A DNA stretch of 64,000 nucleotides from sequence record OL631480, one strand, 5' to 3'. The DNA is from Escherichia phage ECML-123-2. The translations under genes and the position numbers were made by a program. Below, piece after piece: positions 1 through 64,000 of the stretch. How positions within the stretch are numbered: position 1 is the first letter of the stretch; every line of letters begins with the position of its first letter. Under the pieces are notes generated by a model that saw nothing but the letters and a program-made list of their open reading frames with translations, had not been told where the DNA came from and did not search any database.

Positions 1-2178
1 TTAGGCCGCAAGGGCCTTCATAGTTTTAGCGATTTGAGAAACTTCATCATCACTTAAAGAGTTGCGATATCCGATGAAGTCGGAAACAATACGGAATTTC
101 TTGGTAAACTCAGCAACCATTTTATCACTGTTTTTTGAAGCATTATTTGATAATACATCAAAAAGATTAGTTACTGTCCAGATGTCATGACCGATGGTAT
201 CTTTTCCACCATTAAAATATACACCGCGCAATGAACTAACTATATTAGCGAGTCGTGTATATTCTTCAGAAACTTCATCTGTACTGAAGTACTTCATCAT
301 AAAATCTAGTTCAGGATACTTGATAATTTTATCAATATATCGTTGAGCTGAACTTGAATAACCTACGTACTTATCATAATCTACATCATCAAAAGCATCT
401 ACATATAAATCACGCAGAGTTTCAAAAATACATTGGCACTGACCGAGTTCTTTTACCTTTTTCTGCAAAAGCGGACGAATAACATAAAACTCATTAATGC
501 CAATAAGATTAGCCATACGAATCAAAATATTCATAGATGGATGACAAAGAGATGTAGTACCATCCATAGAGAAAATATCAGAACGATGCATATACGCTAC
601 ATACCCAGTAATTTCATCTGCTTCTGATGTGAGCGTAAATAATTCCTCTTTTTCCCAGCGCCCGTCTTTAATTTCAAACTTAAATGCTGTAGCAGCTTTA
701 GGACGAGGAGCTTTACTTTTAACTACCTTTGGAATATAGCTTTTAACTAAAGCTTCAATTTCTGACAAATAATGAATGTTAACTTCATCACTTTCAAACA
801 TCGCCATAATATCAGGAAGCAAATCAATCTGCGATTCTACTTCTGGATTAATAAACAGAAGGCGTTCGTTGTGATGAATATTCAAAGTGTTATTAAATTC
901 ACTATCATCTAACGCATGTGCTAATCCACGGACAATATTAACACGATTTTTAATATTATCAATAACGATATTAATTTTTGTTGCATTAATACCAAACAGA
1001 CGATAACTTGATGCAACGGCTGAAGTTTCATGACTTTGCTTAATGCGCTTCAGTCGAGGGTCAAGATTTACTTCATACACAACTCCTGCATTGCATAACT
1101 TACTATCAGGTTCAAACATGCTTTGCATCTTCTTATATGACAGATTTTTAGTCGTAAATTTGACTGAATTACTAATCATATAATCTCGAGCAGAATACCC
1201 CATCTTCATCAATTCACGATATGTATGACGGGGAGATGTGGATTCTTTAAATCGTTTTACATCTTCATTAAATGCTTTCTCACTGAGTTCTTTAACTCGT
1301 TCAATAATATTTTTACGAGTACGATCATCCAGTGAAAGAGCCTCGCGAGATGGAGCAATATCAAGTGAACCCATTGGAAACTTAATGTAATTCACTTCAT
1401 TGCGAATGCTTAGCCAGTTACGGTCTCTAATAACACCATCGATAGGATAAACAATACCGCCATAGATAGCATATAATCCACCACGATCAGGCCAGTATCT
1501 TTCTGGATTTACACCGTAATAGTCATCAAAATCCGGAAAATAATCAATTTCGCGGTCAAGACCATTAATGATAGCCAAATCTTTGAATGGTCGCATGATA
1601 TAAGAAACTTCATAAGCAAAGTTTCTAAAGTCTTTTTCTTCAACTGGAACTACGATTTCAATACCAGTTTTATCATCTGGACCCATTTCTTTTACGAATG
1701 TAGGTTTAATCTGTGGGCCATCACCATCCATGTAAGCTACATAACCACGAATTTCACCTTTATGATACGAAGTAATACTAAACGTATCAGTATAACTAAA
1801 CGGAGATTTAGAACCTAAACCAAATCCGCCAATAAAGTCATTAGATTCAGCCTTAGATGAACTGAAGTATGAATTATATAACCCAGGAGAATTATCATCA
1901 CCCTGAATATCAAAATCACTCATACCCGGACCAAAATCTCGACAAACAAATCGCGGATCTAATCGTCCTGGAACTTGTATGATAAATTTTTCAGGATTTC
2001 CATTAAGTGCATGGGCATCAATCATATTAGTAATTAATTCACGGACTACTGCACGAATCTTGTTTGTATACAAATCAGATGACAGAATTTTAAATACTTT
2101 AGGAGATGCTGTGATGCTAAATGCTTTTGATTTAGAACCATTGCCAAGAATTGTTTCTTTTTCAGTGGTGATAATCAT
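1..2178 (-). CDS. rIIA: rIIA protein (membrane-associated lysis-inhibition/exclusion protein), complete 725 aa, stop codon at window edge
   Basis: 725-aa ORF; length and sequence match recalled T4 rIIA; sits next to topoisomerase gene 39 as in T4. Confidence 0.93.
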
Positions 2179-2188
2179 AATTTCCTCA

Positions 2189-2392
2189 TTAATTCATATT
2201 ACGTTTAATAACTTCGGCAACTTCTAGTAGTTCATCTTTAGTTGCGGTATCGGATTGAATTTTATCTCTAATATCCTTAAAGCGGTTTTTAAATTCTTCG
2301 GCTTCTCCCATATCGAAAAAGCGTTGAATGATTCTATATTCTCGATGAACTGCTTTATCAAAAAGTTCTAAATTTACTTTATATGATTTCAT
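2189..2392 (-). CDS. small hypothetical protein at the rIIA.1 position
   Basis: 67-aa ORF with ATG start, SD gaggat upstream, early promoter just upstream. Confidence 0.6.
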
Positions 2393-2417
2393 TTCAATAT
2401 CCTCATTTGCCCAATTA

Positions 2418-2447
2418 ATTATACCACATCCTTGTGGTAAAGTAAAC
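2418..2447 (-). promoter_or_regulatory. T4-type early promoter (minus strand: GTTTAC, 18 bp, TATAAT)
   Basis: minus-strand reading GTTTACtttaccacaaggatgtggTATAAT, about 25 bp upstream of the rIIA.1 start. Confidence 0.5.
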
Positions 2448-4264
2448 TACTGGCTCATCCATTCTTTACGAAGGTCAGCATTATCTCCCATGAGCATTTC
2501 AAAAAGCTCTTTCCAGTTCTCAGGAAGTTTAACAACATCATATACTGGGTTTTGAATCATCTCACGATATTCAGATTTTTCCAAAGAGCCAAGTCCTTTA
2601 ATATAACGGATGCTATGTTTAGGTAGAGCATCTTTGGCACTCTCATATTCAGCGACTGTATAAAACCATTCTTGTTTTTTACCGACCTGAGCGATGATTA
2701 CAGGAGTTTTGACAAAGCGAATTCGTCCTTGCTCAAACAATTCTGGCCAATTACTAAAAAACCCGAGCAGAGAAGGATAAATGCTTCCTAGACCATCATG
2801 GTCAGCATCGGTCATAATAGCAATATTATGATAATTCAAGTTTTCAGCTTTTTCACCAAGAACTAATCCAGTGATTGCGCAAATATCAAACAGTTCTTTG
2901 TTTTTAAGCATGTCAGCATATGACATACCCCAACTGTTGAGAACTTTACCACGTAATGGATAACCACCGTGAAGTTCTTTATCACGAACATCAATAAGAT
3001 ATCCGATAGCCGAATCACCCTCAGTCAAGAAAAGAGTAGTGTCAGCATCTTTACCACAAAGATTCGCTTTGATATGTTTATGAACCTTAGCTTTAGAAGC
3101 CTTTTTAGCTGCTTTAGTTTCTGCTGCTTTTTCTGCCGCCAATTTACGAGCCAAAGCAGCTTCAATAATCGGCATTAGAATTGCTTCATTATTTAGAATA
3201 GCACGTGAAATCTTTTTAGCATCAAGCTGAATATGACTACGGATTTCACCAAATGGAGAAGTCAAACGCTCTTTAGTTTGAGAATCAAATCGCATGTTTT
3301 TCATATCACGAACAAACATAACGATAGTCAAACATTCTTTAACACGTGCTTTAGTTACATCAATTTTGAACTTACGTTTGATTTGTGGAATAAGGTCTTC
3401 ACAAATATCATCCATAACACAGTCAATGTGATGGCCACCATTCTTAGTATGAATGTTATTAACGTATGTTAATTGACGAAAACCATCCGGTGAACGACCA
3501 ACCGCAATAGAACAATTTTCTTGTTCTTGAACAATAGCATGCTCATCATATTGGCGTGCATATTTCTTAAAATTGCCCTGAACCTTTTTACCATTAAAGG
3601 TAAATTGAATATCAGGATAAACTACTGCGAGTGTCTGGAGACGGTCCAGTGTAATGTCAAGATAAACCTGAGACAGCTCATTAGTTTCAAATGACATAAA
3701 ATCAGGAATGAAAGTAACACGAGTTCCTTTCCATTTTCCAGGAATATCTTCCCATGATTTATTTTCCATGCCATTTGAACAACGAACTACAATATTATTT
3801 TGACCATCACCAGTTTCACCGACAAACATCACAGAAAAAATGTTTGTCAAACTAGAACCAACACCATTCATACCGCCAGTGACACGTTCTTTATCATCAC
3901 CAAAGTTACCACCTGCTTTTGGAATAGTCCATGCAGCAACTGGACCAGGAATTTCTTCACCGGTAGGTGTTTTAACCATCGCTTGTGGAATACCGCGACC
4001 GTTATCTTCAACTGTTACCTGATTATTTTTAATGGTAACATTAATTTTATTTGCGAATTTAAACTTAGTACGAATACCTTCATCTACTGAGTTATCGATA
4101 ATTTCATCAATAAGCTTAACAAGACCAGGTACATACTGAACACTTTCCCATTTACCAAACAGAAAGCGCTCATGCATTTCATTAGCAGAAGAGCCAATAT
4201 ACATGCCGCTACGCTTTTTGATATGTTCAATATCGCTCAGAATTTTAATTTCATTCTTAATCAT
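2447..4264 (-). CDS. 39: DNA topoisomerase II large subunit, genes 39 and 60 fused in one ORF
   Basis: ORF starts MIKNEIKILSDIEHIKKRSGMYIGS (GHKL ATPase, GyrB-like); about 605 aa is roughly T4 gp39 plus gp60; track start is GTG, first ATG at 4264. Confidence 0.92.
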   Translation of the reverse strand: MIKNEIKILSDIEHIKKRSGMYIGSSANEMHERFLFGKWESVQYVPGLVKLIDEIIDNSVDEGIRTKFKFANKINVTIKNNQVTVEDNGRGIPQAMVKTPTGEEIPGPVAAWTIPKAGGNFGDDKERVTGGMNGVGSSLTNIFSVMFVGETGDGQNNIVVRCSNGMENKSWEDIPGKWKGTRVTFIPDFMSFETNELSQVYLDITLDRLQTLAVVYPDIQFTFNGKKVQGNFKKYARQYDEHAIVQEQENCSIAVGRSPDGFRQLTYVNNIHTKNGGHHIDCVMDDICEDLIPQIKRKFKIDVTKARVKECLTIVMFVRDMKNMRFDSQTKERLTSPFGEIRSHIQLDAKKISRAILNNEAILMPIIEAALARKLAAEKAAETKAAKKASKAKVHKHIKANLCGKDADTTLFLTEGDSAIGYLIDVRDKELHGGYPLRGKVLNSWGMSYADMLKNKELFDICAITGLVLGEKAENLNYHNIAIMTDADHDGLGSIYPSLLGFFSNWPELFEQGRIRFVKTPVIIAQVGKKQEWFYTVAEYESAKDALPKHSIRYIKGLGSLEKSEYREMIQNPVYDVVKLPENWKELFEMLMGDNADLRKEWMSQ

Positions 4265-4291
4265 CACTTATCCTCGTTTGGTTTCGGGAAT

Positions 4292-4317
4292 ATTATACTC
4301 CGGTAATCATAAAGCTA
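4292..4317 (-). promoter_or_regulatory. MotA-dependent middle promoter candidate for gene 39
   Basis: minus-strand aGCTTTA (MotA-box-like), 12 bp, TATAAT; about 30 bp upstream of start. Confidence 0.45.
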
Positions 4318-4336
4318 AAGGCCCGAAGGCCTTTTA
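4314..4336 (-). terminator. stem-loop with UUCG tetraloop after upstream lipoprotein gene
   Basis: aaaggcccgaaggccttt palindrome directly 3' of the stop at 4334. Confidence 0.5.
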
Positions 4337-4603
4337 TTTAAAACGAATAGTTGAATCCTTAAAGAACAGCCCAGAACATACTGTTCCTTCTACTTTCTGC
4401 CCAGTAGGTCCAATAGCACGAAATCCAGTATGTTGGAAATCATTTTCAGAACAACCGAACCAGTTATATCCAGTGATTTCAATATTAGTAAAACCGCTTG
4501 AAGACAAAACTTTGGTTGCATTATCAGCATCAGTACATCCTACTAAAGACACTGCTAATACTAATGCTGCGATAGAACGATTAATATATTTCATAATTTT
4601 CAC
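4334..4603 (-). CDS. small predicted lipoprotein
   Basis: 89-aa ORF; N-terminus MKIMKYINRSIAALVLAVSLVGC looks like a signal peptide with lipobox. Confidence 0.6.
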   Translation of the reverse strand: MKIMKYINRSIAALVLAVSLVGCTDADNATKVLSSSGFTNIEITGYNWFGCSENDFQHTGFRAIGPTGQKVEGTVCSGLFFKDSTIRFK

Positions 4604-4824
4604 TTAAATTTAATGGCTTGAAGAAGACTAATAACTCTCAAGCGGCTTCTTTCATCTTTAACTGTAAAAGAAAGAGGGTCACCAGATTTCATAGTGATAG
4701 TGCATTCAAAAGCAAAACCTTCGGGAACTTCTTCGAAGAAGTCAAATTCTTCATCATAAATTAGAACATTACTCTGCATACTGTGAAGAATTTTTCCGTC
4801 ATTTCCAGATGCTGTACTAATCAT
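4600..4824 (-). CDS. hypothetical protein
   Basis: 74-aa ORF, start overlaps upstream stop (ATGA coupling). Confidence 0.5.
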   Translation of the reverse strand: MISTASGNDGKILHSMQSNVLIYDEEFDFFEEVPEGFAFECTITMKSGDPLSFTVKDERSRLRVISLLQAIKFK

Positions 4825-4973
4825 TGTGTAACGTTATTACCTTTCATATCTTCAACGATAAATTCGCTTGTAGATATTACAACATTAATAGAACCATTCC
4901 TATAAATAGCAGAAAATAGATATTTCTTTTCTTCACCTTCGCGAATGCGATATTTCTTACCGATTTTAAACAT
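4821..4973 (-). CDS. small hypothetical protein (about 50 aa), not in ORF track
   Basis: ORF MFKIGKKYRIREGEEKKYLFSAIYRNGSINVVISTSEFIVEDMKGNNVTQ; stop overlaps downstream ATG. Confidence 0.35.
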   Translation of the reverse strand: MFKIGKKYRIREGEEKKYLFSAIYRNGSINVVISTSEFIVEDMKGNNVTQ

Positions 4974-4975
4974 AA

Positions 4976-5152
4976 TTACCCTTTAAGTAAGTCGTAAAAT
5001 CCGCCATTCACATGCTTAGGGGCAGAGACTAACCGAATAGCAATCCGATGACAATCAGGACATACATCAGTATCTCTTTCAGAAATTTTCTTGATTTTTT
5101 CGTATTCTTTTGCGCAGTCTTTTGATTGACATTTATAATCATAAAGCGGCAT
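4976..5152 (-). CDS. small zinc-ribbon protein (58 aa), not in ORF track
   Basis: MPLYDYKCQSKDCAKEYEKIKKISERDTDVCPDCHRIAIR... with two CxxC pairs, hand-translated from minus strand. Confidence 0.5.
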   Translation of the reverse strand: MPLYDYKCQSKDCAKEYEKIKKISERDTDVCPDCHRIAIRLVSAPKHVNGGFYDLLKG

Positions 5153-5154
5153 AA

Positions 5155-5568
5155 TTATTCCTTAAAGTGAGCTTTCAACATCTGATACAAGGACCATGCC
5201 TGTTCATCATTTTCAATAGTAACTTTCATTACAGGGAATTTAGATTGATCAGTTATCGGTGCAGATTCTTCCTGCTCTTCAGCTGCCTGGTATGGATTTT
5301 CAACTTCATTAAAGAATTCAGCTTCATTCGATGAAAGCCAAATAAAATCTTCATCCAAAATATCTTTACCAGAAGATAGTACTAAATTTCCAGCAAATGA
5401 CATAATTTTAATAGGACGCCCAAGAGCATCCACATCTAAAATTTTAAAAGGATGCATACCTAAACGGCGTGCATAGATTCCGTTATCAGTATGGTCTTTA
5501 ATAAAATTTTCTTGAGCTTGTTTATTTTTAAATTGATACCATTTATTAACTTCAAATTTAATAGCCAT
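5155..5568 (-). CDS. hypothetical protein
   Basis: 137-aa ORF, acidic C-terminal half, tightly packed with neighbours. Confidence 0.55.
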
Positions 5569-5786
5569 TAATAAATTTCCTTCCAGTAAGTTGTGCCATC
5601 TTCAGTGATTTCACGAAATACACCGTAAATTGGTTGTTTATCCCCAACCTTTTCATACACATAAACCGAAGTCAAGTGAGTAAACTTAGCAGTGTGTTCC
5701 TTTTGAACTACTACCAAATCTGGATCGAATAATACATCTTCAAATTCATCATTAGTGCAATTCTGAACAATTTTACGTTTCATCAT
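5568..5786 (-). CDS. hypothetical protein
   Basis: 72-aa ORF starting MMKRKIV with upstream SD gaggaaat. Confidence 0.5.
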
Positions 5787-5839
5787 AATTTCCTCATTAA
5801 TTGAACATTGGAGCGATGCGTTTCAGAAGAGTATCAGCG

Positions 5840-5849
5840 NNNNNNNNNN
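5840..5849. other. assembly gap (run of 10 N)
   Basis: literal nnnnnnnnnn in the sequence. Confidence 0.97.
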
Positions 5850-6358
5850 TGATAAAAATCTTTATGTGTAAAGAATGGACTGATATAAGCAGTGTTTTCT
5901 CCTGGGTCAACAGGTCTAATTTGCTTATTATCACCTATTCCAATTATAGTACACCACGGCGGGATAGTTGAAAGCAGAATTTTAAATAGCTTTCTATCAT
6001 ACATTGACACTTCATCGCAGATTAATACTCTGCATTTAGCTAAATCTGGTACTTCCTTCTGCTCAAAGAGGACATTTTCTTCATATGTTACCGGGTTAAT
6101 TTTGAGAATACTGTGAATAGTACTCGCTTCTTTCCCTGATAGTTTTGAAAGAATCTTTTTAGCTGCATGAGTAGGAGCTGCTAAAATAATGCCAGTTTCG
6201 CCCGTAGATATTAAGGCTTCAATGATGAACTTAGTAAGAGTAGTCTTACCAGTACCAGCAGGTCCATTAATAGTTACATGATGTTTCTTTTCTTTAATAG
6301 CCCTCATAACGATGTTAAAGGCATTTTTCTGGCCTTCAGTCAAATCATCAAATGTCAT
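5850..6358 (-). CDS. dda: Dda DNA helicase, N-terminal fragment cut off by the assembly gap
   Basis: MTFDDLTEGQKNAFNIVM...GPAGTGKTT (Walker A) matches recalled T4 Dda N-terminus; reading frame runs into the N-run after ...THKDFY. Confidence 0.85.
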
Positions 6359-6666
6359 CGTAAATTCCCTGCAATTGGTATACTAACAATACGCCCAGTA
6401 TCTAAAATTCGCCGATATAATCTTTGTGTGTCTACATCAGGCTTAACATGTTTAACTTCTATTTTATTAAACCAAAACTTGCGTGGAGTCTCAACTAATC
6501 TCGGAATTCCCATACCTAAAGCTAGTCGATACTGCTCTTTAAGAGTGGTAAATACTTTATCAGCAATCTCCCTTTCAAAAAATACAGCAGGACGATGTTC
6601 ATCAAGTGGAACTGGCGCCGTAAATCCGTCTTTGTCTCGGTAAACTATCGCATATACATAAACCAT
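6355..6666 (-). CDS. hypothetical protein at the dda.1 position
   Basis: 103-aa ORF, start overlaps upstream gene stop. Confidence 0.55.
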   Translation of the reverse strand: MVYVYAIVYRDKDGFTAPVPLDEHRPAVFFEREIADKVFTTLKEQYRLALGMGIPRLVETPRKFWFNKIEVKHVKPDVDTQRLYRRILDTGRIVSIPIAGNLR

Positions 6667-6667
6667 A

Positions 6668-7414
6668 TTATCCTCGGATAAGTTTAAAAATTGAACAATT
6701 TAACGGGTATCCTCTTTTCAGTTTAAGTTTATCAATAAAAGACAAGTTTTGATACCGCTCTACACCTTGAATAATTTTATCACACATATCATATTGCATT
6801 TCTGCTTCTGACAACTTTTTCACAGTTTTCCAATCAGAGCCTTTAAGAAGAACGTTCAATTTAACAACTTCAGCGCCTTCTGCTATACGAGAACCATCAA
6901 TACGAGCTTTGAGTGCTACAATCGTTAGCTTAACGTCAGAGGTTTGTTTTGATTTAGAAAGCCGAGAAATGTGTTCAATTCGGTTTTCACGTTTTTTCTG
7001 TATAGCTTTAATTTGATTATAAGTCTTTTTGATTTTAGCCCATTTCTTTTCATCTAAATTTAGTTTATGAACTTTTTTCGCAGATGAACGACCAATTCGC
7101 AAAGCAAATAAATCACGCTTTTCAATCAGCTCTTCTAAAGTATAATCAGAACGAAATGTATTATACTTTTTCTTTACTGCAATAACATTCCCTTTAATGT
7201 ATCCAACGTTATTATCAAAACGTTCTAATGATAATTTCTCTCCTTCAATACGATTATCAAAAGGTTCTCCCGAGTAAGCACAAACTTTTTGATCTAAAAT
7301 GTTCTTAATGTAATTGAAGTCTAAGTTAAAATCTTTAGAACGTCTTTTAGCAGATGCCTGAGTATGCTCTAGACGACGTTTAATTTTACGAATTTGATTA
7401 TTAGACAGCTTCAT
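6668..7414 (-). CDS. hypothetical early protein; position and size fit T4 srd, identity not verified
   Basis: 248-aa basic ORF between dda.1 and modA. Confidence 0.5.
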   Translation of the reverse strand: MKLSNNQIRKIKRRLEHTQASAKRRSKDFNLDFNYIKNILDQKVCAYSGEPFDNRIEGEKLSLERFDNNVGYIKGNVIAVKKKYNTFRSDYTLEELIEKRDLFALRIGRSSAKKVHKLNLDEKKWAKIKKTYNQIKAIQKKRENRIEHISRLSKSKQTSDVKLTIVALKARIDGSRIAEGAEVVKLNVLLKGSDWKTVKKLSEAEMQYDMCDKIIQGVERYQNLSFIDKLKLKRGYPLNCSIFKLIRG

Positions 7415-7450
7415 ATTTTTCTCACATCTTACGGACGGTTAACTACTTAT

Positions 7451-7480
7451 ACTATAACATTTTTACCTTAACTTGTAAAC
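7451..7480 (-). promoter_or_regulatory. T4-type early promoter
   Basis: minus GTTTACaagttaaggtaaaaatgtTATAGT upstream of 6668..7414. Confidence 0.5.
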
Positions 7481-7537
7481 AACTTTATGTAAAAATGCTT
7501 TAAAACTTTCATGGTATAATGAATCTAAGTCCTTCCA

Positions 7538-8140
7538 TTATAGATTAAATCCTTCAAAATCAAGAGTATAGATAGTGTATGTTGAATACTTTTTGTACTC
7601 ATATCTATCTGCAATTCTAAATACACTTCCAGCTGGTATCATTACTTCTTGTTCATCTGAAACTAATTCCATATTACGATAACGATGGCTATCTGGAAAC
7701 TTAAAGTTTGGATTGTATTCTTTACAGCGTAGAGCTTTTATAGCATACTCCTGGAAATTGAATACCATAGGAGCTTTGAATTCAAAAATAACTTGTGTGT
7801 TATACTCTAAACCAGAAGCAAAATGCAGAGCTATATTTTTATCATATGAAGCTGATACTACTTTATCAAATGTAATAATATCAATTCCTTGATTTAATAC
7901 TTGCTTAGTCTCAGCTGGAACACCTCTCCAAAGAGGTTTATCGTTTGGAACCAAACGAGATTTGATTATTTCATTTAACCAAGTATGGTCATCTGGTTTG
8001 TTGGTAATACAATGAATTAAAAGTTCAATTTCAGATAAATTAAATCCTTCAGAAAGTAATTCTTCACGAATAGAAGCACGCACCGATGCATCCATTGATT
8101 TTATTTTAAAATCTTTTAGTTGCATTACTGAGTATTTCAT
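7538..8140 (-). CDS. modA: ADP-ribosyltransferase ModA
   Basis: 200-aa ORF at the T4 modA position with R...S...ExE-like motifs (LWRGVP, SASYD, EQEVMIPAG). Confidence 0.8.
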   Translation of the reverse strand: MKYSVMQLKDFKIKSMDASVRASIREELLSEGFNLSEIELLIHCITNKPDDHTWLNEIIKSRLVPNDKPLWRGVPAETKQVLNQGIDIITFDKVVSASYDKNIALHFASGLEYNTQVIFEFKAPMVFNFQEYAIKALRCKEYNPNFKFPDSHRYRNMELVSDEQEVMIPAGSVFRIADRYEYKKYSTYTIYTLDFEGFNL

Positions 8141-8757
8141 TCAACTACCTCAATATCATAAACTTTAAATGTTCCAAATGAATCGTGTAATTTTTCTTTT
8201 GAAATAGAAGTTATTCTATACTTTCCAATTGGAATCATCCATTCTTGTTCACGCACAATCATCATTAAGTTATCAGTACGCTCTGAATCTAATCCATCAG
8301 TATCTTCATACGTGTACTTAAACTCAGTATTAGGAGAAGAAAGTATAATATCGCTGATATGGTCAGAATAATTAAAAGCTTTATCAGTTTTTAAGCGAAA
8401 TATTATTTCAGTGAAATACACATAAGAAAAACCACATGCTATGTGCAAACTAGTAGTAAATGAATCTACCCTGTTCGTTGAAAACACTTCTCCGACTTGT
8501 AAATCTTTAATGAGTTCTTTTGTCGATTTTGATATACCACGATATAGCTGATAAGGTGATTTAGTTAAATGCTTTTTAATGATTTTATTCAACTGCCTAT
8601 GAAGAGCTTCATTCTTTTTAGCTTCCATACATTGCCAAAGAATTGACTGCTCAAAGTCAGTAAATTTTTCACAGACTTTTTTATACATATCATATTGAAA
8701 ATCAACGCTTTCAGCTTTTATAGATAACTGTTCAACATCTGCAAGATTAATAATCAT
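8137..8757 (-). CDS. modB: ADP-ribosyltransferase ModB
   Basis: 206-aa paralog directly upstream of modA (LYRGIS, STNRVD, EQEWMIPIG). Confidence 0.8.
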   Translation of the reverse strand: MIINLADVEQLSIKAESVDFQYDMYKKVCEKFTDFEQSILWQCMEAKKNEALHRQLNKIIKKHLTKSPYQLYRGISKSTKELIKDLQVGEVFSTNRVDSFTTSLHIACGFSYVYFTEIIFRLKTDKAFNYSDHISDIILSSPNTEFKYTYEDTDGLDSERTDNLMMIVREQEWMIPIGKYRITSISKEKLHDSFGTFKVYDIEVVE

Positions 8758-8783
8758 GATAGCCTCCGTATACTTCAGAAGCT

Positions 8784-8813
8784 ATCATATCATCGTTAGA
8801 AAGGAAAGTAAAC
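8784..8813 (-). promoter_or_regulatory. T4-type early promoter for modB
   Basis: minus GTTTACtttcctttctaacgatgaTATGAT. Confidence 0.5.
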
Positions 8814-8824
8814 AACTTTTTGAA

Positions 8825-9007
8825 TTATTTTGCCCAGGGAGCCCAAGGCGGAGGGTCAAGATGGTATGAAGCTAGTTCTTCTAGAAGAGCATCTGGGGCT
8901 TCAATTCCATAATTCTGTAATACTATACGGTACTCTTTCTTATAATCACTAGAATCATTCTGGTTATTCGTAGAATGATTATCTTCTAACATCTCAAATA
9001 AATCCAT
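8825..9007 (-). CDS. hypothetical protein
   Basis: 60-aa ORF. Confidence 0.45.
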   Translation of the reverse strand: MDLFEMLEDNHSTNNQNDSSDYKKEYRIVLQNYGIEAPDALLEELASYHLDPPPWAPWAK

Positions 9008-9015
9008 ATTAATTC

Positions 9016-9486
9016 CTAGCGATAAAAACCAAATTGACGATTAGCTTCAATAATCTTTCTTTCTTCTTCGGACATTCTCCAACGTAGTCCAACATCAAAA
9101 TGAGCCCAGACCATCTTAACAAATGCATTTATATCTTTAATATCTTCAATAATGAATGTTTTACTTTTAGAAGGTTGACTCACTAATTTAACTTTATCAT
9201 CTTCAAACAGGTCAAAAAGACCATATTCATGAGCTCTTTTATAGCCTTTAATAGTTAAAGCTTCAGAAGAAGAAAACGGTGAATCTGTATTCTGCAAAAT
9301 ATCTTCAGTATGCTTTATAATTAGAATAACATTTTCTGGATATTTTCTTTCTTTTATATCTTTAATTAAAAGATCCGGATTTTCTGCTAAAGGAATAATT
9401 AATGAGCATTTTTTATCAAGTGCATTTACTGATTTACCTTCTTTAGACATAAATTCTATTGAATAATGTTTTGCTACTTCAATCAT
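9016..9486 (-). CDS. hypothetical protein
   Basis: 156-aa ORF. Confidence 0.6.
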
Positions 9487-9643
9487 GTGATTTCCTTTTG
9501 CCTACTAATGGACCATCGGGAATTTTGTTTTCCTGGATATATTTCTCATTTTCTTCCATCATTTTACTGCCAATTTTAAGAAGCAAATCCAGTGCTTCAT
9601 TTGCTTTTGCTTTAGCCTCTTCTAACGTTATATCTTTGTTCAT
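9479..9643 (-). CDS. small hypothetical protein (54 aa), not in ORF track
   Basis: [25 protein letters not shown]...; start overlaps upstream stop, stop overlaps downstream start. Confidence 0.35.
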
Positions 9644-9843
9644 GATTTATCACCATAGATGTCTCTCATCAATTTAAGCGCTGAGCGTTCTAATTTCTTT
9701 TCTTTCTCAGCACTAATCATTGATTTCATCCATTCTTCCGATTCGTTCTGCATTTCTTTATTTGCTTGTTCAACCCAACCATCGTCAATATACATTGAGT
9801 TTGGTCTATTGAACCATTCAAGAATCTTCTTGGGAGCTTTCAT
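9640..9843 (-). CDS. hypothetical protein
   Basis: 67-aa ORF. Confidence 0.5.
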
Positions 9844-10315
9844 TTATTTTACCTAAAACAATAGTAGGAGCATCGTCAAATTTATGAATTTTTAGTAAAT
9901 TTGGATTTAACTTATTCCATAAAGAGGTAATAAAATATGATAGCGCACTTTCGTCCGTAATTATAAATTTATTTCCTTTATCTATTTTCCAATCATATAT
10001 TGAATCATATGAATAGAAGGATAACGGTTTATTATTATAATATGCTTCACTAACATCAATATAGTTAGATTTAGTAAATGCTTGAATTGCCATAAATGGA
10101 GAATTTTGTACAGTTTCAATAATTCCGATCTTTTTAAGTTTTATTTCAACATCTTCTGGAATTGGCATTGAAATAAAATCTTCTACTAGATACATGTTAT
10201 TGTCATATCTTTTATCAATCATTACTGCTACGGTAATTGGAACATCCTTGACAAACGCCATACTAATACTATTGATAGACATTTCAAACAAAATTGCTTC
10301 CATAATTTTCCTCAA
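9818..10315 (-). CDS. hypothetical protein
   Basis: 165-aa ORF. Confidence 0.6.
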
Positions 10316-10653
10316 TCACAAGATGTAGATGAACAACTAGAATCACAAGAACTTCCACATGAATCACCTGCCCATACGTGAACAGGAACATTTGTATCAT
10401 ATGAATCAGAACTAGACTGTGTTTTCTGTGCATTAGATGATGTAGTAGGTGTTGACCAGCGCCAAGGATTTTTATAATATTCTTGGGCTTCTTCATAAGT
10501 CATAGTAACTGCTTCTACTGTTCCATCTCCCATATAAACATACTCAACTACAGTTAAAGGAAGGTAGTCATTTGAAATAGGAACTACACCTTCTCCGGGA
10601 GTTGTAGAGAAAAAATCTGTAAAGAAACTTTTAAACCAATTAAAGATAAACAT
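10312..10653 (-). CDS. hypothetical protein with hydrophobic N-terminus and Cys/Ser-rich C-terminal tail
   Basis: 113-aa ORF ending ...[18 protein letters not shown]. Confidence 0.55.
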
Positions 10654-10859
10654 TACAAAAAGCCTTTCTTGAATTCGACTTGCTTCTCACCATAATCATA
10701 TCGAATTTCTGCATTAAATTCGACAGAACCATCTGCGTACATCATAAATGAATGCACAACAACTTCTGTAGACCATGGTTGTAGTTCATATTTCTTCATT
10801 ACGTGTCGTGAAATGATAATATCTAAATCTTCATTCGGTTTAATCCAACGATTTAACAT
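10653..10859 (-). CDS. hypothetical protein
   Basis: 68-aa ORF with upstream SD and early promoter. Confidence 0.5.
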   Translation of the reverse strand: MLNRWIKPNEDLDIIISRHVMKKYELQPWSTEVVVHSFMMYADGSVEFNAEIRYDYGEKQVEFKKGFL

Positions 10860-10885
10860 AGCGCTCTCCTCTATAAGATAATTCT

Positions 10886-10915
10886 ATTATACCATACTCA
10901 TTTTGGAAAGTAAAC
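10886..10915 (-). promoter_or_regulatory. T4-type early promoter
   Basis: minus GTTTACtttccaaaatgagtatggTATAAT. Confidence 0.5.
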
Positions 10916-10924
10916 CATTTAAAT

Positions 10925-10950
10925 GAAAAAAGGACTCCCGAAGGAGTCCT
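10925..10950 (-). terminator. rho-independent terminator after soc
   Basis: minus ggactccUUCGggagtcc followed by a T-run. Confidence 0.6.
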
Positions 10951-10957
10951 TGAATTA

Positions 10958-11203
10958 TTAACCACCAGTTACTTTCCACAAATCTTCGTTTGCAGCAATC
11001 CATTCAGTACGCTGATTTTCTTCATATACAGTAGTATATGCTGCTTTTTCTGAAGGGAACGTCTGGTAATGAGCACCAGAAATTTTGTGAACGTCAGAAT
11101 AAAGAGGGAAAGCTACTGAAATTTCCTTTCCTTCAATTTTCTTATTTCCATCTAATTTCTGCTCAAATGTTTTGATATTAACATAACCGCGAGTACTAGC
11201 CAT
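10958..11203 (-). CDS. soc: small outer capsid protein Soc
   Basis: MASTRGYVNIKTFEQKLDGNKKIEGKEISVAFPLYSDVHK... matches recalled T4 Soc. Confidence 0.93.
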   Translation of the reverse strand: MASTRGYVNIKTFEQKLDGNKKIEGKEISVAFPLYSDVHKISGAHYQTFPSEKAAYTTVYEENQRTEWIAANEDLWKVTGG

Positions 11204-11271
11204 GTAATTCTCCTTTTATTTAAATTACATGATTATTTATAATAAATTCTCGCGGCTTTTAAGACGAGCTG

Positions 11272-11790
11272 TTAATAACCTCGGTCTTGACGAGCGAAAT
11301 TTTCAGCATTTTTCAGATAATAAAGTTTAAAGATTTCTTCTGCTGTAAGACCAAGACCTTGAAACATGTTCAGAACAAAATGGAGAATATCAATCATTTC
11401 GAATTTGATTTCTAACTGGTCCTGTGGAGACAAATCAGTAATCAGAGTTTCACGACGTTCACCATGCTGCGACTTCCAAGGCTTCCATACAGCAGATGCA
11501 TCTTTTTCACCATTGCTCATACCACCAAGAGAAGTCAGAAGTTCGCGGAATTCATCATCAATATAATCTTTCTGATTACGCAGCCAATCAACAACTTCAC
11601 CTGCAGTAGCCAAATCATCAGGATGACGGTTATATTCAGGTTTATCTTTAGCTAAACGAATCTGCAGAGATTTCTGCATGTCAAGCATTACCTGCAGCGG
11701 GTCTTTTTCATCACCGAGAATATCCCAATATTCATTTTGAGCTTTATCAGCGCCTTCGATCAGTTGACTACATTCGTTAAAGTAAGCCAT
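11272..11790 (-). CDS. 56: dCTP pyrophosphatase gp56 (MazG-like)
   Basis: MAYFNECSQLIEGADKAQNEYWDILGDEKDPLQ...; first ATG at 11790 has SD aaggaaa; track start is TTG. Confidence 0.85.
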   Translation of the reverse strand: MAYFNECSQLIEGADKAQNEYWDILGDEKDPLQVMLDMQKSLQIRLAKDKPEYNRHPDDLATAGEVVDWLRNQKDYIDDEFRELLTSLGGMSNGEKDASAVWKPWKSQHGERRETLITDLSPQDQLEIKFEMIDILHFVLNMFQGLGLTAEEIFKLYYLKNAENFARQDRGY

Positions 11791-11850
11791 TATTTTTCCT
11801 TTCAATTCATTAATAAGTTAAATAATTATACCATTTGAATATATAAGCAA

Positions 11851-12639
<789 letters not shown>

Positions 12640-12740
12640 TCATTTATTGCAGCAAAAATGAATTATACAATTCTTCATCATATGTATTTGATAGTAATAC
12701 TAACACGTTTTGCGATAAATATTAATTTAAAGGAGGACAT

Positions 12741-12941
12741 ATGGTACAAAAATTAATGGCACTTGTTAATGCCATAAAAGGTAATAAAAAACGTATAGCT
12801 TTTACTATTTCTGCTATGATAGGAATTTTACTTTGGAATTTTGTTTTATCGCCAGTTGCTATTGCTCATGGCGTTAGTATTCCAGTAGTTACTCTTGATA
12901 CATTCGTAGATTTAGCATTTGCTTTGGTTGGGTTAATTTAA
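12741..12941 (+). CDS. small hydrophobic protein on the plus strand
   Basis: 66-aa ORF with textbook SD aaaggaggacatATG; two predicted TM segments; convergent with gene 61. Confidence 0.5.
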   Translation: MVQKLMALVNAIKGNKKRIAFTISAMIGILLWNFVLSPVAIAHGVSIPVVTLDTFVDLAFALVGLI

Positions 12942-13966
12942 ATCTTGGCATATTTAGATAGCCTCATTTTAGCCATTAACCCCTGGGCAATATTATTTTT
13001 CATATATTCCATAATTTGTTCAGGGGTTGCACCTTCCTTTCTAATCATATCATTGACATCTTTTGATTTCCAGGGAGATTTATCCCAAAACATAACCCTT
13101 TCTCCTGCATCAACTAATTTAGTCATTCGCTTAATAGTGTCAGGGTGACGAGGTTCATTATCTAAAACCCACACTCGTCTATCTTTAAATGGAACAACTT
13201 CTAGGTCTAATTGACCACCTGTAATAGCTATACCATTTTCAATAAAAAGTGAATCTATAGGTCCTTCTAGAACATATACATCACCATCTTTAACTCGTTC
13301 AACACCGTAAATTTTTGTTGCCTCAGGATAAGCTTTAATGGTGATATATTTTTGAGGAGCATCTTTCTTTAATGCACGTCCTTGAAAAGACTCAGCTTTT
13401 CCGTTAGCATTATAAATTGGAATAACAAGACGAGGCTCAGGTGTTTCCTTTTTATATGTTCCTGGAGCTATACTATTAACTAATTTAGGCCATTCAGTTG
13501 TAAACCAAAGATATTTCCATTTATCCTTTGGAATACAACGAGCTTTTACATATTTTATAATTGGATGGTCTTCCGCCAATTTATCTAATCTGATGCATGA
13601 CGGAAGAGATTTAATTATTTTCTTCTCAGGTTGTTTAGGAAGTTCTTTAGGTTTTTCTACTGGACGACTTTTACCTTTTTCTTTTCTTATTTCAAAGATA
13701 TACTCACGATATAAATCAGGTTCAAACTCCTTTAAATATATTCCGATTGGTGCATGGTAGTTACAGTTATAACAATGAATATTTCCTTCATTATTATCGC
13801 CATAATACCATCCACGGGCTTTATTTTGATCGGTTTTTGAATCTCCACAAACGGGACATCTAAACCGTAATTTAAAAGTTGAACTATTATTTACTTGTGC
13901 GAATTTAGGTAAATGAGCCAATGCACGGTATGCAAACTCATTATCAATCCAAGGTATTGATGACAT
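12938..13966 (-). CDS. 61: DNA primase gp61
   Basis: 342 aa with zinc-binding CPVCGDS...CYNC and primase core; same size as T4 gp61. Confidence 0.92.
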   Translation of the reverse strand: MSSIPWIDNEFAYRALAHLPKFAQVNNSSTFKLRFRCPVCGDSKTDQNKARGWYYGDNNEGNIHCYNCNYHAPIGIYLKEFEPDLYREYIFEIRKEKGKSRPVEKPKELPKQPEKKIIKSLPSCIRLDKLAEDHPIIKYVKARCIPKDKWKYLWFTTEWPKLVNSIAPGTYKKETPEPRLVIPIYNANGKAESFQGRALKKDAPQKYITIKAYPEATKIYGVERVKDGDVYVLEGPIDSLFIENGIAITGGQLDLEVVPFKDRRVWVLDNEPRHPDTIKRMTKLVDAGERVMFWDKSPWKSKDVNDMIRKEGATPEQIMEYMKNNIAQGLMAKMRLSKYAKI

Positions 13967-13968
13967 TT

Positions 13969-14133
13969 TTACTCTTCTTTTTCTTTAGATTCCTCTTTTT
14001 TCTTTTTAGGAATCTGTTCAGGACCTTTATTTACTACAGCACCTGACGTTGTTCCAGTGGAGATATTTTCAGGATTACCACCTGAATCTCCAGCTACCAT
14101 ATCTTCTTTAATAAATTCTTTATATGTTTTCAT
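13969..14133 (-). CDS. small protein (54 aa) at the 61.1 position, not in ORF track
   Basis: MKTYKEFIKEDMVAGDSGG...KKKKEESKEKEE; start overlaps the gene 61 region. Confidence 0.4.
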   Translation of the reverse strand: MKTYKEFIKEDMVAGDSGGNPENISTGTTSGAVVNKGPEQIPKKKKEESKEKEE

Positions 14134-14134
14134 A

Positions 14135-14761
14135 TTAACCTCTATTCATAAAAGCATTAAAAATTTGGTCATCAATAGAAACATCTACTTTAGACTGTTT
14201 TTCTGATGGTAATTCATATCCACATATTACAATTTTGTGATCAATATCAAAATACACAGAAGCAATATGATTAATGATGTTTTCAGTAAAGTCTAAATCA
14301 ACATCAATATCTTTTTGACCACAGCCCAAAGGATAAATAATGCGAGTAATTCGATTATCTTTAACAAAGATTCCACCGACATACTCTGTGCTGCGTTTAA
14401 AGTCTACACGCCGACGAAATGAAAAATATTCAGGCTCTTTATGAGCTCGGCTCATAGGGCACAACGAATAACTAGAATAAGAGATGTCAAATCCTACGCC
14501 TTCAATATGAACTAAATTGTCATGATTAAACCAATTATAATCATATGCCAAGTCCATTAGATTGTCATATGTGAAAGGCACCGGATTAACATCATTGGTC
14601 ACAAGCATATAATTAGCAACTGCTATAATTTCATTATTTTTAACGAATACAAACCGTGATTGATGTGAATGACCTGGACCTGCGTTTTCACGATTAATGA
14701 TATAACACTGGGCACCTTTATATTTGTACGTGTCTTTACACTTGTGCATTTGATAAAGCAT
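14135..14761 (-). CDS. hypothetical protein at the 61.2 position (the T4 gene reported as anti-DarT factor AdfA, by position only)
   Basis: 208-aa ORF, second gene after 61 towards 41. Confidence 0.6.
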   Translation of the reverse strand: MLYQMHKCKDTYKYKGAQCYIINRENAGPGHSHQSRFVFVKNNEIIAVANYMLVTNDVNPVPFTYDNLMDLAYDYNWFNHDNLVHIEGVGFDISYSSYSLCPMSRAHKEPEYFSFRRRVDFKRSTEYVGGIFVKDNRITRIIYPLGCGQKDIDVDLDFTENIINHIASVYFDIDHKIVICGYELPSEKQSKVDVSIDDQIFNAFMNRG

Positions 14762-15054
14762 TATTCACCTACCACTTCAGCGATGATATTTTTATTATTA
14801 AAGTTTTTATCGCAATACAGAACATAATTATACTGCATTACACCACCAGACTTAAGCTGTTTTTGCACTTCAGCTTTCATTTCAGGACGATCACGCTCAA
14901 CGATATTCATAATATCCGCTTCAATTTGAATTTCAACTTCAGTCTGATCTGCAGTCATAGACCATTCGCACAAATCTTTGTCATAACCCGCCATAGCAGG
15001 CTGAGCAGCGCAAGAAGATAAAGCAAAAATTGCAGCAAAGATAAATTTTTTCAT
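14761..15054 (-). CDS. secreted 97-aa protein at the 61.3 position, Spackle-like by position and size
   Basis: MKKFIFAAIFALSSCAAQPAMA signal peptide; 97 aa equals recalled T4 Sp size. Confidence 0.6.
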   Translation of the reverse strand: MKKFIFAAIFALSSCAAQPAMAGYDKDLCEWSMTADQTEVEIQIEADIMNIVERDRPEMKAEVQKQLKSGGVMQYNYVLYCDKNFNNKNIIAEVVGE

Positions 15055-15114
15055 GATAATCTCCTCAGTAGTTTATGTTTATATAGTATCTCAATTTCCA
15101 ATAAAAGTAAACAG

Positions 15115-15372
15115 TTATTTTAAAACTTCTGCATAATCACATGTTACAAACTGTTTCTCTAACTTGGCGATTTTACGAAAGTATCTTTTGCATTGACGAA
15201 TCTGTCGCTTTGTAGGGCGCACAGCAAACTTAATAAATTCCACTCGACCAAATGGAGGGCTTTCTTCTGCCGGAATATCTAATACTAATTCCCACGTATC
15301 TGCAATAAGTGCTTTGAATTGAGTATTTTTCCTGACATTATACGGAGTAGGTTTAAATAAAACGATATGCAT
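15115..15372 (-). CDS. hypothetical 85-aa protein at the 61.4 position
   Basis: internal ATG at 15372 has SD gagga; longer track ORF overlaps dmd. Confidence 0.5.
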   Translation of the reverse strand: MHIVLFKPTPYNVRKNTQFKALIADTWELVLDIPAEESPPFGRVEFIKFAVRPTKRQIRQCKRYFRKIAKLEKQFVTCDYAEVLK

Positions 15373-15373
15373 A

Positions 15374-15556
15374 TTATCCTCGGCAATCCACTTCACATAC
15401 CTTCTTGTCATCAATGAAAGCTTTAACTAGTGCTTTATTAACTTCAGCATATTGAGTAGTAGCCCATTGAACGTCATCTTTCATCATTGTGATCTCTTTA
15501 GTAAACATGCTTTCATTCTTAAACCACCCCATAAAAACTACCTTTACCAATTCCAT
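15374..15556 (-). CDS. dmd: Dmd-like antitoxin (discriminator of mRNA degradation)
   Basis: 60-aa ORF MELVKVVFMGWFKNES... directly downstream of gene 41, as T4 dmd. Confidence 0.65.
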   Translation of the reverse strand: MELVKVVFMGWFKNESMFTKEITMMKDDVQWATTQYAEVNKALVKAFIDDKKVCEVDCRG

Positions 15557-15569
15557 AACAATCTCCTCA

Positions 15570-15599
15570 TTTAACCAACAAGACTACTATACCATAGTC
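15570..15599 (-). promoter_or_regulatory. T4-type early promoter
   Basis: minus GTTTACaagctgacaagactatggTATAGT, with inverted repeat caagacta/tagtcttg around the -10. Confidence 0.5.
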
Positions 15600-15614
15600 T
15601 TGTCAGCTTGTAAA

Positions 15615-17042
15615 CTAAAATTTTAATTCATTTGCCAAAGCATCTAACTGAGCTCGAGTCGATTCGTTTCTTTGATAGCGATTCTGCTCAGCTTGTATCT
15701 GTTGTGAACCTGCTACCTCACTCACTTCAGTTGGAGTAGAATCTTGTTCAATTTCTACCCATTTCTGATTTCCTTTTTGAACACCCATCAAAAACTTATT
15801 CCATTTATTCTTATCACCATATCGTGATTTGATTTGCTTAATAAGTTGTTGTTCAGCAGCTGCTAACTCCTCGGTTTCAATGACCGCAAGCATAAAATCA
15901 GCTGTTGCTGGAAGACCGGCAGATTCTGCAATATCGCTCATGTTAACATCAGAAGAATCCCAAGCTTGTTTACCAACCTGTGCTGCAGTCCAAAGAACAG
16001 TTTCGGTTTCAACAGCAAGAGCACGTAATTCCTCTGCAATGGCTTTAACAGTTGTGTAACTATTTTCTGAGTAAACTCTAATGCGGCAAGATTTACAAAT
16101 ACCCAGATAGTCGACAATAATGATTGTTGGAACAAAATTCTTCTTGAGCTTTAATTCGTTTAAAAGCGATCGAAATGTATTAGCATCTGCTCCACCAGTA
16201 GGATACTGTTTAACTATTAAACGACCGAGAGTAGATTTCTCGCGCCATTTTTCCATTTTTCCTTTATACTCAGCGTAAGAAATATGCCCGTCATCAATGT
16301 CATCAAGAGAAACATCAAGCATATTAGCATCAATACGTTTAGCACAGACTTCTTCTGCCATTTCCATGGAGATATAAAGAACGTTATGACCAAGCTGTAA
16401 ATAATCCGCTGCTAATGAACAAAGTCCTAATGATTTACCAACGTTAACACCAGCCATTAAAACGTTCAGTGTTCCTGTCTCAGCTCCGCCTTTAGTAATT
16501 TTGTTTAGAATTCTGAGTTTAAATGGAACTTTACGAGCTTTATTCATATAAGATAGCCAGCGTGCTTCGTAGTCATCCATCCAATCATGACCAACGTAGC
16601 TATCAAATGAAATTGATAATGCTTGACGCATGATATCAGGAATAGCACCTACATCTGGCATTTTCTTATTTCGTTTTTCCGGAGGAAGCTCAGCATTAGT
16701 TTGAATTTCGATTATTTTAGACGTAGCATTAAACATCGCCCTTTGCTGAACATATTTTTCTGTTTCTTTTACTAACCAACTGTGGTCTTCTGGAGAATCG
16801 GCTAGTTTTGAAATAAGTGTTTTTACACCAGAATATTCTGTTTCAGTAAATGAACTATTTTCTAATGCAACATTTAACGCATTAATAGATGGAACGCTAT
16901 GATACTCATTAACATGAGATTTAATTAATTTGAACGTATTTTTAGCTGGACCACTTTCAAAATATTCTGAATCCATATATGGCCAAACTTTTGAAAAATA
17001 AGCTTGATCAAATATGAGATGAGAAAGAATAATTTCTACCAC
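15615..17042 (-). CDS. 41: replicative DNA helicase gp41 (DnaB family)
   Basis: 475 aa, Walker A GVNVGKS; same size as T4 gp41. Confidence 0.95.
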   Translation of the reverse strand: MVEIILSHLIFDQAYFSKVWPYMDSEYFESGPAKNTFKLIKSHVNEYHSVPSINALNVALENSSFTETEYSGVKTLISKLADSPEDHSWLVKETEKYVQQRAMFNATSKIIEIQTNAELPPEKRNKKMPDVGAIPDIMRQALSISFDSYVGHDWMDDYEARWLSYMNKARKVPFKLRILNKITKGGAETGTLNVLMAGVNVGKSLGLCSLAADYLQLGHNVLYISMEMAEEVCAKRIDANMLDVSLDDIDDGHISYAEYKGKMEKWREKSTLGRLIVKQYPTGGADANTFRSLLNELKLKKNFVPTIIIVDYLGICKSCRIRVYSENSYTTVKAIAEELRALAVETETVLWTAAQVGKQAWDSSDVNMSDIAESAGLPATADFMLAVIETEELAAAEQQLIKQIKSRYGDKNKWNKFLMGVQKGNQKWVEIEQDSTPTEVSEVAGSQQIQAEQNRYQRNESTRAQLDALANELKF

Positions 17043-17051
17043 ACTTACTCC

Positions 17052-17414
17052 TTAAAAGAATTTAAACTTTTTCTTTGACCTTTTATTAAATGCATCTTGT
17101 AGTTGCATTGTAATACATTTTTCTACATGAGGAGCTAACTCAGCTTTTCTTTCTTGGTCAAGAACAGCAAAGTCCATTACGACTTTTCCATCAACCCAAT
17201 CTAATTTTGTCACATACACAATGTGTGTAGAACCATCTTCTAGTTTAATGACAATCTCCTGGATAACATTTTCCATGGCAGATTTAATTATCTTAAGAGA
17301 TTCATTAAAAAGACGTTCTTTTCTTTCTTCTTCCCCCTCCGAAGAGGGGGATTCATCGATAATTTCTAGATCTAAGTCTAAATCATCTTTATTCATTAAA
17401 TTCTTCCATATCAC
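17052..17414 (-). CDS. 40: gp40 head vertex assembly chaperone (by position)
   Basis: 120-aa ORF between 41 and uvsX. Confidence 0.6.
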   Translation of the reverse strand: MIWKNLMNKDDLDLDLEIIDESPSSEGEEERKERLFNESLKIIKSAMENVIQEIVIKLEDGSTHIVYVTKLDWVDGKVVMDFAVLDQERKAELAPHVEKCITMQLQDAFNKRSKKKFKFF

Positions 17415-18570
17415 TTAACTGTTCGAGGTCAGTTTCTAAATCAGCAGCTGATTTACTTTTACTTTCTGGAGATTTAAATTTTTCAACCTTTGAGTTAATC
17501 AATTCATCAACTTCAGCTTCAACAATTTCATTACTATCAATAGCACCTAACTGATAAGCACGTTTAATAGCATCTCGGAATGGTTGATGCTTAAATAAAG
17601 GACCCCAGAATGTAGTGCAGTTAGTATCTTTTGCACGCCAAGATTTTTCTTCGCGAATCATCTCGCCGGTTTCTTCGTCAAGAAATTCACGAGCATACCA
17701 ACCATTCTTAGGTTTTACTACAAATCCTAATTCTAGAGCCATATCTAACAATCCAGAATAAGGATCGATACCACCGTCAAATTTAACATCAATAAAGAAT
17801 TTACTTTTTTCTTTAACGGTACGAGATTTTTCTACATTTAGAACAAATTGATACCCCTGAAGATCAGAACCATCTTTAATCTGACGTTTACCGATAATGA
17901 ATACAGTATCAGCCGAATACATTACGCCTGTACCACCTGTCATCACGGTTTTACTAAACATTTCAATTGTTTCAATTGTATGGTTAACCGCAACACACGG
18001 AATATTTTTAATGCTAAAATAAGGAGTAACGATACGGAATAATGACTTCAGTGATTTAGCACGAGTCATATCTGCCACAGATTTTTCATTCAAGGCATCT
18101 TCCGTTTCTTTCTTAGAAGCCATATTACCAATTGAGTCGATGAATACTATAACCTTTTCACCACGCTCAATAGCTTCAAGCTGATTCACCATATCAATTT
18201 TCAGCTGTTCAACTGATTGAATTGGCGTATGAATTACACGTTCCGGGTCAACTCCCATGGATCGCAAATAAGCTGGAGTAATACCAAATTCGCTATCATA
18301 GAATAGACAAACCGCGTCAGGATATTTGTTCAAATATGCCGCAACCATAGTCAAAGACATATTTGATTTAAAGTGTTTAGAAGGCCCTGCGAAAATAGTT
18401 AAACCAGACTGCATACCGCCATCAATCGCACCAGAAATAGCAATATTCAGCATTGGAATTTTTGTACGGATTACATCCTTTTCATTAAAGAATTTAGATG
18501 TAGTCAGTTCAGCAGTCATTTTAGAAGTGGAAGCTTTAATCAAACGGGATTTTAAATCTGCAATAGACAT
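17389..18570 (-). CDS. uvsX: UvsX recombinase (RecA-like)
   Basis: 393 aa with GPSKHFKS P-loop; matches recalled T4 UvsX. Confidence 0.93.
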   Translation of the reverse strand: MSIADLKSRLIKASTSKMTAELTTSKFFNEKDVIRTKIPMLNIAISGAIDGGMQSGLTIFAGPSKHFKSNMSLTMVAAYLNKYPDAVCLFYDSEFGITPAYLRSMGVDPERVIHTPIQSVEQLKIDMVNQLEAIERGEKVIVFIDSIGNMASKKETEDALNEKSVADMTRAKSLKSLFRIVTPYFSIKNIPCVAVNHTIETIEMFSKTVMTGGTGVMYSADTVFIIGKRQIKDGSDLQGYQFVLNVEKSRTVKEKSKFFIDVKFDGGIDPYSGLLDMALELGFVVKPKNGWYAREFLDEETGEMIREEKSWRAKDTNCTTFWGPLFKHQPFRDAIKRAYQLGAIDSNEIVEAEVDELINSKVEKFKSPESKSKSAADLETDLEQLSDMEEFNE

Positions 18571-18647
18571 TCATTTTTTCCATAGGCATCATTATATTTT
18601 CCTCACTGGTTAAAGATAGAGTAATTATAACACAATAAATTTAGGCA

Positions 18648-19496
18648 TTAATCAACTGCTATTGGATGAATAGCATTAAACTTATGAAATGCTTCTGATT
18701 TTTCTTTACGTGAAACGCACATGCGAAGAACCTTTAATGGCTCGTCTTCTTCACCCAACGATTTTCGTTTTTCAATATTAGAAGTTTTCCAACGAGCTTG
18801 CTCTGGAAACTCTCTATTGATTTGCTCAAGCGCTCTATTATGTTTAGAATTACTACGAATTGAACTGCACCCGCCAGGAGCTTGTGCTTTTCCAGATACA
18901 ACCAGATATTTGAACAAGGCCAAATGCGGATAACCTTGATTAATTAAATTGAGAAATGCATACATATCTTCGCACAAATCAATTTTTCCATACCCAATTT
19001 GTTCTGTCGTAAGTTTTCCAAGGTCATACCATGTATTCGTGAATCCATATGAATTTTCACGATAATTACCCCAAGATGAAGTAATTTTAAAAATTGGTAG
19101 ACGAGCATGACCGTGATAATACCCGCAATCCATGGCATCTTCAACATATTGAATCAATTCATAGAACTGTTCACGAGTTAATTGATTAATTTTATCTACG
19201 CGCCGTTTATCGTCTCTCTTTCGTATTGAACTCATACGGATAGTAGTATCATCGTCAATCATCCAGATTCGTTGACCTGCATACATATCAGTAATTGCTT
19301 TACGAGTACCGGCAATTCCATTAACATCATCAGGAATAGTTACAATTTTAGCTCTAGACCCATAGGCATCATAATAAGCTTTTTCTTCGTGTTCACGCAC
19401 TACAATATGGGGTTCATAATCAGTCGGAAACATATCAAGGGCAGAAACTGCCCCTACACGTTGATAGCTTGGAATTACGAATTGAATCATTTCCAC
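18648..19496 (-). CDS. DNA glycosyltransferase at the beta-gt locus, probably T2/T6-type beta-glucosyl-HMC alpha-glucosyltransferase
   Basis: 282 aa, shorter than and unlike 351-aa T4 beta-gt; has DxD-like MIDDDT; lies between uvsX and 42. Confidence 0.55.
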   Translation of the reverse strand: MEMIQFVIPSYQRVGAVSALDMFPTDYEPHIVVREHEEKAYYDAYGSRAKIVTIPDDVNGIAGTRKAITDMYAGQRIWMIDDDTTIRMSSIRKRDDKRRVDKINQLTREQFYELIQYVEDAMDCGYYHGHARLPIFKITSSWGNYRENSYGFTNTWYDLGKLTTEQIGYGKIDLCEDMYAFLNLINQGYPHLALFKYLVVSGKAQAPGGCSSIRSNSKHNRALEQINREFPEQARWKTSNIEKRKSLGEEDEPLKVLRMCVSRKEKSEAFHKFNAIHPIAVD

Positions 19497-20227
19497 TCAC
19501 CGTTATAATCTTTTTTCACAATATGAGTTTCGCCAGTATTCCACCAATGATCAACCAAGTAAAAATGACGAGAATATACATGAAGACTTCCAACATTCCA
19601 TATAATAGAACCTGCTTTATACTGACGAGTTGAATCGCCTGCATTCAAATCAGATACTAATTTATCTAATACGTATTTTTGCCATGCATAATCATTACGG
19701 AATCCGAAGACCACGTCATTTGAGCGCATGCTTACTACTGCATTGACTTTCTTATCACGAATCAGGTACTGTACTGTATTAGTACACATGAAATCTGACA
19801 TACCATCTTTATTGTAGTCAAATTGCATGGATGGACGAGTATAAATCATGATACCACGCCGAGAATCAGGATTTTGACCAAGTTCAGCTAAACACATATC
19901 ATACTGGGCATAGTTATCTTCTGACCAAATAGCCCAACCATAATTCGAGTTAATTTCGCCTTTAGAAGATGCTACCTGCTGCCAAATCTTTGGTGTTTCA
20001 CCTGGAATATCTTTAACAAACAAGCTCTTAGATTTATACCATTCAAGTTCGCGCTGAATGTATTCATCATTAAGAGCGCCAAAAATAAACGGTTCATCTG
20101 CTACAAATGATGCGCCAATAATTTCAATAGTTTTAACACCGGTTTTATCAACTACGAAATCTTTTTCTTTTAATGCAAGCCCCAAATGAAGACGGATTTC
20201 TTCAACTGTCATAGAGTCACTAATCAT
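19487..20227 (-). CDS. 42: dCMP hydroxymethylase gp42
   Basis: 246 aa, thymidylate-synthase-like; same size as T4 gp42. Confidence 0.95.
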   Translation of the reverse strand: MISDSMTVEEIRLHLGLALKEKDFVVDKTGVKTIEIIGASFVADEPFIFGALNDEYIQRELEWYKSKSLFVKDIPGETPKIWQQVASSKGEINSNYGWAIWSEDNYAQYDMCLAELGQNPDSRRGIMIYTRPSMQFDYNKDGMSDFMCTNTVQYLIRDKKVNAVVSMRSNDVVFGFRNDYAWQKYVLDKLVSDLNAGDSTRQYKAGSIIWNVGSLHVYSRHFYLVDHWWNTGETHIVKKDYNGEWK

Positions 20228-20344
20228 TTAAACCTCAATTGATACATTCATATTTAACTTGTAACAGTAATAAACCCCACCCTATGATAAGAGTTGGAAT
20301 CATAGCAGGAACTGTTACGCTATAGTATATACTTATTATAATCA

Positions 20345-20370
20345 TCAAGATTAAAAGCAACACTGTTATA
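20345..20370 (-). promoter_or_regulatory. MotA-dependent middle promoter candidate for gene 42
   Basis: minus TTGCTTTTA, 11 bp, TATAAT. Confidence 0.4.
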
Positions 20371-20380
20371 ATTTTGCTTT

Positions 20381-20632
20381 TCATTCCTTCTCTCTGATGA
20401 TAATTACTTGATTTGGCTGTGCAGACTTTTTAGTTTCACCCGCAATTGACCAAATAAATGTAATAAACCAACCAATAATTGACCAGTTAAACAGTAAAGA
20501 TGTGAAAAAGATTCCTACTGTCGATTTTGACCCACGCATCAAGGCGATGAACCATGGAAGCATGTATATAATAATAGCCAACACACCTGAAACTAAAACC
20601 ATAAAAATTGAACCTGCTACTAAAGTTTCCAT
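20381..20632 (-). CDS. imm: Imm, membrane protein for immunity to superinfection
   Basis: 83-aa two-TM protein between 42 and 43, same size as T4 Imm. Confidence 0.8.
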   Translation of the reverse strand: METLVAGSIFMVLVSGVLAIIIYMLPWFIALMRGSKSTVGIFFTSLLFNWSIIGWFITFIWSIAGETKKSAQPNQVIIIREKE

Positions 20633-20639
20633 GTTTTCC

Positions 20640-21020
20640 TCACTTAGTCAAATTTTTTACACATGAATTATAAGAATTCACTACATACTCCATCGGAGCA
20701 TTTTTACCAGTACGCCATTGGTAATTATTAGCCCAATTAGCCCAAATTTCGGCGCAGTAGTTTTCAATTTTTTCTTCGCGTGTAATTACATCAGAATTAC
20801 GATATGCTTGAGCAGATTCATCTGGACGAATAGCTTCGTCAAAATTCGCCTGCATTTGTTCGACTGTTTGCTTTGGAGCTTCTTTATAACACTTGACATT
20901 AGGATTATAAAACTTGCTTGAACAGTTTACAATTTTTCCTGCATCAGACTGATTTACTACCGGTCCTTGAGCTACACAACCAGTAAGACCTAATGCAATA
21001 ACCAAAATAGCGATTTTCAT
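20640..21020 (-). CDS. predicted lipoprotein (imm.1 position)
   Basis: 126 aa with MKIAILVIALGLTGC lipobox signal. Confidence 0.6.
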   Translation of the reverse strand: MKIAILVIALGLTGCVAQGPVVNQSDAGKIVNCSSKFYNPNVKCYKEAPKQTVEQMQANFDEAIRPDESAQAYRNSDVITREEKIENYCAEIWANWANNYQWRTGKNAPMEYVVNSYNSCVKNLTK

Positions 21021-21030
21021 AATAATTTCC

Positions 21031-21279
21031 TCAAATGCAAGTAGTAATTACTCCAGTAGTGCTTATGCAGGTATTACCCATTTGCACACCTAAAGATCCA
21101 TTTGTATTCACATGAAGATTATCATCAATTTTAACTGATATTTTACCATTAGTGTGAATAACGGTGCTAGATTCAATCACAGGTTGAGTATCATTTTCAA
21201 CACTAACAAATGGAACTGCTGCTAATGCAACTAAACAAACTGCTAAGCATCCCATAACAATTTTCATTTCATTCTCCAA
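21031..21279 (-). CDS. small secreted/membrane hypothetical protein
   Basis: 82 aa with hydrophobic N-terminus; early promoter directly upstream. Confidence 0.55.
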   Translation of the reverse strand: MENEMKIVMGCLAVCLVALAAVPFVSVENDTQPVIESSTVIHTNGKISVKIDDNLHVNTNGSLGVQMGNTCISTTGVITTCI

Positions 21280-21304
21280 ATCCGTATCAGTAGTTGATAG
21301 TTGT

Positions 21305-21334
21305 ATAGTACCATAGAAGAACAGGGATGTAAAC
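21305..21334 (-). promoter_or_regulatory. T4-type early promoter (conserved family member)
   Basis: minus GTTTACatccctgttcttctatggTACTAT with conserved upstream ATTCCCTAAAAATTTTTTCACAAAACT. Confidence 0.5.
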
Positions 21335-21417
21335 AGTTTTGTGAAAAAATTTTTAGGGAATCCAAAGGGTCCAGAATCATCTCTTTTTCATAAGTATAGA
21401 TTTATATTACTTGTATG

Positions 21418-21442
21418 AAAAAGGGACCTGGAGGTCCCTAGA
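21418..21442 (-). terminator. terminator after gene 43
   Basis: minus agggaccUCCaggtccct followed by tttt. Confidence 0.55.
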
Positions 21443-21451
21443 TTTATTCTA

Positions 21452-24148
21452 TCAGCCAAACAGGAAGTCTAACGAAGCTTTTTCTTCATAGTCCATGCCA
21501 GCCGATTCACACATACCCGCAAGCGGTTTAACAAACGATTTTTGGAACAAAGTTGAGTGGTCAATCCAAGATAGCACATCAGAACGAATTTCTTTTGGAA
21601 GTTCTGTACCCGATGGCCAAGCAATGCACTTGTCACCAAATGGATTTCCTTCACGTAATGGAAGAACCATTACTTTATTTCCATCCAAAATTGGAGCTAC
21701 ACCCAGACCACTAACAGCTCGACGATAAGTTAGCACACCGCGAATATGGAACGGGCATTTAAATCCTGGCCAACCTTTATCATCATATTTCGCTATATCG
21801 TTCGCAGTTTTTACTTCAGCAATAACTTTATAGTCAAGTTGACGATATTCTTTCTCGAAGTTCTTGTAGTATTCTTGGACAGACTCTTCACCTTCTTGAA
21901 GAATACGACGAATACTTTCTTCGAGAGCTTCTTGCACTGCTTTTGGTGTTGAACTCTGCTGAGTTTCCATACCCATGATTTTTAGATGCGGTTCAGCAAA
22001 TCGTTTATCTTCCATATCATAAACGTTCAGAGCATAACGCTTTTTCGCTTTCCAAAATCCACCAACACCCTTTGAACCAAGTGGAGGGCAAGAAATAGCT
22101 TCACGGTCCATATGCATCAGATGCTCGCGGTTATTCATATAATCACATAACTCACGATATGCAACATCAATCATAGGTTCCATCTTTTTCTTACCGAACT
22201 GATTCATGAATTCAACTAAATCGTTCTGCTCTTTGAATCGGTCAAGACCAACTTTTTCAATAACTTTATCTACACAAACATATACCGAATCAGTATCACC
22301 TGCTGCGATGAAATCTTCGCCATTAGTTCCGCATACTTTATTCAGATATTCATTAATTTTACGAGCAATCCACTGAATACCAACTTGGCCGAAAATTGTG
22401 ATAGCAGTAGCATTTCGCAAATCATAGTAACGGAAATGAATATTACCAAGAGCACCATAAAGACTGTTAATAAGAATTTTACGGTTCAGCTGATTTGTGT
22501 TAGCAAGTGTAGCTGCTTTTTCACATTCTTCGATCAGACTATTAAGAACAGATTCAGTATAATTCGATAGTTCATTTAAGAAATCATCACTGAACTTAAC
22601 ATATCGTTCAACTTCTGGTTTAGTTGAACAAGACCCTGCGCCTTTCATAATAATCTTTTTAATAGCTTCGGCATTCATTTCTTCAGCGAACATTTTCTTT
22701 TTCCAGTCTTTACGCTGGAAAAATACTTTAGCGATTTCCTTTGGAATGATACCTTCTTGATGTTTATCATACATCCATCCATTCGGAGAACAAGAATATT
22801 CATCACTCGGTTTAGGAGCTGTTCCTGCGATATATTCATGAATTGGATGAACTTTAAATTGTCCACGAATAGTTTCAGGACTAATGTTAACCTGACGAAT
22901 AATGCTAGGATATAGAGACGTCAAGTCAAAACTCATAATATATCGACGAGCAATTGGTTTAGGTTCAAACACAAATGCACCCGGAAAACTTTGTTTAACG
23001 TGCGAACCTTGTTGAGGAATAACCTTATGTTCACCTTTCAATGAGTTAAAAATAATAGCATCCCAGGTTTTAATAGGACTCATTACACCAGAAAAAGGCA
23101 TTTTAGCATAATAAGACATACTTAAAACTAGATCGATAAACCCGCGAATTTTATCAATTGCTTGAACTGATTCTACGTCAATGATGTTATAACTAATGTA
23201 TCGTTGATGATTAGTCTCACGAAGTTTATTAATAGGACCATCATACGGTAATTTACCTTTTTTGGTTTCATGTTGAGCAACTGATTCCAAAGAGAATGAC
23301 GGCAAATTAGTAAAAGCGAATTTCTTGTACAAATCTAAATAATCAAGAATAGATACGCCATCAATAGAATAAATTTCTTTGCTACCGTACATATTTTGAA
23401 TTAGTTTAGATTTTACTCGACCGATTGGAGAGAAGCGTTTCATACTACGTTCACCGAGAACCATTTTAACACGATTCATGATATACGGAACGTCAAATCC
23501 CTCAATATTCCAACCAGTAAAAATAGCAGGTCGTTTCTGTTCCCAGAGATTGATATATTCCATGAGCATATCACGCTCATTATCGAATGGCATATAAATT
23601 ACTCGGTCAAGAATTTCTTGAGGAACTTCATCACCACCTTCACAGTCAAGCTTAGCAGCTAACTTTGCATCCCATTTTGATACTGAACCGTACATTGAAT
23701 TCAAAAGGTCGAAAACATAAAAACGATCATCAATTGAATCATAATGAGTGATAGCATCAATTTCATATTCTGCTTTCATTGGGTCAGGAAATTTATCACC
23801 AGTAACCTCAATGTCACAGTTAGCTACACGAACAAATTTTCGGTCATAAACAATTTCTGAACCATATGTATCACTGATATAAGCGAGTTTAAAATCGTTC
23901 ATACCGAGAGCTTCGAGACCGATGTCTTCCATTCGTTTCATCCAATCTCGAGCATCTTTCATTGATGGAAATTTTTGAGGAGCGCAGTTTTTACCATAGA
24001 TGTCTTTGTATTTTGACTCTTCCTTACAATGCCTAAACATAGTCGGAAGATATTCTACTTCACGAGTACGTTCCTTTCCGTTTTCATCAATATAACGTTC
24101 AACAATGTTATTTCCGACTGTTTCAATAGAGATATAAAATTCTTTCAT
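21452..24148 (-). CDS. 43: DNA polymerase gp43 (family B)
   Basis: 898 aa, exonuclease and polymerase motifs; same size as T4 gp43. Confidence 0.97.
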   Translation of the reverse strand: MKEFYISIETVGNNIVERYIDENGKERTREVEYLPTMFRHCKEESKYKDIYGKNCAPQKFPSMKDARDWMKRMEDIGLEALGMNDFKLAYISDTYGSEIVYDRKFVRVANCDIEVTGDKFPDPMKAEYEIDAITHYDSIDDRFYVFDLLNSMYGSVSKWDAKLAAKLDCEGGDEVPQEILDRVIYMPFDNERDMLMEYINLWEQKRPAIFTGWNIEGFDVPYIMNRVKMVLGERSMKRFSPIGRVKSKLIQNMYGSKEIYSIDGVSILDYLDLYKKFAFTNLPSFSLESVAQHETKKGKLPYDGPINKLRETNHQRYISYNIIDVESVQAIDKIRGFIDLVLSMSYYAKMPFSGVMSPIKTWDAIIFNSLKGEHKVIPQQGSHVKQSFPGAFVFEPKPIARRYIMSFDLTSLYPSIIRQVNISPETIRGQFKVHPIHEYIAGTAPKPSDEYSCSPNGWMYDKHQEGIIPKEIAKVFFQRKDWKKKMFAEEMNAEAIKKIIMKGAGSCSTKPEVERYVKFSDDFLNELSNYTESVLNSLIEECEKAATLANTNQLNRKILINSLYGALGNIHFRYYDLRNATAITIFGQVGIQWIARKINEYLNKVCGTNGEDFIAAGDTDSVYVCVDKVIEKVGLDRFKEQNDLVEFMNQFGKKKMEPMIDVAYRELCDYMNNREHLMHMDREAISCPPLGSKGVGGFWKAKKRYALNVYDMEDKRFAEPHLKIMGMETQQSSTPKAVQEALEESIRRILQEGEESVQEYYKNFEKEYRQLDYKVIAEVKTANDIAKYDDKGWPGFKCPFHIRGVLTYRRAVSGLGVAPILDGNKVMVLPLREGNPFGDKCIAWPSGTELPKEIRSDVLSWIDHSTLFQKSFVKPLAGMCESAGMDYEEKASLDFLFG

Positions 24149-24185
24149 AGATATTCCTTAGTTTATAGCCCGAGTTATTAGGCTC
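24149..24185 (-). promoter_or_regulatory. gene 43 translational operator (hairpin plus SD bound by gp43)
   Basis: minus GAGCCUAAUAACUCGGGCUAUAAACUAAGGAAUAUCUAUG matches recalled T4 gp43 operator hairpin. Confidence 0.55.
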
Positions 24186-24206
24186 TTGATATATTATACT
24201 CCAAAT

Positions 24207-24226
24207 AAGGGGCCGAAGCCCCTTGC
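24207..24226 (-). terminator. UUCG-tetraloop hairpin upstream of gene 43 leader
   Basis: aaggggccgaagcccctt palindrome. Confidence 0.5.
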
Positions 24227-24448
24227 TTAAATTAGTACTATTTGTCGGTGAAAAATTGTCATTCCATCTGCATTAATTGACTTAACGACTGCAGTAAAGT
24301 GTTTTTGTTCTGGGTGAATTAATTTTTGAAATTCTACCTGAAATTTTAGTTGAAGGTTTTCTGGTAAATCGAAAAGTGTTTCTGTTGCAGAAAGATTATA
24401 TTTTTCTTTAAGAGACGCCATGTATTCTTGCGGAGTTATAGCAGTCAT
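24227..24448 (-). CDS. hypothetical protein (73 aa from internal ATG)
   Basis: ORF between regA and 43; ATG one nt after the regA stop. Confidence 0.4.
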   Translation of the reverse strand: MTAITPQEYMASLKEKYNLSATETLFDLPENLQLKFQVEFQKLIHPEQKHFTAVVKSINADGMTIFHRQIVLI

Positions 24449-24449
24449 A

Positions 24450-24818
24450 TTAATTACCAATCGTATATTTAGGAACGAGTTTCCATTCATGTTTTTGTTT
24501 AAAAGAAATAACTCGGAAATTATTAGTTAAATCTTTCATAAAAGTTCTTTGACCAGGAACGATTTCAATCAGTCCCCAATCTTCTAACAGCCATGCAATC
24601 GAATCACGACGAACTTCATCTTCTTCTGTCATTTCAACTTGGCAACCATCCATACGAAGCATTTCTTTAAAATGAACGATATAGTATAGTCCTTTTTTCT
24701 GAAGAATATGACAGGACTGATACAGAACTTTATCTTTATTATTAGCAATTCCCATACGAGTCAAAGTTTCTTTTACTTTCAGAAAATCTTCAGGTTTTTT
24801 AAGAGTAATTTCAATCAT
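24450..24818 (-). CDS. regA: RegA translational repressor
   Basis: 122 aa MIEITLKKPEDFLKVKETLTRMGIANNKDKVLYQSCHILQKKGLYYIVHFKEM... matches recalled T4 RegA. Confidence 0.92.
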   Translation of the reverse strand: MIEITLKKPEDFLKVKETLTRMGIANNKDKVLYQSCHILQKKGLYYIVHFKEMLRMDGCQVEMTEEDEVRRDSIAWLLEDWGLIEIVPGQRTFMKDLTNNFRVISFKQKHEWKLVPKYTIGN

Positions 24819-24819
24819 T

Positions 24820-25383
24820 TTACCATTCCAATGCTAGTTTTTTGAGTTGTTTCTGTTCTTTTACGTTCTTAGTCACTTCTTTCAAAAAATCATCCGTGAC
24901 TAAACCTTTTAGTTCTTTTAATACTAAAGGAAGTTTTCCATTTTTAGTAAGAATTGATTTATAGTTAATTGCATCATTTGTATTAACTTGATACCGCTTA
25001 GCAAGTAACTTAATAATCAATACTTCGGTGGAATCTTCAACCAGTTTTGCCCATTTACCATATCTTTTACCACGAGGAACTGCAGCCATTAGATAATTAA
25101 AATGAGCTTCATCACTTAATCCAGAACCGATTAAATTCATAGCATATACAGCTGGCATGCACTCTGGAAATTGTGATAATGCATTTTCAACCATGAATTT
25201 TGAATAATCTTTTTGAGCAATAGAGCATTTAGTTTTATTATTAATAGCTCCAATTATTTCAAAAAATTCATTTTCAGCTTTTTCTTTAAAAGAATCAGCA
25301 GCGGATTGGACAGCTGTCCAATCTTTTGAATACCAAGCAACTTGATGCTCGTTTAATTGAATATCATCTTCAAATAAGCTCAT
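24820..25383 (-). CDS. 62: clamp loader small subunit gp62
   Basis: 187 aa at the T4 position and size. Confidence 0.9.
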
Positions 25384-25384
25384 A

Positions 25385-26344
25385 TCACTTCCACTGCATT
25401 TCGCATGCTAATTGAATGAAAAGATAAGCTAAATGCAATTCAGTATTAGCTGCAATACCATGATACTGATTATTTTCGCCTACAATTTCGTACATACGAA
25501 TAATACTCTGCGGAGTTACACGTGAATAGATTTCTTCGGCAAGTTTACCAACGAACCACGAATAATCAGCTGCATATTTTGGTGCTAAAGCTCTGAGTTG
25601 TTTAACATCTTTATTTTTGAGAGACTCAAGAACATCATCAATAGCACCACGATCGTTAGTAACCAGTGATAAAATACCAGCATCCAAAACACCTTTAGAT
25701 GAATAACTATCGAGCTCGCCAATAGTTTTACGAAAATCAGGAAAATTCTTTTTAACCAAAGCTGCTACAACTTTCATATCAGCTATAGCAATTCCTTCAT
25801 GCTTACAGATTTCAGTCAATCGACGAATCATCTGCTTCATCATTTCAATTTTATCTTCATCGGTCGGTTGACCGAATGTAATAACTCGGCAGCGTGACTG
25901 AAGCGGTTTAATAATACCATCAATATTGTTAGCAGTAATAATAATACTACAGTTTGAACTATAAGCTTCCATAAAGGAGCGAAGATGTCGCTGAGATTCT
26001 GCTAAACCTGAACGGTCAAATTCATCAATAACGATTACTTTTTGACGACCATCAAATGAAGCGGCGCTGGCAAAATTAGTCAAAGGACCACGAACGAAAT
26101 CAATTTTACAATCTGAACCATTCACAAACATCATATCAGCATTTACATCATGACACAATGCTTTTGCTACAGTTGTTTTACCTGTTCCTGGAGAAGGAGA
26201 ATGAAGAATAATATGTGGAATCTTACCTTTACTTGTAATAGATTTAAAGGTTTCTTTATCAAAGGCGGGAAGAATACATTCATCGATAGTAGATGGACGA
26301 TATTTCTGTTCAAGAATGTGTTCTTTTTCATTTACGGTAATCAT
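25385..26344 (-). CDS. 44: clamp loader large subunit gp44 (AAA+)
   Basis: Walker [11 protein letters not shown]; first ATG at 26344 gives 319 aa as in T4. Confidence 0.93.
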
Positions 26345-26376
26345 AATTTCCTCATTCAAGTTTTAGTGTAAATTAT

Positions 26377-26395
26377 AAAGGGCCGAAGCCCTCTA
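26377..26395 (-). terminator. UUCG-tetraloop hairpin between 45 and 44
   Basis: aagggccgaagccct palindrome. Confidence 0.5.
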
Positions 26396-27082
26396 TTAAA
26401 AATCATGGGTAGAATCAGCTTCAAGAGCTACTACATAATTCGCATGTTCACCTTCAAATTTAGCAGCGCCTTGTTTACCTTTTGCCCAAAGCAGAAGTTT
26501 ATAATTTCCTGGTTGCATTTTCATATTTGCCATATTGATAATGAAATTAAATGTGTTTTCACCATCATAATCACCAAGAGTCAAAGAATATTTAACACGA
26601 GTCAAAGCAGAATCTTCTACTTTATTAAAACCGTTAATTACGATTTTACCTTCTTTTACTGTGATAGCAATTGTATCAATCTGCAGACCGCGAGATACAC
26701 GCAACAGCTGTTGAAGGTCTTCAGCTTTAATTTCGGTAACAACAGATGCTACCGGGAATGGAATTGGTTTATTAGGAGCAACTACTGTACTCGGATCGGC
26801 TGCTGGCCAAAAAATTGTTGAACGGGCATCAGCAATTTTAATATTTCCATCTTCTGACTGGGAAATTTCTGCATCATCATTAACTAGCGACAGAATACCG
26901 AGAAAACCGTTCAAATCGTAAATTGCTACATCAAAATCAATAACGTCAGAAATATTTGCTTCCGCGTAAGTTGTACCATTAACTGCGCGAGTCATAATAA
27001 ATTGACCGGATTTAAGCATAATGCCAGAGTTAATAGTAGCGAAATTTTTAAGCAGAGCAGTAGTATCTTTAGACAGTTTCAT
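26396..27082 (-). CDS. 45: sliding clamp gp45
   Basis: 228 aa, same size and position as T4 gp45. Confidence 0.92.
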   Translation of the reverse strand: MKLSKDTTALLKNFATINSGIMLKSGQFIMTRAVNGTTYAEANISDVIDFDVAIYDLNGFLGILSLVNDDAEISQSEDGNIKIADARSTIFWPAADPSTVVAPNKPIPFPVASVVTEIKAEDLQQLLRVSRGLQIDTIAITVKEGKIVINGFNKVEDSALTRVKYSLTLGDYDGENTFNFIINMANMKMQPGNYKLLLWAKGKQGAAKFEGEHANYVVALEADSTHDF

Positions 27083-27137
27083 GTAATTTCCTTCAATTCA
27101 AATGAGATTTAATTTTATAACTAATTTAATAAAGCAA

Positions 27138-27527
27138 TTAACGATTAAAATCAGCCGCAATTGTTTCCGCAACAATTTGAGCAGCAACAATTAGACGTTC
27201 ATCTGCATTACCGCAATAATCATCTTCAAGACGTTCACCACATGAAGTCATAATAAATTTAGCACCGGCGTTTAGGGATTCTGTAGTATGTTTGCGCATT
27301 AGTTCAATCCATTTATTACTTACTTCACGATCGATAGCTTCATAATACGCATGACGAGCAGGTGCAGATTTAATTTTGTTCTGAATAACTTCCATTGCGT
27401 TATCAGAAAGAGACAAAACCCATGCTCGACGAATTTTATTTTGGTTTTGTGGATTTGATTCAGAACGCACGTGTTTTGGCTGAATATCTTTTACATCAAC
27501 AGTATAATTCACAGTAATTTTAGTCAT
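27138..27527 (-). CDS. rpbA: RNA polymerase binding protein RpbA
   Basis: 129 aa at the T4 rpbA position between 45 and 46. Confidence 0.75.
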
Positions 27528-27536
27528 AATACACCT

Positions 27537-27725
27537 TTAGTCATAATAATCAGTAACAGTCCAAGCTTCATTTCTATTGGACATTATTTTTGTATATTCT
27601 GCTTTAAATGCATTCCTAAGCATAGATTCAGTAACTATATGCTCTTCATTAGAAAAATTATTTCTCAGAATATATCGTTTTATTTCAGGAATAGTTAATA
27701 GATGCTGTCCGGTTGAATATTCCAT
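27537..27725 (-). CDS. hypothetical protein (45.2 position)
   Basis: 62-aa ORF. Confidence 0.5.
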   Translation of the reverse strand: MEYSTGQHLLTIPEIKRYILRNNFSNEEHIVTESMLRNAFKAEYTKIMSNRNEAWTVTDYYD

Positions 27726-27742
27726 GTTTTTCCTCCATAGAG

Positions 27743-27768
27743 ATTATACTCTAATAAATTAAAGCATA
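27743..27768 (-). promoter_or_regulatory. MotA-dependent middle promoter candidate
   Basis: minus aTGCTTTAa, 11 bp, TATAAT, upstream of 45.2. Confidence 0.45.
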
Positions 27769-27780
27769 ATCTCTTATAAA

Positions 27781-29463
27781 TTAAACCATTACAGTAAATC
27801 GACCAACTTTCTTCATTTGAAGATGCTGACCGTATGCTTGCGGGTCATGGTCTCTATGTGAAATAACAAAAACGTTAGTATTTTTTAAACTATCTAAAAT
27901 AGTTGAAATAGCTTTTACACCTTCAACGTCGGTCGCTGAATCAAAAACTTCGTCAAGAATTAACGTGTTTATTTTAACACCTGAAACTTTTTCAGCAATA
28001 TCACGCCAAGTAAATAAAAGAGCAATATCAATTCGTGCTTTTTCACCTTGACTGAATGAAGCATAACTAAAATCTTCGCGACCACGGGATTTAATTGTCT
28101 CATTAAATTCTTCATCTAATGTAAACACATAATCCGCTTCCATTATTTTAAGATAATGGTTAATCTGCTTATTAAATAATGGAATGTACTTTTTAATAAT
28201 AGCACCTTTAATACCAGAATCTTTGAGCATATCAGTCAAAATTCCTCGGTGGTATTTTTCCATTACTAAATTAGTTTTTGTCTTAACAATTTTATCAAGT
28301 TCTTCTTGAAGCAGTGCTATTTCATCAGCATGGTCAATAAACTCAGAAGATGCTTTTTCTATAGCCGCTTTAACCTTTTTAGCTTTATCTACTGCTGCGA
28401 TCAGAGATTGCTTTTTATTGCGAATATCATTTGCCAACGACTGTTGGGTTTTAATATTATCTCGGTATTCATCAACAAGAACTTTTAAATTATCACGATG
28501 TGTTGAAAGCTGTTCAAACGAATGCGTACATTCAGAAACTTTATCTTTAATTTTAGAAACAACTTTATCACCGGAACTCAATTGTGACAAACAGGTTGGA
28601 CATAATCCACCTTCGTGATACATATTAATGACTTTATTATACGAGTCAATTTTTGATTTAATTAAAACTGCTTCTTGACCGATTTTATTAAATGCATCAG
28701 TCGGGTCTTCATCTAAAACAATATTAACTAATCTTTCATTAGCTTCTTCTATTTCCGATTTTAGCGTTCTAGCTTCTTTTGCCAAATCATCATACATATT
28801 TTGCAGACGAGTAAGATTGTCACCCGTTAATTTTTTCTGGCGTTCAACGTTATCATTATATATTTTAATTTGTTGGATAATACTATCTTTTTTAACGTCA
28901 AGCACTTGGTTTTGTGAATTTAATTCACGTATTAGTGCTTTATTAAGCTTATCCATTTCAGCTAATGTTCCTACCTCAAGTAGGTCTTCCACAAGCTTTC
29001 TTCGCGCAGGGGTCGACAAACCCATGAAAGGGGTATACCCTGCTGTACCAAGGACAACAATCTGCTTGAAACTGGCATATGACATTCCGATAAGCTGTTC
29101 AAATTCTGCTTGGAAATCTTTACTGCTGGCAGATTCATTAAGACGTGTACCGTTAACGGTGATTTCAAAAACGTTCGGCTTTTGTCCTCTTTTGATATAG
29201 TACTTTTTCTCATCATATTCCATCCACAGTTCAACTAAAAGTTCTTTCTTATTTGTGCTGTTTATTAATTGGCCTTTCTTTACATCACGAAATGGCTTGC
29301 CAAAAAGCCCAAATGTGATGGCTTCTAACATAGTAGACTTACCACCGCCATTTCGTCCAGTAATAAGAGTTTTTTGAACCTTATCTAATTGAATGTCAAT
29401 AGGATTTCCACCTACTGACATTATATTTTGATACCTAACTCGGTTTAGTTTAAAATTCTTCAC
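27781..29463 (-). CDS. 46: recombination nuclease subunit gp46 (Rad50/SbcC-like ATPase)
   Basis: 560 aa, Walker A GRNGGGKST, long coiled coil, Walker B LILDEVFD. Confidence 0.93.
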   Translation of the reverse strand: MKNFKLNRVRYQNIMSVGGNPIDIQLDKVQKTLITGRNGGGKSTMLEAITFGLFGKPFRDVKKGQLINSTNKKELLVELWMEYDEKKYYIKRGQKPNVFEITVNGTRLNESASSKDFQAEFEQLIGMSYASFKQIVVLGTAGYTPFMGLSTPARRKLVEDLLEVGTLAEMDKLNKALIRELNSQNQVLDVKKDSIIQQIKIYNDNVERQKKLTGDNLTRLQNMYDDLAKEARTLKSEIEEANERLVNIVLDEDPTDAFNKIGQEAVLIKSKIDSYNKVINMYHEGGLCPTCLSQLSSGDKVVSKIKDKVSECTHSFEQLSTHRDNLKVLVDEYRDNIKTQQSLANDIRNKKQSLIAAVDKAKKVKAAIEKASSEFIDHADEIALLQEELDKIVKTKTNLVMEKYHRGILTDMLKDSGIKGAIIKKYIPLFNKQINHYLKIMEADYVFTLDEEFNETIKSRGREDFSYASFSQGEKARIDIALLFTWRDIAEKVSGVKINTLILDEVFDSATDVEGVKAISTILDSLKNTNVFVISHRDHDPQAYGQHLQMKKVGRFTVMV

Positions 29464-29723
29464 AAAAGATTCCTTTTAATGTATCTTTTAGACCATTCTA
29501 TCATATCATCATAATCTAAAAAGTATTCATCAAATTCAGCCATGCAAACAACGCCTTGTGCTGTTTTTGATGTAATATAAATTATTCCAACATATCTAGA
29601 ATCTTCTTCGGTATAATCAATGTTTGCTATGAATTCATCATTAATGTCAAATGTCGAAAACTTCACAGTATGCATCCTTAATACAAGATACGGCCATATC
29701 TCGTAATGATTTAGGTGTGTCAT
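29460..29723 (-). CDS. hypothetical protein (46.1 position)
   Basis: 87-aa ORF; start uncertain because of overlap. Confidence 0.5.
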   Translation of the reverse strand: MTHLNHYEIWPYLVLRMHTVKFSTFDINDEFIANIDYTEEDSRYVGIIYITSKTAQGVVCMAEFDEYFLDYDDMIEWSKRYIKRNLL

Positions 29724-29910
29724 TATCTAAAATGTTGAAGTTAAAGGATACAGCCCAGTCAGTGCAGACCGTAACCTTTTTAATACAATTATCTTCAACC
29801 TCTAGCGGTTCAAACCAATATTCAATAATTTCTTTATGCCCAATATCATCTTTTACTTCGCATTCAAAATGCTGACTCATCATAACATTTTTAAATTCAT
29901 CAAAAGTCAT
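29647..29910 (-). CDS. hypothetical protein (46.2 position)
   Basis: 87-aa ORF; start may be an internal Met. Confidence 0.5.
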   Translation of the reverse strand: MTFDEFKNVMMSQHFECEVKDDIGHKEIIEYWFEPLEVEDNCIKKVTVCTDWAVSFNFNILDNDTPKSLRDMAVSCIKDAYCEVFDI

Positions 29911-30926
29911 TGTGTTGCCTCTACATATAGCTGATTTGCATATTGAATAAGTGCTTCACGGTCAGAATCGGTGATGTCTGGAATTGCATTAATGTATTCT
30001 TCCATCAATGTCTGAAGCGATTGAACTTCAACTTCTTCACTGTCATCTGACTCGACAGAGTTATCAATCTTTGACACAACTCGTAATGAATGCACAACTT
30101 TCTCTAGTTCAGATTCGAACTTCGTCAGATTTTTGTCTACTTCAGTTACTATAACACGTACTGATAGATTTGTAAAATCTTTATAGTCAATTTTTCCTTT
30201 AAATGGATAATGAATTCTACGATGCCAGGTAGTATTATTTGGAATAAATTCCATTCGTTCTGTTTCTGTATCAAACATCCAGAACCCACGAGGGTCATTC
30301 TCGTCACCTGCTGTTAGTGTCCATGGTGTCCCAATATATCTGACGTTAGCAGCCTCAGAAATAGTATGGAAGTGACCAGACCACACTTCTTTATAAGTCT
30401 TAAGGAAATCAGGTTCAAGACCATGAGATTTCATTCCTTTATAAAAATAAAATCCATTCAGTTCCCAGTGACCAACACAAAAAGAAGCAGATGAAGTTTT
30501 GATATGCTCAAGAATTTCACCAGTATTTTCTTCACACATCCAAGGAATTAAATCAATTAAACATCCGTCAAAATCTACTGTAGTAGGCTTATCATATACT
30601 TTAACATTAGGATATTTAGCCAAAAGCTCAGTAGAGGCATTTGGATGCATTACATTTTTATAGTGGAGATCGTGATTTCCTACAATAGTATGTAATGTGA
30701 TTCCAGCACCATCAAGCATTTGAACTATTTCACGGGCAAACTCCATAGTTTTATGCGTGATTGCTTTTCGCACATCAAAAATATCACCATATTGAATCCA
30801 TACAGTAATTCCATTTTTCTTAGAATATTCTATCGCTTGCTTAATTCCATCAATTTGAATACCGCGAATCCACTCATCATCAGCTTTAACGCCTAAATGC
30901 CAATCACCTAAATTTAAAATTTTCAT
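29907..30926 (-). CDS. 47: recombination nuclease subunit gp47 (Mre11/SbcD-like)
   Basis: 339 aa calcineurin-like phosphoesterase (GDWHLG, GNHD). Confidence 0.93.
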   Translation of the reverse strand: MKILNLGDWHLGVKADDEWIRGIQIDGIKQAIEYSKKNGITVWIQYGDIFDVRKAITHKTMEFAREIVQMLDGAGITLHTIVGNHDLHYKNVMHPNASTELLAKYPNVKVYDKPTTVDFDGCLIDLIPWMCEENTGEILEHIKTSSASFCVGHWELNGFYFYKGMKSHGLEPDFLKTYKEVWSGHFHTISEAANVRYIGTPWTLTAGDENDPRGFWMFDTETERMEFIPNNTTWHRRIHYPFKGKIDYKDFTNLSVRVIVTEVDKNLTKFESELEKVVHSLRVVSKIDNSVESDDSEEVEVQSLQTLMEEYINAIPDITDSDREALIQYANQLYVEATQ

Positions 30927-31063
30927 ATATCAAGAACCGTCATTGAAATGCAAAATAAAATTATTGAAATAAACCCATCTGGTGTGCTAAAGAAACCAAT
31001 CCAGCATGCTCTAGTGAATAGATAAAATGCAAGAAAAAGTATCACATATCCAAGAAATATCAT
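30923..31063 (-). CDS. small hydrophobic protein (46 aa), not in ORF track
   Basis: MIFLGYVILFLAFYLFTRACWIGFF...; stop overlaps the gene 47 ATG; SD acggag. Confidence 0.4.
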   Translation of the reverse strand: MIFLGYVILFLAFYLFTRACWIGFFSTPDGFISIILFCISMTVLDI

Positions 31064-31084
31064 TATATCAAACTCCGTATAAAG

Positions 31085-31105
31085 CTAAAGGGCCGAAGCC
31101 CTTTA
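31085..31105 (-). terminator. UUCG-tetraloop terminator after alpha-gt
   Basis: aaagggccgaagcccttta then a T-run. Confidence 0.55.
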
Positions 31106-32305
31106 TTTTGTAATAATGTCAAACTGTTCTTTAAAGCAGAAGCTTGAATCTTGATGCTGATACAAAAATTCATATGCTTTTTCTCGCTCACGGTCATAAA
31201 GAGCTCGGTCAGATGACAGTTCTTTAATACGTTCAAACGTTGATTCCATATCATTTTCATCAAACCAAATGATACCGCTATCATGCGAGGTCAAAGGAGT
31301 ATTATCAACACGGAATTTTAAATTTTCGCCAGTAGATTTCCAAAATACCGGAATTGTTCCACATGCACCAAGCTCGAGATGAGTATATTCTAAAGAACGT
31401 TGCAGATATTTTTTATCCAACTTACTCAACTGATAACCAAATCCGGATTTACTCATGCGTTCAAGCATTTCGCTATTTACATAACGGTCAAGAATTTGCG
31501 TTGGCAAATTAGGAGCAATTTTAATTTGGTCTACTTGATGAAGACGATAATACTCGTATGGAATTCCTTTTTCTTTAATAGGAATGAACGCTGGAGAACG
31601 TTCCAGACCTTCCATAATAGTACTTAGTCCTGCAGGTTTAAGATGTTTTTCATGAAAATCAAACATCTGATAAAAACCTTTCCATGTAGTCGTACGACCA
31701 ATCCAACGGTTGATATTCATGTTAATTTCAGAAACATCTTTCCAGTAGGTTGACCGAACCTTCGCAATATCCATAGGAGGCTGAAAGTTATATACTGTCG
31801 GTGCTTCTTCAATATCATCAAACAGAGAAACAGTTTCTGGATACCATTCTTTCATCAGAACTTTATTAAAATCACCATTATCAGAATGGCTAAAAATAAC
31901 ATCAGCTCGACGAACAGTTTCTTCTAATCCCAAATTTCGACGCAAAGAAAGAGAAGAATGGTCATGTTGATAAACTACAACACGAACCGAAGGTTTAATG
32001 TTATCAATAATTTTTTTATAGTTATTAATAGTGTCTTCTTCAACTGAAGTAGCAGGAACTGAATTGATAATTAGAATATCACAATCATTTACCAGCTTAA
32101 GTGTTTTATCGTATTCTTTTGCCAATAAAACCGGAATTGAAAATGATTTATAATCATGCGCGCAATTACGAGTAAATGATTTATCTTTAGCATAAACCAA
32201 AGTTACTTCATGACCATTTTTAATAAACCAATCACGTTGCTCGAGTGAGAATTTTGTTACACCACAACCTTCAAGACCTCGAGCCATAAAAATACATGCT
32301 TTCAT
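31103..32305 (-). CDS. a-gt: DNA alpha-glucosyltransferase
   Basis: 400 aa, near-identical to recalled T4 alpha-gt (…CIFMARGLEGCGVTKFSLEQRDWFIKNGHEVTLVYAKDKSF…). Confidence 0.95.
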   Translation of the reverse strand: MKACIFMARGLEGCGVTKFSLEQRDWFIKNGHEVTLVYAKDKSFTRNCAHDYKSFSIPVLLAKEYDKTLKLVNDCDILIINSVPATSVEEDTINNYKKIIDNIKPSVRVVVYQHDHSSLSLRRNLGLEETVRRADVIFSHSDNGDFNKVLMKEWYPETVSLFDDIEEAPTVYNFQPPMDIAKVRSTYWKDVSEINMNINRWIGRTTTWKGFYQMFDFHEKHLKPAGLSTIMEGLERSPAFIPIKEKGIPYEYYRLHQVDQIKIAPNLPTQILDRYVNSEMLERMSKSGFGYQLSKLDKKYLQRSLEYTHLELGACGTIPVFWKSTGENLKFRVDNTPLTSHDSGIIWFDENDMESTFERIKELSSDRALYDREREKAYEFLYQHQDSSFCFKEQFDIITK

Positions 32306-32329
32306 TTAATATCCTCTTTGTTTTGGTTT

Positions 32330-32354
32330 ATTTTACCAAAAATTTATAAAGCAA
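32330..32354 (-). promoter_or_regulatory. MotA-dependent middle promoter candidate for alpha-gt
   Basis: minus atTGCTTTA, 11 bp, TAAAAT. Confidence 0.4.
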
Positions 32355-32371
32355 TATAGGAGCCGAAGCTC

Positions 32372-32563
32372 CTATCCACATAATACGCCATACAGAGGCT
32401 CGTTAGAACTTTTAAATTTTATGCGCTTATATTTTATAGTTCCTTCTGCTTTAGCTTTATCATGAGACTCTTTAAAGCGTCTCATCATTTCCTCTTGAGA
32501 GGAACGAATTTTATTATAATCTATTTCAGAAGTCTGGTGTTCATCTTTCATAACTGCCACCAT
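32372..32563 (-). CDS. hypothetical protein
   Basis: 63-aa ORF. Confidence 0.5.
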   Translation of the reverse strand: MVAVMKDEHQTSEIDYNKIRSSQEEMMRRFKESHDKAKAEGTIKYKRIKFKSSNEPLYGVLCG

Positions 32564-32754
32564 TTTTTGACTTGATAAGAATCAACCCACACTTTCATAT
32601 TGGGGTCTGCTCTTACAATAGGAGGATTAACTTCTTTAATTGAACTATCATGGTATTCTTTTTCAGAAATTTTCACACAAAGATGACCATTCAAAGATTC
32701 AGTAAATCCTGCATTAATTTTAAGACGCTTGAATTTTACGTGTGTAAGCATCAA
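32548..32754 (-). CDS. hypothetical protein
   Basis: 68-aa ORF. Confidence 0.5.
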   Translation of the reverse strand: MMLTHVKFKRLKINAGFTESLNGHLCVKISEKEYHDSSIKEVNPPIVRADPNMKVWVDSYQVKKWWQL

Positions 32755-33037
32755 TCATATCCTCAATCTGCGATCTAGTAGTCTTCCAAAGAATACTGAT
32801 GAGTTCATCGTTATATGGCTGTTTCAGAATATCCCGACTTTTCTTGATAGCATATTCGTATTGAGCAAAATTATTGTTTTCAGCTGCGATCTGAGCGTGC
32901 TTATAAAGACGATTCAGTTCGCGTTTGTTTTTAGACAATAACTTATTTGCTTTTCTTTCTGCTTCAAGACGGTTCTTTTCTTCAATAGAAGAAATAAGCT
33001 TTTCCACTTCATCATTAATTTCGGGTTTATCAGTCAT
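32720..33037 (-). CDS. hypothetical coiled-coil protein
   Basis: 105-aa ORF. Confidence 0.55.
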   Translation of the reverse strand: MTDKPEINDEVEKLISSIEEKNRLEAERKANKLLSKNKRELNRLYKHAQIAAENNNFAQYEYAIKKSRDILKQPYNDELISILWKTTRSQIEDMIDAYTRKIQAS

Positions 33038-33038
33038 A

Positions 33039-33257
33039 TTATTTCTCTAATATAAAATAAAAATCATCATCTGTTAAATGATACCTGTAATTTAATTCTA
33101 CACCATTAGATTTAAAAGCGGTATCATACGGATTTTCTGGATCAATATCAATGTCAAGAGCTAAAACTTCCCTGAGATACATTTTAAGTAAATAGGGAAT
33201 AGCTTCAACTTCAGGTATTTCTTCCAAGAATCCGGAGAGGTTAATCGTTAGCCTCAT
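33039..33257 (-). CDS. hypothetical protein
   Basis: 72-aa ORF. Confidence 0.5.
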
Positions 33258-33798
33258 ATAAAAAATCCAAACTAGGAGAATCGTCTACAACACTTTTCTT
33301 TTCAGCCCCCGGTGTTCTATAGGTTGATTCTTCGTAATGCGTCATTTTATCGTAGATGTCTTGAATAAAAGTTTCATCTACTAACGCAACCATATCGTCG
33401 TCACGACTGTCATAGACATTGTGAACGAAGTAACTGTATTTCTTTGCAACTTCCTTACGTTCTTTTTTAATACGTTGGACGAATGCATTAAAACAAGCTT
33501 GAGTTATATATGCATGCGGGTTTTTATATTTCGTTTCATCAAAATTGTGAAGCCCCTTAATAGAAGCTTCTATACCATCTGCAATCATTTCTTGTTTCCA
33601 AGACTGGGTGTATCCTGAAAAGTTGAAACGTTTAGATAAGCCTTCTGCAATAAGCATAATGGCTAATCCGATAGTATCATTCTGACGAACTACTTTATTT
33701 GGGTCTTTATTATTTGCTAATTCTGTTTTCCAATCAATAATAGCTTGTAAAAGCTCTTTATTGTTTACGTAATTATATTTAGGCTTAGTTTCTGACAT
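33241..33798 (-). CDS. 55: late sigma factor gp55
   Basis: [24 protein letters not shown]... matches recalled T4 gp55; 185 aa from the third codon. Confidence 0.92.
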
Positions 33799-33876
33799 TT
33801 TCACCTCTTAGCTCAATTCATAGATCTATTATATCATAATATTTGAAGATCTATCTTAAAGCATAGAGGATATCAG

Positions 33877-34146
33877 TTATCTAAGTAAACAGTATGCTTG
33901 GAACACTTTTTCCATCATCTTTTTAAATTCATGAATATCTATGTAATGACTAGTTAAATCAGCATGATATAAAAAGTCTAAAAACTTTTCATGTGTACTA
34001 ACATATTCACTTTCATTTAATTCAGAAACATGGCTTTCCCAATATCCAACACCAGTCTTATTTGGGAAAAATGAAATTTTCATGTATTTGTCAACATAGA
34101 AAATGCCATAATTTTCAATAGTAATAGAAATATTAATAAATTTCAT
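33877..34146 (-). CDS. hypothetical protein
   Basis: 89-aa ORF. Confidence 0.5.
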   Translation of the reverse strand: MKFINISITIENYGIFYVDKYMKISFFPNKTGVGYWESHVSELNESEYVSTHEKFLDFLYHADLTSHYIDIHEFKKMMEKVFQAYCLLR

Positions 34147-34358
34147 ACATTCATCAACTTAGCCGCTTCAAGAGCTGCATCTAGTGAATCAAATTGATCA
34201 ACATATTCAATCAATTCGCCGTAATTAGCATATAACCACCATTGGCTAAATTCATACTCAAGGATGAATCCGTTTCCTTCAATTTGAGTTAAACCAATGC
34301 CATTTGTATTTACTTCATACCCAGCAAGACGTAAATCGTTAATAAGAGCTTCGTTCAT
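34143..34358 (-). CDS. hypothetical protein
   Basis: 71-aa ORF. Confidence 0.5.
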   Translation of the reverse strand: MNEALINDLRLAGYEVNTNGIGLTQIEGNGFILEYEFSQWWLYANYGELIEYVDQFDSLDAALEAAKLMNV

Positions 34359-34360
34359 AA

Positions 34361-34687
34361 TTATACCTTAGTAATTTTCAGGTCTGCAAATTTTTTCTTG
34401 CGTTGATTTTTCATGCGACGAATAGTTTTATCGGAAATTTCATGCTTTTGATAAGCTTTAGATTCTACACCAAAAGCTTTAACATCAAATTCTGACAAGA
34501 TATATTGAACCAACAATTCACGGACAGTATTGCGTCCAATCTTCTGATCATTCTGTTTCATCATTTGATGAAGCTCTTTTTCCCATTTATCCAAAATTTG
34601 AGGAGTTACAATATCGCCTTTTTCTAGCAAAGAAACTACTTTATCATATGCGTAAGAATTGATGGCGTTTTTAATTTGAATAGTCAT
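34361..34687 (-). CDS. hypothetical protein
   Basis: 108-aa ORF. Confidence 0.55.
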   Translation of the reverse strand: MTIQIKNAINSYAYDKVVSLLEKGDIVTPQILDKWEKELHQMMKQNDQKIGRNTVRELLVQYILSEFDVKAFGVESKAYQKHEISDKTIRRMKNQRKKKFADLKITKV

Positions 34688-34739
34688 ACATTATCCTCAA
34701 TTGCGTTAAAATTTTATTATCCAAAAAGGGCCGAAGCCC

Positions 34740-34940
34740 TTAGCTAAACTTTTTGGCACCCTTCCAGCCTTCGTACATCATTGCGACTGACAATGACAAA
34801 GCTCCTTCGCATGCTGCATACTTATTATTCCAGAACCAATTTAGAAAAACTTCATCCTCAATACCATTGTGTTTCATGTTCTGGAAAAATTTGGCGCGTT
34901 CTTCAGCAATTCGCTGCGATAATTTAGATTCAGGATTCAT
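34740..34940 (-). CDS. hypothetical protein
   Basis: 66-aa ORF. Confidence 0.5.
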   Translation of the reverse strand: MNPESKLSQRIAEERAKFFQNMKHNGIEDEVFLNWFWNNKYAACEGALSLSVAMMYEGWKGAKKFS

Positions 34941-35072
34941 TTAAATTTCCCAATTGCCATTTTCATCAATAAATTTAATCCAGTCATTTACTGACCACTT
35001 AGTTGTATCGCCTTTTGGAGTAACATTTAAAGTATATAACCCCTGCTTAAAAAGCATTCGTTTGATATTCAT
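34941..35072 (-). CDS. small hypothetical protein (43 aa from internal ATG)
   Basis: ATG at 35072 preceded by SD gaggaaaat; longer track ORF overlaps upstream gene. Confidence 0.4.
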   Translation of the reverse strand: MNIKRMLFKQGLYTLNVTPKGDTTKWSVNDWIKFIDENGNWEI

Positions 35073-35079
35073 ATTTTCC

Positions 35080-35373
35080 TCAGCTATAACGATAACACTC
35101 GTTTGATTTACGTTTAGCAACTCGTTGAGAAGTATTATAATCAAAATCATCGTCAATGTAAACTGATTTTTTCAACTTTCTTACTTCACCGCGTAATTGA
35201 CGATTTAACTCATCTTTAACTTCTGAATCAATACCTTTCATTCTACGCCATTTATCTGAGCGAAAAATGTTTTCAACCATATCTTTATGACTTACACCAT
35301 CAGGAGCTTTACGCTTTCCGAAATAGTCATAATCACGAACTTTCAAGTCTTTACGACGATACGTTTTACCCAT
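35080..35373 (-). CDS. hypothetical basic protein (97 aa)
   Basis: ATG at 35373 with SD aaggaa; track start is GTG. Confidence 0.5.
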   Translation of the reverse strand: MGKTYRRKDLKVRDYDYFGKRKAPDGVSHKDMVENIFRSDKWRRMKGIDSEVKDELNRQLRGEVRKLKKSVYIDDDFDYNTSQRVAKRKSNECYRYS

Positions 35374-35548
35374 GGAGTTTAATTTCCTTAGCAACTGAAC
35401 TAAATGCAGCACGATCGCAAATCATGCGTTTATGTAACTTGAGTATAATATAGCAAACTTCAAAACTATTTACATGAGTAACACGAACAGCATTACCATT
35501 AATGAGATAATACTGTCCCTTTTTAATTTCTTTATCAACCATAACCAT
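35366..35548 (-). CDS. hypothetical protein
   Basis: 60-aa ORF with SD gagga and early promoter upstream. Confidence 0.5.
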   Translation of the reverse strand: MVMVDKEIKKGQYYLINGNAVRVTHVNSFEVCYIILKLHKRMICDRAAFSSVAKEIKLHG

Positions 35549-35578
35549 ATCAATTCCTCAAAGGCAATTCATATGTTA

Positions 35579-35608
35579 ATAATACCACAGTTTGAGCTCG
35601 TTGTAAAC
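35579..35608 (-). promoter_or_regulatory. T4-type early promoter (conserved family member)
   Basis: minus GTTTACaacgagctcaaactgtggTATTAT with conserved upstream ATTCCCTAAAATAATTTTCACAAAGTT. Confidence 0.5.
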
Positions 35609-35706
35609 AACTTTGTGAAAATTATTTTAGGGAATGATAAGAAGGGAACGATAGCTTAGAATGGTAATATACAGAATGTGAGAAAGAAGGACCCAGAGGG
35701 CCCGTC

Positions 35707-36030
35707 TTAGTCTTCTATGATATCTCTATCATATCCAAGTGAAATGAGAGTTTCTTTGAAGTGTTTAATGTTCTTTTGTCTAGAATCATTAATGAAAATG
35801 ACTGGATAACGAATGTTAAGAGATGTGAATCCAGCGCGTTTAGCAAGAGATACAATCAGCGGACGATCATACTCAATCTTACCGTTATTTGTAAGAACTT
35901 TATAGAAAGTAAAAGGAGCATTGAGCTCCTTTAGAAGTTTTGTAACTGATTGACATCCAGGACAACGACCTACTTCTTCGGGGATGCCATAGATTTCAAT
36001 CTTATTCTTTAAGTTCGAGTTTTGTTCCAC
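35707..36030 (-). CDS. nrdH: NrdH-like glutaredoxin
   Basis: ...KIEIYGIPEEVGRCPGCQSVTKLL... with CPGC motif; start uncertain (possible GTG at 36030). Confidence 0.65.
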   Translation of the reverse strand: MEQNSNLKNKIEIYGIPEEVGRCPGCQSVTKLLKELNAPFTFYKVLTNNGKIEYDRPLIVSLAKRAGFTSLNIRYPVIFINDSRQKNIKHFKETLISLGYDRDIIED

Positions 36031-36313
36031 GAGAAATAATTCCTTGATAAGCCCAGTATGGCGGGTTAACAGAATCCTCACCAGAGTTTTCTTCAGGAAA
36101 ATAAACCTGGATAACGAAGCCGGATTCATCAAAGGTGAAATAAGTAGTAGGCAGTTCACCTAACAAATCGGCACGAGCGTTGATTTCTTCGAGGTCTTGT
36201 TCACGTCCAGTCCAGAAGCTTGGGTTCAGACTACATTCATAGAAATAATAGTCATTACCGAACATATCAAAACCATTCCAACTCTCTACTACATACCGCT
36301 CAAAACTAATCAT
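36002..36313 (-). CDS. hypothetical protein
   Basis: 103-aa ORF. Confidence 0.5.
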   Translation of the reverse strand: MISFERYVVESWNGFDMFGNDYYFYECSLNPSFWTGREQDLEEINARADLLGELPTTYFTFDESGFVIQVYFPEENSGEDSVNPPYWAYQGIISRGTKLELKE

Positions 36314-36315
36314 AA

Positions 36316-36531
36316 TTAAGCCTTTTTATCAAGAACAGCATTCAGCTTGTTAGTAATTTTATCCAGACGCTCATTAAACTCACTAGAAGATAAGCCCTTT
36401 TCTGGAGAAATTAAACTAATCACGAAAAATATAGCAATAAAAGGAATAAGAAAAATAGCACCAACTGCCATAAACAAAAAGAACGTTACAGTTGTAAGAA
36501 AATCAGCTAAACCTTTACGAAATTTATACAT
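36316..36531 (-). CDS. small membrane protein
   Basis: 71 aa with one long hydrophobic segment. Confidence 0.5.
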   Translation of the reverse strand: MYKFRKGLADFLTTVTFFLFMAVGAIFLIPFIAIFFVISLISPEKGLSSSEFNERLDKITNKLNAVLDKKA

Positions 36532-36646
36532 ATTTTACCCTTAATTGATTAACCAAGCATTGATAAGCACTAAACTATATTGCGAATAAAATTCTGGACC
36601 AAAATGAAAAATCATATCATTTATAGTATCCATAATGTAATTCAAT

Positions 36647-37117
36647 TTAATCATGTGTCCACACCCCATCGATATTTGACCAAAGTCGCTGATTATCTGA
36701 TCCTCGCCACAGCTTTTTGGTCGGAAGATTTTTCTCATACTTCCCATCAATAATAACATCAACATATTTAAGCATTTCTAGTTGTTTAATATCTTCAAAC
36801 TTATATCCTGTCCACAACCAAATGCTTTTATTGGGATAAAGATTTTTTACTGTTTGAACGATGCAATGAATAACATCTCGGTTATCAGGATAGAGAGGGT
36901 CTCCTCCAGTTATAGTTAATCCTTCTATATAATCATTATTCAAACATTCAATTAATTGTTCTAGTGTTTCACCAGTGAATGGAATACCATTTCTAGCATT
37001 CCATGTTGATTTATTATAACACCCTTCACATTTATGCAAACAACCTGTAACGAAAAGAACTACCCTGCAACCAGGGCCATTCACAAAATCGCAAGGATAA
37101 AATCTATCATAATTCAT
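36647..37117 (-). CDS. nrdG: anaerobic ribonucleotide reductase activating protein NrdG (radical SAM)
   Basis: 156 aa with CPGCRVV...CLHKCEGCYN cysteine cluster. Confidence 0.92.
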   Translation of the reverse strand: MNYDRFYPCDFVNGPGCRVVLFVTGCLHKCEGCYNKSTWNARNGIPFTGETLEQLIECLNNDYIEGLTITGGDPLYPDNRDVIHCIVQTVKNLYPNKSIWLWTGYKFEDIKQLEMLKYVDVIIDGKYEKNLPTKKLWRGSDNQRLWSNIDGVWTHD

Positions 37118-38931
37118 TGATGCTTAACCCTATGCATGATTTCTTTATTTTTGCCGAGATTAAATCCGCGTTCGTTCGGATTTCCCAAATAACCACATGT
37201 TCTTCTTATTGTATTCATCTTTTTAGGATCAGTTTCTCCACAAATAGAACAAACAAATCCGTTTTCAGTAGGAGTCATTTCATGGGTACTTCCGCATGTA
37301 AAACATTTATCTACCGGCATGTTAACACCAAAATAATCTAAATGTTGTGCAGCATAATCCCATACGGCCTCAAGACCTTTCAAGTTATTTTTCATATCAG
37401 GAAGTTCAACATAAGAAATGTGACCACCTGTCGCAATGAAATGATATGGCGCTTCACGAGAAATCTTTTCAAACGGAGTAATATTTTCTTCTACTGAGAC
37501 ATGGAAACTGTTAGTGTACCAGCCTTTATCGGTAACATCTTTTACGCTTCCATATTTTTCTGTATCGAGTTTACAGAAGCGATAACAAAGGTTTTCAGCA
37601 GGAGTCGAATATAAACTAAAAGCAAATCCGGTTCTTTCAGTCCACTGTTTAAGATGAGCATTCATTTTAGTTAAAATTTCTCGTCCAATATCACGACCGA
37701 CAAGAATATTCAATTCGTGAATACCAATGTATCCTAAAGACACTGAACTTCTGCCGTTTTTAAATAACTCAATTATATCGTCATCAGGTTTAAGACGAAC
37801 CCCGAATGCACCTTCTTGATAAAGAATAGGAGCAACAGTAGCTTTAACTCCTTTTAAGGAACTAATTCTACACATCAAAGCTTCAAAACATAAATCCATT
37901 CGCTCATTGAACAATTCGATAAATTTCTGTTCATTGAACTGTGTTCCAATATAAGAATCTAATGCGATACGAGGAAGATTCAGTGTTACAACACCAAGAT
38001 TATTACGTCCATCAAGAATTTCATTACCGGTTGAATCTTTCCACGCACTCAAGAAACTGCGGCAACCCATTGGAGAAACAGGAATAGATGAGCCGGTGAT
38101 AGCTTTATTGTTCTTAGCTGAAATAATATCAGGATACATTCTTTTGCTTGCGCACTCTAGAGCAAGCTGCTTAATATCATAGTTCGGATCGTCTTTATAA
38201 AGATTAACACCTTCTTCAACAAACATAACAAGCTTAGGGAAAATAGGAGTTATTCCATCACGACCAAGACCTTTAATACGATTTTTCAGAATTGCTTTCT
38301 GAATCATTCGTTCAGTCCAGTCAGTTCCTGTACCAAATGTAATTGTTACAAAAGGTGTTTGTCCGTTTGAACTAAAGAGAGTATTTACTTCATATTCATA
38401 AGCTTGGAATGCATCGTATACATCTTTTTCTGTTTTAGATTGAGCATAATTCAACGCATCAGCGATTTGCCATTTTTCTGCATCCTCAATATGTTTTGCA
38501 TAGGTGCGTTTAACATAAGGAGAAAGTACTTTATCGACATTAGCAAATGTAGTTCCGCCATATTGGTGAGAAGCAACCTGTGCAGTAATTTGTGCCATAA
38601 TTGCAGTAGCAACACCGATTGATTTAGGAGTTTCAATCTGTGCATTACCAAGCTTAAATCCGTTCTCAAGCATTCCTTTTAAATCTACTAAACAACAATT
38701 AGTAAATGGAAGAGCAGGGGAATAATCAATATCGTGGAAATGGATAATTCCGCTTTCATGCGCTTTCATAATAAAAGACGGGACCATATTTTTGGCAATG
38801 TGTTTAGACACAATACCAGCCATAAGGTCCCGTTGAGTTGGAAAAACACGAGAATCTTTATTAGCATTCTCGTTTAAAAGGTCTTTATTAGTTTTATGAA
38901 TCAATCCTTCAATTTCTTTTTCAATTGTCAT
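37114..38931 (-). CDS. nrdD: anaerobic ribonucleoside-triphosphate reductase NrdD, uninterrupted
   Basis: 605 aa ending with glycyl-radical motif RTCGYLG and zinc ribbon CFTCGSTHEMTPTENGFVCSICG. Confidence 0.95.
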   Translation of the reverse strand: MTIEKEIEGLIHKTNKDLLNENANKDSRVFPTQRDLMAGIVSKHIAKNMVPSFIMKAHESGIIHFHDIDYSPALPFTNCCLVDLKGMLENGFKLGNAQIETPKSIGVATAIMAQITAQVASHQYGGTTFANVDKVLSPYVKRTYAKHIEDAEKWQIADALNYAQSKTEKDVYDAFQAYEYEVNTLFSSNGQTPFVTITFGTGTDWTERMIQKAILKNRIKGLGRDGITPIFPKLVMFVEEGVNLYKDDPNYDIKQLALECASKRMYPDIISAKNNKAITGSSIPVSPMGCRSFLSAWKDSTGNEILDGRNNLGVVTLNLPRIALDSYIGTQFNEQKFIELFNERMDLCFEALMCRISSLKGVKATVAPILYQEGAFGVRLKPDDDIIELFKNGRSSVSLGYIGIHELNILVGRDIGREILTKMNAHLKQWTERTGFAFSLYSTPAENLCYRFCKLDTEKYGSVKDVTDKGWYTNSFHVSVEENITPFEKISREAPYHFIATGGHISYVELPDMKNNLKGLEAVWDYAAQHLDYFGVNMPVDKCFTCGSTHEMTPTENGFVCSICGETDPKKMNTIRRTCGYLGNPNERGFNLGKNKEIMHRVKHQ

Positions 38932-39401
38932 TTTAAACTCTTTCTAAGCTGCTTCTTAAATGAAGCTATTAACTGTGTTTTGGTGTCAGATTCATTATAT
39001 TCAAATCCTCTTTGAAGCATCTCGGCCATCATTTCCTCTTTTCCTAAACGAGAAAATTCCTTTGATTTATCTCCAACAAAGTTAGGGTGAATATTATTTT
39101 GGGTGTAATCGGATTTTAAATAAGTAAGTAAATTTTCTAACCATTCAAGATAATCAACACCTTGTCCCTTTAAGCCAGAACGATTAAATTTATGCTTCAT
39201 TTGACCTTCTGTAGCATTGCAGAGATTACAAAGCAATCCACGTATCTTTCCTGCTTTTGGTCCATTTAATTCATGGTCATGGTCGAGGTGATTAGCTTGA
39301 ACATCAGGATTTAGTTCTCGTTGGCAAATTAAGCATTTACCGTTTTGTGCATTATAAAATTTTTGTTTTTCTTCTTTGTATAATTTGCCAGTCAATAACA
39401 T
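38928..39401 (-). CDS. 49: endonuclease VII gp49 (Holliday junction resolvase)
   Basis: 157 aa with CLICQRE...HLDHDHE...CNLCN zinc/HNH-like motif; same size as T4 gp49. Confidence 0.93.
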   Translation of the reverse strand: MLLTGKLYKEEKQKFYNAQNGKCLICQRELNPDVQANHLDHDHELNGPKAGKIRGLLCNLCNATEGQMKHKFNRSGLKGQGVDYLEWLENLLTYLKSDYTQNNIHPNFVGDKSKEFSRLGKEEMMAEMLQRGFEYNESDTKTQLIASFKKQLRKSLK

Positions 39402-39443
39402 AATAAAACCCTTACCTTAAATAGATAAGGGTATTTATTATTT

Positions 39444-39489
39444 TTAAGTATTGTAAAACATTCGATGCAATCGTTTATACTGTCGAATC
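39444..39489. repeat. direct repeat copy 1 (46 bp), encodes the C-terminal tail of the 58-aa ORF
   Basis: ttaagtattgtaaaacattcgatgcaatcgtttatactgtcgaatc. Confidence 0.8.
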
Positions 39490-39620
39490 ATCTTTTTAGT
39501 AGGACGAGAATAGGTTCCTACGCAAGTGGTCATATGAGGGTCCGTAGAATGTCCTTTAATAAAAAGTTTCCAAACCTTACCGCCATTTAACTTTTCAGTA
39601 TAAACCAATTCGGTTTTCAT
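39444..39620 (-). CDS. small hypothetical protein (58 aa), not in ORF track
   Basis: MKTELVYTEKLNGGKVWKLFIKGHSTDPHMTTCVGTYSRPTKKMIRQYKRLHRMFYNT; C-terminal 16 aa shared with the next gene. Confidence 0.45.
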   Translation of the reverse strand: MKTELVYTEKLNGGKVWKLFIKGHSTDPHMTTCVGTYSRPTKKMIRQYKRLHRMFYNT

Positions 39621-39656
39621 TAAAATGTCCTGTCAGAAAAAGAATTTTGAGTTTTT

Positions 39657-39702
39657 TCAAGTATTGTAAAACATTTGATGCAATCGCTTATATTGCCGAA
39701 TC
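39657..39702. repeat. direct repeat copy 2 (46 bp, about 5 mismatches), encodes the C-terminal tail of the 167-aa ORF
   Basis: tcaagtattgtaaaacatttgatgcaatcgcttatattgccgaatc; a second short repeat gtcagaaaaagaaWtttgagttt lies at 39632 and 39707. Confidence 0.8.
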
Positions 39703-40160
39703 TTTTGGTCAGAAAAAGAAATTTGAGTTTCAAGCCATTCAATGTACTCTGCGGCAGCTTGCATCAGGTTACCTTCATAGCCATCGTTATTTTCTTGCGC
39801 AGCTAATTTAGCTAATGCGTATGAAATACGTTCACCTTGAAAAGCGGCTTTAGGCTTCTGAACATCTTGGCTAGTTCTCTCTACAACTTCTTCAATTTCG
39901 CCATTTTCAACGGATTCAGTATTCCATAAACACCAGTATGTAATTGGCTTATCATAGATGTTAATAATCTTTCCGTCGGAAAGTTCAATTTCAATAATTC
40001 CAGTATCAGGTTCTATATCATCTTCGCATTCTTTTGCAAGTTCACGAACTTTAAAGACAGTACCTGCACTAAGTTCCGGCCAGTAATTACATAGCCCTGT
40101 ATCAACACGATTAATTCTAAACCACTTATCTACTGTAATCATGTCCCATCTCCATATCAA
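39657..40160 (-). CDS. hypothetical protein at the pin-locus position (Pin-like by position only)
   Basis: 167-aa ORF ending ...QKIRQYKRLHQMFYNT. Confidence 0.55.
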   Translation of the reverse strand: MIWRWDMITVDKWFRINRVDTGLCNYWPELSAGTVFKVRELAKECEDDIEPDTGIIEIELSDGKIINIYDKPITYWCLWNTESVENGEIEEVVERTSQDVQKPKAAFQGERISYALAKLAAQENNDGYEGNLMQAAAEYIEWLETQISFSDQKIRQYKRLHQMFYNT

Positions 40161-40264
40161 TTAAGTCATTTATCGTTGGTTCATTATATACTGTTTCTTC
40201 ATCAGTGTAAACCGGTTCTTCCGGCTCTGGCTCTACAGTTTCCCATCTAGCCGCCCACCAAGGT

Positions 40265-40435
40265 TTAACCCCGAAGCTTATTAAGTTCTTCATAATCAAT
40301 CCAGGATTCTAATCCTGATGGCAAATCAGATTCAATTTCCCAAAGAAGCTCTTCAATTTTCTGAAGACGATCTAGTTCTTCGGCTGGAATAGTAACCATT
40401 GACGGAGCTCGTGATACATTAATATCGTAAATCAT
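40265..40435 (-). CDS. small hypothetical protein (56 aa), possibly part of a frameshifted longer gene
   Basis: MIYDINVSRAPSMVTIPAEELDRLQKIEELLWEIESDL...; an open frame without ATG continues downstream in another frame. Confidence 0.35.
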   Translation of the reverse strand: MIYDINVSRAPSMVTIPAEELDRLQKIEELLWEIESDLPSGLESWIDYEELNKLRG

Positions 40436-40437
40436 AT

Positions 40438-40653
40438 TTACCCCAATTTAACCATACAATCGCCGTATTTCCACTTAGAAATAGACTTTTCACCATTAGA
40501 ATAATAAACTTCGAGTTTAGCACGATTATTTTTAATTTGAATAACCTTGGCTGTCATCAAAGTTCCATACCCATAATAAACTGCAACTTCATCACCTACA
40601 TATACCGCGCTTCCGCGGTAATCATGAATATAGTCAGTTCCTTCAAGCATCAT
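40438..40653 (-). CDS. hypothetical protein
   Basis: 71-aa ORF. Confidence 0.5.
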   Translation of the reverse strand: MMLEGTDYIHDYRGSAVYVGDEVAVYYGYGTLMTAKVIQIKNNRAKLEVYYSNGEKSISKWKYGDCMVKLG

Positions 40654-40913
40654 TTAAAATATTCTCGCAGTTGGTCAAATCCACCAATATGACTTCCATC
40701 AGGAGCAAATACCTGGGGCATTGTCAAGCCGATTTGAGTATCACGACCTAGTTTAGTCAGAAGCTCAGCAATTTTCTCATCATCAAAAACACCTTTTTCC
40801 GGCATAATGTTGATAAATTCAAACGGCTGTTTCTTCACGGTCAAAAGACGTTTTGCATTATCGCAATACACACATTTATGAATGTTGCTATCATAACCAT
40901 ATACTTTAAACAT
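40650..40913 (-). CDS. nrdC: thioredoxin/glutaredoxin NrdC
   Basis: 87 aa MFKVYGYDSNIHKCVYCDNAKRLL... with CVYC; matches recalled T4 NrdC. Confidence 0.92.
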   Translation of the reverse strand: MFKVYGYDSNIHKCVYCDNAKRLLTVKKQPFEFINIMPEKGVFDDEKIAELLTKLGRDTQIGLTMPQVFAPDGSHIGGFDQLREYFK

Positions 40914-40914
40914 A

Positions 40915-41157
40915 TTATTCCTTAATTCCTAGTACTTGTTTAAAAGTCTCGTCGTAATCAAGACTTTGGCCCGTTTGTTCTTTATGTTTGTATATAATAT
41001 CACTTACTTCTGATAGCATATTTTTATATGAACGAGTTAAAGCAGATTTAAGCACGCTGTATCTATCAGGAAATTTACCGTGTTCATTATAATAAGCTAT
41101 TGCTAATTCACGGACTGCCTTTTCAGCAGCCTCCATATATTCTTTACGCTTGGTCAT
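40915..41157 (-). CDS. hypothetical protein (nrdC.1 position)
   Basis: 80-aa ORF. Confidence 0.55.
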
Positions 41158-41159
41158 TT

Positions 41160-41549
41160 TTAATCCAAAATATTATTAGGCATTGGTTGAACACTCACAA
41201 GTTCTTTAAAGAACTCAGTAGAGTCAGGCAATTTAACCATTTCCGGAGCATGCTTACTGAATTTATGTTTACATTGACGGCATTTATATTCAAGCTCTGG
41301 TTTACGCCAGTTAATCAACTGAACTTGTTCAGTACCGCATTCAGGGCAATTAGGAACGTTTTTAGAAGCTCTTTCACGTCGTTCAACCATAGCCATAATA
41401 GCATCCCATGCTGGAGGTTTAAAATCTAAATCGTCGCAGCCGTGAATCTTTCCACGCATTTCCATATCATCTTCCTCACCAGCCATAATAATTTTAATTA
41501 AACTGGAATTACTTGAAGCTGCAATGTCTTCTAATAAACGCTTTTTCAT
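41160..41549 (-). CDS. hypothetical zinc-ribbon protein (nrdC.2 position)
   Basis: 129 aa with CPECGTEQ...CRQCKHKF. Confidence 0.55.
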
Positions 41550-42475
41550 TTCAATACCTCAATAGCATTACGTAAACCATTTGCTTTTGCATTAAGAGCT
41601 TTTAACAATTTGGTGTGTTCTGCAATTTGGGCTTCAACTTCAATCAAACGGGCATTGAGATATTCACGTTCTTCACTCAGATTATCAACCTTTTCTACTT
41701 TAGGCTCTTTTACAACTGTCTTATATGTATTAGGGTTCTTCAATTTAATTAGAATGCGTGAACTGTATAACATTGAACCATTATCTTCGGTTTCGTCATA
41801 CATTTCCACTACGTCCATAATTTTTAACATCATGCGGAGTTTATAAGACAACGAACGAATAGTTTTGTTGTGCTTATTAATTTCTTTAGCTGTCATGGTG
41901 CCAAGATTACGTGAGTAATAATAAGGAACCTGGATATTAATTAATACTGATGAACCACCTGGCTTGTGTGTTACTTCATCAGCAATAACCCAGTCCTTAA
42001 CATGAACTGTATTTGTACGGTCATCGCCCGCGGTAAATAGTTTGCGAGCATGCTTAAAAAGCATATTCACTTGGTCATTTAATTGACAAGCAAATTTATC
42101 AGCAAATTTAGTTTCAGGAATGGTAGAAAACCAATCAGCCAAATGAGTCTTTTTAACATCATTAACAATAGTAAATTCAACCAAATCGGTTATAGATGTC
42201 TCAGATTTAATGAAGCTCGGCTTCATAAAGTTTTTAATGTTCTCATGAGCTACAGTAGAAGATAACATACGAGAACGTTTAAACCATTCAAGCAAATTGC
42301 CTAACGAATGAGAATAAGCGTTTTGAGTATCTTTACAGATATGATTTTCCTGACCAACATATTGAAGGAAATCACGAAGAATATTATTGATTACTGCTCT
42401 GTGCCCGATCTGATAATTACGGTGTTTAGTAATAAGACTGTCAAAATAATCAATATAATGTTTACGAGTTTTCAT
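41546..42475 (-). CDS. hypothetical protein with C-terminal coiled coil (paralog family member 1)
   Basis: 309 aa; C-terminus [42 protein letters not shown]. Confidence 0.6.
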   Translation of the reverse strand: MKTRKHYIDYFDSLITKHRNYQIGHRAVINNILRDFLQYVGQENHICKDTQNAYSHSLGNLLEWFKRSRMLSSTVAHENIKNFMKPSFIKSETSITDLVEFTIVNDVKKTHLADWFSTIPETKFADKFACQLNDQVNMLFKHARKLFTAGDDRTNTVHVKDWVIADEVTHKPGGSSVLINIQVPYYYSRNLGTMTAKEINKHNKTIRSLSYKLRMMLKIMDVVEMYDETEDNGSMLYSSRILIKLKNPNTYKTVVKEPKVEKVDNLSEEREYLNARLIEVEAQIAEHTKLLKALNAKANGLRNAIEVLK

Positions 42476-42527
42476 ATTCTTCTCACTTGGTTAATGGTTT
42501 ATACTCCGAGCCATCCTTGGCTTTAAA

Positions 42528-43529
42528 TTACTTAATTAACTGTAAAGCTTGTTCAAGACGATCAAGACGATTAACGGATTCTTCCCAAATCTTTTTAGCC
42601 TGCTCATATTCTTTCTGCGCTTTATTAGAAATTTCTAGAACTTCTTTATAAGCTTTTTCTAGTGCAATAACTTCTGGACGAATTTCTACTGGTTCAGGCG
42701 AATCGTCAAGACATTCCATTAGTTCCTCAAGGGTAGTTTCTTCTTTAGGAGTATTCACAATTTCATCACATTTTTGTTGGTAAATTTCTTTATCAGTCGG
42801 TGAGTACGCACACTTTACTTCACGGAGACTAACTACAATTTTATATCCTTCCCAACCGCATATATTCTTAAAAGGATAAGTATGAATATTTTCTACTGTT
42901 TCCATACAAAGTAATGCGGTCTCTAACTGACGAGTTATATCGCTAGCAATTGAGAAAAATTTATTAATGTTCTTTTGATTAGCTTCTGGTGTAAAAAATT
43001 CATAATTCACAAAAATAGCTGCTTTATTTTTATCAAGCTCATATTCTTTTATGATAATCATATCAGAAGCCCAAGGATGGATTTGACGATAATCACCATA
43101 GCATAATTTAGAAGCTGATTTTAGAATTTGCTTCTTGAAAAGTCTAAAATTACTAATCCAACGACGAGTAAAAATATTCTCAGGGTCTTCTTTATTATTA
43201 AGATGATAAGAATTAACATCACCGAACCAACTGTATCCTACTACATCTTTAGTTCGTTTAATTTCTTTCCCAAATTTACCAAGAATATCTTGATTAACTA
43301 AATATGAAAGAAGACGAGAACCTTTAAAAGTTTCCTTAATATCATCTTTATATTCGCGACTAGAAATTTTATGAACTTCATGAATAAATTTGCTTGAAGA
43401 AACAATACTTGCATCAATATTATTGAGCCATTGATTGATAATGGAAATAACACTATTCTGACTAAACACAGGTTTAACTTTATCATCAATAACGCTATTG
43501 AATGATTTGATATATTCGTTACGAGTCAT
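42528..43529 (-). CDS. hypothetical protein with C-terminal coiled coil (paralog family member 2)
   Basis: 333 aa from ATG at 43529 (SD ggagattaat); motif FKKQILKSASKLCYG. Confidence 0.6.
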   Translation of the reverse strand: MTRNEYIKSFNSVIDDKVKPVFSQNSVISIINQWLNNIDASIVSSSKFIHEVHKISSREYKDDIKETFKGSRLLSYLVNQDILGKFGKEIKRTKDVVGYSWFGDVNSYHLNNKEDPENIFTRRWISNFRLFKKQILKSASKLCYGDYRQIHPWASDMIIIKEYELDKNKAAIFVNYEFFTPEANQKNINKFFSIASDITRQLETALLCMETVENIHTYPFKNICGWEGYKIVVSLREVKCAYSPTDKEIYQQKCDEIVNTPKEETTLEELMECLDDSPEPVEIRPEVIALEKAYKEVLEISNKAQKEYEQAKKIWEESVNRLDRLEQALQLIK

Positions 43530-43557
43530 ATTAATCTCCTCAGTAGAAAGTAAGAAC

Positions 43558-43587
43558 ATTATACCACATCCTTGTGGCAAAGTAAAC
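43558..43587 (-). promoter_or_regulatory. T4-type early promoter, near-identical to the rIIA.1 promoter
   Basis: minus GTTTACtttgccacaaggatgtggTATAAT. Confidence 0.5.
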
Positions 43588-44606
43588 TAGTTTAGTGCAT
43601 TTAGTGCATTGTTCAGTTTAGAACGTTGCTTCGTAAGATTTTTGACTTTTTCTTGAGCTTTTTCTAGCATCTTTTCAGCTTCTAACACTTCATTAGTTGC
43701 TTTAACGAGTTCATCATCTACTGCCTTGATAGACTTCTCAATCGCATCCGCGTGCCATTTTTCAACAGGTTTAAGACTCGGATTTTCAACAGGAAGAAAA
43801 TTCACTTTATTGAATTTCCATGTATCTTTATTACCTGAACTATACATCCAAAATTTAGGATCGTTTGATGAGTAATTGGATAAATTTAAGATATCTTGCA
43901 CTTCCTGCTTTTTCTCTTGCGGGACTTCGTCCTTTCTCAAAAAATCGTATTTAAATGAAACGATCATATCAAGTTCATACGTTGTTGTATGTTCCCAATT
44001 TCGCTCAAAACGAGGTAAAATCTTAGACTGAACCGCGGCAACTACATCCATATACTTAAATGCTTCTGTCAACTGTGATTTAAGGCATTCACAAATTGAA
44101 AGAGAATTTTTTGTATTAGGTTTAAAGCTAATTCGTGCAGTTCTGTTATTTTCTTTTAATGGTCTTACTTCCATCTGAAGAGTATAACCATCAAATTTCA
44201 GATTCTTTAAGTTAATATCAGAACCTTTTAATCGACTAGCCGTCGACAAAATTTGCTTTAATTGTTTACGGAATAGAGCAATAAATCTCCACTCAATACG
44301 ATAATGATTTGGATTGAAAAATCCAGATGATAAATCGACCTTACTCTGACCAACACCTTGAACAAATAGAGGATTTTTATAATCAATAGTTTTACAGAAA
44401 TCAGTGAGCTGCTCACGAGCAGTCATTTGTGTAATATACCCCGCTTTACTAAAATGACGTAATAATTCACTGCTATTTAGATATTTAAAGTGAATAGCAC
44501 GATTAACTTTATCAGGGTCTAAATTATTTTCACACAAAAATGTCATAACATTACGAGTATCGCTGCCAGTACGAACCATATCTTCAATTTGAGAACGAGT
44601 TTTCAT
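43587..44606 (-). CDS. hypothetical protein with C-terminal coiled coil (paralog family member 3)
   Basis: 339 aa; motif FRKQLKQILSTASRLKG. Confidence 0.6.
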   Translation of the reverse strand: MKTRSQIEDMVRTGSDTRNVMTFLCENNLDPDKVNRAIHFKYLNSSELLRHFSKAGYITQMTAREQLTDFCKTIDYKNPLFVQGVGQSKVDLSSGFFNPNHYRIEWRFIALFRKQLKQILSTASRLKGSDINLKNLKFDGYTLQMEVRPLKENNRTARISFKPNTKNSLSICECLKSQLTEAFKYMDVVAAVQSKILPRFERNWEHTTTYELDMIVSFKYDFLRKDEVPQEKKQEVQDILNLSNYSSNDPKFWMYSSGNKDTWKFNKVNFLPVENPSLKPVEKWHADAIEKSIKAVDDELVKATNEVLEAEKMLEKAQEKVKNLTKQRSKLNNALNALN

Positions 44607-44614
44607 GGTGTTCC

Positions 44615-45526
44615 TTAAGATTTAAGTAAATCAACAATTTTAATTAACTTTTCACGCTCAGATTTAGCTTTACTACTCAGTCCAGATAGTCTGAAAATTT
44701 CATCATCATATTGTTGAATAGAAATATTCAGCTCTTCAATCTGTTTATTAAAATAATCAATTTGTTCAGAATGTTTTTCGTTACTACGAACTGGTACAGG
44801 TTTTGTAGGCAATTTAGTTGAACTGGATTCATCCGGGCGATAAATTAAAACACAACTTGAACCAATAGGGCATTTTGCACCAGATGAATATTCTAATGTT
44901 CCAGCTTCTTTTAAAACTTCAAAAGCTAAACAGAGATGATGCCCCATATTAACATAATCTGTAGAGCGAGCTCTGATGTAATAATCATCGCCGCGAATAC
45001 TAAATTTAAAGCATTTAAGGTCTTCTGTATTATTGGTCTTAAAAATCATTTGTTTATCTAGACCTTTAGCTAATCGAGCGCCTAATGCTAATAATCGTCT
45101 TTGATTTTCCCACAAATCCGCAATCATTTGATCGAATGATAATTTTGGCATTAGTCGACCATAAAGGTCATATCCTTTATTATAATTACGAAGGATTTCA
45201 CTCGCATTAATACGAGACAATGCTCCAATTTTATTAAGGGCTTTCATAATGCGATTAGATAAACTCATTCCAGATCCGTTTGTTCGCTGCAAATGTTTTT
45301 CTAATCCAAATCCAATATCAACTTTAAACTTATCTAAAATTTCTGCATGAACATCTCTGTCAATAACATTCAAATCCAAAGTTGAGTTAAATCTATGAAA
45401 AAATTTATCTGGCTCTGCACTGCGAAATACAGTCCATTCATTCATCATTTTTTTATTAACTAAAGATTTAATTACTGCATTGACATTATTAATTACTACT
45501 GACATATTTTCCTCACTCAATTTCAA
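44615..45526 (-). CDS. hypothetical protein with C-terminal coiled coil (paralog family member 4)
   Basis: 303 aa; motif NQRRLLALGARLAKG. Confidence 0.6.
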   Translation of the reverse strand: MKLSEENMSVVINNVNAVIKSLVNKKMMNEWTVFRSAEPDKFFHRFNSTLDLNVIDRDVHAEILDKFKVDIGFGLEKHLQRTNGSGMSLSNRIMKALNKIGALSRINASEILRNYNKGYDLYGRLMPKLSFDQMIADLWENQRRLLALGARLAKGLDKQMIFKTNNTEDLKCFKFSIRGDDYYIRARSTDYVNMGHHLCLAFEVLKEAGTLEYSSGAKCPIGSSCVLIYRPDESSSTKLPTKPVPVRSNEKHSEQIDYFNKQIEELNISIQQYDDEIFRLSGLSSKAKSEREKLIKIVDLLKS

Positions 45527-45920
45527 TTTTACTAAATATACAGAATAAGATGGAACAGACTATATAAGCACCACACACAGATTGAACTAATACCATTCCA
45601 AAGAACCAAACAATATTATCAAACAATGTCTGTTTTACGTCGAAAGGACGTAAACTTACAGTAATATTATCACCTTTTTCTATTGAAGAATACATCTCTG
45701 GGGAAATATATTCACTAAATCTATAACCATCTTTGAGTTCATATACGGCAATAAACGATAAACTAGACCCTTTTCCTTGTGTTCCTGTAATGGTATTAAC
45801 TACAGTAACATCATAATCTTTATAATGCATATAATCATTAATTGCGTAATAACCATATGCAATTACTACACATAAACAACATATCAATAAATTCAATCTT
45901 TTAATTATCAACTGTTTCAT
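45513..45920 (-). CDS. membrane protein
   Basis: 135 aa with hydrophobic segments at both ends. Confidence 0.55.
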   Translation of the reverse strand: MKQLIIKRLNLLICCLCVVIAYGYYAINDYMHYKDYDVTVVNTITGTQGKGSSLSFIAVYELKDGYRFSEYISPEMYSSIEKGDNITVSLRPFDVKQTLFDNIVWFFGMVLVQSVCGAYIVCSILFCIFSKIEIE

Positions 45921-45975
45921 AATAATCTCAATTAAAAGGGCTTAGAACCATTATACCATCCTTGGTATAAAGCGG

Positions 45976-46503
45976 TTATGCGAGTACCGTCTTTAACCGT
46001 TCTTCAAACTTCCGAAGAGTATTTTGGCGTTCAGCTCTTTGCTTTTTGTAAGTTTCAATACGCTCTGAAATGAGAGTGTATCGTTCATTTACTGATTCTT
46101 TCATAAAATCAGGAATTTCACGAGAAGCTTTAATCTCGTCAAATTTATCAATAACAGCTTGCTCTTCAGCAATTAAGTTATCATACATTAAAATATCTTT
46201 CTTGATAAACTCAATATCTTCTTGAGTTACACGAGATAATTTAGATGCTTTATCCTTTTTGTACTGTTCGTTAGTATCACGAGACCAGTGTAATGTACGA
46301 TTTTTATTCGTATTTTTGTAAATTTCTACAATACCGATCTCATCGATAATAACGATCCAATTCCAACGGGATTTGTAAATTTGTCCTCCATCAACAGTGA
46401 TTTCACCTCCGATTGAGATGTCATTAAAGAACTTGCTTTGCGCTTCAGATTTAAATTTACCATCGTTGTAATTTACTAAGTTGAAAATATCTTTAGCGTT
46501 CAT
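45976..46503 (-). CDS. hypothetical protein
   Basis: 175-aa ORF with SD ggagga and early promoter. Confidence 0.6.
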   Translation of the reverse strand: MNAKDIFNLVNYNDGKFKSEAQSKFFNDISIGGEITVDGGQIYKSRWNWIVIIDEIGIVEIYKNTNKNRTLHWSRDTNEQYKKDKASKLSRVTQEDIEFIKKDILMYDNLIAEEQAVIDKFDEIKASREIPDFMKESVNERYTLISERIETYKKQRAERQNTLRKFEERLKTVLA

Positions 46504-46531
46504 TTTCTGTTCCTCCGTAGTTGATAGTTGT

Positions 46532-46561
46532 ATAGTACCACAGAGGAACAGTCTTGTAAAC
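46532..46561 (-). promoter_or_regulatory. T4-type early promoter
   Basis: minus GTTTACaagactgttcctctgtggTACTAT. Confidence 0.5.
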
Positions 46562-46563
46562 CA

Positions 46564-46878
46564 CTAAAAGAAACTTCTTTCACAATTTTTTCCACTGAAC
46601 CATGCGCTTACCGCTTTCTTAGTCTCAGGAGCAGTGTTATCCATAAACCATTCAAAGGCAGCCTTTTTATGATTCTGGAGGGCTTCTCGGGCTTTAATCT
46701 GCTCACGGTCTATTAACACTAACATATGAGCCTTTCTTGTCACCATGGGCTTCTTATGATTTTTTGAATACTCCCAGTCATTTGTCCATCGCATTGTCGT
46801 TGCGAACTTAAATACTGCTTCTTTAATTTTAGTTTCGTAAATTTCACGAGCCTTTGAGTATAACATCATTACCTCCAT
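46564..46878 (-). CDS. hypothetical protein
   Basis: 104-aa ORF. Confidence 0.55.
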   Translation of the reverse strand: MEVMMLYSKAREIYETKIKEAVFKFATTMRWTNDWEYSKNHKKPMVTRKAHMLVLIDREQIKAREALQNHKKAAFEWFMDNTAPETKKAVSAWFSGKNCERSFF

Positions 46879-46967
46879 TCACCAGTTTAATTCTAGTCAT
46901 CTTTTTAATGGCAGTCCATATAATCTATTTCTGAACTGCCTTTTTGTCATAGAAGTCCTCTTATGAA

Positions 46968-47936
46968 TTATTTCAGAAGAGTAACCTCAGCAATTTCTTC
47001 CCAACCGTTTTTGTCGGTCATAATAAAGTCAGCAAGATAAAGAGCAGTACGCAGTGAAACATTGCGTAAACGATTAACATTAACTTTCATCCATGATAAT
47101 GCTTTATAAGTTTCTTCATCAGAAAGACCGCGCTTTTGCATCATGTCAGTTGAAAGAATAACATCTTCAACCCTGACCATAATTTCTTCATTAGTGTGAA
47201 CACCCAAATCCAAATAAACCGAGCGGGACACTAATGCTTGTAAATGTGGAGCAAGTTTAGTACCACGGTCTAATTCGCGGTCAATGTCAACGTTTGTGAT
47301 AAAAACAATCGTTCCTTTAAATTCAAACTCACGCTCAATGCCTTTTTCTTCTAAGTAAGAAGACGCAGTGCTCCAGCAGACTTTACGGGTCTCTCCGGTG
47401 TCCAGAGCAGCTTTCAGAAGATTAAGAATGTCCATATCAGAGAAAACATCCACATCATCAATCAAAAGGACAGAATTCTCTTCACGATTATTCCAAAGCT
47501 GTTCATAAAGACCAATACCAGAGATTTTACCATTAATGCTTTTATATTCAATGTATCCAATATCATTTGCTTTATTTAAAGCTTTATCTAAAGAATACGT
47601 TTTACCAATGCCTGCCGCACCAGAGATAATTAATGAACGAATGTTTCCGTTAATAATACCATTCGTCATCATTCCCATAACATTAAATCTTTTATTAATG
47701 CGGGTTTTCATATCTTCATACGATTCTTTAACTTCTTCAACTTTTACACCATCATATGAAATGTCTGATTTGTAAACCCAAACACCGCGACGTTTACCGT
47801 CAATTTCAACAAAAACTTTACCATCTCCTTGTGCATCTACTGGAGCATTATCTGGGAACCATTCGCCTAAGAGCTCAAAAGTTCCAGAGATTTCTTTACC
47901 GAAGTAGATACCCTTATTGATAGTTACAGTTTTCAT
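46968..47936 (-). CDS. P-loop NTPase (AAA-like), nrdC.10 position
   Basis: 322 aa from ATG at 47936; Walker A GAAGIGKT, Walker B VLLIDDVD; own early promoter. Confidence 0.65.
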   Translation of the reverse strand: MKTVTINKGIYFGKEISGTFELLGEWFPDNAPVDAQGDGKVFVEIDGKRRGVWVYKSDISYDGVKVEEVKESYEDMKTRINKRFNVMGMMTNGIINGNIRSLIISGAAGIGKTYSLDKALNKANDIGYIEYKSINGKISGIGLYEQLWNNREENSVLLIDDVDVFSDMDILNLLKAALDTGETRKVCWSTASSYLEEKGIEREFEFKGTIVFITNVDIDRELDRGTKLAPHLQALVSRSVYLDLGVHTNEEIMVRVEDVILSTDMMQKRGLSDEETYKALSWMKVNVNRLRNVSLRTALYLADFIMTDKNGWEEIAEVTLLK

Positions 47937-47970
47937 TTTATTCTCCAAATCCGTATCAGTTGATAGTTGT

Positions 47971-48000
47971 ATAGTACCATAAAGCTTTATGCTTGTAAAC
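47971..48000 (-). promoter_or_regulatory. T4-type early promoter (conserved family member)
   Basis: minus GTTTACaagcataaagctttatggTACTAT, inside the longer track ORF. Confidence 0.5.
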
Positions 48001-48028
48001 AATTTTGTGAAAAAATTTTTGAAATAAA

Positions 48029-48052
48029 AAAAGGGAGCCCGAAGGCTCCCTA
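48029..48052 (-). terminator. UUCG-tetraloop terminator after the NTase-like gene
   Basis: gggagcccgaaggctccc followed by a T-run on the minus strand. Confidence 0.55.
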
Positions 48053-49066
48053 TCATTTATAATAACTTCGGTGGTTTTCAAGATAAACCCTCTCAAGGAA
48101 GTCATCCCAAAAACCCATGTCTACTTTTTGCTGCATACCGTTCTTAGAAGCTTCAGTAGATGCTGCTTCTACTTGATCGACCACATCTTCCAAAAACTCT
48201 TGAACCGTTTTAAATGGATGTTTACCCAACTTCACGTCGAGAATAAATGGAGCATCTTGGAGTGGATAAACCAAGTCACCAGTTTTGTAAATTTCCAATA
48301 GTTGGAGTCCACCACGGCAAGCATGACTCATAGCTTTCCAGTCAATACCTTCATTGGCTTCGGCCTTACGAGCACGTTCACCGTATTCAGCATCTAATTT
48401 GTTCAGTGACTGCTTAAGCTCAATAAGAGAAAGCGTTGTCTGATATTTACGACCCAACACTGTGTAGAACGTCTGTGGGCCTGTTTTCTCATGATTATGG
48501 AACACCCATTCACAGAATTCGTTTTCTGGAAGACGATGCTTAATATCTTCAACTTTAGTACGACGCTGCTTAATAGAACCATCTTCTTGGTAATCAACCC
48601 ATTGCTCAGGGATTTGATTAACTACTTTCAATACATCACGTAATGCAGCCAAACGAGAACCCTTAACGCCGTATTTAGAAGCTTGCTTACGGACATATCC
48701 TAAATAGGATTTCATGTTAGTCGTATAAAAACGAGAACGGTTGTCTTGAATAAACTTCCACACATCAGGCAAATCAGATTTAACCACTAGTTCAGGTGGA
48801 GTGTGAAGCATATCTAACGCTACAGTTTCACCATCTGCTGCTAATTTAAAGAAATATTTAAGACTGTATAGTTCATGGTCAATATCATCTTTAGTGTTTT
48901 TAGATGATGTGTTGTTAGTGTTTTTACTCATGTGCTCTTTAACATTTCCGATAAGAATATCACGAGCAGGAGGAACAAAGATTTCTTTAAAATCTACATC
49001 AGATTCTGGGGTAGAAGTTCCATAAAGATGACTACCAAAATAGCTTTTCATTACTGTTTTCATCAT
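48053..49066 (-). CDS. predicted nucleotidyltransferase (Pol-beta-like fold), nrdC.11 position
   Basis: 337 aa; N-terminal FGSHLYGTSTPESDVDF fits the GS-x(9-13)-DxD NTase signature. Confidence 0.6.
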   Translation of the reverse strand: MMKTVMKSYFGSHLYGTSTPESDVDFKEIFVPPARDILIGNVKEHMSKNTNNTSSKNTKDDIDHELYSLKYFFKLAADGETVALDMLHTPPELVVKSDLPDVWKFIQDNRSRFYTTNMKSYLGYVRKQASKYGVKGSRLAALRDVLKVVNQIPEQWVDYQEDGSIKQRRTKVEDIKHRLPENEFCEWVFHNHEKTGPQTFYTVLGRKYQTTLSLIELKQSLNKLDAEYGERARKAEANEGIDWKAMSHACRGGLQLLEIYKTGDLVYPLQDAPFILDVKLGKHPFKTVQEFLEDVVDQVEAASTEASKNGMQQKVDMGFWDDFLERVYLENHRSYYK

Positions 49067-49524
49067 TCAGCCTTATATTCAATAACAGGACATACTTTAG
49101 CTTTACGAGCTTTTAAAAATTCAACGATAATCGATTTCTTGGGTTGAATAGGAGGTAAACCTTTATACGCCCTATCAATATTTTCTACGTGTAAAGCATA
49201 ATCCTTTTTCCATTTATAATCTTTATATTTTTCACGCAGTTGTGCAGGAATAACAAATGAACCGATAATAAGTAAAACAAGCAAAATGGCAAGTATAAAT
49301 GCTGATGGAATAAGAGTCCATAAACTACCAAAAATAAGCCATTTCTGTATGATTTCTGCGCAGATGATAGTTAGACCTACGAGTATAGTACATCCGAAAA
49401 AAGAAACGAAAAATGTAGGGATAACAATAGACCAAAAGTATGCGCACAGCGTCTTAGGTCGTTGCCATTCATCGTTAAACAATTTGAATAATTTATAGTG
49501 CCAAGAGTTTTCATTAATAATCAT
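49063..49524 (-). CDS. membrane protein
   Basis: 153 aa with two to three predicted TM helices. Confidence 0.55.
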   Translation of the reverse strand: MIINENSWHYKLFKLFNDEWQRPKTLCAYFWSIVIPTFFVSFFGCTILVGLTIICAEIIQKWLIFGSLWTLIPSAFILAILLVLLIIGSFVIPAQLREKYKDYKWKKDYALHVENIDRAYKGLPPIQPKKSIIVEFLKARKAKVCPVIEYKAE

Positions 49525-49526
49525 AA

Positions 49527-50048
49527 TTATCCTTTCATTGAAGGTGTAACAGTTGTTAAATACTTAATCATAGCTTCAGCTTCTGATTTTGATAATGAAA
49601 TTTCTTCATTGTTTTGACGAATAGAAATAAAATCCGGATGACGGTCACCACCAGCTTTTAAAACACACATATAAGTATCAGTTTCATCTTCAATATCTGA
49701 AATGATTGAAGCAGTTCCACATGAATGTGGTTTTTGATAAATCAATACAGCTTTTCTTCCACCGTTTGACTGTTCATAAACTTTTAACACATCAAACAAA
49801 TCGCTTCTTTTATCAATAGCTAAGATGTTGTTTTCATCTTCAATATTAAATCCTTCGGATACTTCATAAAGTGTCACCCATAAATCACCAATATCAATAA
49901 CAGCGTTCACTTTTCCATGACTTTCAAGAGCATTACAAATTTTCTTAATTTCATCATAACTCATTTTAATAATATCATCTCCTTGAATAAGGAAGATGTC
50001 ATTTTTAAATTCAACACGAATTAAACCACTTCCACTTGAAATAAACAT
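49527..50048 (-). CDS. hypothetical protein (paralog pair member A)
   Basis: 173 aa, C-terminus SKSEAEAMIKYLTTVTPSMKG. Confidence 0.55.
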   Translation of the reverse strand: MFISSGSGLIRVEFKNDIFLIQGDDIIKMSYDEIKKICNALESHGKVNAVIDIGDLWVTLYEVSEGFNIEDENNILAIDKRSDLFDVLKVYEQSNGGRKAVLIYQKPHSCGTASIISDIEDETDTYMCVLKAGGDRHPDFISIRQNNEEISLSKSEAEAMIKYLTTVTPSMKG

Positions 50049-50054
50049 ATTTCC

Positions 50055-50612
50055 TCACTTTGAAATCATAGTTGGAATGACAGAATCGAGATAAGTCTTT
50101 AGCGCAATAGCTTCGTCTTTGGTAAATGTGACAATATACGATCGAAAATCATCAATTTGACGAATAGTTAAGACATCACCATCTTCATAGCATTTTGATA
50201 CGTTTAAAACAGTTTCATCATTCTGATTGCAAGCGTTAGTAATAATAGCATTGCAATTTTTGAGCCATTTTAAACTATGTTTTCTTTCATTAGAATAATA
50301 AAAATATTTAATCTTATCTATAAAACTATCCCAATGGATAACTGATAAACACATTGACTCACTTTTAATATTAAATCCTGGGCATGAAGAATAAAAATGA
50401 ATTTTGTGCTCATCATTGATGCTTACTATTTTATCAGTATAAGGATATTCAATTTGGGTTAAATGAATGATTTCACTAGGCGTAAAATATAGCATATCGT
50501 CTTCTTGTGTCAAACGATACATATTATTTACTTTTTCTATAGCTAATTCACCAAAAAGCGGACTAACTTCTAATACTAATCGTTTCATATTGATTCTCTT
50601 CGACTCACCCAC
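50055..50612 (-). CDS. hypothetical protein (paralog pair member B)
   Basis: 185 aa, C-terminus TKDEAIALKTYLDSVIPTMISK. Confidence 0.55.
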   Translation of the reverse strand: MGESKRINMKRLVLEVSPLFGELAIEKVNNMYRLTQEDDMLYFTPSEIIHLTQIEYPYTDKIVSINDEHKIHFYSSCPGFNIKSESMCLSVIHWDSFIDKIKYFYYSNERKHSLKWLKNCNAIITNACNQNDETVLNVSKCYEDGDVLTIRQIDDFRSYIVTFTKDEAIALKTYLDSVIPTMISK

Positions 50613-50747
50613 AATTACATACTCCTTTGAATAATATCAATAATGTTGTTCACCAGATTATAAGTAAACATTGGATAATTATATTGAATCATCACATACA
50701 CAACAAACAAAACTTTCATTCTCTTCTCCTTGGCAGTTGACAAGATT

Positions 50748-50777
50748 ACTATATCATAATCTTGTCAACTTGTAAAC
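50748..50777 (-). promoter_or_regulatory. T4-type early promoter with palindrome
   Basis: minus GTTTACaagttgacaagattatgaTATAGT inside inverted repeat gttgacaagatta/taatcttgtcaac. Confidence 0.45.
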
Positions 50778-50779
50778 CA

Positions 50780-50953
50780 TTAAATGACGTTTTCAATAAA
50801 ATTCTGAAGCTTTGTGTGAGCATCAACCATGATTTTCATTTCTTCTTTGGCGAAAGCTGTACCTCTTTCCCGAGAAGAACACTCATAGTCAGAAACTGCA
50901 TTAGCATATTCTTCAATTAGTTTCATTAAAAACATCTGCTTTTCAGTTTTCAT
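50780..50953 (-). CDS. small hypothetical protein (57 aa), not in ORF track
   Basis: MKTEKQMFLMKLIEEYANAVSDYECSSRERG...; start overlaps upstream stop. Confidence 0.4.
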   Translation of the reverse strand: MKTEKQMFLMKLIEEYANAVSDYECSSRERGTAFAKEEMKIMVDAHTKLQNFIENVI

Positions 50954-51137
50954 TGTTCCACCTAATCATTTCAAGATATTGAACTAACTTAGCTTTAGAT
51001 TTATCCAAATCCTTTTTAGCTGCTTCTATACCATCGTATGAATATCCTTCACAATGCTCAACTGCTAATTGATATGAATCTATTTCAATATCACGTGCTA
51101 ATTTAATGATTTTTTCAAACTGTTCGCGTGTTAGCAT
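50943..51137 (-). CDS. hypothetical protein
   Basis: 64-aa ORF. Confidence 0.5.
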   Translation of the reverse strand: MLTREQFEKIIKLARDIEIDSYQLAVEHCEGYSYDGIEAAKKDLDKSKAKLVQYLEMIRWNNEN

Positions 51138-51139
51138 AC

Positions 51140-51379
51140 TTACACTCTCGTATTATGATCGATAATTTCATCAAGAAACATATCTAACGCTTCTATAGCA
51201 TTATCAACTTTAGCTTCAAGTTCTTCAGCGCCTTTATTTGCAATGCCTGCCGAAAACCAAGCAAAGTCACTAAGTTCCTCATCTGCTTTGCGAATTAAAG
51301 CTACCAATTCTTTAATTTTATCTGCTTGTTCAATGCTAGTCATTATTCCACCACATATGAAAGAGAGAATATTGCACAC
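51140..51379 (-). CDS. hypothetical protein
   Basis: 79-aa ORF. Confidence 0.5.
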
Positions 51380-51531
51380 GCCATATGAGTTGCAGCTTCA
51401 TCACACATATCATAACGTTTCTTAAGAAGTTCTACAAGTTCTTCACTAGTAACTTCATCCATGTCGACGAAAAAATCACCATTAATGATGACGTAGATAT
51501 TTCCTTCTTGATTGAGTGCTTCAATTTTCAT
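51343..51531 (-). CDS. hypothetical protein (62 aa from internal ATG)
   Basis: ATG at 51531 preceded by SD gaggagaacatc. Confidence 0.45.
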
Positions 51532-51559
51532 GATGTTCTCCTCTTTATCCGACGGTTGT

Positions 51560-51589
51560 ATAGTATCACAGCTCAAATTGAAAGTAAAC
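51560..51589 (-). promoter_or_regulatory. T4-type early promoter
   Basis: minus GTTTACtttcaatttgagctgtgaTACTAT. Confidence 0.5.
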
Positions 51590-51602
51590 TGGTAAAATGA
51601 AA

Positions 51603-51625
51603 AAAGTCTCCCGAAGGAGACTAAT
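51603..51625 (-). terminator. UUCG-tetraloop terminator
   Basis: agtctcccgaaggagact. Confidence 0.55.
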
Positions 51626-51626
51626 G

Positions 51627-52013
51627 TTATTCGAGGGAAAGAAGATATTTGCTCTGGTAAAACATCCCAGTAATATCATCTATCGTGCTTTGAATGGCTG
51701 GAGGCATTTCTTTATAAATGCTGTTAGATTGGTCTAGTATGCGATCAATCATTTTAATTGTGTCGGTAGGAAGTTTACTGGCATCTGGAATAGAAGGCGT
51801 GTATTTTCTACCAGAATACCCCAAATATTGCTCACCAAATTTATCAATCAAATCTGGCAACTCAGAGAAAATAAAATCGTATGCTTTGTGTCTAGCATAA
51901 CTTTTAGTTTCAAAATGCGCAGAATGAAAATAAGCTTGTGCAGCCATTAATAAACCTAAGTATTCATCTGCCTTTGAAGGTTTTCCACTTTGTGAAAAGT
52001 CGCTGAATTTCAT
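51627..52013 (-). CDS. hypothetical protein (rI.-1 position)
   Basis: 128-aa ORF directly downstream of rI. Confidence 0.55.
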
Positions 52014-52303
52014 TCAGTCTCCAATTTAATGTTCATAATTCTAGCGTATGATTGTGCCATCTCCGCGCCTCGCTCTATACATTCAAAATCGGAAGAGCAC
52101 GGGTCATTTTTATAAGTCGTTCGCATAAAACTATAGAACTGTTCAGATGATTCTACGCTTTTGTTTTCAAAAAGCATATAAACGTGTCTAATACCAGATT
52201 CCATAAATTTATCAAAATGAGGATCGACATTCGCTTCAATTGGTGGAGATAAAGCAAACGCTAATCCTAGCATGGCAAATAGTGCCGTTGCTTTTAAGGC
52301 CAT
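52010..52303 (-). CDS. rI: RI lysis-inhibition regulator (antiholin)
   Basis: 97 aa MALKATALFAMLGLAFALSPPIEANVDPHFDKFMESGIRHVYMLFENKSVESSEQFY... matches recalled T4 RI. Confidence 0.85.
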   Translation of the reverse strand: MALKATALFAMLGLAFALSPPIEANVDPHFDKFMESGIRHVYMLFENKSVESSEQFYSFMRTTYKNDPCSSDFECIERGAEMAQSYARIMNIKLETE

Positions 52304-52315
52304 AAAGGCCTCCTA

Positions 52316-52528
52316 TCATTTTTGTCCTGTATTTACTTTATGCCGATGCACGGCCTTAACTTTATCAAGGTATTTTTCAAAATTTCGCAATCTAGTATAG
52401 TCTGCCGGAGATTGGTTGAGTGATACTTCTCGACGCAAAGCTGAAATGATATTTCCAACTTCCCTACGAATTTCATCTAATTGAAGAACAGTAAGATTGC
52501 GAAGTTGCTTTTCAGTTAATTGTAGCAT
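52316..52528 (-). CDS. hypothetical protein (rI.1 position)
   Basis: 70-aa ORF. Confidence 0.5.
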
Positions 52529-52570
52529 ATATACCCCTTTAGTTAGATAAACCTATTTATAACTTTTGCA

Positions 52571-53152
52571 CTAACCGAGCTTTTTAGTTAATTCATTCCA
52601 ATGTTTTCTACACAAAGAAACATAAATTTCATCACCAATACAGATTTGATTACCTTCTTTAACTGGTGTTCCATCTTCCATTAATCGAGCTGTCATAATA
52701 GCTTTTTTACCACAATGACAAACTGCCTTTAGTTCAATAAGTTTATCTGCAATCGCCAAAAGTTCTTTAGAACCTTCAAATAATTTTCCAGCGAAATCAG
52801 TCCTTAGCCCATAAGCCATAACAGGAACATTATATGTATCAACAATTCGACTTAATTGATGCACCTGTTCAGTTTTTAAAAACTGAGCTTCATCTACAAA
52901 TACACAATGAATATCTTTTTGTGCTTCAGCCCATTTATAGAACTCAAAAATATCCATATCATCCGTAATAATATTCGCTTCCTGCTTAATTCCAATGCGA
53001 GAAACGACTTCACAGACAGAATCGCGAGTATCAATAGCAGGCTTAAGAACTAATACACCCATTCCGCGTTCTTTATAATTATGTGCAGCAGTCAAAAGAG
53101 AAGCAGATTTTCCAGCATTCATTGCTGCGTAAGTAAAAATTAAACTCGCCAT
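52571..53152 (-). CDS. tk: thymidine kinase
   Basis: 193 aa, P-loop MNAGKS, zinc-binding CHCGKKA...; same size as T4 Tk. Confidence 0.93.
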   Translation of the reverse strand: MASLIFTYAAMNAGKSASLLTAAHNYKERGMGVLVLKPAIDTRDSVCEVVSRIGIKQEANIITDDMDIFEFYKWAEAQKDIHCVFVDEAQFLKTEQVHQLSRIVDTYNVPVMAYGLRTDFAGKLFEGSKELLAIADKLIELKAVCHCGKKAIMTARLMEDGTPVKEGNQICIGDEIYVSLCRKHWNELTKKLG

Positions 53153-53161
53153 ATCACCTTC

Positions 53162-53347
53162 TTAAAGCATATTCACATAAGCTATTAATTCGTTTTCTTT
53201 CTTATCAAACCGATCAGCAAATTCTTCTTGCTGTTCGGGAGATAGCGGGCCGTATTCATCATAAAAGGTGTTTGCTTCTGTATGCTCATCTAGAAGTTCA
53301 TGGATAAGCTCAAACAATTTATCTTTTTGTTCTTTACTCAGACTCAT
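53162..53347 (-). CDS. hypothetical acidic protein
   Basis: 61-aa ORF. Confidence 0.5.
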   Translation of the reverse strand: MSLSKEQKDKLFELIHELLDEHTEANTFYDEYGPLSPEQQEEFADRFDKKENELIAYVNML

Positions 53348-53513
53348 ATATTAATTTCCAGGAGTTTTAAAATAATTCGCTTTTGCTTAAATATTTCCAT
53401 AGTTAAATGACCAGTATCTTTTTGACCGATTCCAATGGCAAAACCTTTATTGACAGCGAGTTCAATTAAATTATCAAGCTCACGTAACACTTCATACTGT
53501 AACTCAAAACTAT

Positions 53514-53726
53514 TCATTTCGGTTTACCTTCTTTAACGAAATCTGGATAAGGATAAAATCCCGAATAAAATCCTTCACCTTTATGATTGATGCATCCTTT
53601 ATTAGAACAATAGCACCAATAATCGAAATCACAAGCCATTTCATCGTTGCATAAAGCAAAAACAACTGGCCATTTACACTTTTCACAATGGGCATTTTTA
53701 AGAATACTAGTTTGGCTCATAACCAT
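53514..53726 (-). CDS. small Cys-rich protein (putative zinc-binding)
   Basis: 70 aa with HCEKCKW...CNDEMACDFDYWCYCSNKGCINH. Confidence 0.5.
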   Translation of the reverse strand: MVMSQTSILKNAHCEKCKWPVVFALCNDEMACDFDYWCYCSNKGCINHKGEGFYSGFYPYPDFVKEGKPK

Positions 53727-53944
53727 GTAACCTTTAAGCAGTATTCTTCTACATGCTGTTTACGACCTTTCTTATCAATAAAGGTATATTCAACGAATGT
53801 TCCAATGTAGTCTTTATCTACATCATGCGGACTATTAATTGGACATTTAGTACGGCAAATGCGTTCCCATTGACGAATAATTACTGCCTTATTCTTTGGG
53901 TCATATGGATGTGGATAATGTATATTCATAATAACGGTTCCCAA
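53717..53944 (-). CDS. hypothetical protein
   Basis: 75-aa ORF. Confidence 0.5.
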   Translation of the reverse strand: MGTVIMNIHYPHPYDPKNKAVIIRQWERICRTKCPINSPHDVDKDYIGTFVEYTFIDKKGRKQHVEEYCLKVTWL

Positions 53945-54393
53945 TCAACAATCACAATTTCTAATTTAGAGGAATATGTATCTAAAATCCCCTCAATAAT
54001 ATCCCAGTTCCCTTTACCTATGCCTGCACCAATCCTAGGCATATAGATTGTAGGTTTAATCAGTTTATTTTCACCAAACTCATTTAATTCTAACATACAA
54101 TTCATTAAAGCGGAATACTCAAAATTTGGCCCTGGTTGAAATTGAGTATAAAGGTTGAAGCAATACGCTTTATGAGTCCTAAAGTATTTTTCATAGACTG
54201 AGTAAGAACCGAGTTTAGTTACATCACCCCATTCAGTCTGTAATTTATCAGCTTCCAAAATTTTAGGGAAAGCTTTGGTTAATTGACCCGCTACGCCTGA
54301 ACCCATAGTATGAAAACAATTGCATCCATGCGCAATATTTTTACCTTCAGCGAAAAGGGCGACAATATCGCCCTTGATATATTTTACAATCAT
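53926..54393 (-). CDS. macro-domain protein (ADP-ribose binding or hydrolysing), tk.4 position
   Basis: 155 aa; AHGCNCFHTMGSGVAGQL and IGAGIGKGNW resemble macro-domain N-x6-GG[VLI] and G-x-G motifs. Confidence 0.55.
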   Translation of the reverse strand: MIVKYIKGDIVALFAEGKNIAHGCNCFHTMGSGVAGQLTKAFPKILEADKLQTEWGDVTKLGSYSVYEKYFRTHKAYCFNLYTQFQPGPNFEYSALMNCMLELNEFGENKLIKPTIYMPRIGAGIGKGNWDIIEGILDTYSSKLEIVIVDWEPLL

Positions 54394-54731
54394 CTAGTAC
54401 TCAATCCTCGATTATAAGAATCTACCAAACGGTCAACCATTGAATGACAAGCGGCTTTATCTTTCTCCTCCGCAACTGAACATTCTAAGGTATTCCACTT
54501 TTTAGCATATCGTTTTAATAATGTATCGTTTTTGTATCTGCTTGATTTATCTCTTTCTCCGTCTTTATATGCATATATTAATTTCTGCGCAAATTCAGCT
54601 TGGCATGCTTTATTTTTCCCACAATAATCCGCGGCAGTACGGTTTACATACTCTCTAATTTCAGTATATGATGTATCTGCTAACGCAGAAAATGAAATTA
54701 ATCCTATACATAAAACCAAAATTTTAGTCAT
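54390..54731 (-). CDS. secreted hypothetical protein (vs position)
   Basis: 113 aa with MTKILVLCIGLISFSALA signal peptide. Confidence 0.5.
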   Translation of the reverse strand: MTKILVLCIGLISFSALADTSYTEIREYVNRTAADYCGKNKACQAEFAQKLIYAYKDGERDKSSRYKNDTLLKRYAKKWNTLECSVAEEKDKAACHSMVDRLVDSYNRGLSTR

Positions 54732-55269
54732 TTACTATTTCCAAAAGTTTATTATTTTTAAGGTAATTAGCCTTTTCTAGGACTTCAGAAGCATATTTAG
54801 AACCAGCTTTAACATTCCATCCCGAATTATAAGAGGATATTGCTTTTCTTATATCGCCCTTATGTATATTTAACCAATAAGAAAGTTCAATGTACGCCCA
54901 GGAAGCTGAATTGGACCGTTTATTCAACATTCTTTTTATTTCAGCATCGGTCATATTATAACCAAGTTCCTTGACTCTCGCTCGCATAGTAGGCAAATAA
55001 TTTTGGAACATTCCATAAGCGTGATGCTTTGGTTTAGATTTTAAATTAACTCCGCCAGAGCTTTCTTGCCATAAAATGGCTGCCATTATATGGCCTAATC
55101 CGCTCTTGTGGATGTTTTTGTGTGTTTTATATTTTCCATCCTTAGAAAATTGTTCCCCGAATTGATACGCGTAACGCATGTTATCGAGTTGGACATTACT
55201 GAAAGTATGCTCGGAGCTATGTGCCATCATTGAAATGGCCAATAGACCAGCGAGTAGTGCTTTTCTCAT
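54724..55269 (-). CDS. secreted lytic-transglycosylase-like protein (SLT domain), vs.1 position
   Basis: 181 aa with signal peptide; ILWQESSGG ... GMFQ resembles the SLT catalytic region. Confidence 0.55.
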   Translation of the reverse strand: MRKALLAGLLAISMMAHSSEHTFSNVQLDNMRYAYQFGEQFSKDGKYKTHKNIHKSGLGHIMAAILWQESSGGVNLKSKPKHHAYGMFQNYLPTMRARVKELGYNMTDAEIKRMLNKRSNSASWAYIELSYWLNIHKGDIRKAISSYNSGWNVKAGSKYASEVLEKANYLKNNKLLEIVND

Positions 55270-55276
55270 GCTTACC

Positions 55277-55738
55277 TCATTGAGTTTTAATTACTGCTTT
55301 AGAAGCCTTTCCTGGTAAACGACGACTATTGATAATTGCCATCCTGCATTGAAGCGACGGGTCTTTGAACTTCGCATTAGGTTTACAAACTGTAAATCCA
55401 AGCCAAAGATTTCCATCTGTGATTTCTAAACGTCCAGGACGGTATTCAACCCCATCAATAAAATCCTCATCAATGTCAGGACGCGGAGGCATACTCAGGA
55501 ATTCATTAACTTCTAAAACATGGTCTTTTATTTTGTGGAATAATTCAAAAACATATGTCTCATCAATCTCCCGTTGAATTGCACGATCAAGAAGATGCTG
55601 AGAATATTTTAGATGAAACGATGAGACCCCTGCTGCTTTTGATGCCTCACGAATCTCATTGTTAATTTGACGAAACTCCGACTCAAAGTGACGACGAAGC
55701 TTATTTCGACGGATAAAAACTTCTGTGTTGATAGTCAT
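55277..55738 (-). CDS. regB: RegB site-specific endoribonuclease
   Basis: 153-aa basic ORF at the T4 regB position and size. Confidence 0.7.
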   Translation of the reverse strand: MTINTEVFIRRNKLRRHFESEFRQINNEIREASKAAGVSSFHLKYSQHLLDRAIQREIDETYVFELFHKIKDHVLEVNEFLSMPPRPDIDEDFIDGVEYRPGRLEITDGNLWLGFTVCKPNAKFKDPSLQCRMAIINSRRLPGKASKAVIKTQ

Positions 55739-55765
55739 GTTATTCTCCTCTTAACTGATAGAAAA

Positions 55766-55795
55766 ATTATACCACAGTCAAGAGGAAAAGTAAAC
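55766..55795 (-). promoter_or_regulatory. T4-type early promoter for regB
   Basis: minus GTTTACttttcctcttgactgtggTATAAT. Confidence 0.5.
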
Positions 55796-55797
55796 AG

Positions 55798-56022
55798 TTA
55801 TTCTTTAAATCTAATCAATTTATTCATAGACTTTGAAACTTCGGCACGAACCTCATGTAGATTTTTGAGCTGTTCAAGACGCTGCGTATAGTAAGCAATT
55901 TCATCTTCTTCGAGACAGTCCTGTGAATCTTCTTTAAGATACCGTGCATAGTCCTGGAAAGCGTTACGGACTACTTCCTGGAAGTCATCAAGACTTTGAA
56001 TTTTCTTAGGAGCAGCAGACAC
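55798..56022 (-). CDS. hypothetical protein (vs.3 position)
   Basis: 74-aa ORF. Confidence 0.5.
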
Positions 56023-56074
56023 ACGACGAGGGCAGTATAATACTCATAACCAAACCCTGCGCTTAATTGAGCCA

Positions 56075-56341
56075 TTAGTATTTTTCCTCTGGTTGGAACA
56101 CAGCACGACAAGCCCACATACTGGCTTCTTTGAGTTTCGTTTTAGCAATAGCTAACTGATCGAGGCTTTCAGCATAATTCTTCGCGAGTTCAAAGTCTTC
56201 GCAATTATCTAGTGCTTCCCAGAATTCATCATATAAAGCATCAAAGATAAGTCCTAAACGAACTTCAGCGTCTTTAATAGCATTTACTTTACCGATTTTT
56301 TCGTCGGTATGTGGCTTATAACCTTTAATATCTTCAATCAT
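56075..56341 (-). CDS. hypothetical protein at the vs.4 position (T4 Vs.4 is reported as the cyclic-oligonucleotide sponge Acb2; assigned by position only)
   Basis: 88 to 100-aa ORF, second gene after regB; start either 56377 or internal ATG 56341. Confidence 0.45.
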   Translation of the reverse strand: MIEDIKGYKPHTDEKIGKVNAIKDAEVRLGLIFDALYDEFWEALDNCEDFELAKNYAESLDQLAIAKTKLKEASMWACRAVFQPEEKY

Positions 56342-56555
56342 ATTTGACTTCCTCACCAGTACATAAATCGTATTCAACTAAACGAATAGGTTCATGAATG
56401 CCATATCCTTGAACAGAAATTTCTGTCGTAGGATAAATTCCATTAATATCACCCATGTTCCATGCTTCGTTAAATTGCTGTTCGCCTGAATTACTAAACC
56501 ACTCGGCGAAAGCATTTAGCACATCTTCAGAACCTTCAATAATTATCTTTGCCAT
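56334..56555 (-). CDS. hypothetical protein (vs.5 position)
   Basis: 73-aa ORF. Confidence 0.5.
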   Translation of the reverse strand: MAKIIIEGSEDVLNAFAEWFSNSGEQQFNEAWNMGDINGIYPTTEISVQGYGIHEPIRLVEYDLCTGEEVKYD

Positions 56556-56917
56556 TACAAACTCTCGGTGAAGGTACGAGCGATAACGTCGCGCTGCTGT
56601 TCCGGAGTCAGAGAGTTAAAGCGAACTGCATAACCGGATACACGGATGGTCAGCTGCGGATATTTTTCCGGATGCTTAACTGCATCTTCCAGAGTTTCAC
56701 GACGCAGAACGTTAACGTTCAGGTGTTGACCACCTTCAATTTTAACTGTAGGCTGTTGCTCAATTTCAATTTCACGGGCATGCAAACCATAGAAAATTTC
56801 TGGGTCTACAAAAGAGTCCTCTTTAAAGGTTTTAGAGACAATAATTCGTGCTTGAATACCATCTTCAAAATAAATAGTACCTTTATGTGTGCCTTCAAGA
56901 ATTTGATATGCTTTCAT
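56555..56917 (-). CDS. autonomous glycyl-radical cofactor (YfiD/GrcA-like; T4 Y06I-like)
   Basis: 120 aa with C-terminal glycyl-radical motif RVSGYAV. Confidence 0.75.
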
Positions 56918-56923
56918 ATAACC

Positions 56924-57253
56924 TCAATTAGAAAATAAATTTATCCAAGATTGTTCTTTAATTAAAAATGGCTCAGAATCATATGCCATTAAACTCTGTG
57001 TGATTAGTCCTTTAAAAGGCCCATCAATAAATTCCATGGTAAAATATGGAATTTTATTCATTAGCCGTGCATTAGGAGCCGTGCACAAAACTCTGCATCC
57101 TTTGAATACGCCTTTTTGTAATTTGTATTGCTTGGGATAAAATTCGCTCAAAATGTTATTTTTTGCCAAAATTTCAAAATGATTCACCAATTTATTTTTA
57201 ATAGTTTTTGGCGAAAAATAAAGATATTCGAAAAGCTGAGTGTCTGTCATCAT
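56924..57253 (-). CDS. hypothetical protein
   Basis: about 110-aa ORF; start uncertain. Confidence 0.45.
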   Translation of the reverse strand: MMTDTQLFEYLYFSPKTIKNKLVNHFEILAKNNILSEFYPKQYKLQKGVFKGCRVLCTAPNARLMNKIPYFTMEFIDGPFKGLITQSLMAYDSEPFLIKEQSWINLFSN

Positions 57254-57837
57254 TGCATTCCGATTACGAAAAACTGTGGACGAGTAATACCACCAATGCA
57301 ACATTTAATATTACAGCAGCAGTGTACAGTGTCAATATGGACACTATAAATCTTATCCATATCAGGAGATTTGACAGGCTCATCAATTATATACAAAATT
57401 CGCGAAAGCGATAAACCTCTGAACTTGCTTCCTTTATTACCAATAAAACTGCGCACAGAATCAGTAAATAAACGAAAACGTATATCATCATTAGAATAAC
57501 GCGAAAATTCCTTTTTAATATTATCTGCGGAAATTTTAGCGTAAGCTGAAGTATTAGAAAGAACAATAACTGTTCCACCGTCATACAACCAATTAGCGGC
57601 AAAATTAGTTACTGCAGTTGATTTACCAGATTGACGCCCACCATCTAGTCGAAGTGTACAATACTGTTTAAGTAAGTCTTCAAATGGCGGGATATATTCG
57701 TTTTTACAAATTTCTTCTACTCTAGCATCAGAATGGTGTGTAAAAGCATTCATCAGGGATAGATAAGGACCAGTTAAAAATGTTCTCATTTTGTTCTCTC
57801 TAGGTTTGGGCCATTCCATGGCGCATGAATTGTCCAT
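57250..57837 (-). CDS. P-loop NTPase-like hypothetical protein
   Basis: 195 aa with GGRQSGKST Walker-A-like motif. Confidence 0.55.
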   Translation of the reverse strand: MDNSCAMEWPKPRENKMRTFLTGPYLSLMNAFTHHSDARVEEICKNEYIPPFEDLLKQYCTLRLDGGRQSGKSTAVTNFAANWLYDGGTVIVLSNTSAYAKISADNIKKEFSRYSNDDIRFRLFTDSVRSFIGNKGSKFRGLSLSRILYIIDEPVKSPDMDKIYSVHIDTVHCCCNIKCCIGGITRPQFFVIGMQ

Positions 57838-57934
57838 TTCTGTATTTACCCATTACCGCACTTGGGCTCGACCTTATTACAGGTTGGCGGGAATCCCTCA
57901 CAGAATCATGAGGTCCAGGTTATTCCCATGTTAT

Positions 57935-58351
57935 TTAAATGTAAATATTTTTGCCGTAATACTTATACCAGTGTGGCTTCATTAAAATTTTTTCATCGAG
58001 TCGTTGTTGACTCAACTTAATAGCTGATTTGCATGGATTATAATCATTTTTCCATTCTACTGGAATATCGCTGATGTCAGGAACTTCAGTATCTTTTATA
58101 CTGAACCCGCGTTTTAAGCATTCCGTTATAATGTCCGATTGACGCTTTCGCAAAAATTCTAACTTATCGTAAAAGAAAGTAACATGACCAGAACCTAAAA
58201 TAAATTTAGAAGATATTTTAAAATCTTTAACGCGCTTACCGTTTGCCACATGCTTACGAACTATACCAAAAACACGCGGCAATTCACGGTATTCTGCGAT
58301 TAAATGTTGATCAGCAAGTTCAGATACTAAAGTCAAATTAATACGAGTCAT
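57935..58351 (-). CDS. denV: endonuclease V (pyrimidine dimer DNA glycosylase) DenV
   Basis: 138 aa [29 protein letters not shown]... matches recalled T4 DenV. Confidence 0.93.
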
Positions 58352-58374
58352 TTTATCCCTCCAAGTAACTGTGA

Positions 58375-58404
58375 ATATACTATCACAATTCTAGGAGAAA
58401 GTAA
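58375..58404 (-). promoter_or_regulatory. T4-type early promoter for denV
   Basis: minus GTTTACtttctcctagaattgtgaTAGTAT. Confidence 0.5.
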
Positions 58405-58410
58405 ACAACT

Positions 58411-58941
<531 letters not shown>

Positions 58942-59397
58942 TTAAAAGAGGCTGTTCATTATTCGGTAAAGTGAAGGACCCATCACATATTGCCACTGAG
59001 TACGAGGAATAAGAGCAAAAGCATCCATCTCTGGAATCATAACGCCATCTTTATTTTCAAAATAAGACTCGCAATGGCAATTTCTAAACATCTCATGCTC
59101 TACTGGAATCGTATAATAAAATAACTGTAAGTCTTTATTACTAGAATATTTAAATACACCTAGGTCTTCTAGAAGGTCTGGATTATAATTGCTAAAACCG
59201 GTCTCTTCTAAGCATTCTCTTTTTGCAGCTTCCAGTGCATTCAAATCAGAACTTTCTACACGTCCCTTTGGAATATCCCAGCGATGTGCCATCATTCCAG
59301 GCTTACGAGAACCAGTAACCCGACCCATAAATAAATCTTTATCTTCTGTCATGAAGATAATACCAGCTGATAATGTTTTCATTTTAATTTCCTGCAT
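58942..59397 (-). CDS. nudE: Nudix hydrolase NudE
   Basis: 151 aa with Nudix box GRVESSDLNALEAAKRECLEETGF. Confidence 0.88.
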   Translation of the reverse strand: MQEIKMKTLSAGIIFMTEDKDLFMGRVTGSRKPGMMAHRWDIPKGRVESSDLNALEAAKRECLEETGFSNYNPDLLEDLGVFKYSSNKDLQLFYYTIPVEHEMFRNCHCESYFENKDGVMIPEMDAFALIPRTQWQYVMGPSLYRIMNSLF

Positions 59398-59867
59398 TCA
59401 GTGATAAAGTTATTTAAATTTTGAGCATATTTCTTTTCATCAAAAATCTTTTGTTGTCTGCGTAAACGCCATGGCATTTCAATGAACATACGCCATATTC
59501 CTGATAATACTGCTGCTGTAAAAATATTAACAAGTATAGTTAAAAGAACCCAATCTCCTATTCTGTCCATTGGATTTTTTATAAAAAAGTAAAATACGAA
59601 CGATGATATAGGAAGACTAATGATATACCACAGAAGAACCTTCTTATCTGTGAACCAATCAGCATTCGTTAACTTAGCGCGACCGTTTTGAATACATACG
59701 AACTTATCATCTGTTACAGTAAATGGCTTAGCTGCTTGATATCCCATTCTAAACTCCCTAATCAACAAATTTTTCATATCTTCGGAACAACCATTCCAGT
59801 CAACTCTATCAACTGAAATGCCATCATCCCCATCATCTAAATCATACCAGCGAGTTTTTAAAATCAT
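59379..59867 (-). CDS. membrane protein (e.2 position)
   Basis: 162 aa with two TM helices. Confidence 0.55.
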   Translation of the reverse strand: MILKTRWYDLDDGDDGISVDRVDWNGCSEDMKNLLIREFRMGYQAAKPFTVTDDKFVCIQNGRAKLTNADWFTDKKVLLWYIISLPISSFVFYFFIKNPMDRIGDWVLLTILVNIFTAAVLSGIWRMFIEMPWRLRRQQKIFDEKKYAQNLNNFITECRKLK

Positions 59868-60226
59868 TTAATTTTCCTACAATCACTCACAAACTCTTTC
59901 ATTGACTCATTTTCAATATAAGACATGTAGCTATTATATTCTTTTAATTGTATTTTGTAATCTTTTTTTCTTTGCCAATTTATTTTAAAATTATCATAAT
60001 GAAAATATAAAATGATACCAAAGAATGAAAACAATGAAATAATTTTAGTATAACAAAGCTCACTCCAAACTTCTGTTATATTTACTGTGCCGTCGATGTT
60101 TAAAATAAGACAGTCAATTAACAATCCAAAAAGACTACCTGCAAGAGCTGCAGCCAACGCCACAGCAAAAATTAAAAATGACTCAGAAAACGAATATTTG
60201 ACTTTATTTAGTTTTGGCTTTTGCAT
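59864..60226 (-). CDS. membrane protein
   Basis: 120 aa with hydrophobic segments. Confidence 0.55.
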   Translation of the reverse strand: MQKPKLNKVKYSFSESFLIFAVALAAALAGSLFGLLIDCLILNIDGTVNITEVWSELCYTKIISLFSFFGIILYFHYDNFKINWQRKKDYKIQLKEYNSYMSYIENESMKEFVSDCRKIK

Positions 60227-60621
60227 CGTGATTCCTTAACAAATTTCATAATTTCATCAAATTCATACGCAGCAAGTTTAAGCTGATGTTCCTTTTTAAT
60301 CTTTTTACACTGTGCTTTCCAATCACGTACGCGTTTACGATAATGCCTTCCTTGATACCAGTATCCTACCCAATTTACGGGTACTAATAAAAGTGGAACT
60401 ATTAATGGAAGAATTAGCATTAACACAAGTATTTCGCCAGAATCAATATCAGTCATAACATCTAAAACACCTCCAATAATCAATAGAATTACAAATGATA
60501 TGAGTATAACAGGACCTATTAACACATCAGTAGAAATTATCTGACGCTTTAATTCATACTTCAACGGTTTACTTGGAAGGTATAGTGATGGCTTTGACAT
60601 ATTCTCTACATTCCTTAACAA
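60208..60621 (-). CDS. membrane protein
   Basis: 137 aa with two TM helices. Confidence 0.5.
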   Translation of the reverse strand: MLRNVENMSKPSLYLPSKPLKYELKRQIISTDVLIGPVILISFVILLIIGGVLDVMTDIDSGEILVLMLILPLIVPLLLVPVNWVGYWYQGRHYRKRVRDWKAQCKKIKKEHQLKLAAYEFDEIMKFVKESRCKSQN

Positions 60622-61183
60622 ATTTTTCTAGTAATAAATCACTTTCAAAATTGGGATTTTCTACAAATTTATCAAAAAGATCATCAACAATAGTTAAGAT
60701 ATTCTTTTTACTAAGAATACGTTTATTTTCATGCTTCGTTTCAGAATCAACTATAAGAGTAAAGAAATATTTCTTGCCCTGAAATTTTACAGTAGTATCA
60801 ATATAAAATAAATTTGACTTTTGTAAATTACGTTTAAACCATGCGTCACTTAAACTATAAACACCGAGATAATCAAAATCGTCGTTTAAATAACAAACCG
60901 TCCATTCAGGAGAAATGAAATCAGTAAATTCAACATCAAAATCACACGTCAATGAATGAATTGATTCAATACTGTTAATGAGTATTCCAGGACGTATTAA
61001 AGACTTTTTACCTCTAGAAAATCTTCCGGAAAGGCTTTCATCAGTTTCATATGAAGACCCCCAATAGTAATTACGTCCTTCTGCCATGCGTTTAAGAGCA
61101 TTTAGTAATTGGTCTGGAACATCAACCTGTCTTTGGAACTCTTCAAACATTGAATTGAAATCACTTTGCATTTTCATTTTCAT
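60569..61183 (-). CDS. hypothetical protein
   Basis: 204-aa ORF. Confidence 0.6.
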   Translation of the reverse strand: MKMKMQSDFNSMFEEFQRQVDVPDQLLNALKRMAEGRNYYWGSSYETDESLSGRFSRGKKSLIRPGILINSIESIHSLTCDFDVEFTDFISPEWTVCYLNDDFDYLGVYSLSDAWFKRNLQKSNLFYIDTTVKFQGKKYFFTLIVDSETKHENKRILSKKNILTIVDDLFDKFVENPNFESDLLLEKFVKECREYVKAITIPSK

Positions 61184-61198
61184 TCCTATTTACTCCAA

Positions 61199-61223
61199 GT
61201 ATAAGGGGCCGAAGCCCCTTATC
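61199..61223 (-). terminator. UUCG-tetraloop terminator
   Basis: taaggggccgaagcccctta. Confidence 0.55.
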
Positions 61224-61224
61224 A

Positions 61225-61818
61225 TTATTTCAGAGAATTAATGTATTCCTGAACATCGGCAGAGGTAGTTTCAACCCCAGAAATATTACCGTTAAAGGTT
61301 TCAACTCGAGCAAGGGTATCTTCAATATCAACCTTAGTCAGTGCTGCAATTTCAACTACATCATCAGCAGTACTAATTCCAAGGGCATTCGCTGCACGAG
61401 TTTCACGGATATATTCCAATTTAACCGCAAGTTCTTGACGAGCATCATCTAACTCAACTACTTTCTTGGCGATTTCAATTCGCATTTCAGCATAACCGTC
61501 AGCCTTAGTAGTCAACTGCTCAGCTGTTCGACGATATAGTAAACCGAGTTTAGCATGCATTGTTACATCTTGGCCTTCGGAAAGAAGTTTACGAATTTCA
61601 CGCTCTTTTGATTCGGCCTGTCGATTCTTTTCGATAACAAGTTCACGAATACGTTTTTCTTCGTTAATAGATTTAACAGAAGCAGTTTTTAGATCTTTAA
61701 TTTTATCAAGTAGTTTTGCTGCTGCAGCAGTATACTGTTCTTCGACAGATAGATTTTTAGCCATAGCAGAACCAAGTTTAGTGCGAATAAACTCAACAAT
61801 TTTCTTCAGTGTGTTCAT
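61225..61818 (-). CDS. coiled-coil hypothetical protein
   Basis: 197-aa ORF, largely helical coiled coil. Confidence 0.6.
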
Positions 61819-61865
61819 AGTATTTCCTTAGGTTAATTGAGATTTAAAATCCATGAGAGTATTAT

Positions 61866-62039
61866 ACTCCGGATAGTTTGTAAACTATTTCAACATCGCC
61901 TTTTGCTGCTTTATAACCTTCAGCCCAAGATACAACCGAGTTTTTATCCGAAGATTCAAATTCTGGCATTGGGCTTTCGCCAATGTTCACGCAGTATGTT
62001 TCTTCATTTTCGTCGAACCAAATAATTAAAGTAGTCATT
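61866..62039 (-). CDS. small hypothetical protein (57 aa), not in ORF track
   Basis: MTTLIIWFDENEETYCVNIGESPMPEFESSDKNS... with SD ggagaaataa. Confidence 0.4.
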
Positions 62040-62107
62040 TATTTCTCCGTTTTCTGTATTTGTTTTGATAAGTCTATAATAACACCGTCCTTGGCGTTTG
62101 TACACAA

Positions 62108-62383
62108 TTATTTCATATTATTGAAATATTCTTCTGCGATTTCATCGTTATCATGGTAAACTTTAGAAGACAGTTTAACATAACCTTCAGCAGTGAACAT
62201 GTTAATCACAACCTTTACAGTATACCACTGACCATCTTCATTACCCATTACTGCATAGGTTTCAAACATCGGATGGTCAGGACCGATAACTTTAATATCA
62301 TTCACTGTACGACCGAAATCTTCTGAAACACATTTCATAAAGAAGTTGAACAGTTCGCCGTAATTATCCATTTCATTCTCCAA
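62108..62383 (-). CDS. hypothetical protein
   Basis: 91-aa ORF with SD ggagaatga and early promoter. Confidence 0.6.
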   Translation of the reverse strand: MENEMDNYGELFNFFMKCVSEDFGRTVNDIKVIGPDHPMFETYAVMGNEDGQWYTVKVVINMFTAEGYVKLSSKVYHDNDEIAEEYFNNMK

Positions 62384-62413
62384 GTTGTTTTTGTATCAGT
62401 AGTTGATAGTTGT

Positions 62414-62443
62414 ATAGTACCATGGAAGAACAGGGATGTAAAC
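62414..62443 (-). promoter_or_regulatory. T4-type early promoter (conserved family member)
   Basis: minus GTTTACatccctgttcttccatggTACTAT with the same upstream element as 21305..21334. Confidence 0.5.
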
Positions 62444-62576
62444 AGTTTTGTGAAAAAATTTTTTAAAAAGTTTTAGGGAATTCTAGGGCAGGGAGGGGCA
62501 ATTAAAAGATAGGATAATATATTATAAAGGGTAGAAACTAAATGATGTCTAGAGAGGCCCGGAAAGGCCTAGATAC

Positions 62577-62606
62577 CAAAAAGCCCCAACCTTTTGGTCG
62601 GGGCTA
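62577..62606 (-). terminator. rho-independent terminator after the internal-protein-like gene
   Basis: minus agccccgaccAAAAggttggggct followed by ttttgg. Confidence 0.6.
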
Positions 62607-62612
62607 AGAATG

Positions 62613-63086
62613 TTATTTGATTTGTTTAGCAGACCAAATGCGGTCTTTAATAATTTTTTGGATGTCTTCAACATACTCAAGAGAGTGAACATGTGGGTTA
62701 TCTTTGAAACTATAAGCACGAGCTAGCTTTTGGCCTTCAGTTTTGATTACTAAAAGCTCTTTAAGGATAGCTTCATATTTGGAGATAATTCCTTTAACAA
62801 TATTTTTCTCTTGTGTGACTTTAGGATCTGCTTTAGGAGCAGGTTTACCTGAAGCCTTTGCAAAAGCAGCTCCAGTAGCAACTAAACTTTTCCAAGCCAT
62901 ACTAACTGCATTCCCTGTAAATCCTTCGGCTTTCATATCACGAGCAAATTGGAATCGTGATTCATCGGAAGCATCTTTATAGGAATATTTACCCGCGGCA
63001 ATGGCAGCTTTTGCAACAGCTTGAATTTCAGTGCTAGATGCTTCATTTAACACCGCTTCATTTAAAAATTGAGTATATGATTTCAT
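62613..63086 (-). CDS. internal-protein-like protein with capsid targeting sequence
   Basis: 157 aa from ATG at 63086; N-terminus MKSYTQFLNEAVLNEA resembles T4 internal-protein CTS (MKTYQEFIAEA, cleavage after L-x-E). Confidence 0.55.
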   Translation of the reverse strand: MKSYTQFLNEAVLNEASSTEIQAVAKAAIAAGKYSYKDASDESRFQFARDMKAEGFTGNAVSMAWKSLVATGAAFAKASGKPAPKADPKVTQEKNIVKGIISKYEAILKELLVIKTEGQKLARAYSFKDNPHVHSLEYVEDIQKIIKDRIWSAKQIK

Positions 63087-63130
63087 CTTATTTCCTGTTT
63101 TAATTTGTAGATTTAATATACTAATATTTA

Positions 63131-63162
63131 TACCAAAAAGCCCCAACCTTTCGGTCGGGGCT
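63131..63162 (-). terminator. second copy of the same terminator hairpin, upstream of the internal-protein-like gene
   Basis: agccccaacctttcggtcggggct, near-identical to 62581..62604. Confidence 0.55.
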
Positions 63163-63164
63163 AA

Positions 63165-63469
63165 GCCTTGCGGCAACCTTGTCGGGGTTCCACCTGCTAA
63201 GGCAAGTGTTTGTACGAAACGCCGGGATTCGAACCCGGTTATTAAGTAGTTGACGCTACTCAATATTTTTAAAAGGCCATATCTCGACCATATCCGAACG
63301 TTCCGTCAAAAACGCTACTCGGCTTACGGCAAAGATATTTCCTCGAATCGATAATTCGGTGCGCCGTTTCTGCTGTGATAGTAAAGAGCCAGAACACAGT
63401 AAAACTGTGGGAGGAAACTATACTCCAGGGAACATCAGTCCGACGACTTACCGGTAGCGACCCGGTTTC
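63165..63469 (-). ncRNA. structured non-coding RNA region next to the tRNA genes (possible T4 stable RNA C/D-like)
   Basis: about 300 bp without a credible ORF; minus-strand tRNA-like T-arm ccgggTTCGAATcccgg; GC content above neighbours. Confidence 0.4.
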
Positions 63470-63820
63470 TTAATATTCTTTTAAAGAATCAATATATTCA
63501 CGGCGTTTACGCCACAAATCAATTGCTTCATACGCGGATTCAGCATTTCGAATTAGCCGGCATTTATGTAAAGACTTATGATTTTGATATTGTGTAGATA
63601 ACGGAATTGTATCTAAAAGGTCTTTACGATCAAAATATTCGTAACCATCTAAACCAAATGAACGATTTTTGAGAAATTGCCAATGACCATATTCGTTTTC
63701 GACATAAACATAATCTGCATGCTGATAAAGCAAATTAATTACACGTTCAGAAATAACAGTATCATTATGATTAAAATAGAATGTTAAATCATGAACTACT
63801 AAATAAACATTACCTTTCAT
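63470..63820 (-). CDS. hypothetical protein within the tRNA region
   Basis: 116-aa ORF. Confidence 0.5.
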   Translation of the reverse strand: MKGNVYLVVHDLTFYFNHNDTVISERVINLLYQHADYVYVENEYGHWQFLKNRSFGLDGYEYFDRKDLLDTIPLSTQYQNHKSLHKCRLIRNAESAYEAIDLWRKRREYIDSLKEY

Positions 63821-63838
63821 ATTTTCCTCACTTATAAT

Positions 63839-63914
63839 TGGTCGAGGCAGTAGGGATCGAACCTACGACCTAGGACTTAGAAGGTCCTTGCTCTTCCTTC
63901 TGAGCTATGCCCCG
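63839..63914 (-). tRNA. tRNA-Arg (anticodon TCT)
   Basis: 76 nt cloverleaf folded by hand: 7-bp acceptor stem, D/anticodon/T stems all pair, anticodon loop CUUCUAA, T-loop TTCGATC, encoded CCA. Confidence 0.85.
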
Positions 63915-63918
63915 TAAT

Positions 63919-63994
63919 TGGGGTGACCGATGGGAGTCGAACCCATGACTACGAGAATCACAATCTCGAGTTCTACCAACTGAACTACGGCCAC
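63919..63994 (-). tRNA. tRNA-His (anticodon GTG)
   Basis: 76 nt cloverleaf; anticodon loop UUGUGAU, C73 discriminator, ends ...CACCCCA like bacterial tRNA-His; encoded CCA. Confidence 0.75.
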
Positions 63995-64000
63995 ATTAAT

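Follow-up and report, generated by a model that had tools for sequence, protein, structure and literature searches.

The best-described relative of the gene considered here is vs.4 of phage T4, whose 88-aa product is the anti-CBASS protein Acb2 (NP_049728; PDB 7UQ2; PMC10097602). T4 Vs.4 binds 3',3'-cGAMP with a Kd of ~30 nM, and its crystal structure is a hexamer holding three cGAMP molecules, with Y8 and F82 stacking on the bases, Y8, H11, K23 and R79 providing hydrogen bonds or salt bridges, and L29, F33, A66, A73 and A77 lining the hexamer interface (PMC10097602). The substitutions S74N, T12I and A77I, recovered in a genetic screen, inactivate the protein, and knockout of vs.4 lowers the phage titre ~50-fold on a host whose CBASS system has weakened cGAS conjugation (PMC10097602). 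A Kd of ~84 nM for cGAMP has also been given for T4 Acb2, which binds the same dinucleotides as the Acb2 of the Pseudomonas phage PaMx33 (PMC10312549).

PaMx33 Acb2 (PDB 8H2J, 8H2X and 8IXZ; Huiting et al. 2023, as cited in PMC10312549) binds cyclic trinucleotides as well, in a second pocket that needs R67 and T74 (PMC10312549). T4 Acb2, in contrast, binds neither cA3 nor cAAG; D61 takes the place of the essential PaMx33 residue R67, and its pocket helix is unkinked, so that Y37, A57, L60, D61 and T64 would clash with cA3 (PMC10312549). The D61R substitution failed to confer cA3 binding on T4 Acb2, a failure for which the authors blame mainly the helix geometry, with no kink and a smaller pocket (PMC10312549). 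A further anti-CBASS protein of the same phages, Acb1 (T4 57B), acts not as a sponge but by enzymatic cleavage of cyclic nucleotides, and has a fold unrelated to that of Acb2 (PMC10312549).

We analysed a stretch of 64,000 nucleotides from Escherichia phage ECML-123-2 (sequence record OL631480), hereafter the window. From synteny and size, an earlier note had guessed that the second small open reading frame counting from regB, at 56075-56377, occupies the T4 vs.4 slot and encodes an Acb2-type sponge. Along the minus strand, the window carries tk, four small ORFs, a macro-domain protein, vs, an SLT-domain protein (vs.1) and regB, and beyond regB follow vs.3, vs.4, vs.5, vs.6, two further ORFs, denV and the lysozyme gene e. 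The T4 annotation reads tk, tk.1-4, vs, vs.1, regB, vs.3, vs.4, vs.5, vs.6, vs.7, vs.8, denV. The features around the gene are the following.

55277..55738, minus strand: regB endoribonuclease (Pfam REGB_T4, E=1.4e-68), the anchor of the earlier count
55798..56075, minus strand: vs.3, between regB and vs.4
56075..56341, minus strand: vs.4/acb2 coding sequence, 88 aa plus TAA stop, ATG start; translation MIEDIKGYKPHT...FQPEEKY
56334..56555, minus strand: vs.5 (73-aa ORF), directly upstream of vs.4
next after vs.5, minus strand: vs.6, GrcA-like glycyl-radical protein (Pfam Gly_radical)
57935..58351, minus strand: denV
58411..58905, minus strand: lysozyme gene e, after denV

The order and strand of regB-vs.3-vs.4-vs.5-vs.6 are the same as in the annotation of T4 and in two close relatives. 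The count from regB was thus correct, vs.3 coming first and vs.4 next as in T4, and the gene does lie in the T4 vs.4 slot, between vs.3 and vs.5 in the early-gene block and on the same strand, upstream of regB. At the DNA level, Escherichia phage Pinarejo matches positions 55200-57400 with 99.9% identity, and 23 phage records reach at least 99% over this stretch; over 5.2 kb only four positions differ from Pinarejo, none of them within the vs.4 coding sequence. Judged by these matches, the ECML-123-2 locus is that of a Tequatrovirus, a close relative of T4. The vs.4 coding sequence is nucleotide-identical to that of "anti-CBASS protein 2" of Escherichia phage 232Ecol030PP, and tblastn hits to the protein came from 1239 phage records, with at least 99% identity in 56. 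One small difference from T4 concerns vs.5, which in T4 encodes 58 aa and lies 36 nt from vs.4, whereas the 73-aa vs.5 of the window, which has no Pfam match, overlaps the vs.4 start by 8 nt. The same 8-nt vs.5/vs.4 overlap is annotated in 232Ecol030PP and Pinarejo.

With regard to the extent of the gene, the ORF listing does contain a minus-strand frame at exactly 56075..56377, of 100 aa and with a TTG start, just as the earlier note drew it; its 5' end is the part that did not stand, the real start most likely being the ATG at 56341. The relevant elements are these.

56350..56354, minus strand: Shine-Dalgarno GAGGA within the end of vs.5, spaced 8 nt from the downstream ATG (...TGGTGAGGAAGTCAAATATG)
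56342..56377, minus strand: 12-codon upstream extension from TTG, coinciding with the 3' coding end of vs.5, with no Shine-Dalgarno
56334..56341, minus strand: ATGATTGA junction, the vs.4 start overlapping the vs.5 stop TGA (56336..56334) by 8 nt
56073..56077, minus strand: TAATG junction, the vs.4 stop TAA (56077..56075) sharing one base with the vs.3 ATG (56075..56073)

Vs.4 almost certainly starts at the ATG at 56341 and not at the TTG at 56377, because of the GAGGA Shine-Dalgarno, the N-termini of the homologues and the T4 annotation. The equivalent of this ATG is the annotated start in T4, Pinarejo and 232Ecol030PP, and the resulting 88 aa match both the length of T4 Vs.4 and the crystallised construct (residues 1-88). 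The 1-nt TAATG overlap at the other end of the gene is likewise annotated in T4 (63078) and Pinarejo. A 100-aa product beginning at the TTG would agree with the open frame, which does reach 56377, but the TTG lacks a Shine-Dalgarno and lies within the 3' end of vs.5, the annotations of Tequatrovirus phages including T4 give 88 aa and not 100, and the proteins of more distant relatives begin with the aligned Met or with a Met one position before it (M[SA]IEDIKGY), none being extended by 12 residues. We consequently rejected the TTG start, to which we assign a very slim chance, and the 12-codon extension is probably not translated as part of Vs.4.

The 88-aa product starting at 56341 was compared with known proteins and structures. 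A phmmer search against all PDB chains matched 7UQ2 ("Vs.4") over the full length with E=6.8e-54, and 84 of the 88 residues (95.5%) are identical to T4 Vs.4. The same search returned PaMx33 Acb2 ("p26") through 8H2J (E=4.4e-3) and 8IXZ (E=5.1e-3), its Y11 and K26 aligning with Y8 and K23; identity to PaMx33 Acb2 is ~25-30% in the Foldseek comparison, and the two proteins share the PF24729 family and the same helical hairpin of ~90 aa. The Pfam model PF24729 (Acb2_Tad1_hairpin) is matched with 73.1 bits, against a gathering score of 27, over its full extent (1-58). A match to PHROG 717 was also found (E=2.2e-33). Tad1 (Thoeris anti-defence 1), a different protein whose main ligands are gcADPR, shares the Pfam Acb2/Tad1 hairpin domain with the window Vs.4, and no direct match between the two was found beyond this shared model. 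PHROG 717 is the set that Jenson et al. used to define Vs.4 homologues (PMC10097602), and Tad1 follows, like Acb2, a sponge strategy in which the signal is sequestered instead of degraded (PMC10680739).

In line with these matches, a single-sequence AF2 model of Vs.4 (pLDDT 83) is a two-helix hairpin with helices at residues 13-45 and 50-81, and a Foldseek search with this monomer ranked 7UQ2 first among PDB entries (E=1.5e-8), followed by the Acb2 structures 8H2X and 8H2J. The model superposes only moderately on the crystal chains of 7UQ2 (TM 0.55), as expected when a modelled monomer is compared with chains of an interlocked hexamer. We give the model little weight: it ranks the right family first, and adds little to a sequence identity of ~95% to a crystal structure.

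The published residue data for T4 Vs.4 allow a closer comparison. The window protein retains all 13 residues with a published function, and the cGAMP-contact, helix-cap and hexamer-interface positions are identical throughout: the pocket residues Y8, H11, K23, S74, R79 and F82 are all present, as are the interface residues L29, F33, A66, A73 and A77. The only differences from T4 are E13D, C50F, F52L and T64A; the possibility that these four substitutions hit functional residues was considered, and none does. Conservation was assessed in an alignment of 41 distinct sequences (the window, T4 and 39 from IMG/VR contigs; 45-95% identity), where Y8, H11 and K23 are invariant in all 41, S74, R79 and F82 are invariant except in one frameshifted copy, and all four substitutions fall in variable columns. 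Across these 41 sequences the N-terminal IEDIKGYKPHT and the C-terminal LKEASMWACRAVFQPEEKY are almost frozen, and the middle of the hairpin varies freely. Three segments of the gene can be distinguished in this regard.

56273..56341, minus strand: codons 1-23, N-terminal segment with the dinucleotide contacts Y8, H11 and K23 and the helix cap T12 (PMC10097602)
56138..56272, minus strand: codons 24-68, hairpin body and tip, the variable part, with C50F, F52L and T64A
56078..56134, minus strand: codons 70-88 (LKEASMWACRAVFQPEEKY), with S74, R79 and F82 (ligand) and A73 and A77 (hexamer interface)

E13D sits in the N-terminal segment, yet in a variable column. Codons 70-88 are nearly invariant even in relatives that are 45-69% identical overall, and codons 24-68 carry the vestigial trinucleotide-pocket residues Y37, A57, L60, D61, A64 and T68 (pocket as defined in PMC10312549).

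Codon comparison with T4 and four close relatives gave dN/dS values of 0.07-0.18, which indicate that vs.4 is under purifying selection. These values, and its presence in 1239 phage records, mark vs.4 as a genuine gene and not an ORF arising by chance. That the copy is inactive or decaying, the substitutions or a lack of expression abolishing the sponge function, has at most a negligible probability: the frameshift seen in vs.3, directly downstream, does mean that at least one lesion or error lies nearby, but the vs.4 reading frame is intact, at least 56 phage records carry a protein at least 99% identical to the window Vs.4, dN/dS lies far under 1 and the substitutions spare every functional residue.

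Taken together, the matches to 7UQ2, Acb2 and PF24729, the fold and the residue matches bear out the Acb2-type sponge that had been guessed from synteny and size. The alignment to T4 Vs.4 and Acb2 that the earlier note had proposed gave 95.5% identity to the former and a significant match to PaMx33 Acb2, so that similarity to Acb2 is present in sequence and structure, the opposite of the lack of similarity that would speak against the guess. We hold with great confidence that 56075..56341 is a T4-type vs.4/acb2 gene whose product, by near-identity, would be a hexameric cGAMP sponge blocking CBASS.

The ligand range of this product can be approached through the residues of the two pockets. The window protein keeps Y37, A57, L60, D61 and T68, and its only pocket difference from T4 is A64 in place of T64. 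The feature of the trinucleotide-binding subgroup (PaMx33, JBD67), namely the equivalents of R67 and T74, is represented in the window protein by D61 and T68. On this alignment Vs.4 is not a member of that subgroup, because the R67 equivalent is absent, and a dinucleotide-only spectrum is expected because D61 is kept where PaMx33 Acb2 has R67. ECML-123-2 Vs.4 thus probably does not bind cyclic trinucleotides, like T4 Acb2.

A different reading of the same residues would accept Vs.4 as a true Acb2 orthologue and see in the D13/F50/L52/A64 allele a ligand spectrum shifted from that of T4, with weak trinucleotide binding or an altered affinity for 2',3'-c-di-AMP. T64 is among the T4 Acb2 residues that would clash with cA3 (PMC10312549) and the window has the smaller Ala there, as does PaMx33 Acb2 at the aligned position (A70); moreover, Acb2 homologues are known to vary in specificity, some of them binding 3'cADPR. 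However, the position of the essential PaMx33 R67 is still Asp (D61) in the window, even D61R gave T4 Acb2 no cA3 binding, helix geometry being blamed (PMC10312549), and the dinucleotide pocket is unchanged, all of which leave this reading quite improbable. It is similarly improbable that T64A, in the collapsed trinucleotide pocket, together with C50F and F52L at the hairpin tip, changes the spectrum so that, for instance, less of the decoy 2',3'-c-di-AMP is captured or some cA3 binding is left. If it did, natural vs.4 alleles would be a record of a sponge-versus-decoy arms race. The preferred reading remains that of a sponge with the dinucleotide spectrum of T4 Acb2.

Regarding expression, vs.4 lies within tightly packed, overlapping genes of the same strand, with no terminator-like site between them on that strand. 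A scan of 55200-58500 for sigma-70-like promoters gave 10 sites against 11.4 in shuffled sequence, and a terminator scan of the same region gave 2 terminator-like sites against 1.6; both scans are uninformative because the counts are close to those of shuffled sequence. We infer the expression of vs.4 from its operon context only, because the promoter scan stayed at the shuffled level. A stem-loop at 56110-56127 lies within the vs.4 coding sequence, on its antisense strand, and was taken as chance. A search of the whole window against Rfam matched two tRNAs at its far end only, and nothing near vs.4.

Several observations concern the neighbouring genes. In vs.3, the window has GGG at 56030-56032 where relatives have GGGG, and the resulting frameshift breaks the gene in two: a stop at 55971 ends the N-terminal piece after 34 codons, and the remaining 74 aa are read in a different frame; Pinarejo and 232Ecol030PP have an intact vs.3 of 92 aa. 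None of the 482 phage records matching that 71-nt stretch has the 1-nt deletion. Next to 55739, immediately upstream of the regB start, the window is again one base, a T, shorter than Pinarejo; this indel falls in the regB-vs.3 intergenic region, which also contains a promoter-like site, TTTACT-17-TATAAT (55794..55766, minus strand). The occurrence of two single-base indels in 5.2 kb otherwise almost identical to Pinarejo suggests sequencing error; for the vs.3 frameshift, a private mutation or pseudogene is the other reading.

On the far side of vs.4, an ORF of 126 aa as listed is found at the vs.7 position (56924-57304, minus strand), for which relatives annotate 109 aa, and it overlaps the ORF at the vs.8 position (57250-57837, minus strand). 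The latter measures 195 aa as listed, compared with 189 aa (570 nt) in Pinarejo, 179 aa (540 nt) in 232Ecol030PP and 219 aa (660 nt) in T4. The two form a variable, uncharacterised pair, and no Pfam matches were found for either. Missing at 58352-58410 are the internal-protein genes ipII and ipIII, whose place in T4 is between denV and e; here denV is directly followed by e, as in 232Ecol030PP. On the other side of regB, the tk.4 homologue (53926-54393, minus strand) is a macro-domain protein (Pfam Macro, E=3e-6) that is labelled "phosphatase" in T4; a macro domain encoded among phage early genes could target signals or modifications based on ADP-ribose.

The window ends with two tRNA genes, Arg-TCT and His-GTG (63839-63994, minus strand). 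The tRNA cluster of 232Ecol030PP begins with Arg and then Asn, so that the tRNA complement differs between these close relatives. The second anti-CBASS gene, acb1 (57B), was looked for in the window and is absent from it; in 232Ecol030PP, acb1 lies ~2 kb past the position equivalent to the window end, which falls in the tRNA cluster.

The findings presented here fit a model in which the 88-aa Vs.4 product would fold into a helical hairpin and, by near-identity to T4 Vs.4, assemble as an interlocked hexamer in which three pockets lie between pairs of protomers. One 3',3'-cGAMP or related cyclic dinucleotide would be clamped in each of them, held by base stacking of Y8 and F82 and by hydrogen bonds and salt bridges from Y8, H11, K23 and R79. 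The messenger made by the host CD-NTase, a cGAS-like enzyme, would in this way be sequestered and not degraded, CBASS effectors such as the phospholipase CapV would stay inactive, and the phage would complete its cycle. We infer hexamer assembly, ligand affinity and anti-CBASS activity for ECML-123-2 Vs.4 because the protein is nearly identical to proteins with measured binding, T4 Vs.4 differing from it at four non-critical residues.

The same property may carry a cost. T4 Acb2 binds 2',3'-c-di-AMP, the decoy of the Panoptes system, and thereby triggers Panoptes, and phage escapers map to acb2, including F82C (PMC12657218). By analogy, a phage carrying vs.4 is predicted to be sensitive to Panoptes hosts, on which Acb2 would be a liability.

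The gene, its family, structure, ligands and mechanism are already known, having been published in 2023-2025, and the value of our results lies in correct annotation and not in new biology. In this regard, most deposited T4-like relatives still label vs.4 a "hypothetical protein", and in MT968995.1 (Escherichia phage vB_EcoM_WL-3) the identical Vs.4 protein, at 58821-59084, stands under a "putative pyrimidine dimer DNA glycosylase" feature, probably the denV label set in the wrong place. Naming the gene Acb2 helps to predict which hosts with CBASS or Panoptes are open to infection by the phage and which are not.

Follow-up and report, generated by a model that had tools for sequence, protein, structure and literature searches.

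A candidate internal-protein gene in a terminator-bounded, late-promoter cassette at the polymorphic e.8-rnaC site of T4-like phages

Here we describe a gene of 157 codons, gene A, which lies between the e.8 homologue and the tRNA/rnaC cluster in a 64,000-nucleotide stretch of the genome of Escherichia phage ECML-123-2 (record OL631480; hereafter the window) and which we propose as a candidate T4-type internal protein gene. In our main reading, to which we assign a probability of about 0.7, A is a dispensable late gene of T4-like phages whose product would enter the prohead under the guidance of an N-terminal capsid targeting sequence (CTS), be cleaved by the prohead protease gp21 and be injected, with a likely role against host defence, and the cassette that carries it would have been moved via the repeats at its ends. 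Established knowledge already covers internal proteins, with their leader, their hypervariability and their part in countering type IV restriction, as well as hyperplastic internal protein (IP) loci and the shuffling that regulatory repeats allow. What is new here is family A and its genomic site as a putative IP locus, along with a version of a familiar cassette design that uses a late promoter; no new principle is involved.

Injected internal proteins are at work before the phage expresses any gene, and the locus supplies concrete, testable candidates for such injected effectors. Prior work has recognised two IP loci and about ten Ip proteins; if the products of A and of two further genes found at the same site, B and C, are packaged, the repertoire is larger and its loci are more numerous, and hundreds of Tequatrovirus genomes that are candidates for therapeutic use would carry unannotated host-range determinants. 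The locus would also offer a natural example of a leader, promoter and terminator module by which an arbitrary ORF becomes an injected effector, a module relevant to the engineering of T4 heads for protein delivery.

Results

Anatomy of the cassette

All genes of the region are transcribed from the minus strand, in the order tRNA cluster, rnaD (63358-63470), rnaC (63213..63351), A, e.8 and e.6 onward. The rnaC gene, which encodes the species 1 stable RNA, is the last gene of the tRNA cluster and is 99.3% identical to T4 rnaC. Reading and translation of the frame place the start codon of ORF A at 63086, from which it runs down to 62613 including the stop (157 aa plus stop), and its translation begins MKSYTQFLNEAVLNEASS. 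A Shine-Dalgarno sequence, AGGA, can be read directly from the sequence 6 nt 5' of the ATG (63093..63096), and a T4-type late promoter, TATAAATA, stands 38 nt 5' of it (63125..63132). Two copies of a direct repeat enclose the gene: the upstream copy (63130..63165), with a GAAA loop, is the predicted intrinsic terminator of the tRNA/rnaD/rnaC transcription unit, and the downstream copy (62573..62608), with an AAAA loop, is the predicted terminator of ORF A and begins 4 nt past its stop. Beyond it lies the e.8 homologue (62108..62371), preceded by its early promoter at about 62414-62442. A 216-codon, TTG-started ORF in the same frame (62613-63263) was dropped because it would cross the terminator into rnaC.

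Many Tequatrovirus (T4-like) genomes match the region at 99% identity, and over the cassette Escherichia phage Pinarejo is 100% identical. An Rfam scan over 60000-64000 returned two tRNAs and nothing else.

A duplicated terminator

A repeat search resolved the direct repeat (62573-62608 and 63130-63165) as 36 nt with 35/36 positions identical, the sole mismatch being a T/C difference in the hairpin loop. The 28-nt core pattern of the repeat occurs exactly twice in the 64-kb window, with no occurrence expected from 100 shuffles. On the minus strand the repeat reads AGCCCCGACC-(G/A)AAA-GGTTGGGGCT followed by TTTTTGG, so written in both copies as a G+C-rich stem of 10 bp, a 4-nt loop and UUUUUGG in the transcript, and it was found by a terminator scan as well. 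The hairpin free energies are -19.5 and -20.3 kcal/mol, compared with about -10 to -11 for shuffled sequences (z of about -3.6), and both copies are predicted to be strong intrinsic terminators on ORF A's own strand. A sequence-only reading made earlier had described an internal-protein-like gene between near-identical 34-bp segments and duplicated terminator hairpins. The repeats are present on both sides of the ORF and both copies carry the 10-bp stem and U-tract, acting on the strand of the gene; their length is 36 nt, and in all other respects the coordinates and sequence of that reading are correct.

A leader of the internal-protein type

The first 15 codons of ORF A (63042..63086, minus strand) encode MKSYTQFLNEAVLNE, a CTS-like propeptide with an LNE|A site at E10 and a second at E15 (MKSYTQFLNE|AVLNE|A). 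The leaders with which it was compared are MKTYQEFIAE|A in IPIII (and IPII), MKTYQEFITE|A in Ip4, MKTFKEFIAE|S in Ip6, MKTFKEFTSTTTPVSTITE|A in T4 IPI and MKTYAEFLTE|A in gene B, together with that of Ip5. The first 10 residues of IPIII are enough for head targeting, and mutagenesis of the CTS by amber suppression has linked residues 4 and 7 to targeting and residues 8 and 10 to processing (PMC9026906). The leader of ORF A differs from the canonical leader at 5 of 10 positions and keeps all four critical residues (Y4, F7, L8 and E10). The two gp21-type L/I-x-E motifs, L8-N9-E10|A11 and L13-N14-E15|A16, are predicted cleavage sites, and the N-terminal peptide of the processed protein would be either ASSTEIQAVAK or AVLNEASSTEIQAVAK.

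Thirteen relatives of A were retrieved by a word-indexed search of 5.8 billion clusters, and 13 were likewise obtained when 1.84 billion representatives were searched exhaustively with a profile, all from T4-like phages. Every full-length relative carries an x-[YF]-x-x-F-L-x-E leader directly before a conserved A/G-S-S mature start, and the leader varies in length from 9 to 15 residues. The resemblance of the N-terminus to the T4 targeting sequence, proposed from the sequence alone, is thus borne out both by the four retained residues and by conservation of the leader across the 13 relatives, which supports A as a candidate for a T4-type internal protein on the strength of its CTS-like leader.

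The predicted mature protein comprises 142 aa (15.5 kDa, pI 9.6) and holds only one internal L-x-E motif, within a predicted helix. In the AlphaFold model (pLDDT 75), leader residues 4-15 fall below a pLDDT of 50 and are modelled as disordered, while in the body residues 18-71 form a confidently predicted three-helix domain, residues 75-87 a Pro/Ala/Lys linker and residues 88-154 a helical hairpin. The protein is assigned to PHROG 2280, 'unknown function'. Pfam and NCBIfam scans gave no significant match, comparison of the model with PDB and BFVD recovered its own family only, and neither Pfam, NCBIfam nor the PDB fold search revealed any resemblance to IPI*.

A late promoter joined to the terminator

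T4 late promoters consist of an 8-bp TATA box and have no -35 element (PMC2988020). On the minus strand, GGTATAAATATT follows directly after the upstream terminator. The octamer TATAAATA occurs 6 times in the window, rarer than the 10.2 occurrences expected, and all five of its minus-strand occurrences sit 13-38 nt before ORF starts (soc, an rI.-1-like ORF, e twice, and ORF A); soc and lysozyme e are late genes among these. The empty site of T4 is without TATAAATA. The same layout of terminator, TATAAATA and leader-bearing ORF is found in Jiaodavirus KpV477 and in 7 of 10 loci from IMG/VR, and gene B has the commonest variant of the motif, AATAAATA, which likewise stands 38 nt upstream. In the window the first 3 nt of the promoter, which the sequence-only reading had missed, lie inside the upstream repeat copy.

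A clean indel relative to T4

The spacer between e.8 and rnaC of T4 is 284 nt long and contains a single terminator copy (L002:4826-4861), the counterpart of the upstream copy in the window, and no ORF. Its positions 1-236 align to window positions 62372-62607 and its positions 202-284 to 63130-63212, and the two alignments overlap in the T4 spacer by 35 nt, which is the repeat. The window thus differs from T4 by a clean indel of exactly one 557-bp unit (62609..63165), made up of ORF A, the late promoter and one repeat copy, and this unit is missing in T4, T2, PST and RB7.

Mosigvirus AV110 and Jiaodavirus KpV477 also carry a homologue of A, next to the tRNA/rnaC cluster on its downstream side. 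A foreign origin of the cassette was considered and rejected, its GC content being 36.7% against 34.5% for the window with a typical GC3, which indicates a native composition. Because homologues occupy the same place in these two genera and the composition is native, we regard gene A as a long-standing occupant of the site. For T4 and T2, which lack the gene, deletion between the direct repeats is the simplest explanation; the reverse reaction, re-insertion, would fit just as well.

A polymorphic locus with exchangeable cargos

About 770 genomes carry the flanks of the site. A search with the flanks and the cassette returned records that span about 1400 bp where A is present, about 810-840 bp where the site is empty, about 1500 bp where the flanks alone match, and about 2070 bp. 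The site is empty in T4, T2, PST and RB7, holds A only in this window, fD1 and RB51, holds B only in G3F7 and T4_ev151, and holds A then B in fPS-65. Comparison of the locus among T-even phages, which had been suggested as a check, therefore yields four states within Tequatrovirus, with further cargos in other genera, and the idea of a cassette with possible recombination handles is supported by these states and cargos and by the clean indel relative to T4. Gene B is an ORF of 187 aa that begins MKTYAEFLTEAAKLPSE; its likeness to A is limited by BLASTP to the first 11 residues, and it ends in a different stem-loop, in which only GGGCTTTTT(GGTAT) is common with the other terminators. Gene A was matched in 511 phage records and gene B in 165, with the annotation 'hypothetical' in all matches listed.

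All ten IMG/VR loci reached through e.8 contain at least one leader-bearing ORF at the site, and their contents are A alone (3 loci), A and B (3), A with a gene X that encodes a DUF7338 membrane-protein cargo (2), and X with C (2). Gene C, of 205 aa, is leader-bearing and begins MKTYNEFLNESVLNEA|GVRMTK, whereas X is a cargo without a leader held in the same terminator and late-promoter frame. Dhakavirus MX01 has X alone, with TATAAATA, and the terminator on either side of it is that lineage's own, in two identical copies. Cassette order also varies, X preceding C in one locus (L017) and A preceding X in another (L018). An alignment of the A-type gene of L018 with the C-type gene of L017 shows near-identity that extends from the terminator across TATAAATA and the UTR as far as leader codon 16; similarity is nil from the codon after it, so that the point of divergence falls on the predicted LNE|A cleavage site. 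Such a breakpoint is expected if the leader is a separable module whose coding sequence may double as recombination homology.

ORF A lies outside both classical IP loci (ipI by 57B; ipII/ipIII by e). In this window the ipII/ipIII site is vacant, with denV abutting e, and two small internal proteins are annotated at the ipI site of the closest complete genome; because of this vacancy and the small size of the ipI-site proteins, A would be the largest internal protein of the phage.

Reported particle association of a near-identical protein

The product of g140 of Yersinia phage fD1, which is identical to ORF A at 155/157 positions, was scored as particle-associated (PPAP) at a strict threshold by LC-MS/MS of purified virions, an assay of low specificity (PMC8309999 Table S3). 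In the same table the neighbouring e.8 product (g139) is not PPAP and Ip4 (g129) is. This detection lends modest support to packaging, as the PPAP list of fD1 takes in 113-137 of 277 gene products, among them DenV, lysozyme e and NudE (PMC8309999). [quoted passage not shown]

Discussion

The observations above can be combined into a model in which the N-terminal CTS of 10-15 residues would steer A into the scaffolding core of the prohead, where gp21 would cut the leader off at LNE|A, leaving a basic mature protein of about 15.5 kDa that would stay in the head and enter the host with the DNA. By analogy with Ip1-3, the mature protein may then neutralise a host defence ahead of phage gene expression. 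The gene would be carried by a self-contained cassette consisting of the tRNA/rnaC terminator, TATAAATA, the Shine-Dalgarno sequence, the leader, the cargo and the second terminator copy, and we infer that recombination or slippage between the 36-nt copies, within the same genome or with that of a co-infecting relative, could cause cassettes to be deleted, inserted or stacked while the neighbouring transcription units are left intact.

Packaging of A into the head is quite probable. An anti-defence role is the likeliest function, and we put it forward tentatively, by analogy. Each of Ip1, Ip2 and Ip3 inhibits a distinct GmrSD type IV enzyme (PMC12373910). Anti-GmrSD activity of A is nevertheless not to be assumed, because Ip4-10, together with Ip1-3, gave no reproducible inhibition of newly tested GmrSD variants (Silas et al. 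2025).

Two other accounts of the protein must be weighed against packaging followed by injection. A could be an unpackaged late protein, such as an assembly, lysis-timing or exclusion factor, in which the likeness to a CTS is non-functional or a relic. Such a role would fit the position of the gene outside the two classical IP loci, and the presence of many non-structural proteins in the 'particle-associated' list of fD1 makes the detection of g140 compatible with it. We nonetheless regard it as quite improbable: all four mutationally important leader positions are retained, the leader is kept in very divergent relatives while the remainder of the protein changes, genes B and C at the same site put a like leader on unrelated mature parts, and the A/C breakpoint falls exactly at the predicted cleavage site. 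By our own estimate from amino-acid frequencies, moreover, such a motif is expected about 1e-5 times per phage proteome. It is also conceivable that A does enter the prohead core and serves there as an accessory scaffold or head-assembly component, to be degraded or retained, instead of acting as an injected effector, a role of the kind proposed for IPIII. In IPIII mutants heads assemble more slowly and polyheads appear (PMC9026906), and the modelled protein, helical and basic with a Pro/Ala/Lys linker, would suit contacts with DNA or scaffold; the results with Ip4-10 and GmrSD are also in keeping with such a role. However, T4, T2 and PST are without A and yet their heads assemble normally, wholesale degradation is unlikely for a protein whose lone internal L-x-E lies within a predicted helix, and presence or absence from strain to strain better suits an accessory gene in an arms race, and we therefore accord this account, too, a low probability.

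The repeats themselves may be interpreted in another manner, namely as the footprint of a single old insertion or duplication, kept for the sake of termination, with the different states spreading through homology of the flanking genes. In KpV477 the homologous gene occupies the corresponding position between two unrelated hairpins, the copies in Mosigvirus AV110 have diverged, B ends with a different stem-loop, and T4-like phages recombine freely in any case, all of which this interpretation accommodates. It accounts less readily for the empty site of T4, where precisely one repeat copy stands and the flanks overlap by 35 nt, for the unrelated cargo of MX01 between two identical copies of its own lineage's terminator, and for the variable order of cassettes (L017 versus L018). 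The copies within a genome are also more alike than copies in other genera, and recombination between regulatory repeats, with mini-circles, has been demonstrated in RB49/phi1 (PMC2839356). On balance we consider the footprint unlikely, though it has a larger share of the probability than either alternative for the protein, and recombination through the repeats remains the mechanism that we prefer.

Extending this reading from gene A to its site, we consider the odds to be about even that the e.8-rnaC interval is a third, unrecognised IP locus of the Tevenvirinae, at which units of terminator, late promoter and leader can be recombined onto cargos at the cleavage site, and that no fewer than three families of injected proteins, so far unannotated, are encoded there: A (about 500 sequenced phages), B (about 165) and C, each of which might counter a different defence. 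A resembles T4 IPI/IPII/IPIII and Ip4-Ip10 in several respects: these proteins have a CTS leader of 10-19 residues ending in L/I-x-E and a small basic mature part, are dispensable and vary between close relatives, and their mature parts are mutually unrelated and their genes flanked by repeated regulatory sequence. It is unlike the classical internal proteins in occupying a third site (e.8-rnaC) and not the ipI or ipII/ipIII loci, in having a tandem LNE|A site, and in its promoter, which is of the late consensus type where the classical ip genes examined have early-type ones.

The gene itself has been recorded before. RB32ORF132c/RB51ORF140 (GenBank FJ839693) is the same gene as A, with 98.7% protein identity, and the FJ839693 note on RB32ORF132c describes it as 'flanked by 34 bp imperfect direct repeat'. 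That record calls the gene hypothetical and names Ip4 and Ip5, with no link of A to internal proteins, a late promoter or terminators. Silas et al. 2025 write of 'the two Ip loci', and their supplement contains no sequence strings of the A leader; a literature search by ORF locus names gave nothing relevant, and in the literature and the matches listed we found no recognition of A, B and C as internal proteins, of the site as an IP locus, or of the late-promoter cassette. To judge from the annotations among the matches listed, none of which is that of an Ip, it is unlikely that A, B or C is identical to one of Ip7-Ip10.

In design the cassette is closest to the PeSL/PmSL elements (Arbiol et al. 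2010; Comeau et al. 2014), in which, as here, a stem-loop terminator is joined to a promoter and copies bracket accessory ORFs in hyperplastic regions, mark indel boundaries and insulate transcription. Recombination between PeSL copies shuffles accessory ORFs with mini-circle intermediates, and its authors tie it to the work of Repoila et al. 1994 on the IP locus (PMC2839356). The PeSL/PmSL elements use a sigma-70-like early or a Mot-dependent middle promoter, whereas here the stem-loop is fused to the late TATAAATA. The repeat described here is, unlike PeSL, the terminator of a tRNA operon, and the shared 5' module reaches into the leader codons in some lineages. The early promoter of e.8 is not joined to the stem-loop, and lies about 130 nt beyond the downstream copy.

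The empty classical locus and related cassettes

In ECML-123-2, denV (57935-58351, minus strand) directly adjoins the lysozyme gene e (58411-58905, minus strand), so that nothing occupies the classical ipII/ipIII locus. Phages fD1, PST and RB51 carry an Ip4 gene beside denV, whereas ECML-123-2 has none there. At the other classical locus, ipI, the same early-promoter repeat of ~60 nt (atttcacaaagttgtttaca...gtgatactattacc) precedes each of the genes ipI, ipV and ipVI examined from T4 (L002) and PST (L007); it is the early-promoter equivalent of the repeats at the e.8/rnaC site, which consist of terminator and late promoter.

The T4-type late promoter motif, TATAAATA, was under-represented across the whole window (6 copies observed versus 10.2 expected from shuffles), and each of its minus-strand copies was located just upstream of an ORF start. 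Such scarcity and placement are compatible with selection disfavouring stray late promoters in this early region. A further leader-bearing ORF of 54 aa (13969-14133, minus strand; PHROG 1823, unknown function) lies directly upstream of the homologue of gene 61 (primase). Its N-terminus, MKTYKEFIKE, comes close to the canonical leader of the capsid-targeting type and leads into a low-complexity tail of Gly, Ser, Lys and Glu; TATAAATA is absent from the 90 nt upstream.

In Dhakavirus-like phages (L009:1387-1941, L017:2136-2690 and L018:2826-3380), the same cassette frame of terminator plus TATAAATA holds a gene for a 184-aa DUF7338 protein, which has a hydrophobic N-terminus but lacks a targeting leader. 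This gene precedes the leader-bearing one in some cases and follows it in others. Two homologues of gene A, the candidate internal protein gene, are disrupted: that of KpV477 (L011:2495-3030) by an in-frame TAA, being annotated as two short ORFs, and that of fPS-65 (L004:1619-1957) by a frameshift within an A-run, with a truncated annotation. These copies represent either pseudogenes or sequencing errors.

The stable RNA region

rnaC (63213-63351, minus strand) shares 99% identity with its T4 equivalent and the adjacent rnaD (63358-63470, minus strand) only 79%; neither RNA matched an Rfam family at the gathering threshold. In T4, rnaD and tRNA-Arg directly adjoin, with segB following, whereas in the window a 116-aa ORF (63470-63820, minus strand; PHROG 3355, unknown function), the same as RB51ncORF141c, intervenes between rnaD and tRNA-Arg. 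Adjoining tRNA-Arg (TCT) is a tRNA-His (GTG; 63919-63994, minus strand), which is missing from the eight tRNAs annotated in T4.

Follow-up and report, generated by a model that had tools for sequence, protein, structure and literature searches.

The interval 63165-63469 of the window (the whole 64,000-nucleotide stretch of DNA from Escherichia phage ECML-123-2, record OL631480) very probably holds this phage's orthologues of rnaD and rnaC, the genes of two stable RNAs of phage T4, and the same degree of confidence covers the four-way-junction architecture of rnaC described below. The element is already known as a pair of T4 stable RNA genes; it is not new, and it is ordinary for a T-even phage. 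In T4, RNAC and RNAD accumulate late, as confirmed by Northern blot, and have been described as being "of yet unknown functions"; RNA-seq and Northern blots of the same study show both as abundant, discrete species, and they are there termed "small regulatory RNAs" (PMC9697503). Both RNAs are part of the primary T4 tRNA transcript, which stops after species 1, according to the passage of PMC2330249 in which Broida and Abelson are cited. Reviews and omics papers up to 2025 yielded no binding partner, phenotype or target for rnaC or rnaD, and in the full-text literature searched we found neither a functional study of the two RNAs nor a covariation-based structure of rnaC. T4 can lose its tRNA region by deletion and still grow on laboratory strains.

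The window comes from a T2/T4-like Tequatrovirus. A blastn search with positions 63120-63480 against 50,697 phage records returned 808 matching records, 679 of which cover at least 80% of the query; the segment matches Escherichia phage EC.W14-2 at 100% identity and both T2 and Yersinia phage fPS-65 at 99%. In RB59 and RB7, two genomes of the T4 species, the matched DNA is annotated as the ncRNAs rnaD ("species II RNA") and rnaC. The RB59 layout runs from tRNA-Arg (1422-1496) through rnaD (1498-1615) and rnaC (1622-1760) to gene e.8. When the window, RB59 and T2 are aligned, all three are collinear, with rnaD followed by rnaC and the terminator, at a mean column identity of 93%. The rnaD and rnaC bounds in Table 1 are the RB59 gene coordinates transferred through this alignment. 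The window's rnaC is nearly identical to T4 rnaC (~140 nt) over its full length, with the same position and length and few point differences. For T4 rnaD (~118 nt), the 5′ ~55 and 3′ ~30 nt are orthologous and in the same order, whereas the central ~45 nt are replaced in the window by an unrelated hairpin, as in T2. The original prediction, made from the sequence alone, had offered a counterpart of the T4 stable RNAs as one reading, and the RB59/RB7 annotation and the collinear alignment bear this out. It had the right pair of RNAs and the wrong names for them: what it called species C and D are properly species 1 and 2, encoded by the genes rnaC and rnaD.

On the minus strand, the order is tRNA-His, tRNA-Arg, a 116-aa ORF, rnaD, a spacer, rnaC, a hairpin and a terminator with a 10-bp stem, a GAAA loop and a U run, so that rnaC is the last RNA gene of the tRNA operon, with rnaD ahead of it and the terminator behind it. 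T2 and fPS-65 match the window in the succession of tRNA-Arg, the 116-aa ORF and the rnaD/rnaC block. T4 rnaD begins 2 nt after tRNA-Arg, whereas in the window the 116-aa ORF intervenes, as it does in T2 and fPS-65, and the first 4 nt of rnaD overlap its stop codon; because of this ORF, neither the window nor T2 can generate the 5′ end of rnaD in the way that T4 would. The limits first proposed for the region, 63165 and 63469, enclose the core of the block but are slightly too narrow, since by homology the RNA block starts at 63473, 4 nt inside the stop codon of the ORF, and continues at its 3′ side past 63165 into the terminator stem-loop at 63139-63162. For the flanking ORFs, no Pfam family was matched, and the only PHROGs that they match are of unknown function; for the neighbor once described as internal-protein-like, this is PHROG 2280. 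Two other early observations agree with our analysis: there is no credible reading frame, the longest ORF mostly inside 63165-63469 being 42 aa in six frames, and the GC content (0.44-0.49 over 63100-63450) exceeds that of the flanking genes (0.28-0.37). A 216-aa ORF listed for this region is a TTG-started upstream extension of the frame of the adjoining gene.

Table 1. Features of the rnaD/rnaC locus in the window, in minus-strand order.
Feature	Position	Strand	Basis or remark
tRNA-His	63919-63994	minus	ARAGORN/Rfam tRNA search
tRNA-Arg	63839-63914	minus	ARAGORN/Rfam tRNA search
116-aa ORF	63470-63820	minus	PHROG 3355, unknown function
rnaD homologue (T4 species 2 RNA), 116 nt	63358-63473	minus	aligned with RB59 rnaD 1498-1615
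rnaD 5′ hairpin ACCGG-GUCGCUA-CCGGU, 5-bp stem, 7-nt loop	63450-63466	minus	RNAalifold
rnaD variable central hairpin	63381-63427	minus	T4-type versus T2-type alignments
rnaD/rnaC spacer GAAUUA, 6 nt	63352-63357	minus	alignment
rnaC homologue (T4 species 1 RNA), UACA tail included	63211-63351	minus	aligned with RB59 rnaC 1622-1760
Part equivalent to annotated T4 rnaC	63213-63351	minus	RB59 coordinates
Acceptor-like stem, 5′ strand CGAUUCG	63344-63350	minus	pairs with 63215-63221
Long arm, ~70 nt, in D-arm position	63274-63343	minus	MFE fold, RNAalifold, covariation
Long-arm apical loop UUGACG	63304-63309	minus	complementary to 63250-63255
A-rich junction strand UUUAAAAA	63266-63273	minus	AAAAU core nearly invariant in 30 homologues
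10-bp hairpin	63240-63265	minus	compensatory changes in 9 of 10 stem pairs
10-bp hairpin loop CGUCAA	63250-63255	minus	complementary to long-arm loop
T-arm CCGGG-UUCGAAU-CCCGG	63222-63238	minus	middle stem pair G-C, U-A or A-U
Acceptor-like stem, 3′ strand CGUUUCG	63215-63221	minus	pairs with 63344-63350
Tail U-A-C-A	63211-63214	minus	directly 3′ of acceptor-like stem
Conserved 3′ hairpin CACUUGC-CUUA-GCAGGUG	63191-63208	minus	comparison of relatives
Intrinsic terminator of tRNA/stable-RNA operon	63134-63162	minus	stem-loop 63139-63162 plus U run

ARAGORN finds neither a tRNA nor a tmRNA in the interval, and no Rfam family matches it at gathering thresholds; Rfam 15 has no rnaC family. The Rfam tRNA family (RF00005) gives no match in the interval either at its gathering threshold or at E≤10, where only chance-level matches appear (sau-63, isrK, anti-hemB, tRNA-Sec and T-arm fragments). 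The best sub-threshold match related to tRNA is tRNA-Sec, with 17 bits against a cut-off of 47, and the permuted tmRNA family matches only 17 nt of the T-arm, with 10 bits. Because ARAGORN and Rfam find nothing, the interval represents neither a canonical tRNA nor a curated family, which agrees with the initial impression that no full canonical tRNA could be folded from 63165-63469. The minus-strand T-arm that had been pointed out at the same time is real, and its stem is perfect.

The whole interval is clearly non-random and folds with z = -5.2 relative to dinucleotide shuffles. The minimum free energy (MFE) fold of rnaC is a four-way junction of -50.2 kcal/mol, with z = -4.6 relative to the same kind of shuffles. 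We gathered homologues with pattern scans of IMG/VR and with further BLAST rounds in which the Karamvirus and Marfavirus versions served as queries, and obtained 30 distinct rnaC sequences from at least 10 Tevenvirinae genera. RNAalifold on 25 sequences recovers the same four-way junction: 98.5% of the alignment cells are paired when the U.U columns are left out, compared to 33-46% with the partners slid, compensatory changes occur in 17 of 34 pairs, and none of 500 shuffles reaches the observed scores. With all 30 distinct homologues and the U.U columns included, 92.9% of the cells are paired, compared to 35-46% with the partners slid, 19 of 36 pairs carry compensatory changes, and again none of 500 shuffles attains the observed values. 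A covariance model of the 30 homologues detects a single copy in the window, at 63208-63351 on the minus strand (162 bits, E = 1e-36); it also weakly matches a genuine tRNA-Asn in phage JS10 (20 bits). The comparison thus shows that rnaC is a structured RNA, conserved at a length of 139-142 nt, whose tRNA-like core is made up of an acceptor-like stem, a T-arm and a tail.

The acceptor-like stem of 7 bp consists of five Watson-Crick pairs and a conserved tandem U.U. At its third pair, 11 sequences have A-U and 18 have G-C, and in phage PM2 the U.U/U.U is changed to U-A/U-A, which confirms that the U.U positions face each other in the helix. The long arm begins immediately after the 5′ strand of this stem, and the T-arm runs straight into its 3′ strand. 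Two unrelated sequence types of the long arm occur, both of which retain the AGG/CCU closing, the apical 5-bp stem, in which all five pairs covary, and the loop. Despite these two types, the 26 distinct rnaC versions first collected all measure 139-142 nt, counted through C140. The encoded tail reads U-[A/C]-C-A in 30 of 30 homologues (24 have UACA, the window among them, and 6 have UCCA) and occupies the place where a tRNA has N73-C74-C75-A76, with C75-A76 invariant throughout. The T-loop consensus is lost in Kanagawavirus IME523 (UGCAUGC) and Winklervirus LC53 (UGCAUCC), so the canonical T-loop is not essential in every lineage. ARAGORN misreads the A-rich junction strand as an "anticodon" in some relatives.

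The apical loops of the long arm and of the 10-bp hairpin are complementary to each other in both long-arm types. The loop pair is UUGACG/CGUCAA in 24 of the 30 sequences and UUGGCG/CGCCAA in five Marfavirus-like ones, so that in 29 of 30 sequences every pair between the loops is Watson-Crick, and a double change from A-U to G-C occurs once; in PM2 the GACG/CGUC core is retained and two of the six pairs are weakened. Matched loop duplexes are calculated at -5.5 and -7.6 kcal/mol, compared to -0.4 and -4.9 kcal/mol for the mixed combinations, and opening both loops costs 0.2 kcal/mol. These data suggest a kissing-loop contact between the two apical loops, within one molecule or between two, for which the basis is perfect complementarity and one independent double substitution, since the five Marfavirus-like sequences are close relatives. 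We also considered the TTGACG of the long-arm loop as a -35 promoter box, but no -10 box is conserved, and in the Marfavirus type this loop changes together with the other one.

Compared to a canonical tRNA, rnaC shares the 7-bp acceptor-type stem contiguous with a 5-bp T-stem, the 7-nt UUCGAAU loop, an encoded unpaired U at the discriminator position followed by NCA, the location in a tRNA cluster and tRNA-like spacers. It differs in having neither a D-arm nor a 7-nt anticodon loop, whose places are taken by the ~70-nt arm and the 10-bp hairpin with its 6-nt loop, and also in its tandem U.U, its length of 140 nt, its below-threshold ARAGORN and Rfam scores, and an encoded tail that, in the window as in most homologues, has ACA in place of CCA. 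As it has no anticodon arm, rnaC cannot decode; on these comparative grounds, it is a conserved tRNA mimic. Acceptor/T-arm mimics that are joined to further helices and engage tRNA-binding proteins instead of decoding are also found in the tRNA-like domain of tmRNA, the bacterial YrlA/Y-RNA module and viral tRNA-like structures. However, rnaC has no tag ORF, no series of pseudoknots and no G3.U70, ARAGORN reports no tmRNA, and Rfam matches of rnaC to the tmRNA and Y-RNA families are absent or negligible. The Ro protein to which YrlA binds is, to our knowledge, absent from E. coli K-12.

We found rnaC in Tequatro-, Mosig-, Gapriver-, Karam-, Kanagawa-, Marfa-, Gelderland-, Winkler- and Mosugukvirus and in several unclassified Straboviridae. 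Its place is exactly between tRNA-Trp and tRNA-Gly, with spacers of 5-8 nt, in Karamvirus, Gelderlandvirus and Erwinia phage COW86c, whereas PM2 and LC53 have it just ahead of tRNA-Trp; Karamvirus-like phages have an AAUUA-type spacer between the CCA of the upstream tRNA and rnaC. The IMG/VR pattern scans gave about 20 true matches, the rest of the 109 and 33 stretches being chance matches in GC-rich contigs, and all 13 matches of a metagenome scan are of types already seen. Two actinobacterial matches from a scan of bacterial genomes were not supported by the rnaC covariance model. At this search sensitivity, the rnaC family looks confined to enterobacterial Tevenvirinae.

The second RNA, rnaD, was compared in 13 distinct versions from Tequatro-, Mosig-, Dhaka- and Gaprivervirus. 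These share the 5′ hairpin, whose closing pair is A-U in nine variants and G-C in three, a closing stem CGUCG/CGGCG, invariant internal loops and a freely replaced central hairpin; the 5′ ~55 and 3′ ~30 nt are nearly invariant in the 13 variants. The center of the window's rnaD is of the T2 type rather than the T4 type, with invariant flanks and a replaced middle segment. Long invariant stretches are unpaired in the consensus fold, and the window's rnaD on its own folds no better than shuffled sequences (z = -0.2). Covariation support for the rnaD fold is modest because the sequences are close. Karamvirus-type clusters contain rnaC without rnaD, JS10 contains rnaD without rnaC, and VR26 retains only the last bases of rnaD; as each RNA occurs without the other, the two are separable modules.

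Several other explanations of the interval have to be weighed against a pair of conserved stable RNAs. That it consists of one or two decayed tRNA pseudogenes with no function of their own, an alternative also raised in the original prediction, might seem natural from the perfect T-arm and the acceptor-like stem. Moreover, in some phages ARAGORN calls a "tRNA" of 94-96 nt within the rnaC homologue, and such calls have entered GenBank records as tRNA-Lys, tRNA-Met or tRNA-OTHER. These calls, along with the tRNA-Sec match, all depend on an alternative tRNA-like fold that uses the internal ACGGAACG as the 5′ acceptor strand, paired with the 3′ acceptor strand, and we rejected this fold because its pairing is broken in Karamvirus-type sequences and its implied anticodon varies between homologues, with ARAGORN giving UUU, CAU and GAA (read as tRNA-Lys, tRNA-Met and tRNA-Phe) for homologous sequences. 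For these two reasons, we regard the tRNA annotations of rnaC as artefacts. A different fold at a fixed length of 139-142 nt is instead backed by covariation in at least 10 genera, which argues for selection on the rnaC RNA as it stands; the T-arm belongs to this tRNA-like fold, the compensatory changes in more than half of its pairs are hard to reconcile with decay, and both RNAs are abundant and discrete in T4. We therefore consider decayed tRNAs very unlikely. It is even less likely that the interval encodes one or more small proteins: it contains ORFs of 24-42 aa, but none is conserved or has an evident ribosome-binding site, the differences between homologues are 1-2-nt indels and compensatory changes in paired positions rather than codon-like changes, and the long arm and the center of rnaD are replaced wholesale with RNA pairing kept.

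The position of the block in Tequatrovirus, at the 3′ end of the operon and just before the terminator, would also fit a cis-acting element that has no role in trans and protects the transcript from 3′ exonucleases or aids processing or termination, and the 3′ hairpin and the terminator are kept in JS10 and VR26, where rnaC is absent. This explanation is nevertheless improbable, since rnaC lies between or ahead of tRNA genes in Karam-, Gelderland-, Winkler- and Mosugukvirus, the T4 RNAs accumulate late as separate stable species, and the conserved loops and tail exceed the needs of a protective hairpin. Finally, rnaC, rnaD or both could be regulatory sRNAs that base-pair with host or phage mRNAs, in line with the recent name "small regulatory RNAs" (PMC9697503), the long invariant unpaired stretches of rnaD and the convergent change in rnaD discussed below. 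We consider this unlikely, if slightly less so than a cis-acting role, as no target was found in the literature searched, no similarity or antisense match was found in E. coli genomes by a search that is insensitive to short seeds, and rnaC is almost wholly base-paired internally. Hfq-dependent sRNAs usually end in their own terminator hairpin and U tail; neither rnaC nor rnaD does so, and the single terminator lies ~50 nt downstream of rnaC.

We therefore return to rnaC as a stable tRNA mimic and rnaD as a second RNA, and propose how they might be made and used. Because rnaC is placed like a tRNA gene, and in view of the published T4 transcript map, we propose that both RNAs would be cut from a read-through tRNA transcript by the tRNA-processing enzymes of the host, with RNase P cutting at the 5′ end of the acceptor-like stem of rnaC and exonucleases trimming its 3′ end, possibly followed by CCA repair. 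The kissing interaction of the two loops would then lock the extra arms of rnaC. It is possible, though we put it forward tentatively, that the acceptor/T-arm surface of rnaC engages a tRNA-binding protein of the host or the phage and so serves as a decoy, sponge or scaffold; a decoy or scaffold role is one that we only infer. By comparison, rnaD probably forms a separate long irregular hairpin, the invariant internal loops of which would provide a binding site for protein or RNA.

Structured non-coding phage RNAs that inhibit or set off host defence systems include the pseudo-ToxI antitoxin mimic and cabRNA, which activates CBASS. Neither resembles rnaC or rnaD in sequence or structure, so the link is purely conceptual. 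In a T4-like phage adapted to E. coli ECOR34, one convergent rnaD SNP arose in all lines (PMC12685909); these precedents fit such a convergent change on a semi-permissive host, which hints at a host-specific, perhaps defence-related role of rnaD. More speculative, and in our view rather doubtful, is a combined model in which rnaC is a purpose-built tRNA mimic that binds a host tRNA-recognising factor late in infection and rnaD is a second RNA effector or trigger. The imperfect acceptor stem with its tandem U.U and the NCA/CCA end would present the mimic, the shape of which would be held by the kissing loop, and candidate factors would include an acceptor-end-modifying or tRNA-cleaving defence toxin, RNase P, the CCA-adding enzyme and EF-Tu. 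In such a model, rnaC would either shield the real tRNAs as a decoy or divert the factor as a sponge, and the sequence of rnaD would matter on hosts such as ECOR34. If this were true, stable RNAs known for 50 years would be RNA-based counter-defence or host-takeover factors.

The comparative model of rnaC provides testable handles, namely the junction, the tandem U.U, the U-N-C-A tail, the complementary loops and the tRNA-like placement. It also explains why rnaC homologues are recurrently mislabelled as tRNA-Lys, tRNA-Met, tRNA-Phe, tRNA-OTHER or "hypothetical protein", and a curated RNA family for rnaC would be justified. The conserved 3′ hairpin downstream of rnaC is present in Tequatro-, Mosig-, Dhaka- and Gaprivervirus, and in Mosigvirus it carries one compensatory change, from G-C to A-U.

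Homologues of rnaC, the T4 species 1 RNA, are widely presented as something else in public records. The 3' two-thirds of the gene is labelled, there and by ARAGORN, as tRNA-Lys, tRNA-Met, tRNA-Phe or 'tRNA-OTHER', for example in Escherichia phage 55, SonariX and EnA02 (see the table), and the homologues in G9062 and PG7 carry such labels too. The anticodons differ between homologues, so these labels are mis-annotations. In many other records, 'hypothetical protein' coding sequences are drawn across both rnaC and rnaD, the latter being the species 2 RNA. The tRNA-like T-arm itself is variable: the stem is retained in Kanagawavirus IME523 and Winklervirus LC53, but the loop reads UGCAUGC and UGCAUCC, respectively, instead of UUCGAAU, so the canonical T-loop motif of rnaC is dispensable in some lineages.

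By eye, the 5' hairpin of rnaD, AA-ACCGG-GUCGCUA-CCGGU, is similar to the T-arm of rnaC and the bases leading into it, AA-CCGGG-UUCGAAU-CCCGG, and the 3' end of T4 rnaD, GCGCACCA-AAUUA, looks akin to a tRNA 3' end followed by the usual cluster spacer. Judged from this visual likeness, rnaD may be derived from rearranged pieces of a tRNA or of rnaC.

Features of the rnaC/rnaD region and tRNA-labelled rnaC homologues (coordinates of L-numbered loci, retrieved from related phages, are local to each locus)
Feature	Coordinates	Strand	Remark
Operon terminator, two copies	62582-62605 and 63139-63162	-	flank 158-aa gene
158-aa gene	62613-63089	-	PHROG 2280 (unknown function)
T4 late-promoter motif TATAAATA of 158-aa gene	63125-63132	-	directly after first terminator copy
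GGAACCCCGACAAGG	63176-63186		contains CCCCGAC (~63180-63186)
rnaC T-arm	63222-63238	-	
rnaD 5' hairpin	63450-63466	-	
116-aa ORF	63470-63820	-	PHROG 3355 (unknown function)
10-bp hairpin AUUUGUGGCG-UAAA-CGCCGUGAAU	63496-63519	-	terminator scan: terminator-like, poor U run
tRNA-His(GUG) beside tRNA-Arg(UCU)	63839-63994	-	part of cluster inside window
tRNA-labelled rnaC part	L004 1371-1464		Escherichia phage 55
tRNA-labelled rnaC part	L009 647-741		SonariX
tRNA-labelled rnaC part	L005 1547-1642		EnA02

The tRNA region is a gene-exchange hotspot. The cluster extends beyond the end of the window and is described here for its visible part, in which tRNA-His is present, as it is in Yersinia phage fPS-65, whereas RB59, a T4-species genome, has a cluster without it. 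Between tRNA-Arg and rnaD lies a 116-aa ORF for which no Pfam match was found; T2 (gp136) and fPS-65 likewise have a 116-aa ORF at this position. In T4 the site is empty, and the homing endonuclease gene segB is found upstream of tRNA-Arg instead. The ORF's stop codon shares bases with the start of the rnaD homology, and the 3' end of the ORF contains a terminator-like hairpin about 25 nt upstream of rnaD.

Downstream of rnaC, two copies of the operon terminator bracket the 158-aa gene (region 62582-63132, minus strand). The sequence beginning GGTATCTAGGCCTTTCC, which follows the single terminator in T4 and T2, follows the second copy in the window. From this arrangement, the 158-aa gene looks, as in fPS-65, like a cassette that entered through recombination at the terminator.

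The terminator also varies. In many relatives its 5' strand is CCCCUUCC (variants were seen in loci L004, L006, L007, L051 and L092), which, opposite GGUUGGGG, places a tandem U.U in the stem. Upstream of the terminator, CCCCGAC is invariant; pairing of this motif with GGUUGGGG, the terminator's 3' strand, is also possible and may constitute an alternative terminator helix. The tandem U.U is common to the terminator variants and the acceptor-like stem of rnaC.

Follow-up and report, generated by a model that had tools for sequence, protein, structure and literature searches.

In Escherichia coli, the histidine tRNA gene hisR encodes a G at position −1, which pairs with the discriminator base C73 and is kept by RNase P (PMC5499578). 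RNase P is sent to the −2/−1 site by U−2, G−1 and the G−1:C73 pair (PMC5499578; PMC9976931), and E. coli HisRS charges tRNA-His without G−1 more than 100-fold less well (PMC5499578). Caulobacter-type alpha-proteobacterial tRNA-His likewise has no genomically encoded G−1, but carries A73, together with U72, and is charged by a co-evolved HisRS (PMC9976931).

Among phages, the closest described case is T5, whose RefSeq record (NC_005859) lists an 'RNAIII, stable RNA with unknown functions' of 106 nt that abuts the 5′ side of tRNA-His. The annotated tRNA-His is 78 nt long, begins TGTGGC and includes U−1. In the remaining 21 T5 tRNAs, annotation and ARAGORN give exactly the same coordinates, and His alone among the 22 has one extra 5′ base, which indicates that U−1 was included deliberately. 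T5 tRNA-His is listed among the T5 tRNAs identified by histidine acceptance, and E. coli RNase III is reported to be involved in the maturation of T4 tRNAs (PMC4810235); a note in the T5 record states that an anticodon-swapped tRNA-His is an effective amber suppressor. Variable tRNA sets of T-even phages have been in print since at least 2008: T2L, RB1 and RB3 have no segB and carry tRNA-Tyr and tRNA-Asn genes in its place, and SegB homing replaces the region (PMC2330249). Swapping of tRNA genes at this T-even locus, partly via the SegB homing endonuclease, has thus been known for years. In the literature on position −1 of phage tRNA-His and on T5 RNAIII, we found no paper discussing U−1 of phage tRNA-His.

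The DNA analyzed here, referred to as the window, is a stretch of 64,000 nucleotides from Escherichia phage ECML-123-2 (OL631480). Its G+C content is 34.5%, and a greedy, crude scan placed all 61 of its 61 long ORFs (at least 120 aa) on the minus strand. The window ends 6 nt upstream of a tRNA-His gene. The phage is a Tequatrovirus, and over the last 1.5 kb the window shows 100% identity with Escherichia phage Pinarejo (PP925831.1), from which the remainder of the locus was read (locus L001; window coordinate = L001 coordinate + 58499). The features of the region are collected in Table 1.

Table 1. Features at the distal end of the tRNA array, in window coordinates
Feature	Position	Strand	Basis
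Last 6 nt (AUUAAU, −6 to −1) of the tRNA-His 5′ leader, end of the 3′ helix arm	63995..64000	−	Sequence, MFE folds, RNAalifold, covariation
tRNA-His(GUG), 76 nt	63919..63994	−	ARAGORN; Rfam RF00005, 65.1 bits; annotated tRNA-His in PP925831.1
Spacer UUAC, 4 nt, between the tRNA-His CCA and tRNA-Arg	63915..63918	−	Sequence
tRNA-Arg(UCU), last tRNA of the array	63839..63914	−	ARAGORN; Rfam, 66.1 bits; alignments
116-aa ORF inside the tRNA transcription unit	63470..63820	−	phrog_3355, E = 8e-53; present in T2, not in T4
Homologue of T4 rnaD (species 2 stable RNA)	63358..63470	−	blastn, 78.8% over 118 nt
Homologue of T4 rnaC (species 1 stable RNA)	63213..63351	−	blastn, 99.3% over 139 nt
Intrinsic terminator closing the tRNA/stable-RNA unit	63139..63162 (L001 4640-4663)	−	10-bp stem, 7 G-C pairs, T run

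The initial annotation had read a tRNA with a GTG anticodon and His isotype from the letters, and both ARAGORN and Rfam arrive at the same assignment. ARAGORN calls two tRNAs in the window, both on the minus strand: tRNA-Arg(UCU), and tRNA-His, anticodon gtg, with exactly the ends given in Table 1. For each of the two, the RF00005 hit covers the full length of the model (E = 7e-12 for tRNA-His; gathering score 29). The RNA reads GUGGCCG UA GUUC AGUUGGUA GAAC U CGAGA UUGUGAU UCUCG in its 5′ half and, after the anticodon stem, UAGUC AUGGG UUCGACU CCCAU CGGUCAC C CCA. It folds into an elongator cloverleaf of the RF00005 type, with four arms, a T-loop of the form UUCRA and a 7-bp acceptor stem containing one G4.U69 wobble, and it has the canonical bases U8, A14, G18G19, U33, A37 and U54-U55-C56. 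The discriminator is C73 and the CCA is encoded, giving a 3′ end of ...GGUCAC-C-CCA. The minus-strand sequence thus bears out the anticodon loop UUGUGAU, the C73 and the CCA-bearing 3′ end that had been proposed, and it also confirms the claim of a T instead of a G at −1, for which the strand had been left unstated: plus-strand base 63995 is 'a', which puts a T at −1 of the tRNA. A register in which G+1 would be the true G−1 was rejected by hand; it gives a 6-bp stem and a CCCA tail. The tRNA-His gene at this site is real, far beyond chance. Its presence is neither new nor unusual: the GenBank records of Pinarejo and hundreds of relatives already annotate it.

In the direction of the minus strand, the array runs Gln-Leu-Gly-Pro-Ser-Thr-Ile(CAU)-Tyr-Asn, then a 114-nt spacer, His, 4 nt and Arg, followed by the small ORF, rnaD, rnaC and a terminator. 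The CAU tRNA is called Met(CAU), and its T4 counterpart is annotated Ile. The 11 tRNAs comprise the eight isotypes of T4 plus Tyr, Asn and His. T4 had been said to encode Gln, Leu, Gly, Pro, Ser, Thr, Ile and Arg, which the annotation of NC_000866 and ARAGORN both support, and the repertoire here does differ from it, as the initial annotation had concluded. The tRNA-Arg(UCU) gene shares its anticodon with that of T4 but is very different in sequence, and has 2 mismatches to that of T2. Upstream of tRNA-Gln there is a promoter-like site, rnaC is followed by a strong terminator, and a search of the minus strand of the 114-nt spacer for a sigma-70-like promoter returned none. Together, these three observations place tRNA-His in one polycistronic unit; a separate His-Arg unit transcribed from a spacer promoter was rejected for want of such a minus-strand promoter.

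Several neighboring features deserve mention in their own right. The rnaC and rnaD homologues have no Rfam family and are unannotated in the Pinarejo record, where a 42-aa 'hypothetical protein' CDS (window 63269-63397) spans both and is probably spurious. Relative to T4, a 157-aa ORF (62613-63086, minus strand; phrog_2280) is an insertion; it lies downstream of the terminator that follows rnaC. Pfam searches with this ORF and with the 116-aa ORF gave no match.

Around 300 T4-like phages are 95-99% identical to the last 1.5 kb of the window, and nearly all of them annotate 'tRNA-Arg | tRNA-His' here. For tRNA-His and its immediate flanks, identity is at least 99% in 171 phage records and 95-99% in 133 more (304 in total). 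The Tevenvirinae genes of Pinarejo (PP925831.1), RB18, vB_EcoM_ACG-C40 and slur04 are the same gene, at least 95% identical including flanks and likewise sited between tRNA-Asn and tRNA-Arg. In the comparison with T2, T6 and the RB phages to which the initial annotation had pointed, T2 and T6 were without tRNA-His, and RB18 and many other Tequatroviruses carried it. The T2 cluster (AP018813) reads Gln-Leu-Gly-Pro-Ser-ORF-Ile(CAU)-Tyr-Asn-Arg-ORF, that of T6 (AP018814) Gln-Leu-Gly-Thr-Ile(CAU)-Tyr-segB-Arg, and that of T4 (NC_000866) Gln-Leu-Gly-Pro-Ser-Thr-Ile-segB-Arg-rnaD-rnaC, where neither annotation nor ARAGORN places a tRNA-His. We also scanned viral contigs of IMG/VR with a pattern of 16 specified bases that fits every T4-like tRNA-His; this returned 17 loci, a chance-level number, none of them with a tRNA, so close relatives of the window seem to be absent from that copy of the database.

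Pairwise BLAST against T4 showed the same locus and flanks, with 94% identity from Gln to Thr and 91% across rnaD/rnaC. Between these flanks, a segment of ~870 bp, comprising the 3′ part of Ile(CAU), Tyr, Asn, the spacer, His, the different Arg and the 116-aa ORF, stands in for the 3′ part of Ile, segB and Arg of T4. Unlike in T4, segB is absent, and Tyr and Asn occupy its place, as in T2L. The whole distal array is a replaced module rather than T4 plus insertions. Relative to T2, the difference is one clean 190-nt indel, consisting of the 114-nt leader and tRNA-His, between near-identical Asn and Arg genes; its junctions share CCAA(A/T)T microhomology. The tRNA-His gene and its leader travel as a cassette of ~190 bp that many T4 relatives carry and T4, T2 and T6 lack. 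The tRNA-His gene also helps in phage typing, marking a tRNA region of T2/RB type, not of T4 type. On balance, tRNA-His is very probably a genuine, functional phage gene, the tenth of an 11-tRNA minus-strand polycistronic array, carried within this cassette together with its leader.

The tRNA-His of this phage and E. coli hisR are identical at 61 of 76 positions. The two have in common the anticodon loop UUGUGAU, the D-loop, C73, CCA, the pairs G1-C72, U2-A71 and G3-C70, and the first five bases of the acceptor strand. Of the 15 differences, the majority affect base-paired positions and compensate one another (6/67, 7/66, 11/24, 28/42 and 29/41). Where they part is position −1: the phage gene has a U there that is unable to pair with C73, and BLAST alignments of hisR to phage tRNA-His genes begin at G+1. 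The phage gene thus has the GUG anticodon and C73 of the hisR type without the encoded G−1 that would extend the acceptor stem to 8 bp and without U−2; the leader has A−2 and U−1, so that all RNase P determinants of −2/−1 cleavage are absent. Nor does it fit the alpha-proteobacterial type, for which A73 with U72 is defining (PMC9976931), as it has C73 and C72. In contrast to the alpha-proteobacterial tRNAs, the phage keeps C73 and must use the G−1:C73-dependent HisRS of its host.

We next considered position −1 across phage tRNA-His genes, drawing on about 20 annotated GenBank records. The −1 survey covered 14 phages, representing Tequatrovirus, Moonvirus, Jiaodavirus, Kanagawavirus, Winklervirus, Roskildevirus, two Aeromonas T4-like phages, three Vequintavirinae and one mycobacteriophage. 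Each of the 14 carries T, never G, at −1 and has C73, and T5 makes this 15 of 15, spanning four phage families (T4-like, rV5-like, T5 and one mycobacteriophage). The combination of U−1, C73 and an acceptor 5′ strand GUGRC was found in each of the 15 genes, including the one described here, and C73, GUG and the acceptor strand GUGGCC are conserved among the surveyed genes. In the 87 other tRNAs of the surveyed loci, position −1 is T in 46, A in 21, C in 20 and G in none. T at −1 is therefore what this phage tRNA-His lineage conserves; it is neither a peculiarity of this gene nor a defect. Two fecal contigs labeled 'UNVERIFIED Bacteriophage sp.' (MT835505.1 and MT837491.1) encode G−1 in their tRNA-His; one of the two has no encoded CCA, and the contigs may be bacterial or temperate-phage DNA. 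The U−1 rule accordingly holds for this lineage and not for every phage-labeled sequence.

Alignment of the leaders showed that conservation extends well upstream of tRNA-His, into the structured spacer of 114 nt (Pinarejo L001 5496-5609), of which only the six nucleotides listed in Table 1 lie inside the window. Spacers range from 31 to 117 nt in length (L001, L005-L012, L014, L016, L035-L038 and T5, L041 10285-10394). When each was folded alone, the MFE structure paired the 5′ end with the 3′ end in a helix of 12-15 bp that mostly ends exactly at −1, the partner of U−1 being an A located 2 nt past the CCA of the upstream tRNA. In Pinarejo the helix has 13 bp, and its last pair, A:U−1, abuts the acceptor stem. 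The interior varies from 4 nt to about 80 nt, with minimal hairpins of 31 and 33 nt in MY742 and PEi26.

Covariation within this helix is strong. RNAalifold returned the same 14 pairs. For seven full spacers, 99% of cells were paired and 6 of the 14 pairs showed double changes, compared to 35-50% pairing in slid registers; shuffled alignments reached the observed values in 0 of 500 cases on four of five measures and in 12 of 500 on pair types. In an alignment of the two arms from 12 lineages, registered by hand relative to −1 and joined by an artificial GAAA linker, 96% of cells were paired (40-49% in slid registers), 11 of 13 pairs were compensatory and 0 of 500 shuffles matched on any of the five measures. 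The terminal A:U−1 is the only invariant pair in this alignment, and the 12 lineages belong to three of the four phage families surveyed. In Pantoea phage F5M2A the register is unchanged and the arms (ACUAAAGGGUUUUCG / CGAGAACCCUUUAGU) are wholly different in sequence. Long spacers elsewhere in the arrays also have structure, yet leave 3-10 unpaired nt at each end; a flush helix is specific to tRNA-His, save for the Gly-to-Gln spacer of CR3, where a single nt separates it from the tRNA. The leader of tRNA-Gln in T4 and Pinarejo has an 11-bp hairpin that halts 5-8 nt short of the tRNA.

Searching Rfam at a permissive threshold with the spacer, tRNA-His and rnaC/rnaD retrieved three tRNAs and two sub-threshold chance hits, and no family for the spacer. 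A homologue of the leader helix flanking segB was sought in T4 and none was found; the T4 segment is simply different. The possibility that the spacer arms are terminal inverted repeats of the cassette was rejected, as they flank only the spacer, while the indel relative to T2 also takes in the tRNA and an extra 5′ hairpin; it is also countered by the arms covarying rather than being conserved. Additional small elements were noted near the helix. Near the 3′ arm of the spacer, several T4-like phages have another small hairpin, whose UC(U/A)UGAU loop is conserved. Between tRNA-Asn and the leader helix, Pinarejo-type phages alone have an extra 6-bp hairpin, UGUGAC-AACU-GUCACA (L001 5590-5609), and Erwinia phage Cronus has a similar UUGUCAC motif ahead of the helix. 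In Aeromonas phage Aes012, the 291-nt spacer contains a T-arm-like motif (CAGGUUCGAGUCCUG) ~60-30 nt upstream of tRNA-His, which may be a decayed or unannotated tRNA.

We infer expression, 5′ end and charging of this tRNA-His from the DNA sequence and its comparison with relatives. Host RNases would cut the tRNA out of its polycistronic precursor. In our preferred reading, to which we assign a probability of roughly 40%, the 5′ end would come from an RNase III-type cut between −2 and −1 inside the leader helix, and the mature tRNA would keep a 5′-phosphorylated U−1 as a partial stand-in for the G−1 that HisRS needs. This proposal agrees with the annotation of T5 tRNA-His. The T5 leader forms a 15/15-bp helix flush with −1 that starts 1 nt after the CCA of the upstream tRNA-like rnaI, the A paired with U−1 being located 2 nt past this CCA. 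RNAIII is annotated as starting at helix position 4, which pairs with A−4, and as ending at U−2, leaving a 2-nt 3′ overhang. The annotated ends thus match an RNase III-type staggered cut, for which the complementary product would be 5′-pU−1-tRNA-His. Stacking of the leader helix (13-15 bp) onto the acceptor/T arm (12 bp) would create a quasi-continuous helix of ~26 bp with the −1/+1 junction near its center.

The likeness to T5 extends to the GUG anticodon, C73, the encoded CCA, U−1, the acceptor strand GUGGC and a structured RNA of ~100 nt directly 5′ of the tRNA. However, the tRNA body and spacer have diverged so far that BLAST gives no match to T5, and T5 has U−2 where A−2 is found here. 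For T5, moreover, the spacer is listed as a stable RNA and histidine acceptance by the tRNA is reported. The architecture of U−1 and leader helix is apparently undescribed outside the T5 annotation.

The main alternative, which we consider close to an even bet, is that RNase P cuts between U−1 and G+1. The tRNA would then have a 7-bp acceptor stem without a −1 residue and would be charged inefficiently by HisRS, with high expression compensating; the helix would serve only to stabilize the spacer RNA after excision or to insulate the folding of the tRNA, and U−1 would be conserved for favoring RNase P and closing the spacer helix. U is the base that RNase P prefers at −1. It is also the commonest −1 base in the other surveyed phage tRNAs (53%, with G never seen), so that canonical −1/+1 cleavage is at least as plausible. 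The leader has neither U−2 nor G−1, the determinants of −2/−1 cleavage (PMC5499578), structured spacers are common in these arrays, and both Aes012 and mycobacteriophage Daffodil have T at −1 without any leader helix. Several points fit this alternative poorly, however. The depositors of T5 placed U−1 inside the mature tRNA for His only, and the annotated 3′ end of RNAIII is −2, not −1. From general RNase P biochemistry, a helix flush with the cleavage site should hinder the enzyme. Finally, a charging defect of more than 100-fold (PMC5499578) is difficult to reconcile with conservation of the gene in hundreds of phages.

A different question is what the gene is selected for. The tRNA would read CAU and CAC, adding to a host pool that derives from a single gene, as hisR is present in one copy in 5426 of 5426 complete E. 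coli genomes. In the ORFs of the window, CAU and CAC occur at 15.3 and 4.4 per thousand codons (78% CAU), or 19.7 per 1000 for His in total, and AAU and UAU codons are very heavily used. Total demand for His codons is not above the level of E. coli, which makes codon supply a weak rationale for His specifically. An anti-defence function has been considered instead, in which the main selected role of Tyr, Asn and His would be to replace or shield host tRNAs cut by defence tRNases, not to match codons; we regard this as unlikely, though not without support. Tyr(GUA) and Asn(GUU), both located at L001 5610-5775, and His(GUG) are all members of the G34-U35 (queuosine) family. The set also overlaps the published targets of defence tRNases, with Tyr cut by retron-Eco7/Septu, and Asn and probably, to a minor extent, His by PARIS. 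Phage tRNA-Tyr rescues infection from retron-Eco7 PtuAB and Septu (PMC11555353, PMC13096335), and the PARIS effector AriB cleaves tRNA-Asn(GUU), with probable minor products of tRNA-His(GUG) at 40|41 (10.1101/2025.02.04.636281). Positions 41 and 42, next to this site, differ between the phage and host tRNA-His, and the unremarkable His codon demand is in keeping with a role of this kind. On the other hand, tRNA-His is the main substrate of no known defence system, its anticodon loop is identical to that of the host, and the substitutions at positions 41 and 42 are of the ordinary compensatory kind seen in stems. An anti-defence role would be compatible with either account of 5′ maturation and, for His, is only suggestive.

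That the gene is a decaying or non-functional pseudogene that lost G−1, the main HisRS identity element, is essentially excluded by its conservation (at least 95% in about 300 genomes, recognizable across four phage families) and by its compensatory substitutions, and is further contradicted by the perfect cloverleaf with all invariant bases, the conserved C73, GUG and GUGGCC strand, and the reported histidine acceptance of the T5 homologue (PMC4810235).

Returning to RNase III-type processing with retention of U−1, a broader version can be formulated, which we hold to be rather doubtful at present. According to it, at least three enterobacterial phage families would have swapped the universal G−1:C73 pair for a covarying leader helix that stacks on the acceptor stem and is cut between −2 and −1 by host RNase III and not by RNase P, releasing a stable hairpin RNA of ~100 nt together with a pU−1 tRNA-His whose extra 5′ phosphate would serve HisRS in the absence of G−1. 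If true, this would constitute an undescribed route of tRNA 5′ maturation, along with an undescribed conserved RNA element that has no Rfam family. If U−1 is indeed retained, these phages would provide a natural case of tRNA-His identity without G−1 in a G−1-dependent host, and would suggest a function for the 'stable RNAs' of phage tRNA clusters.
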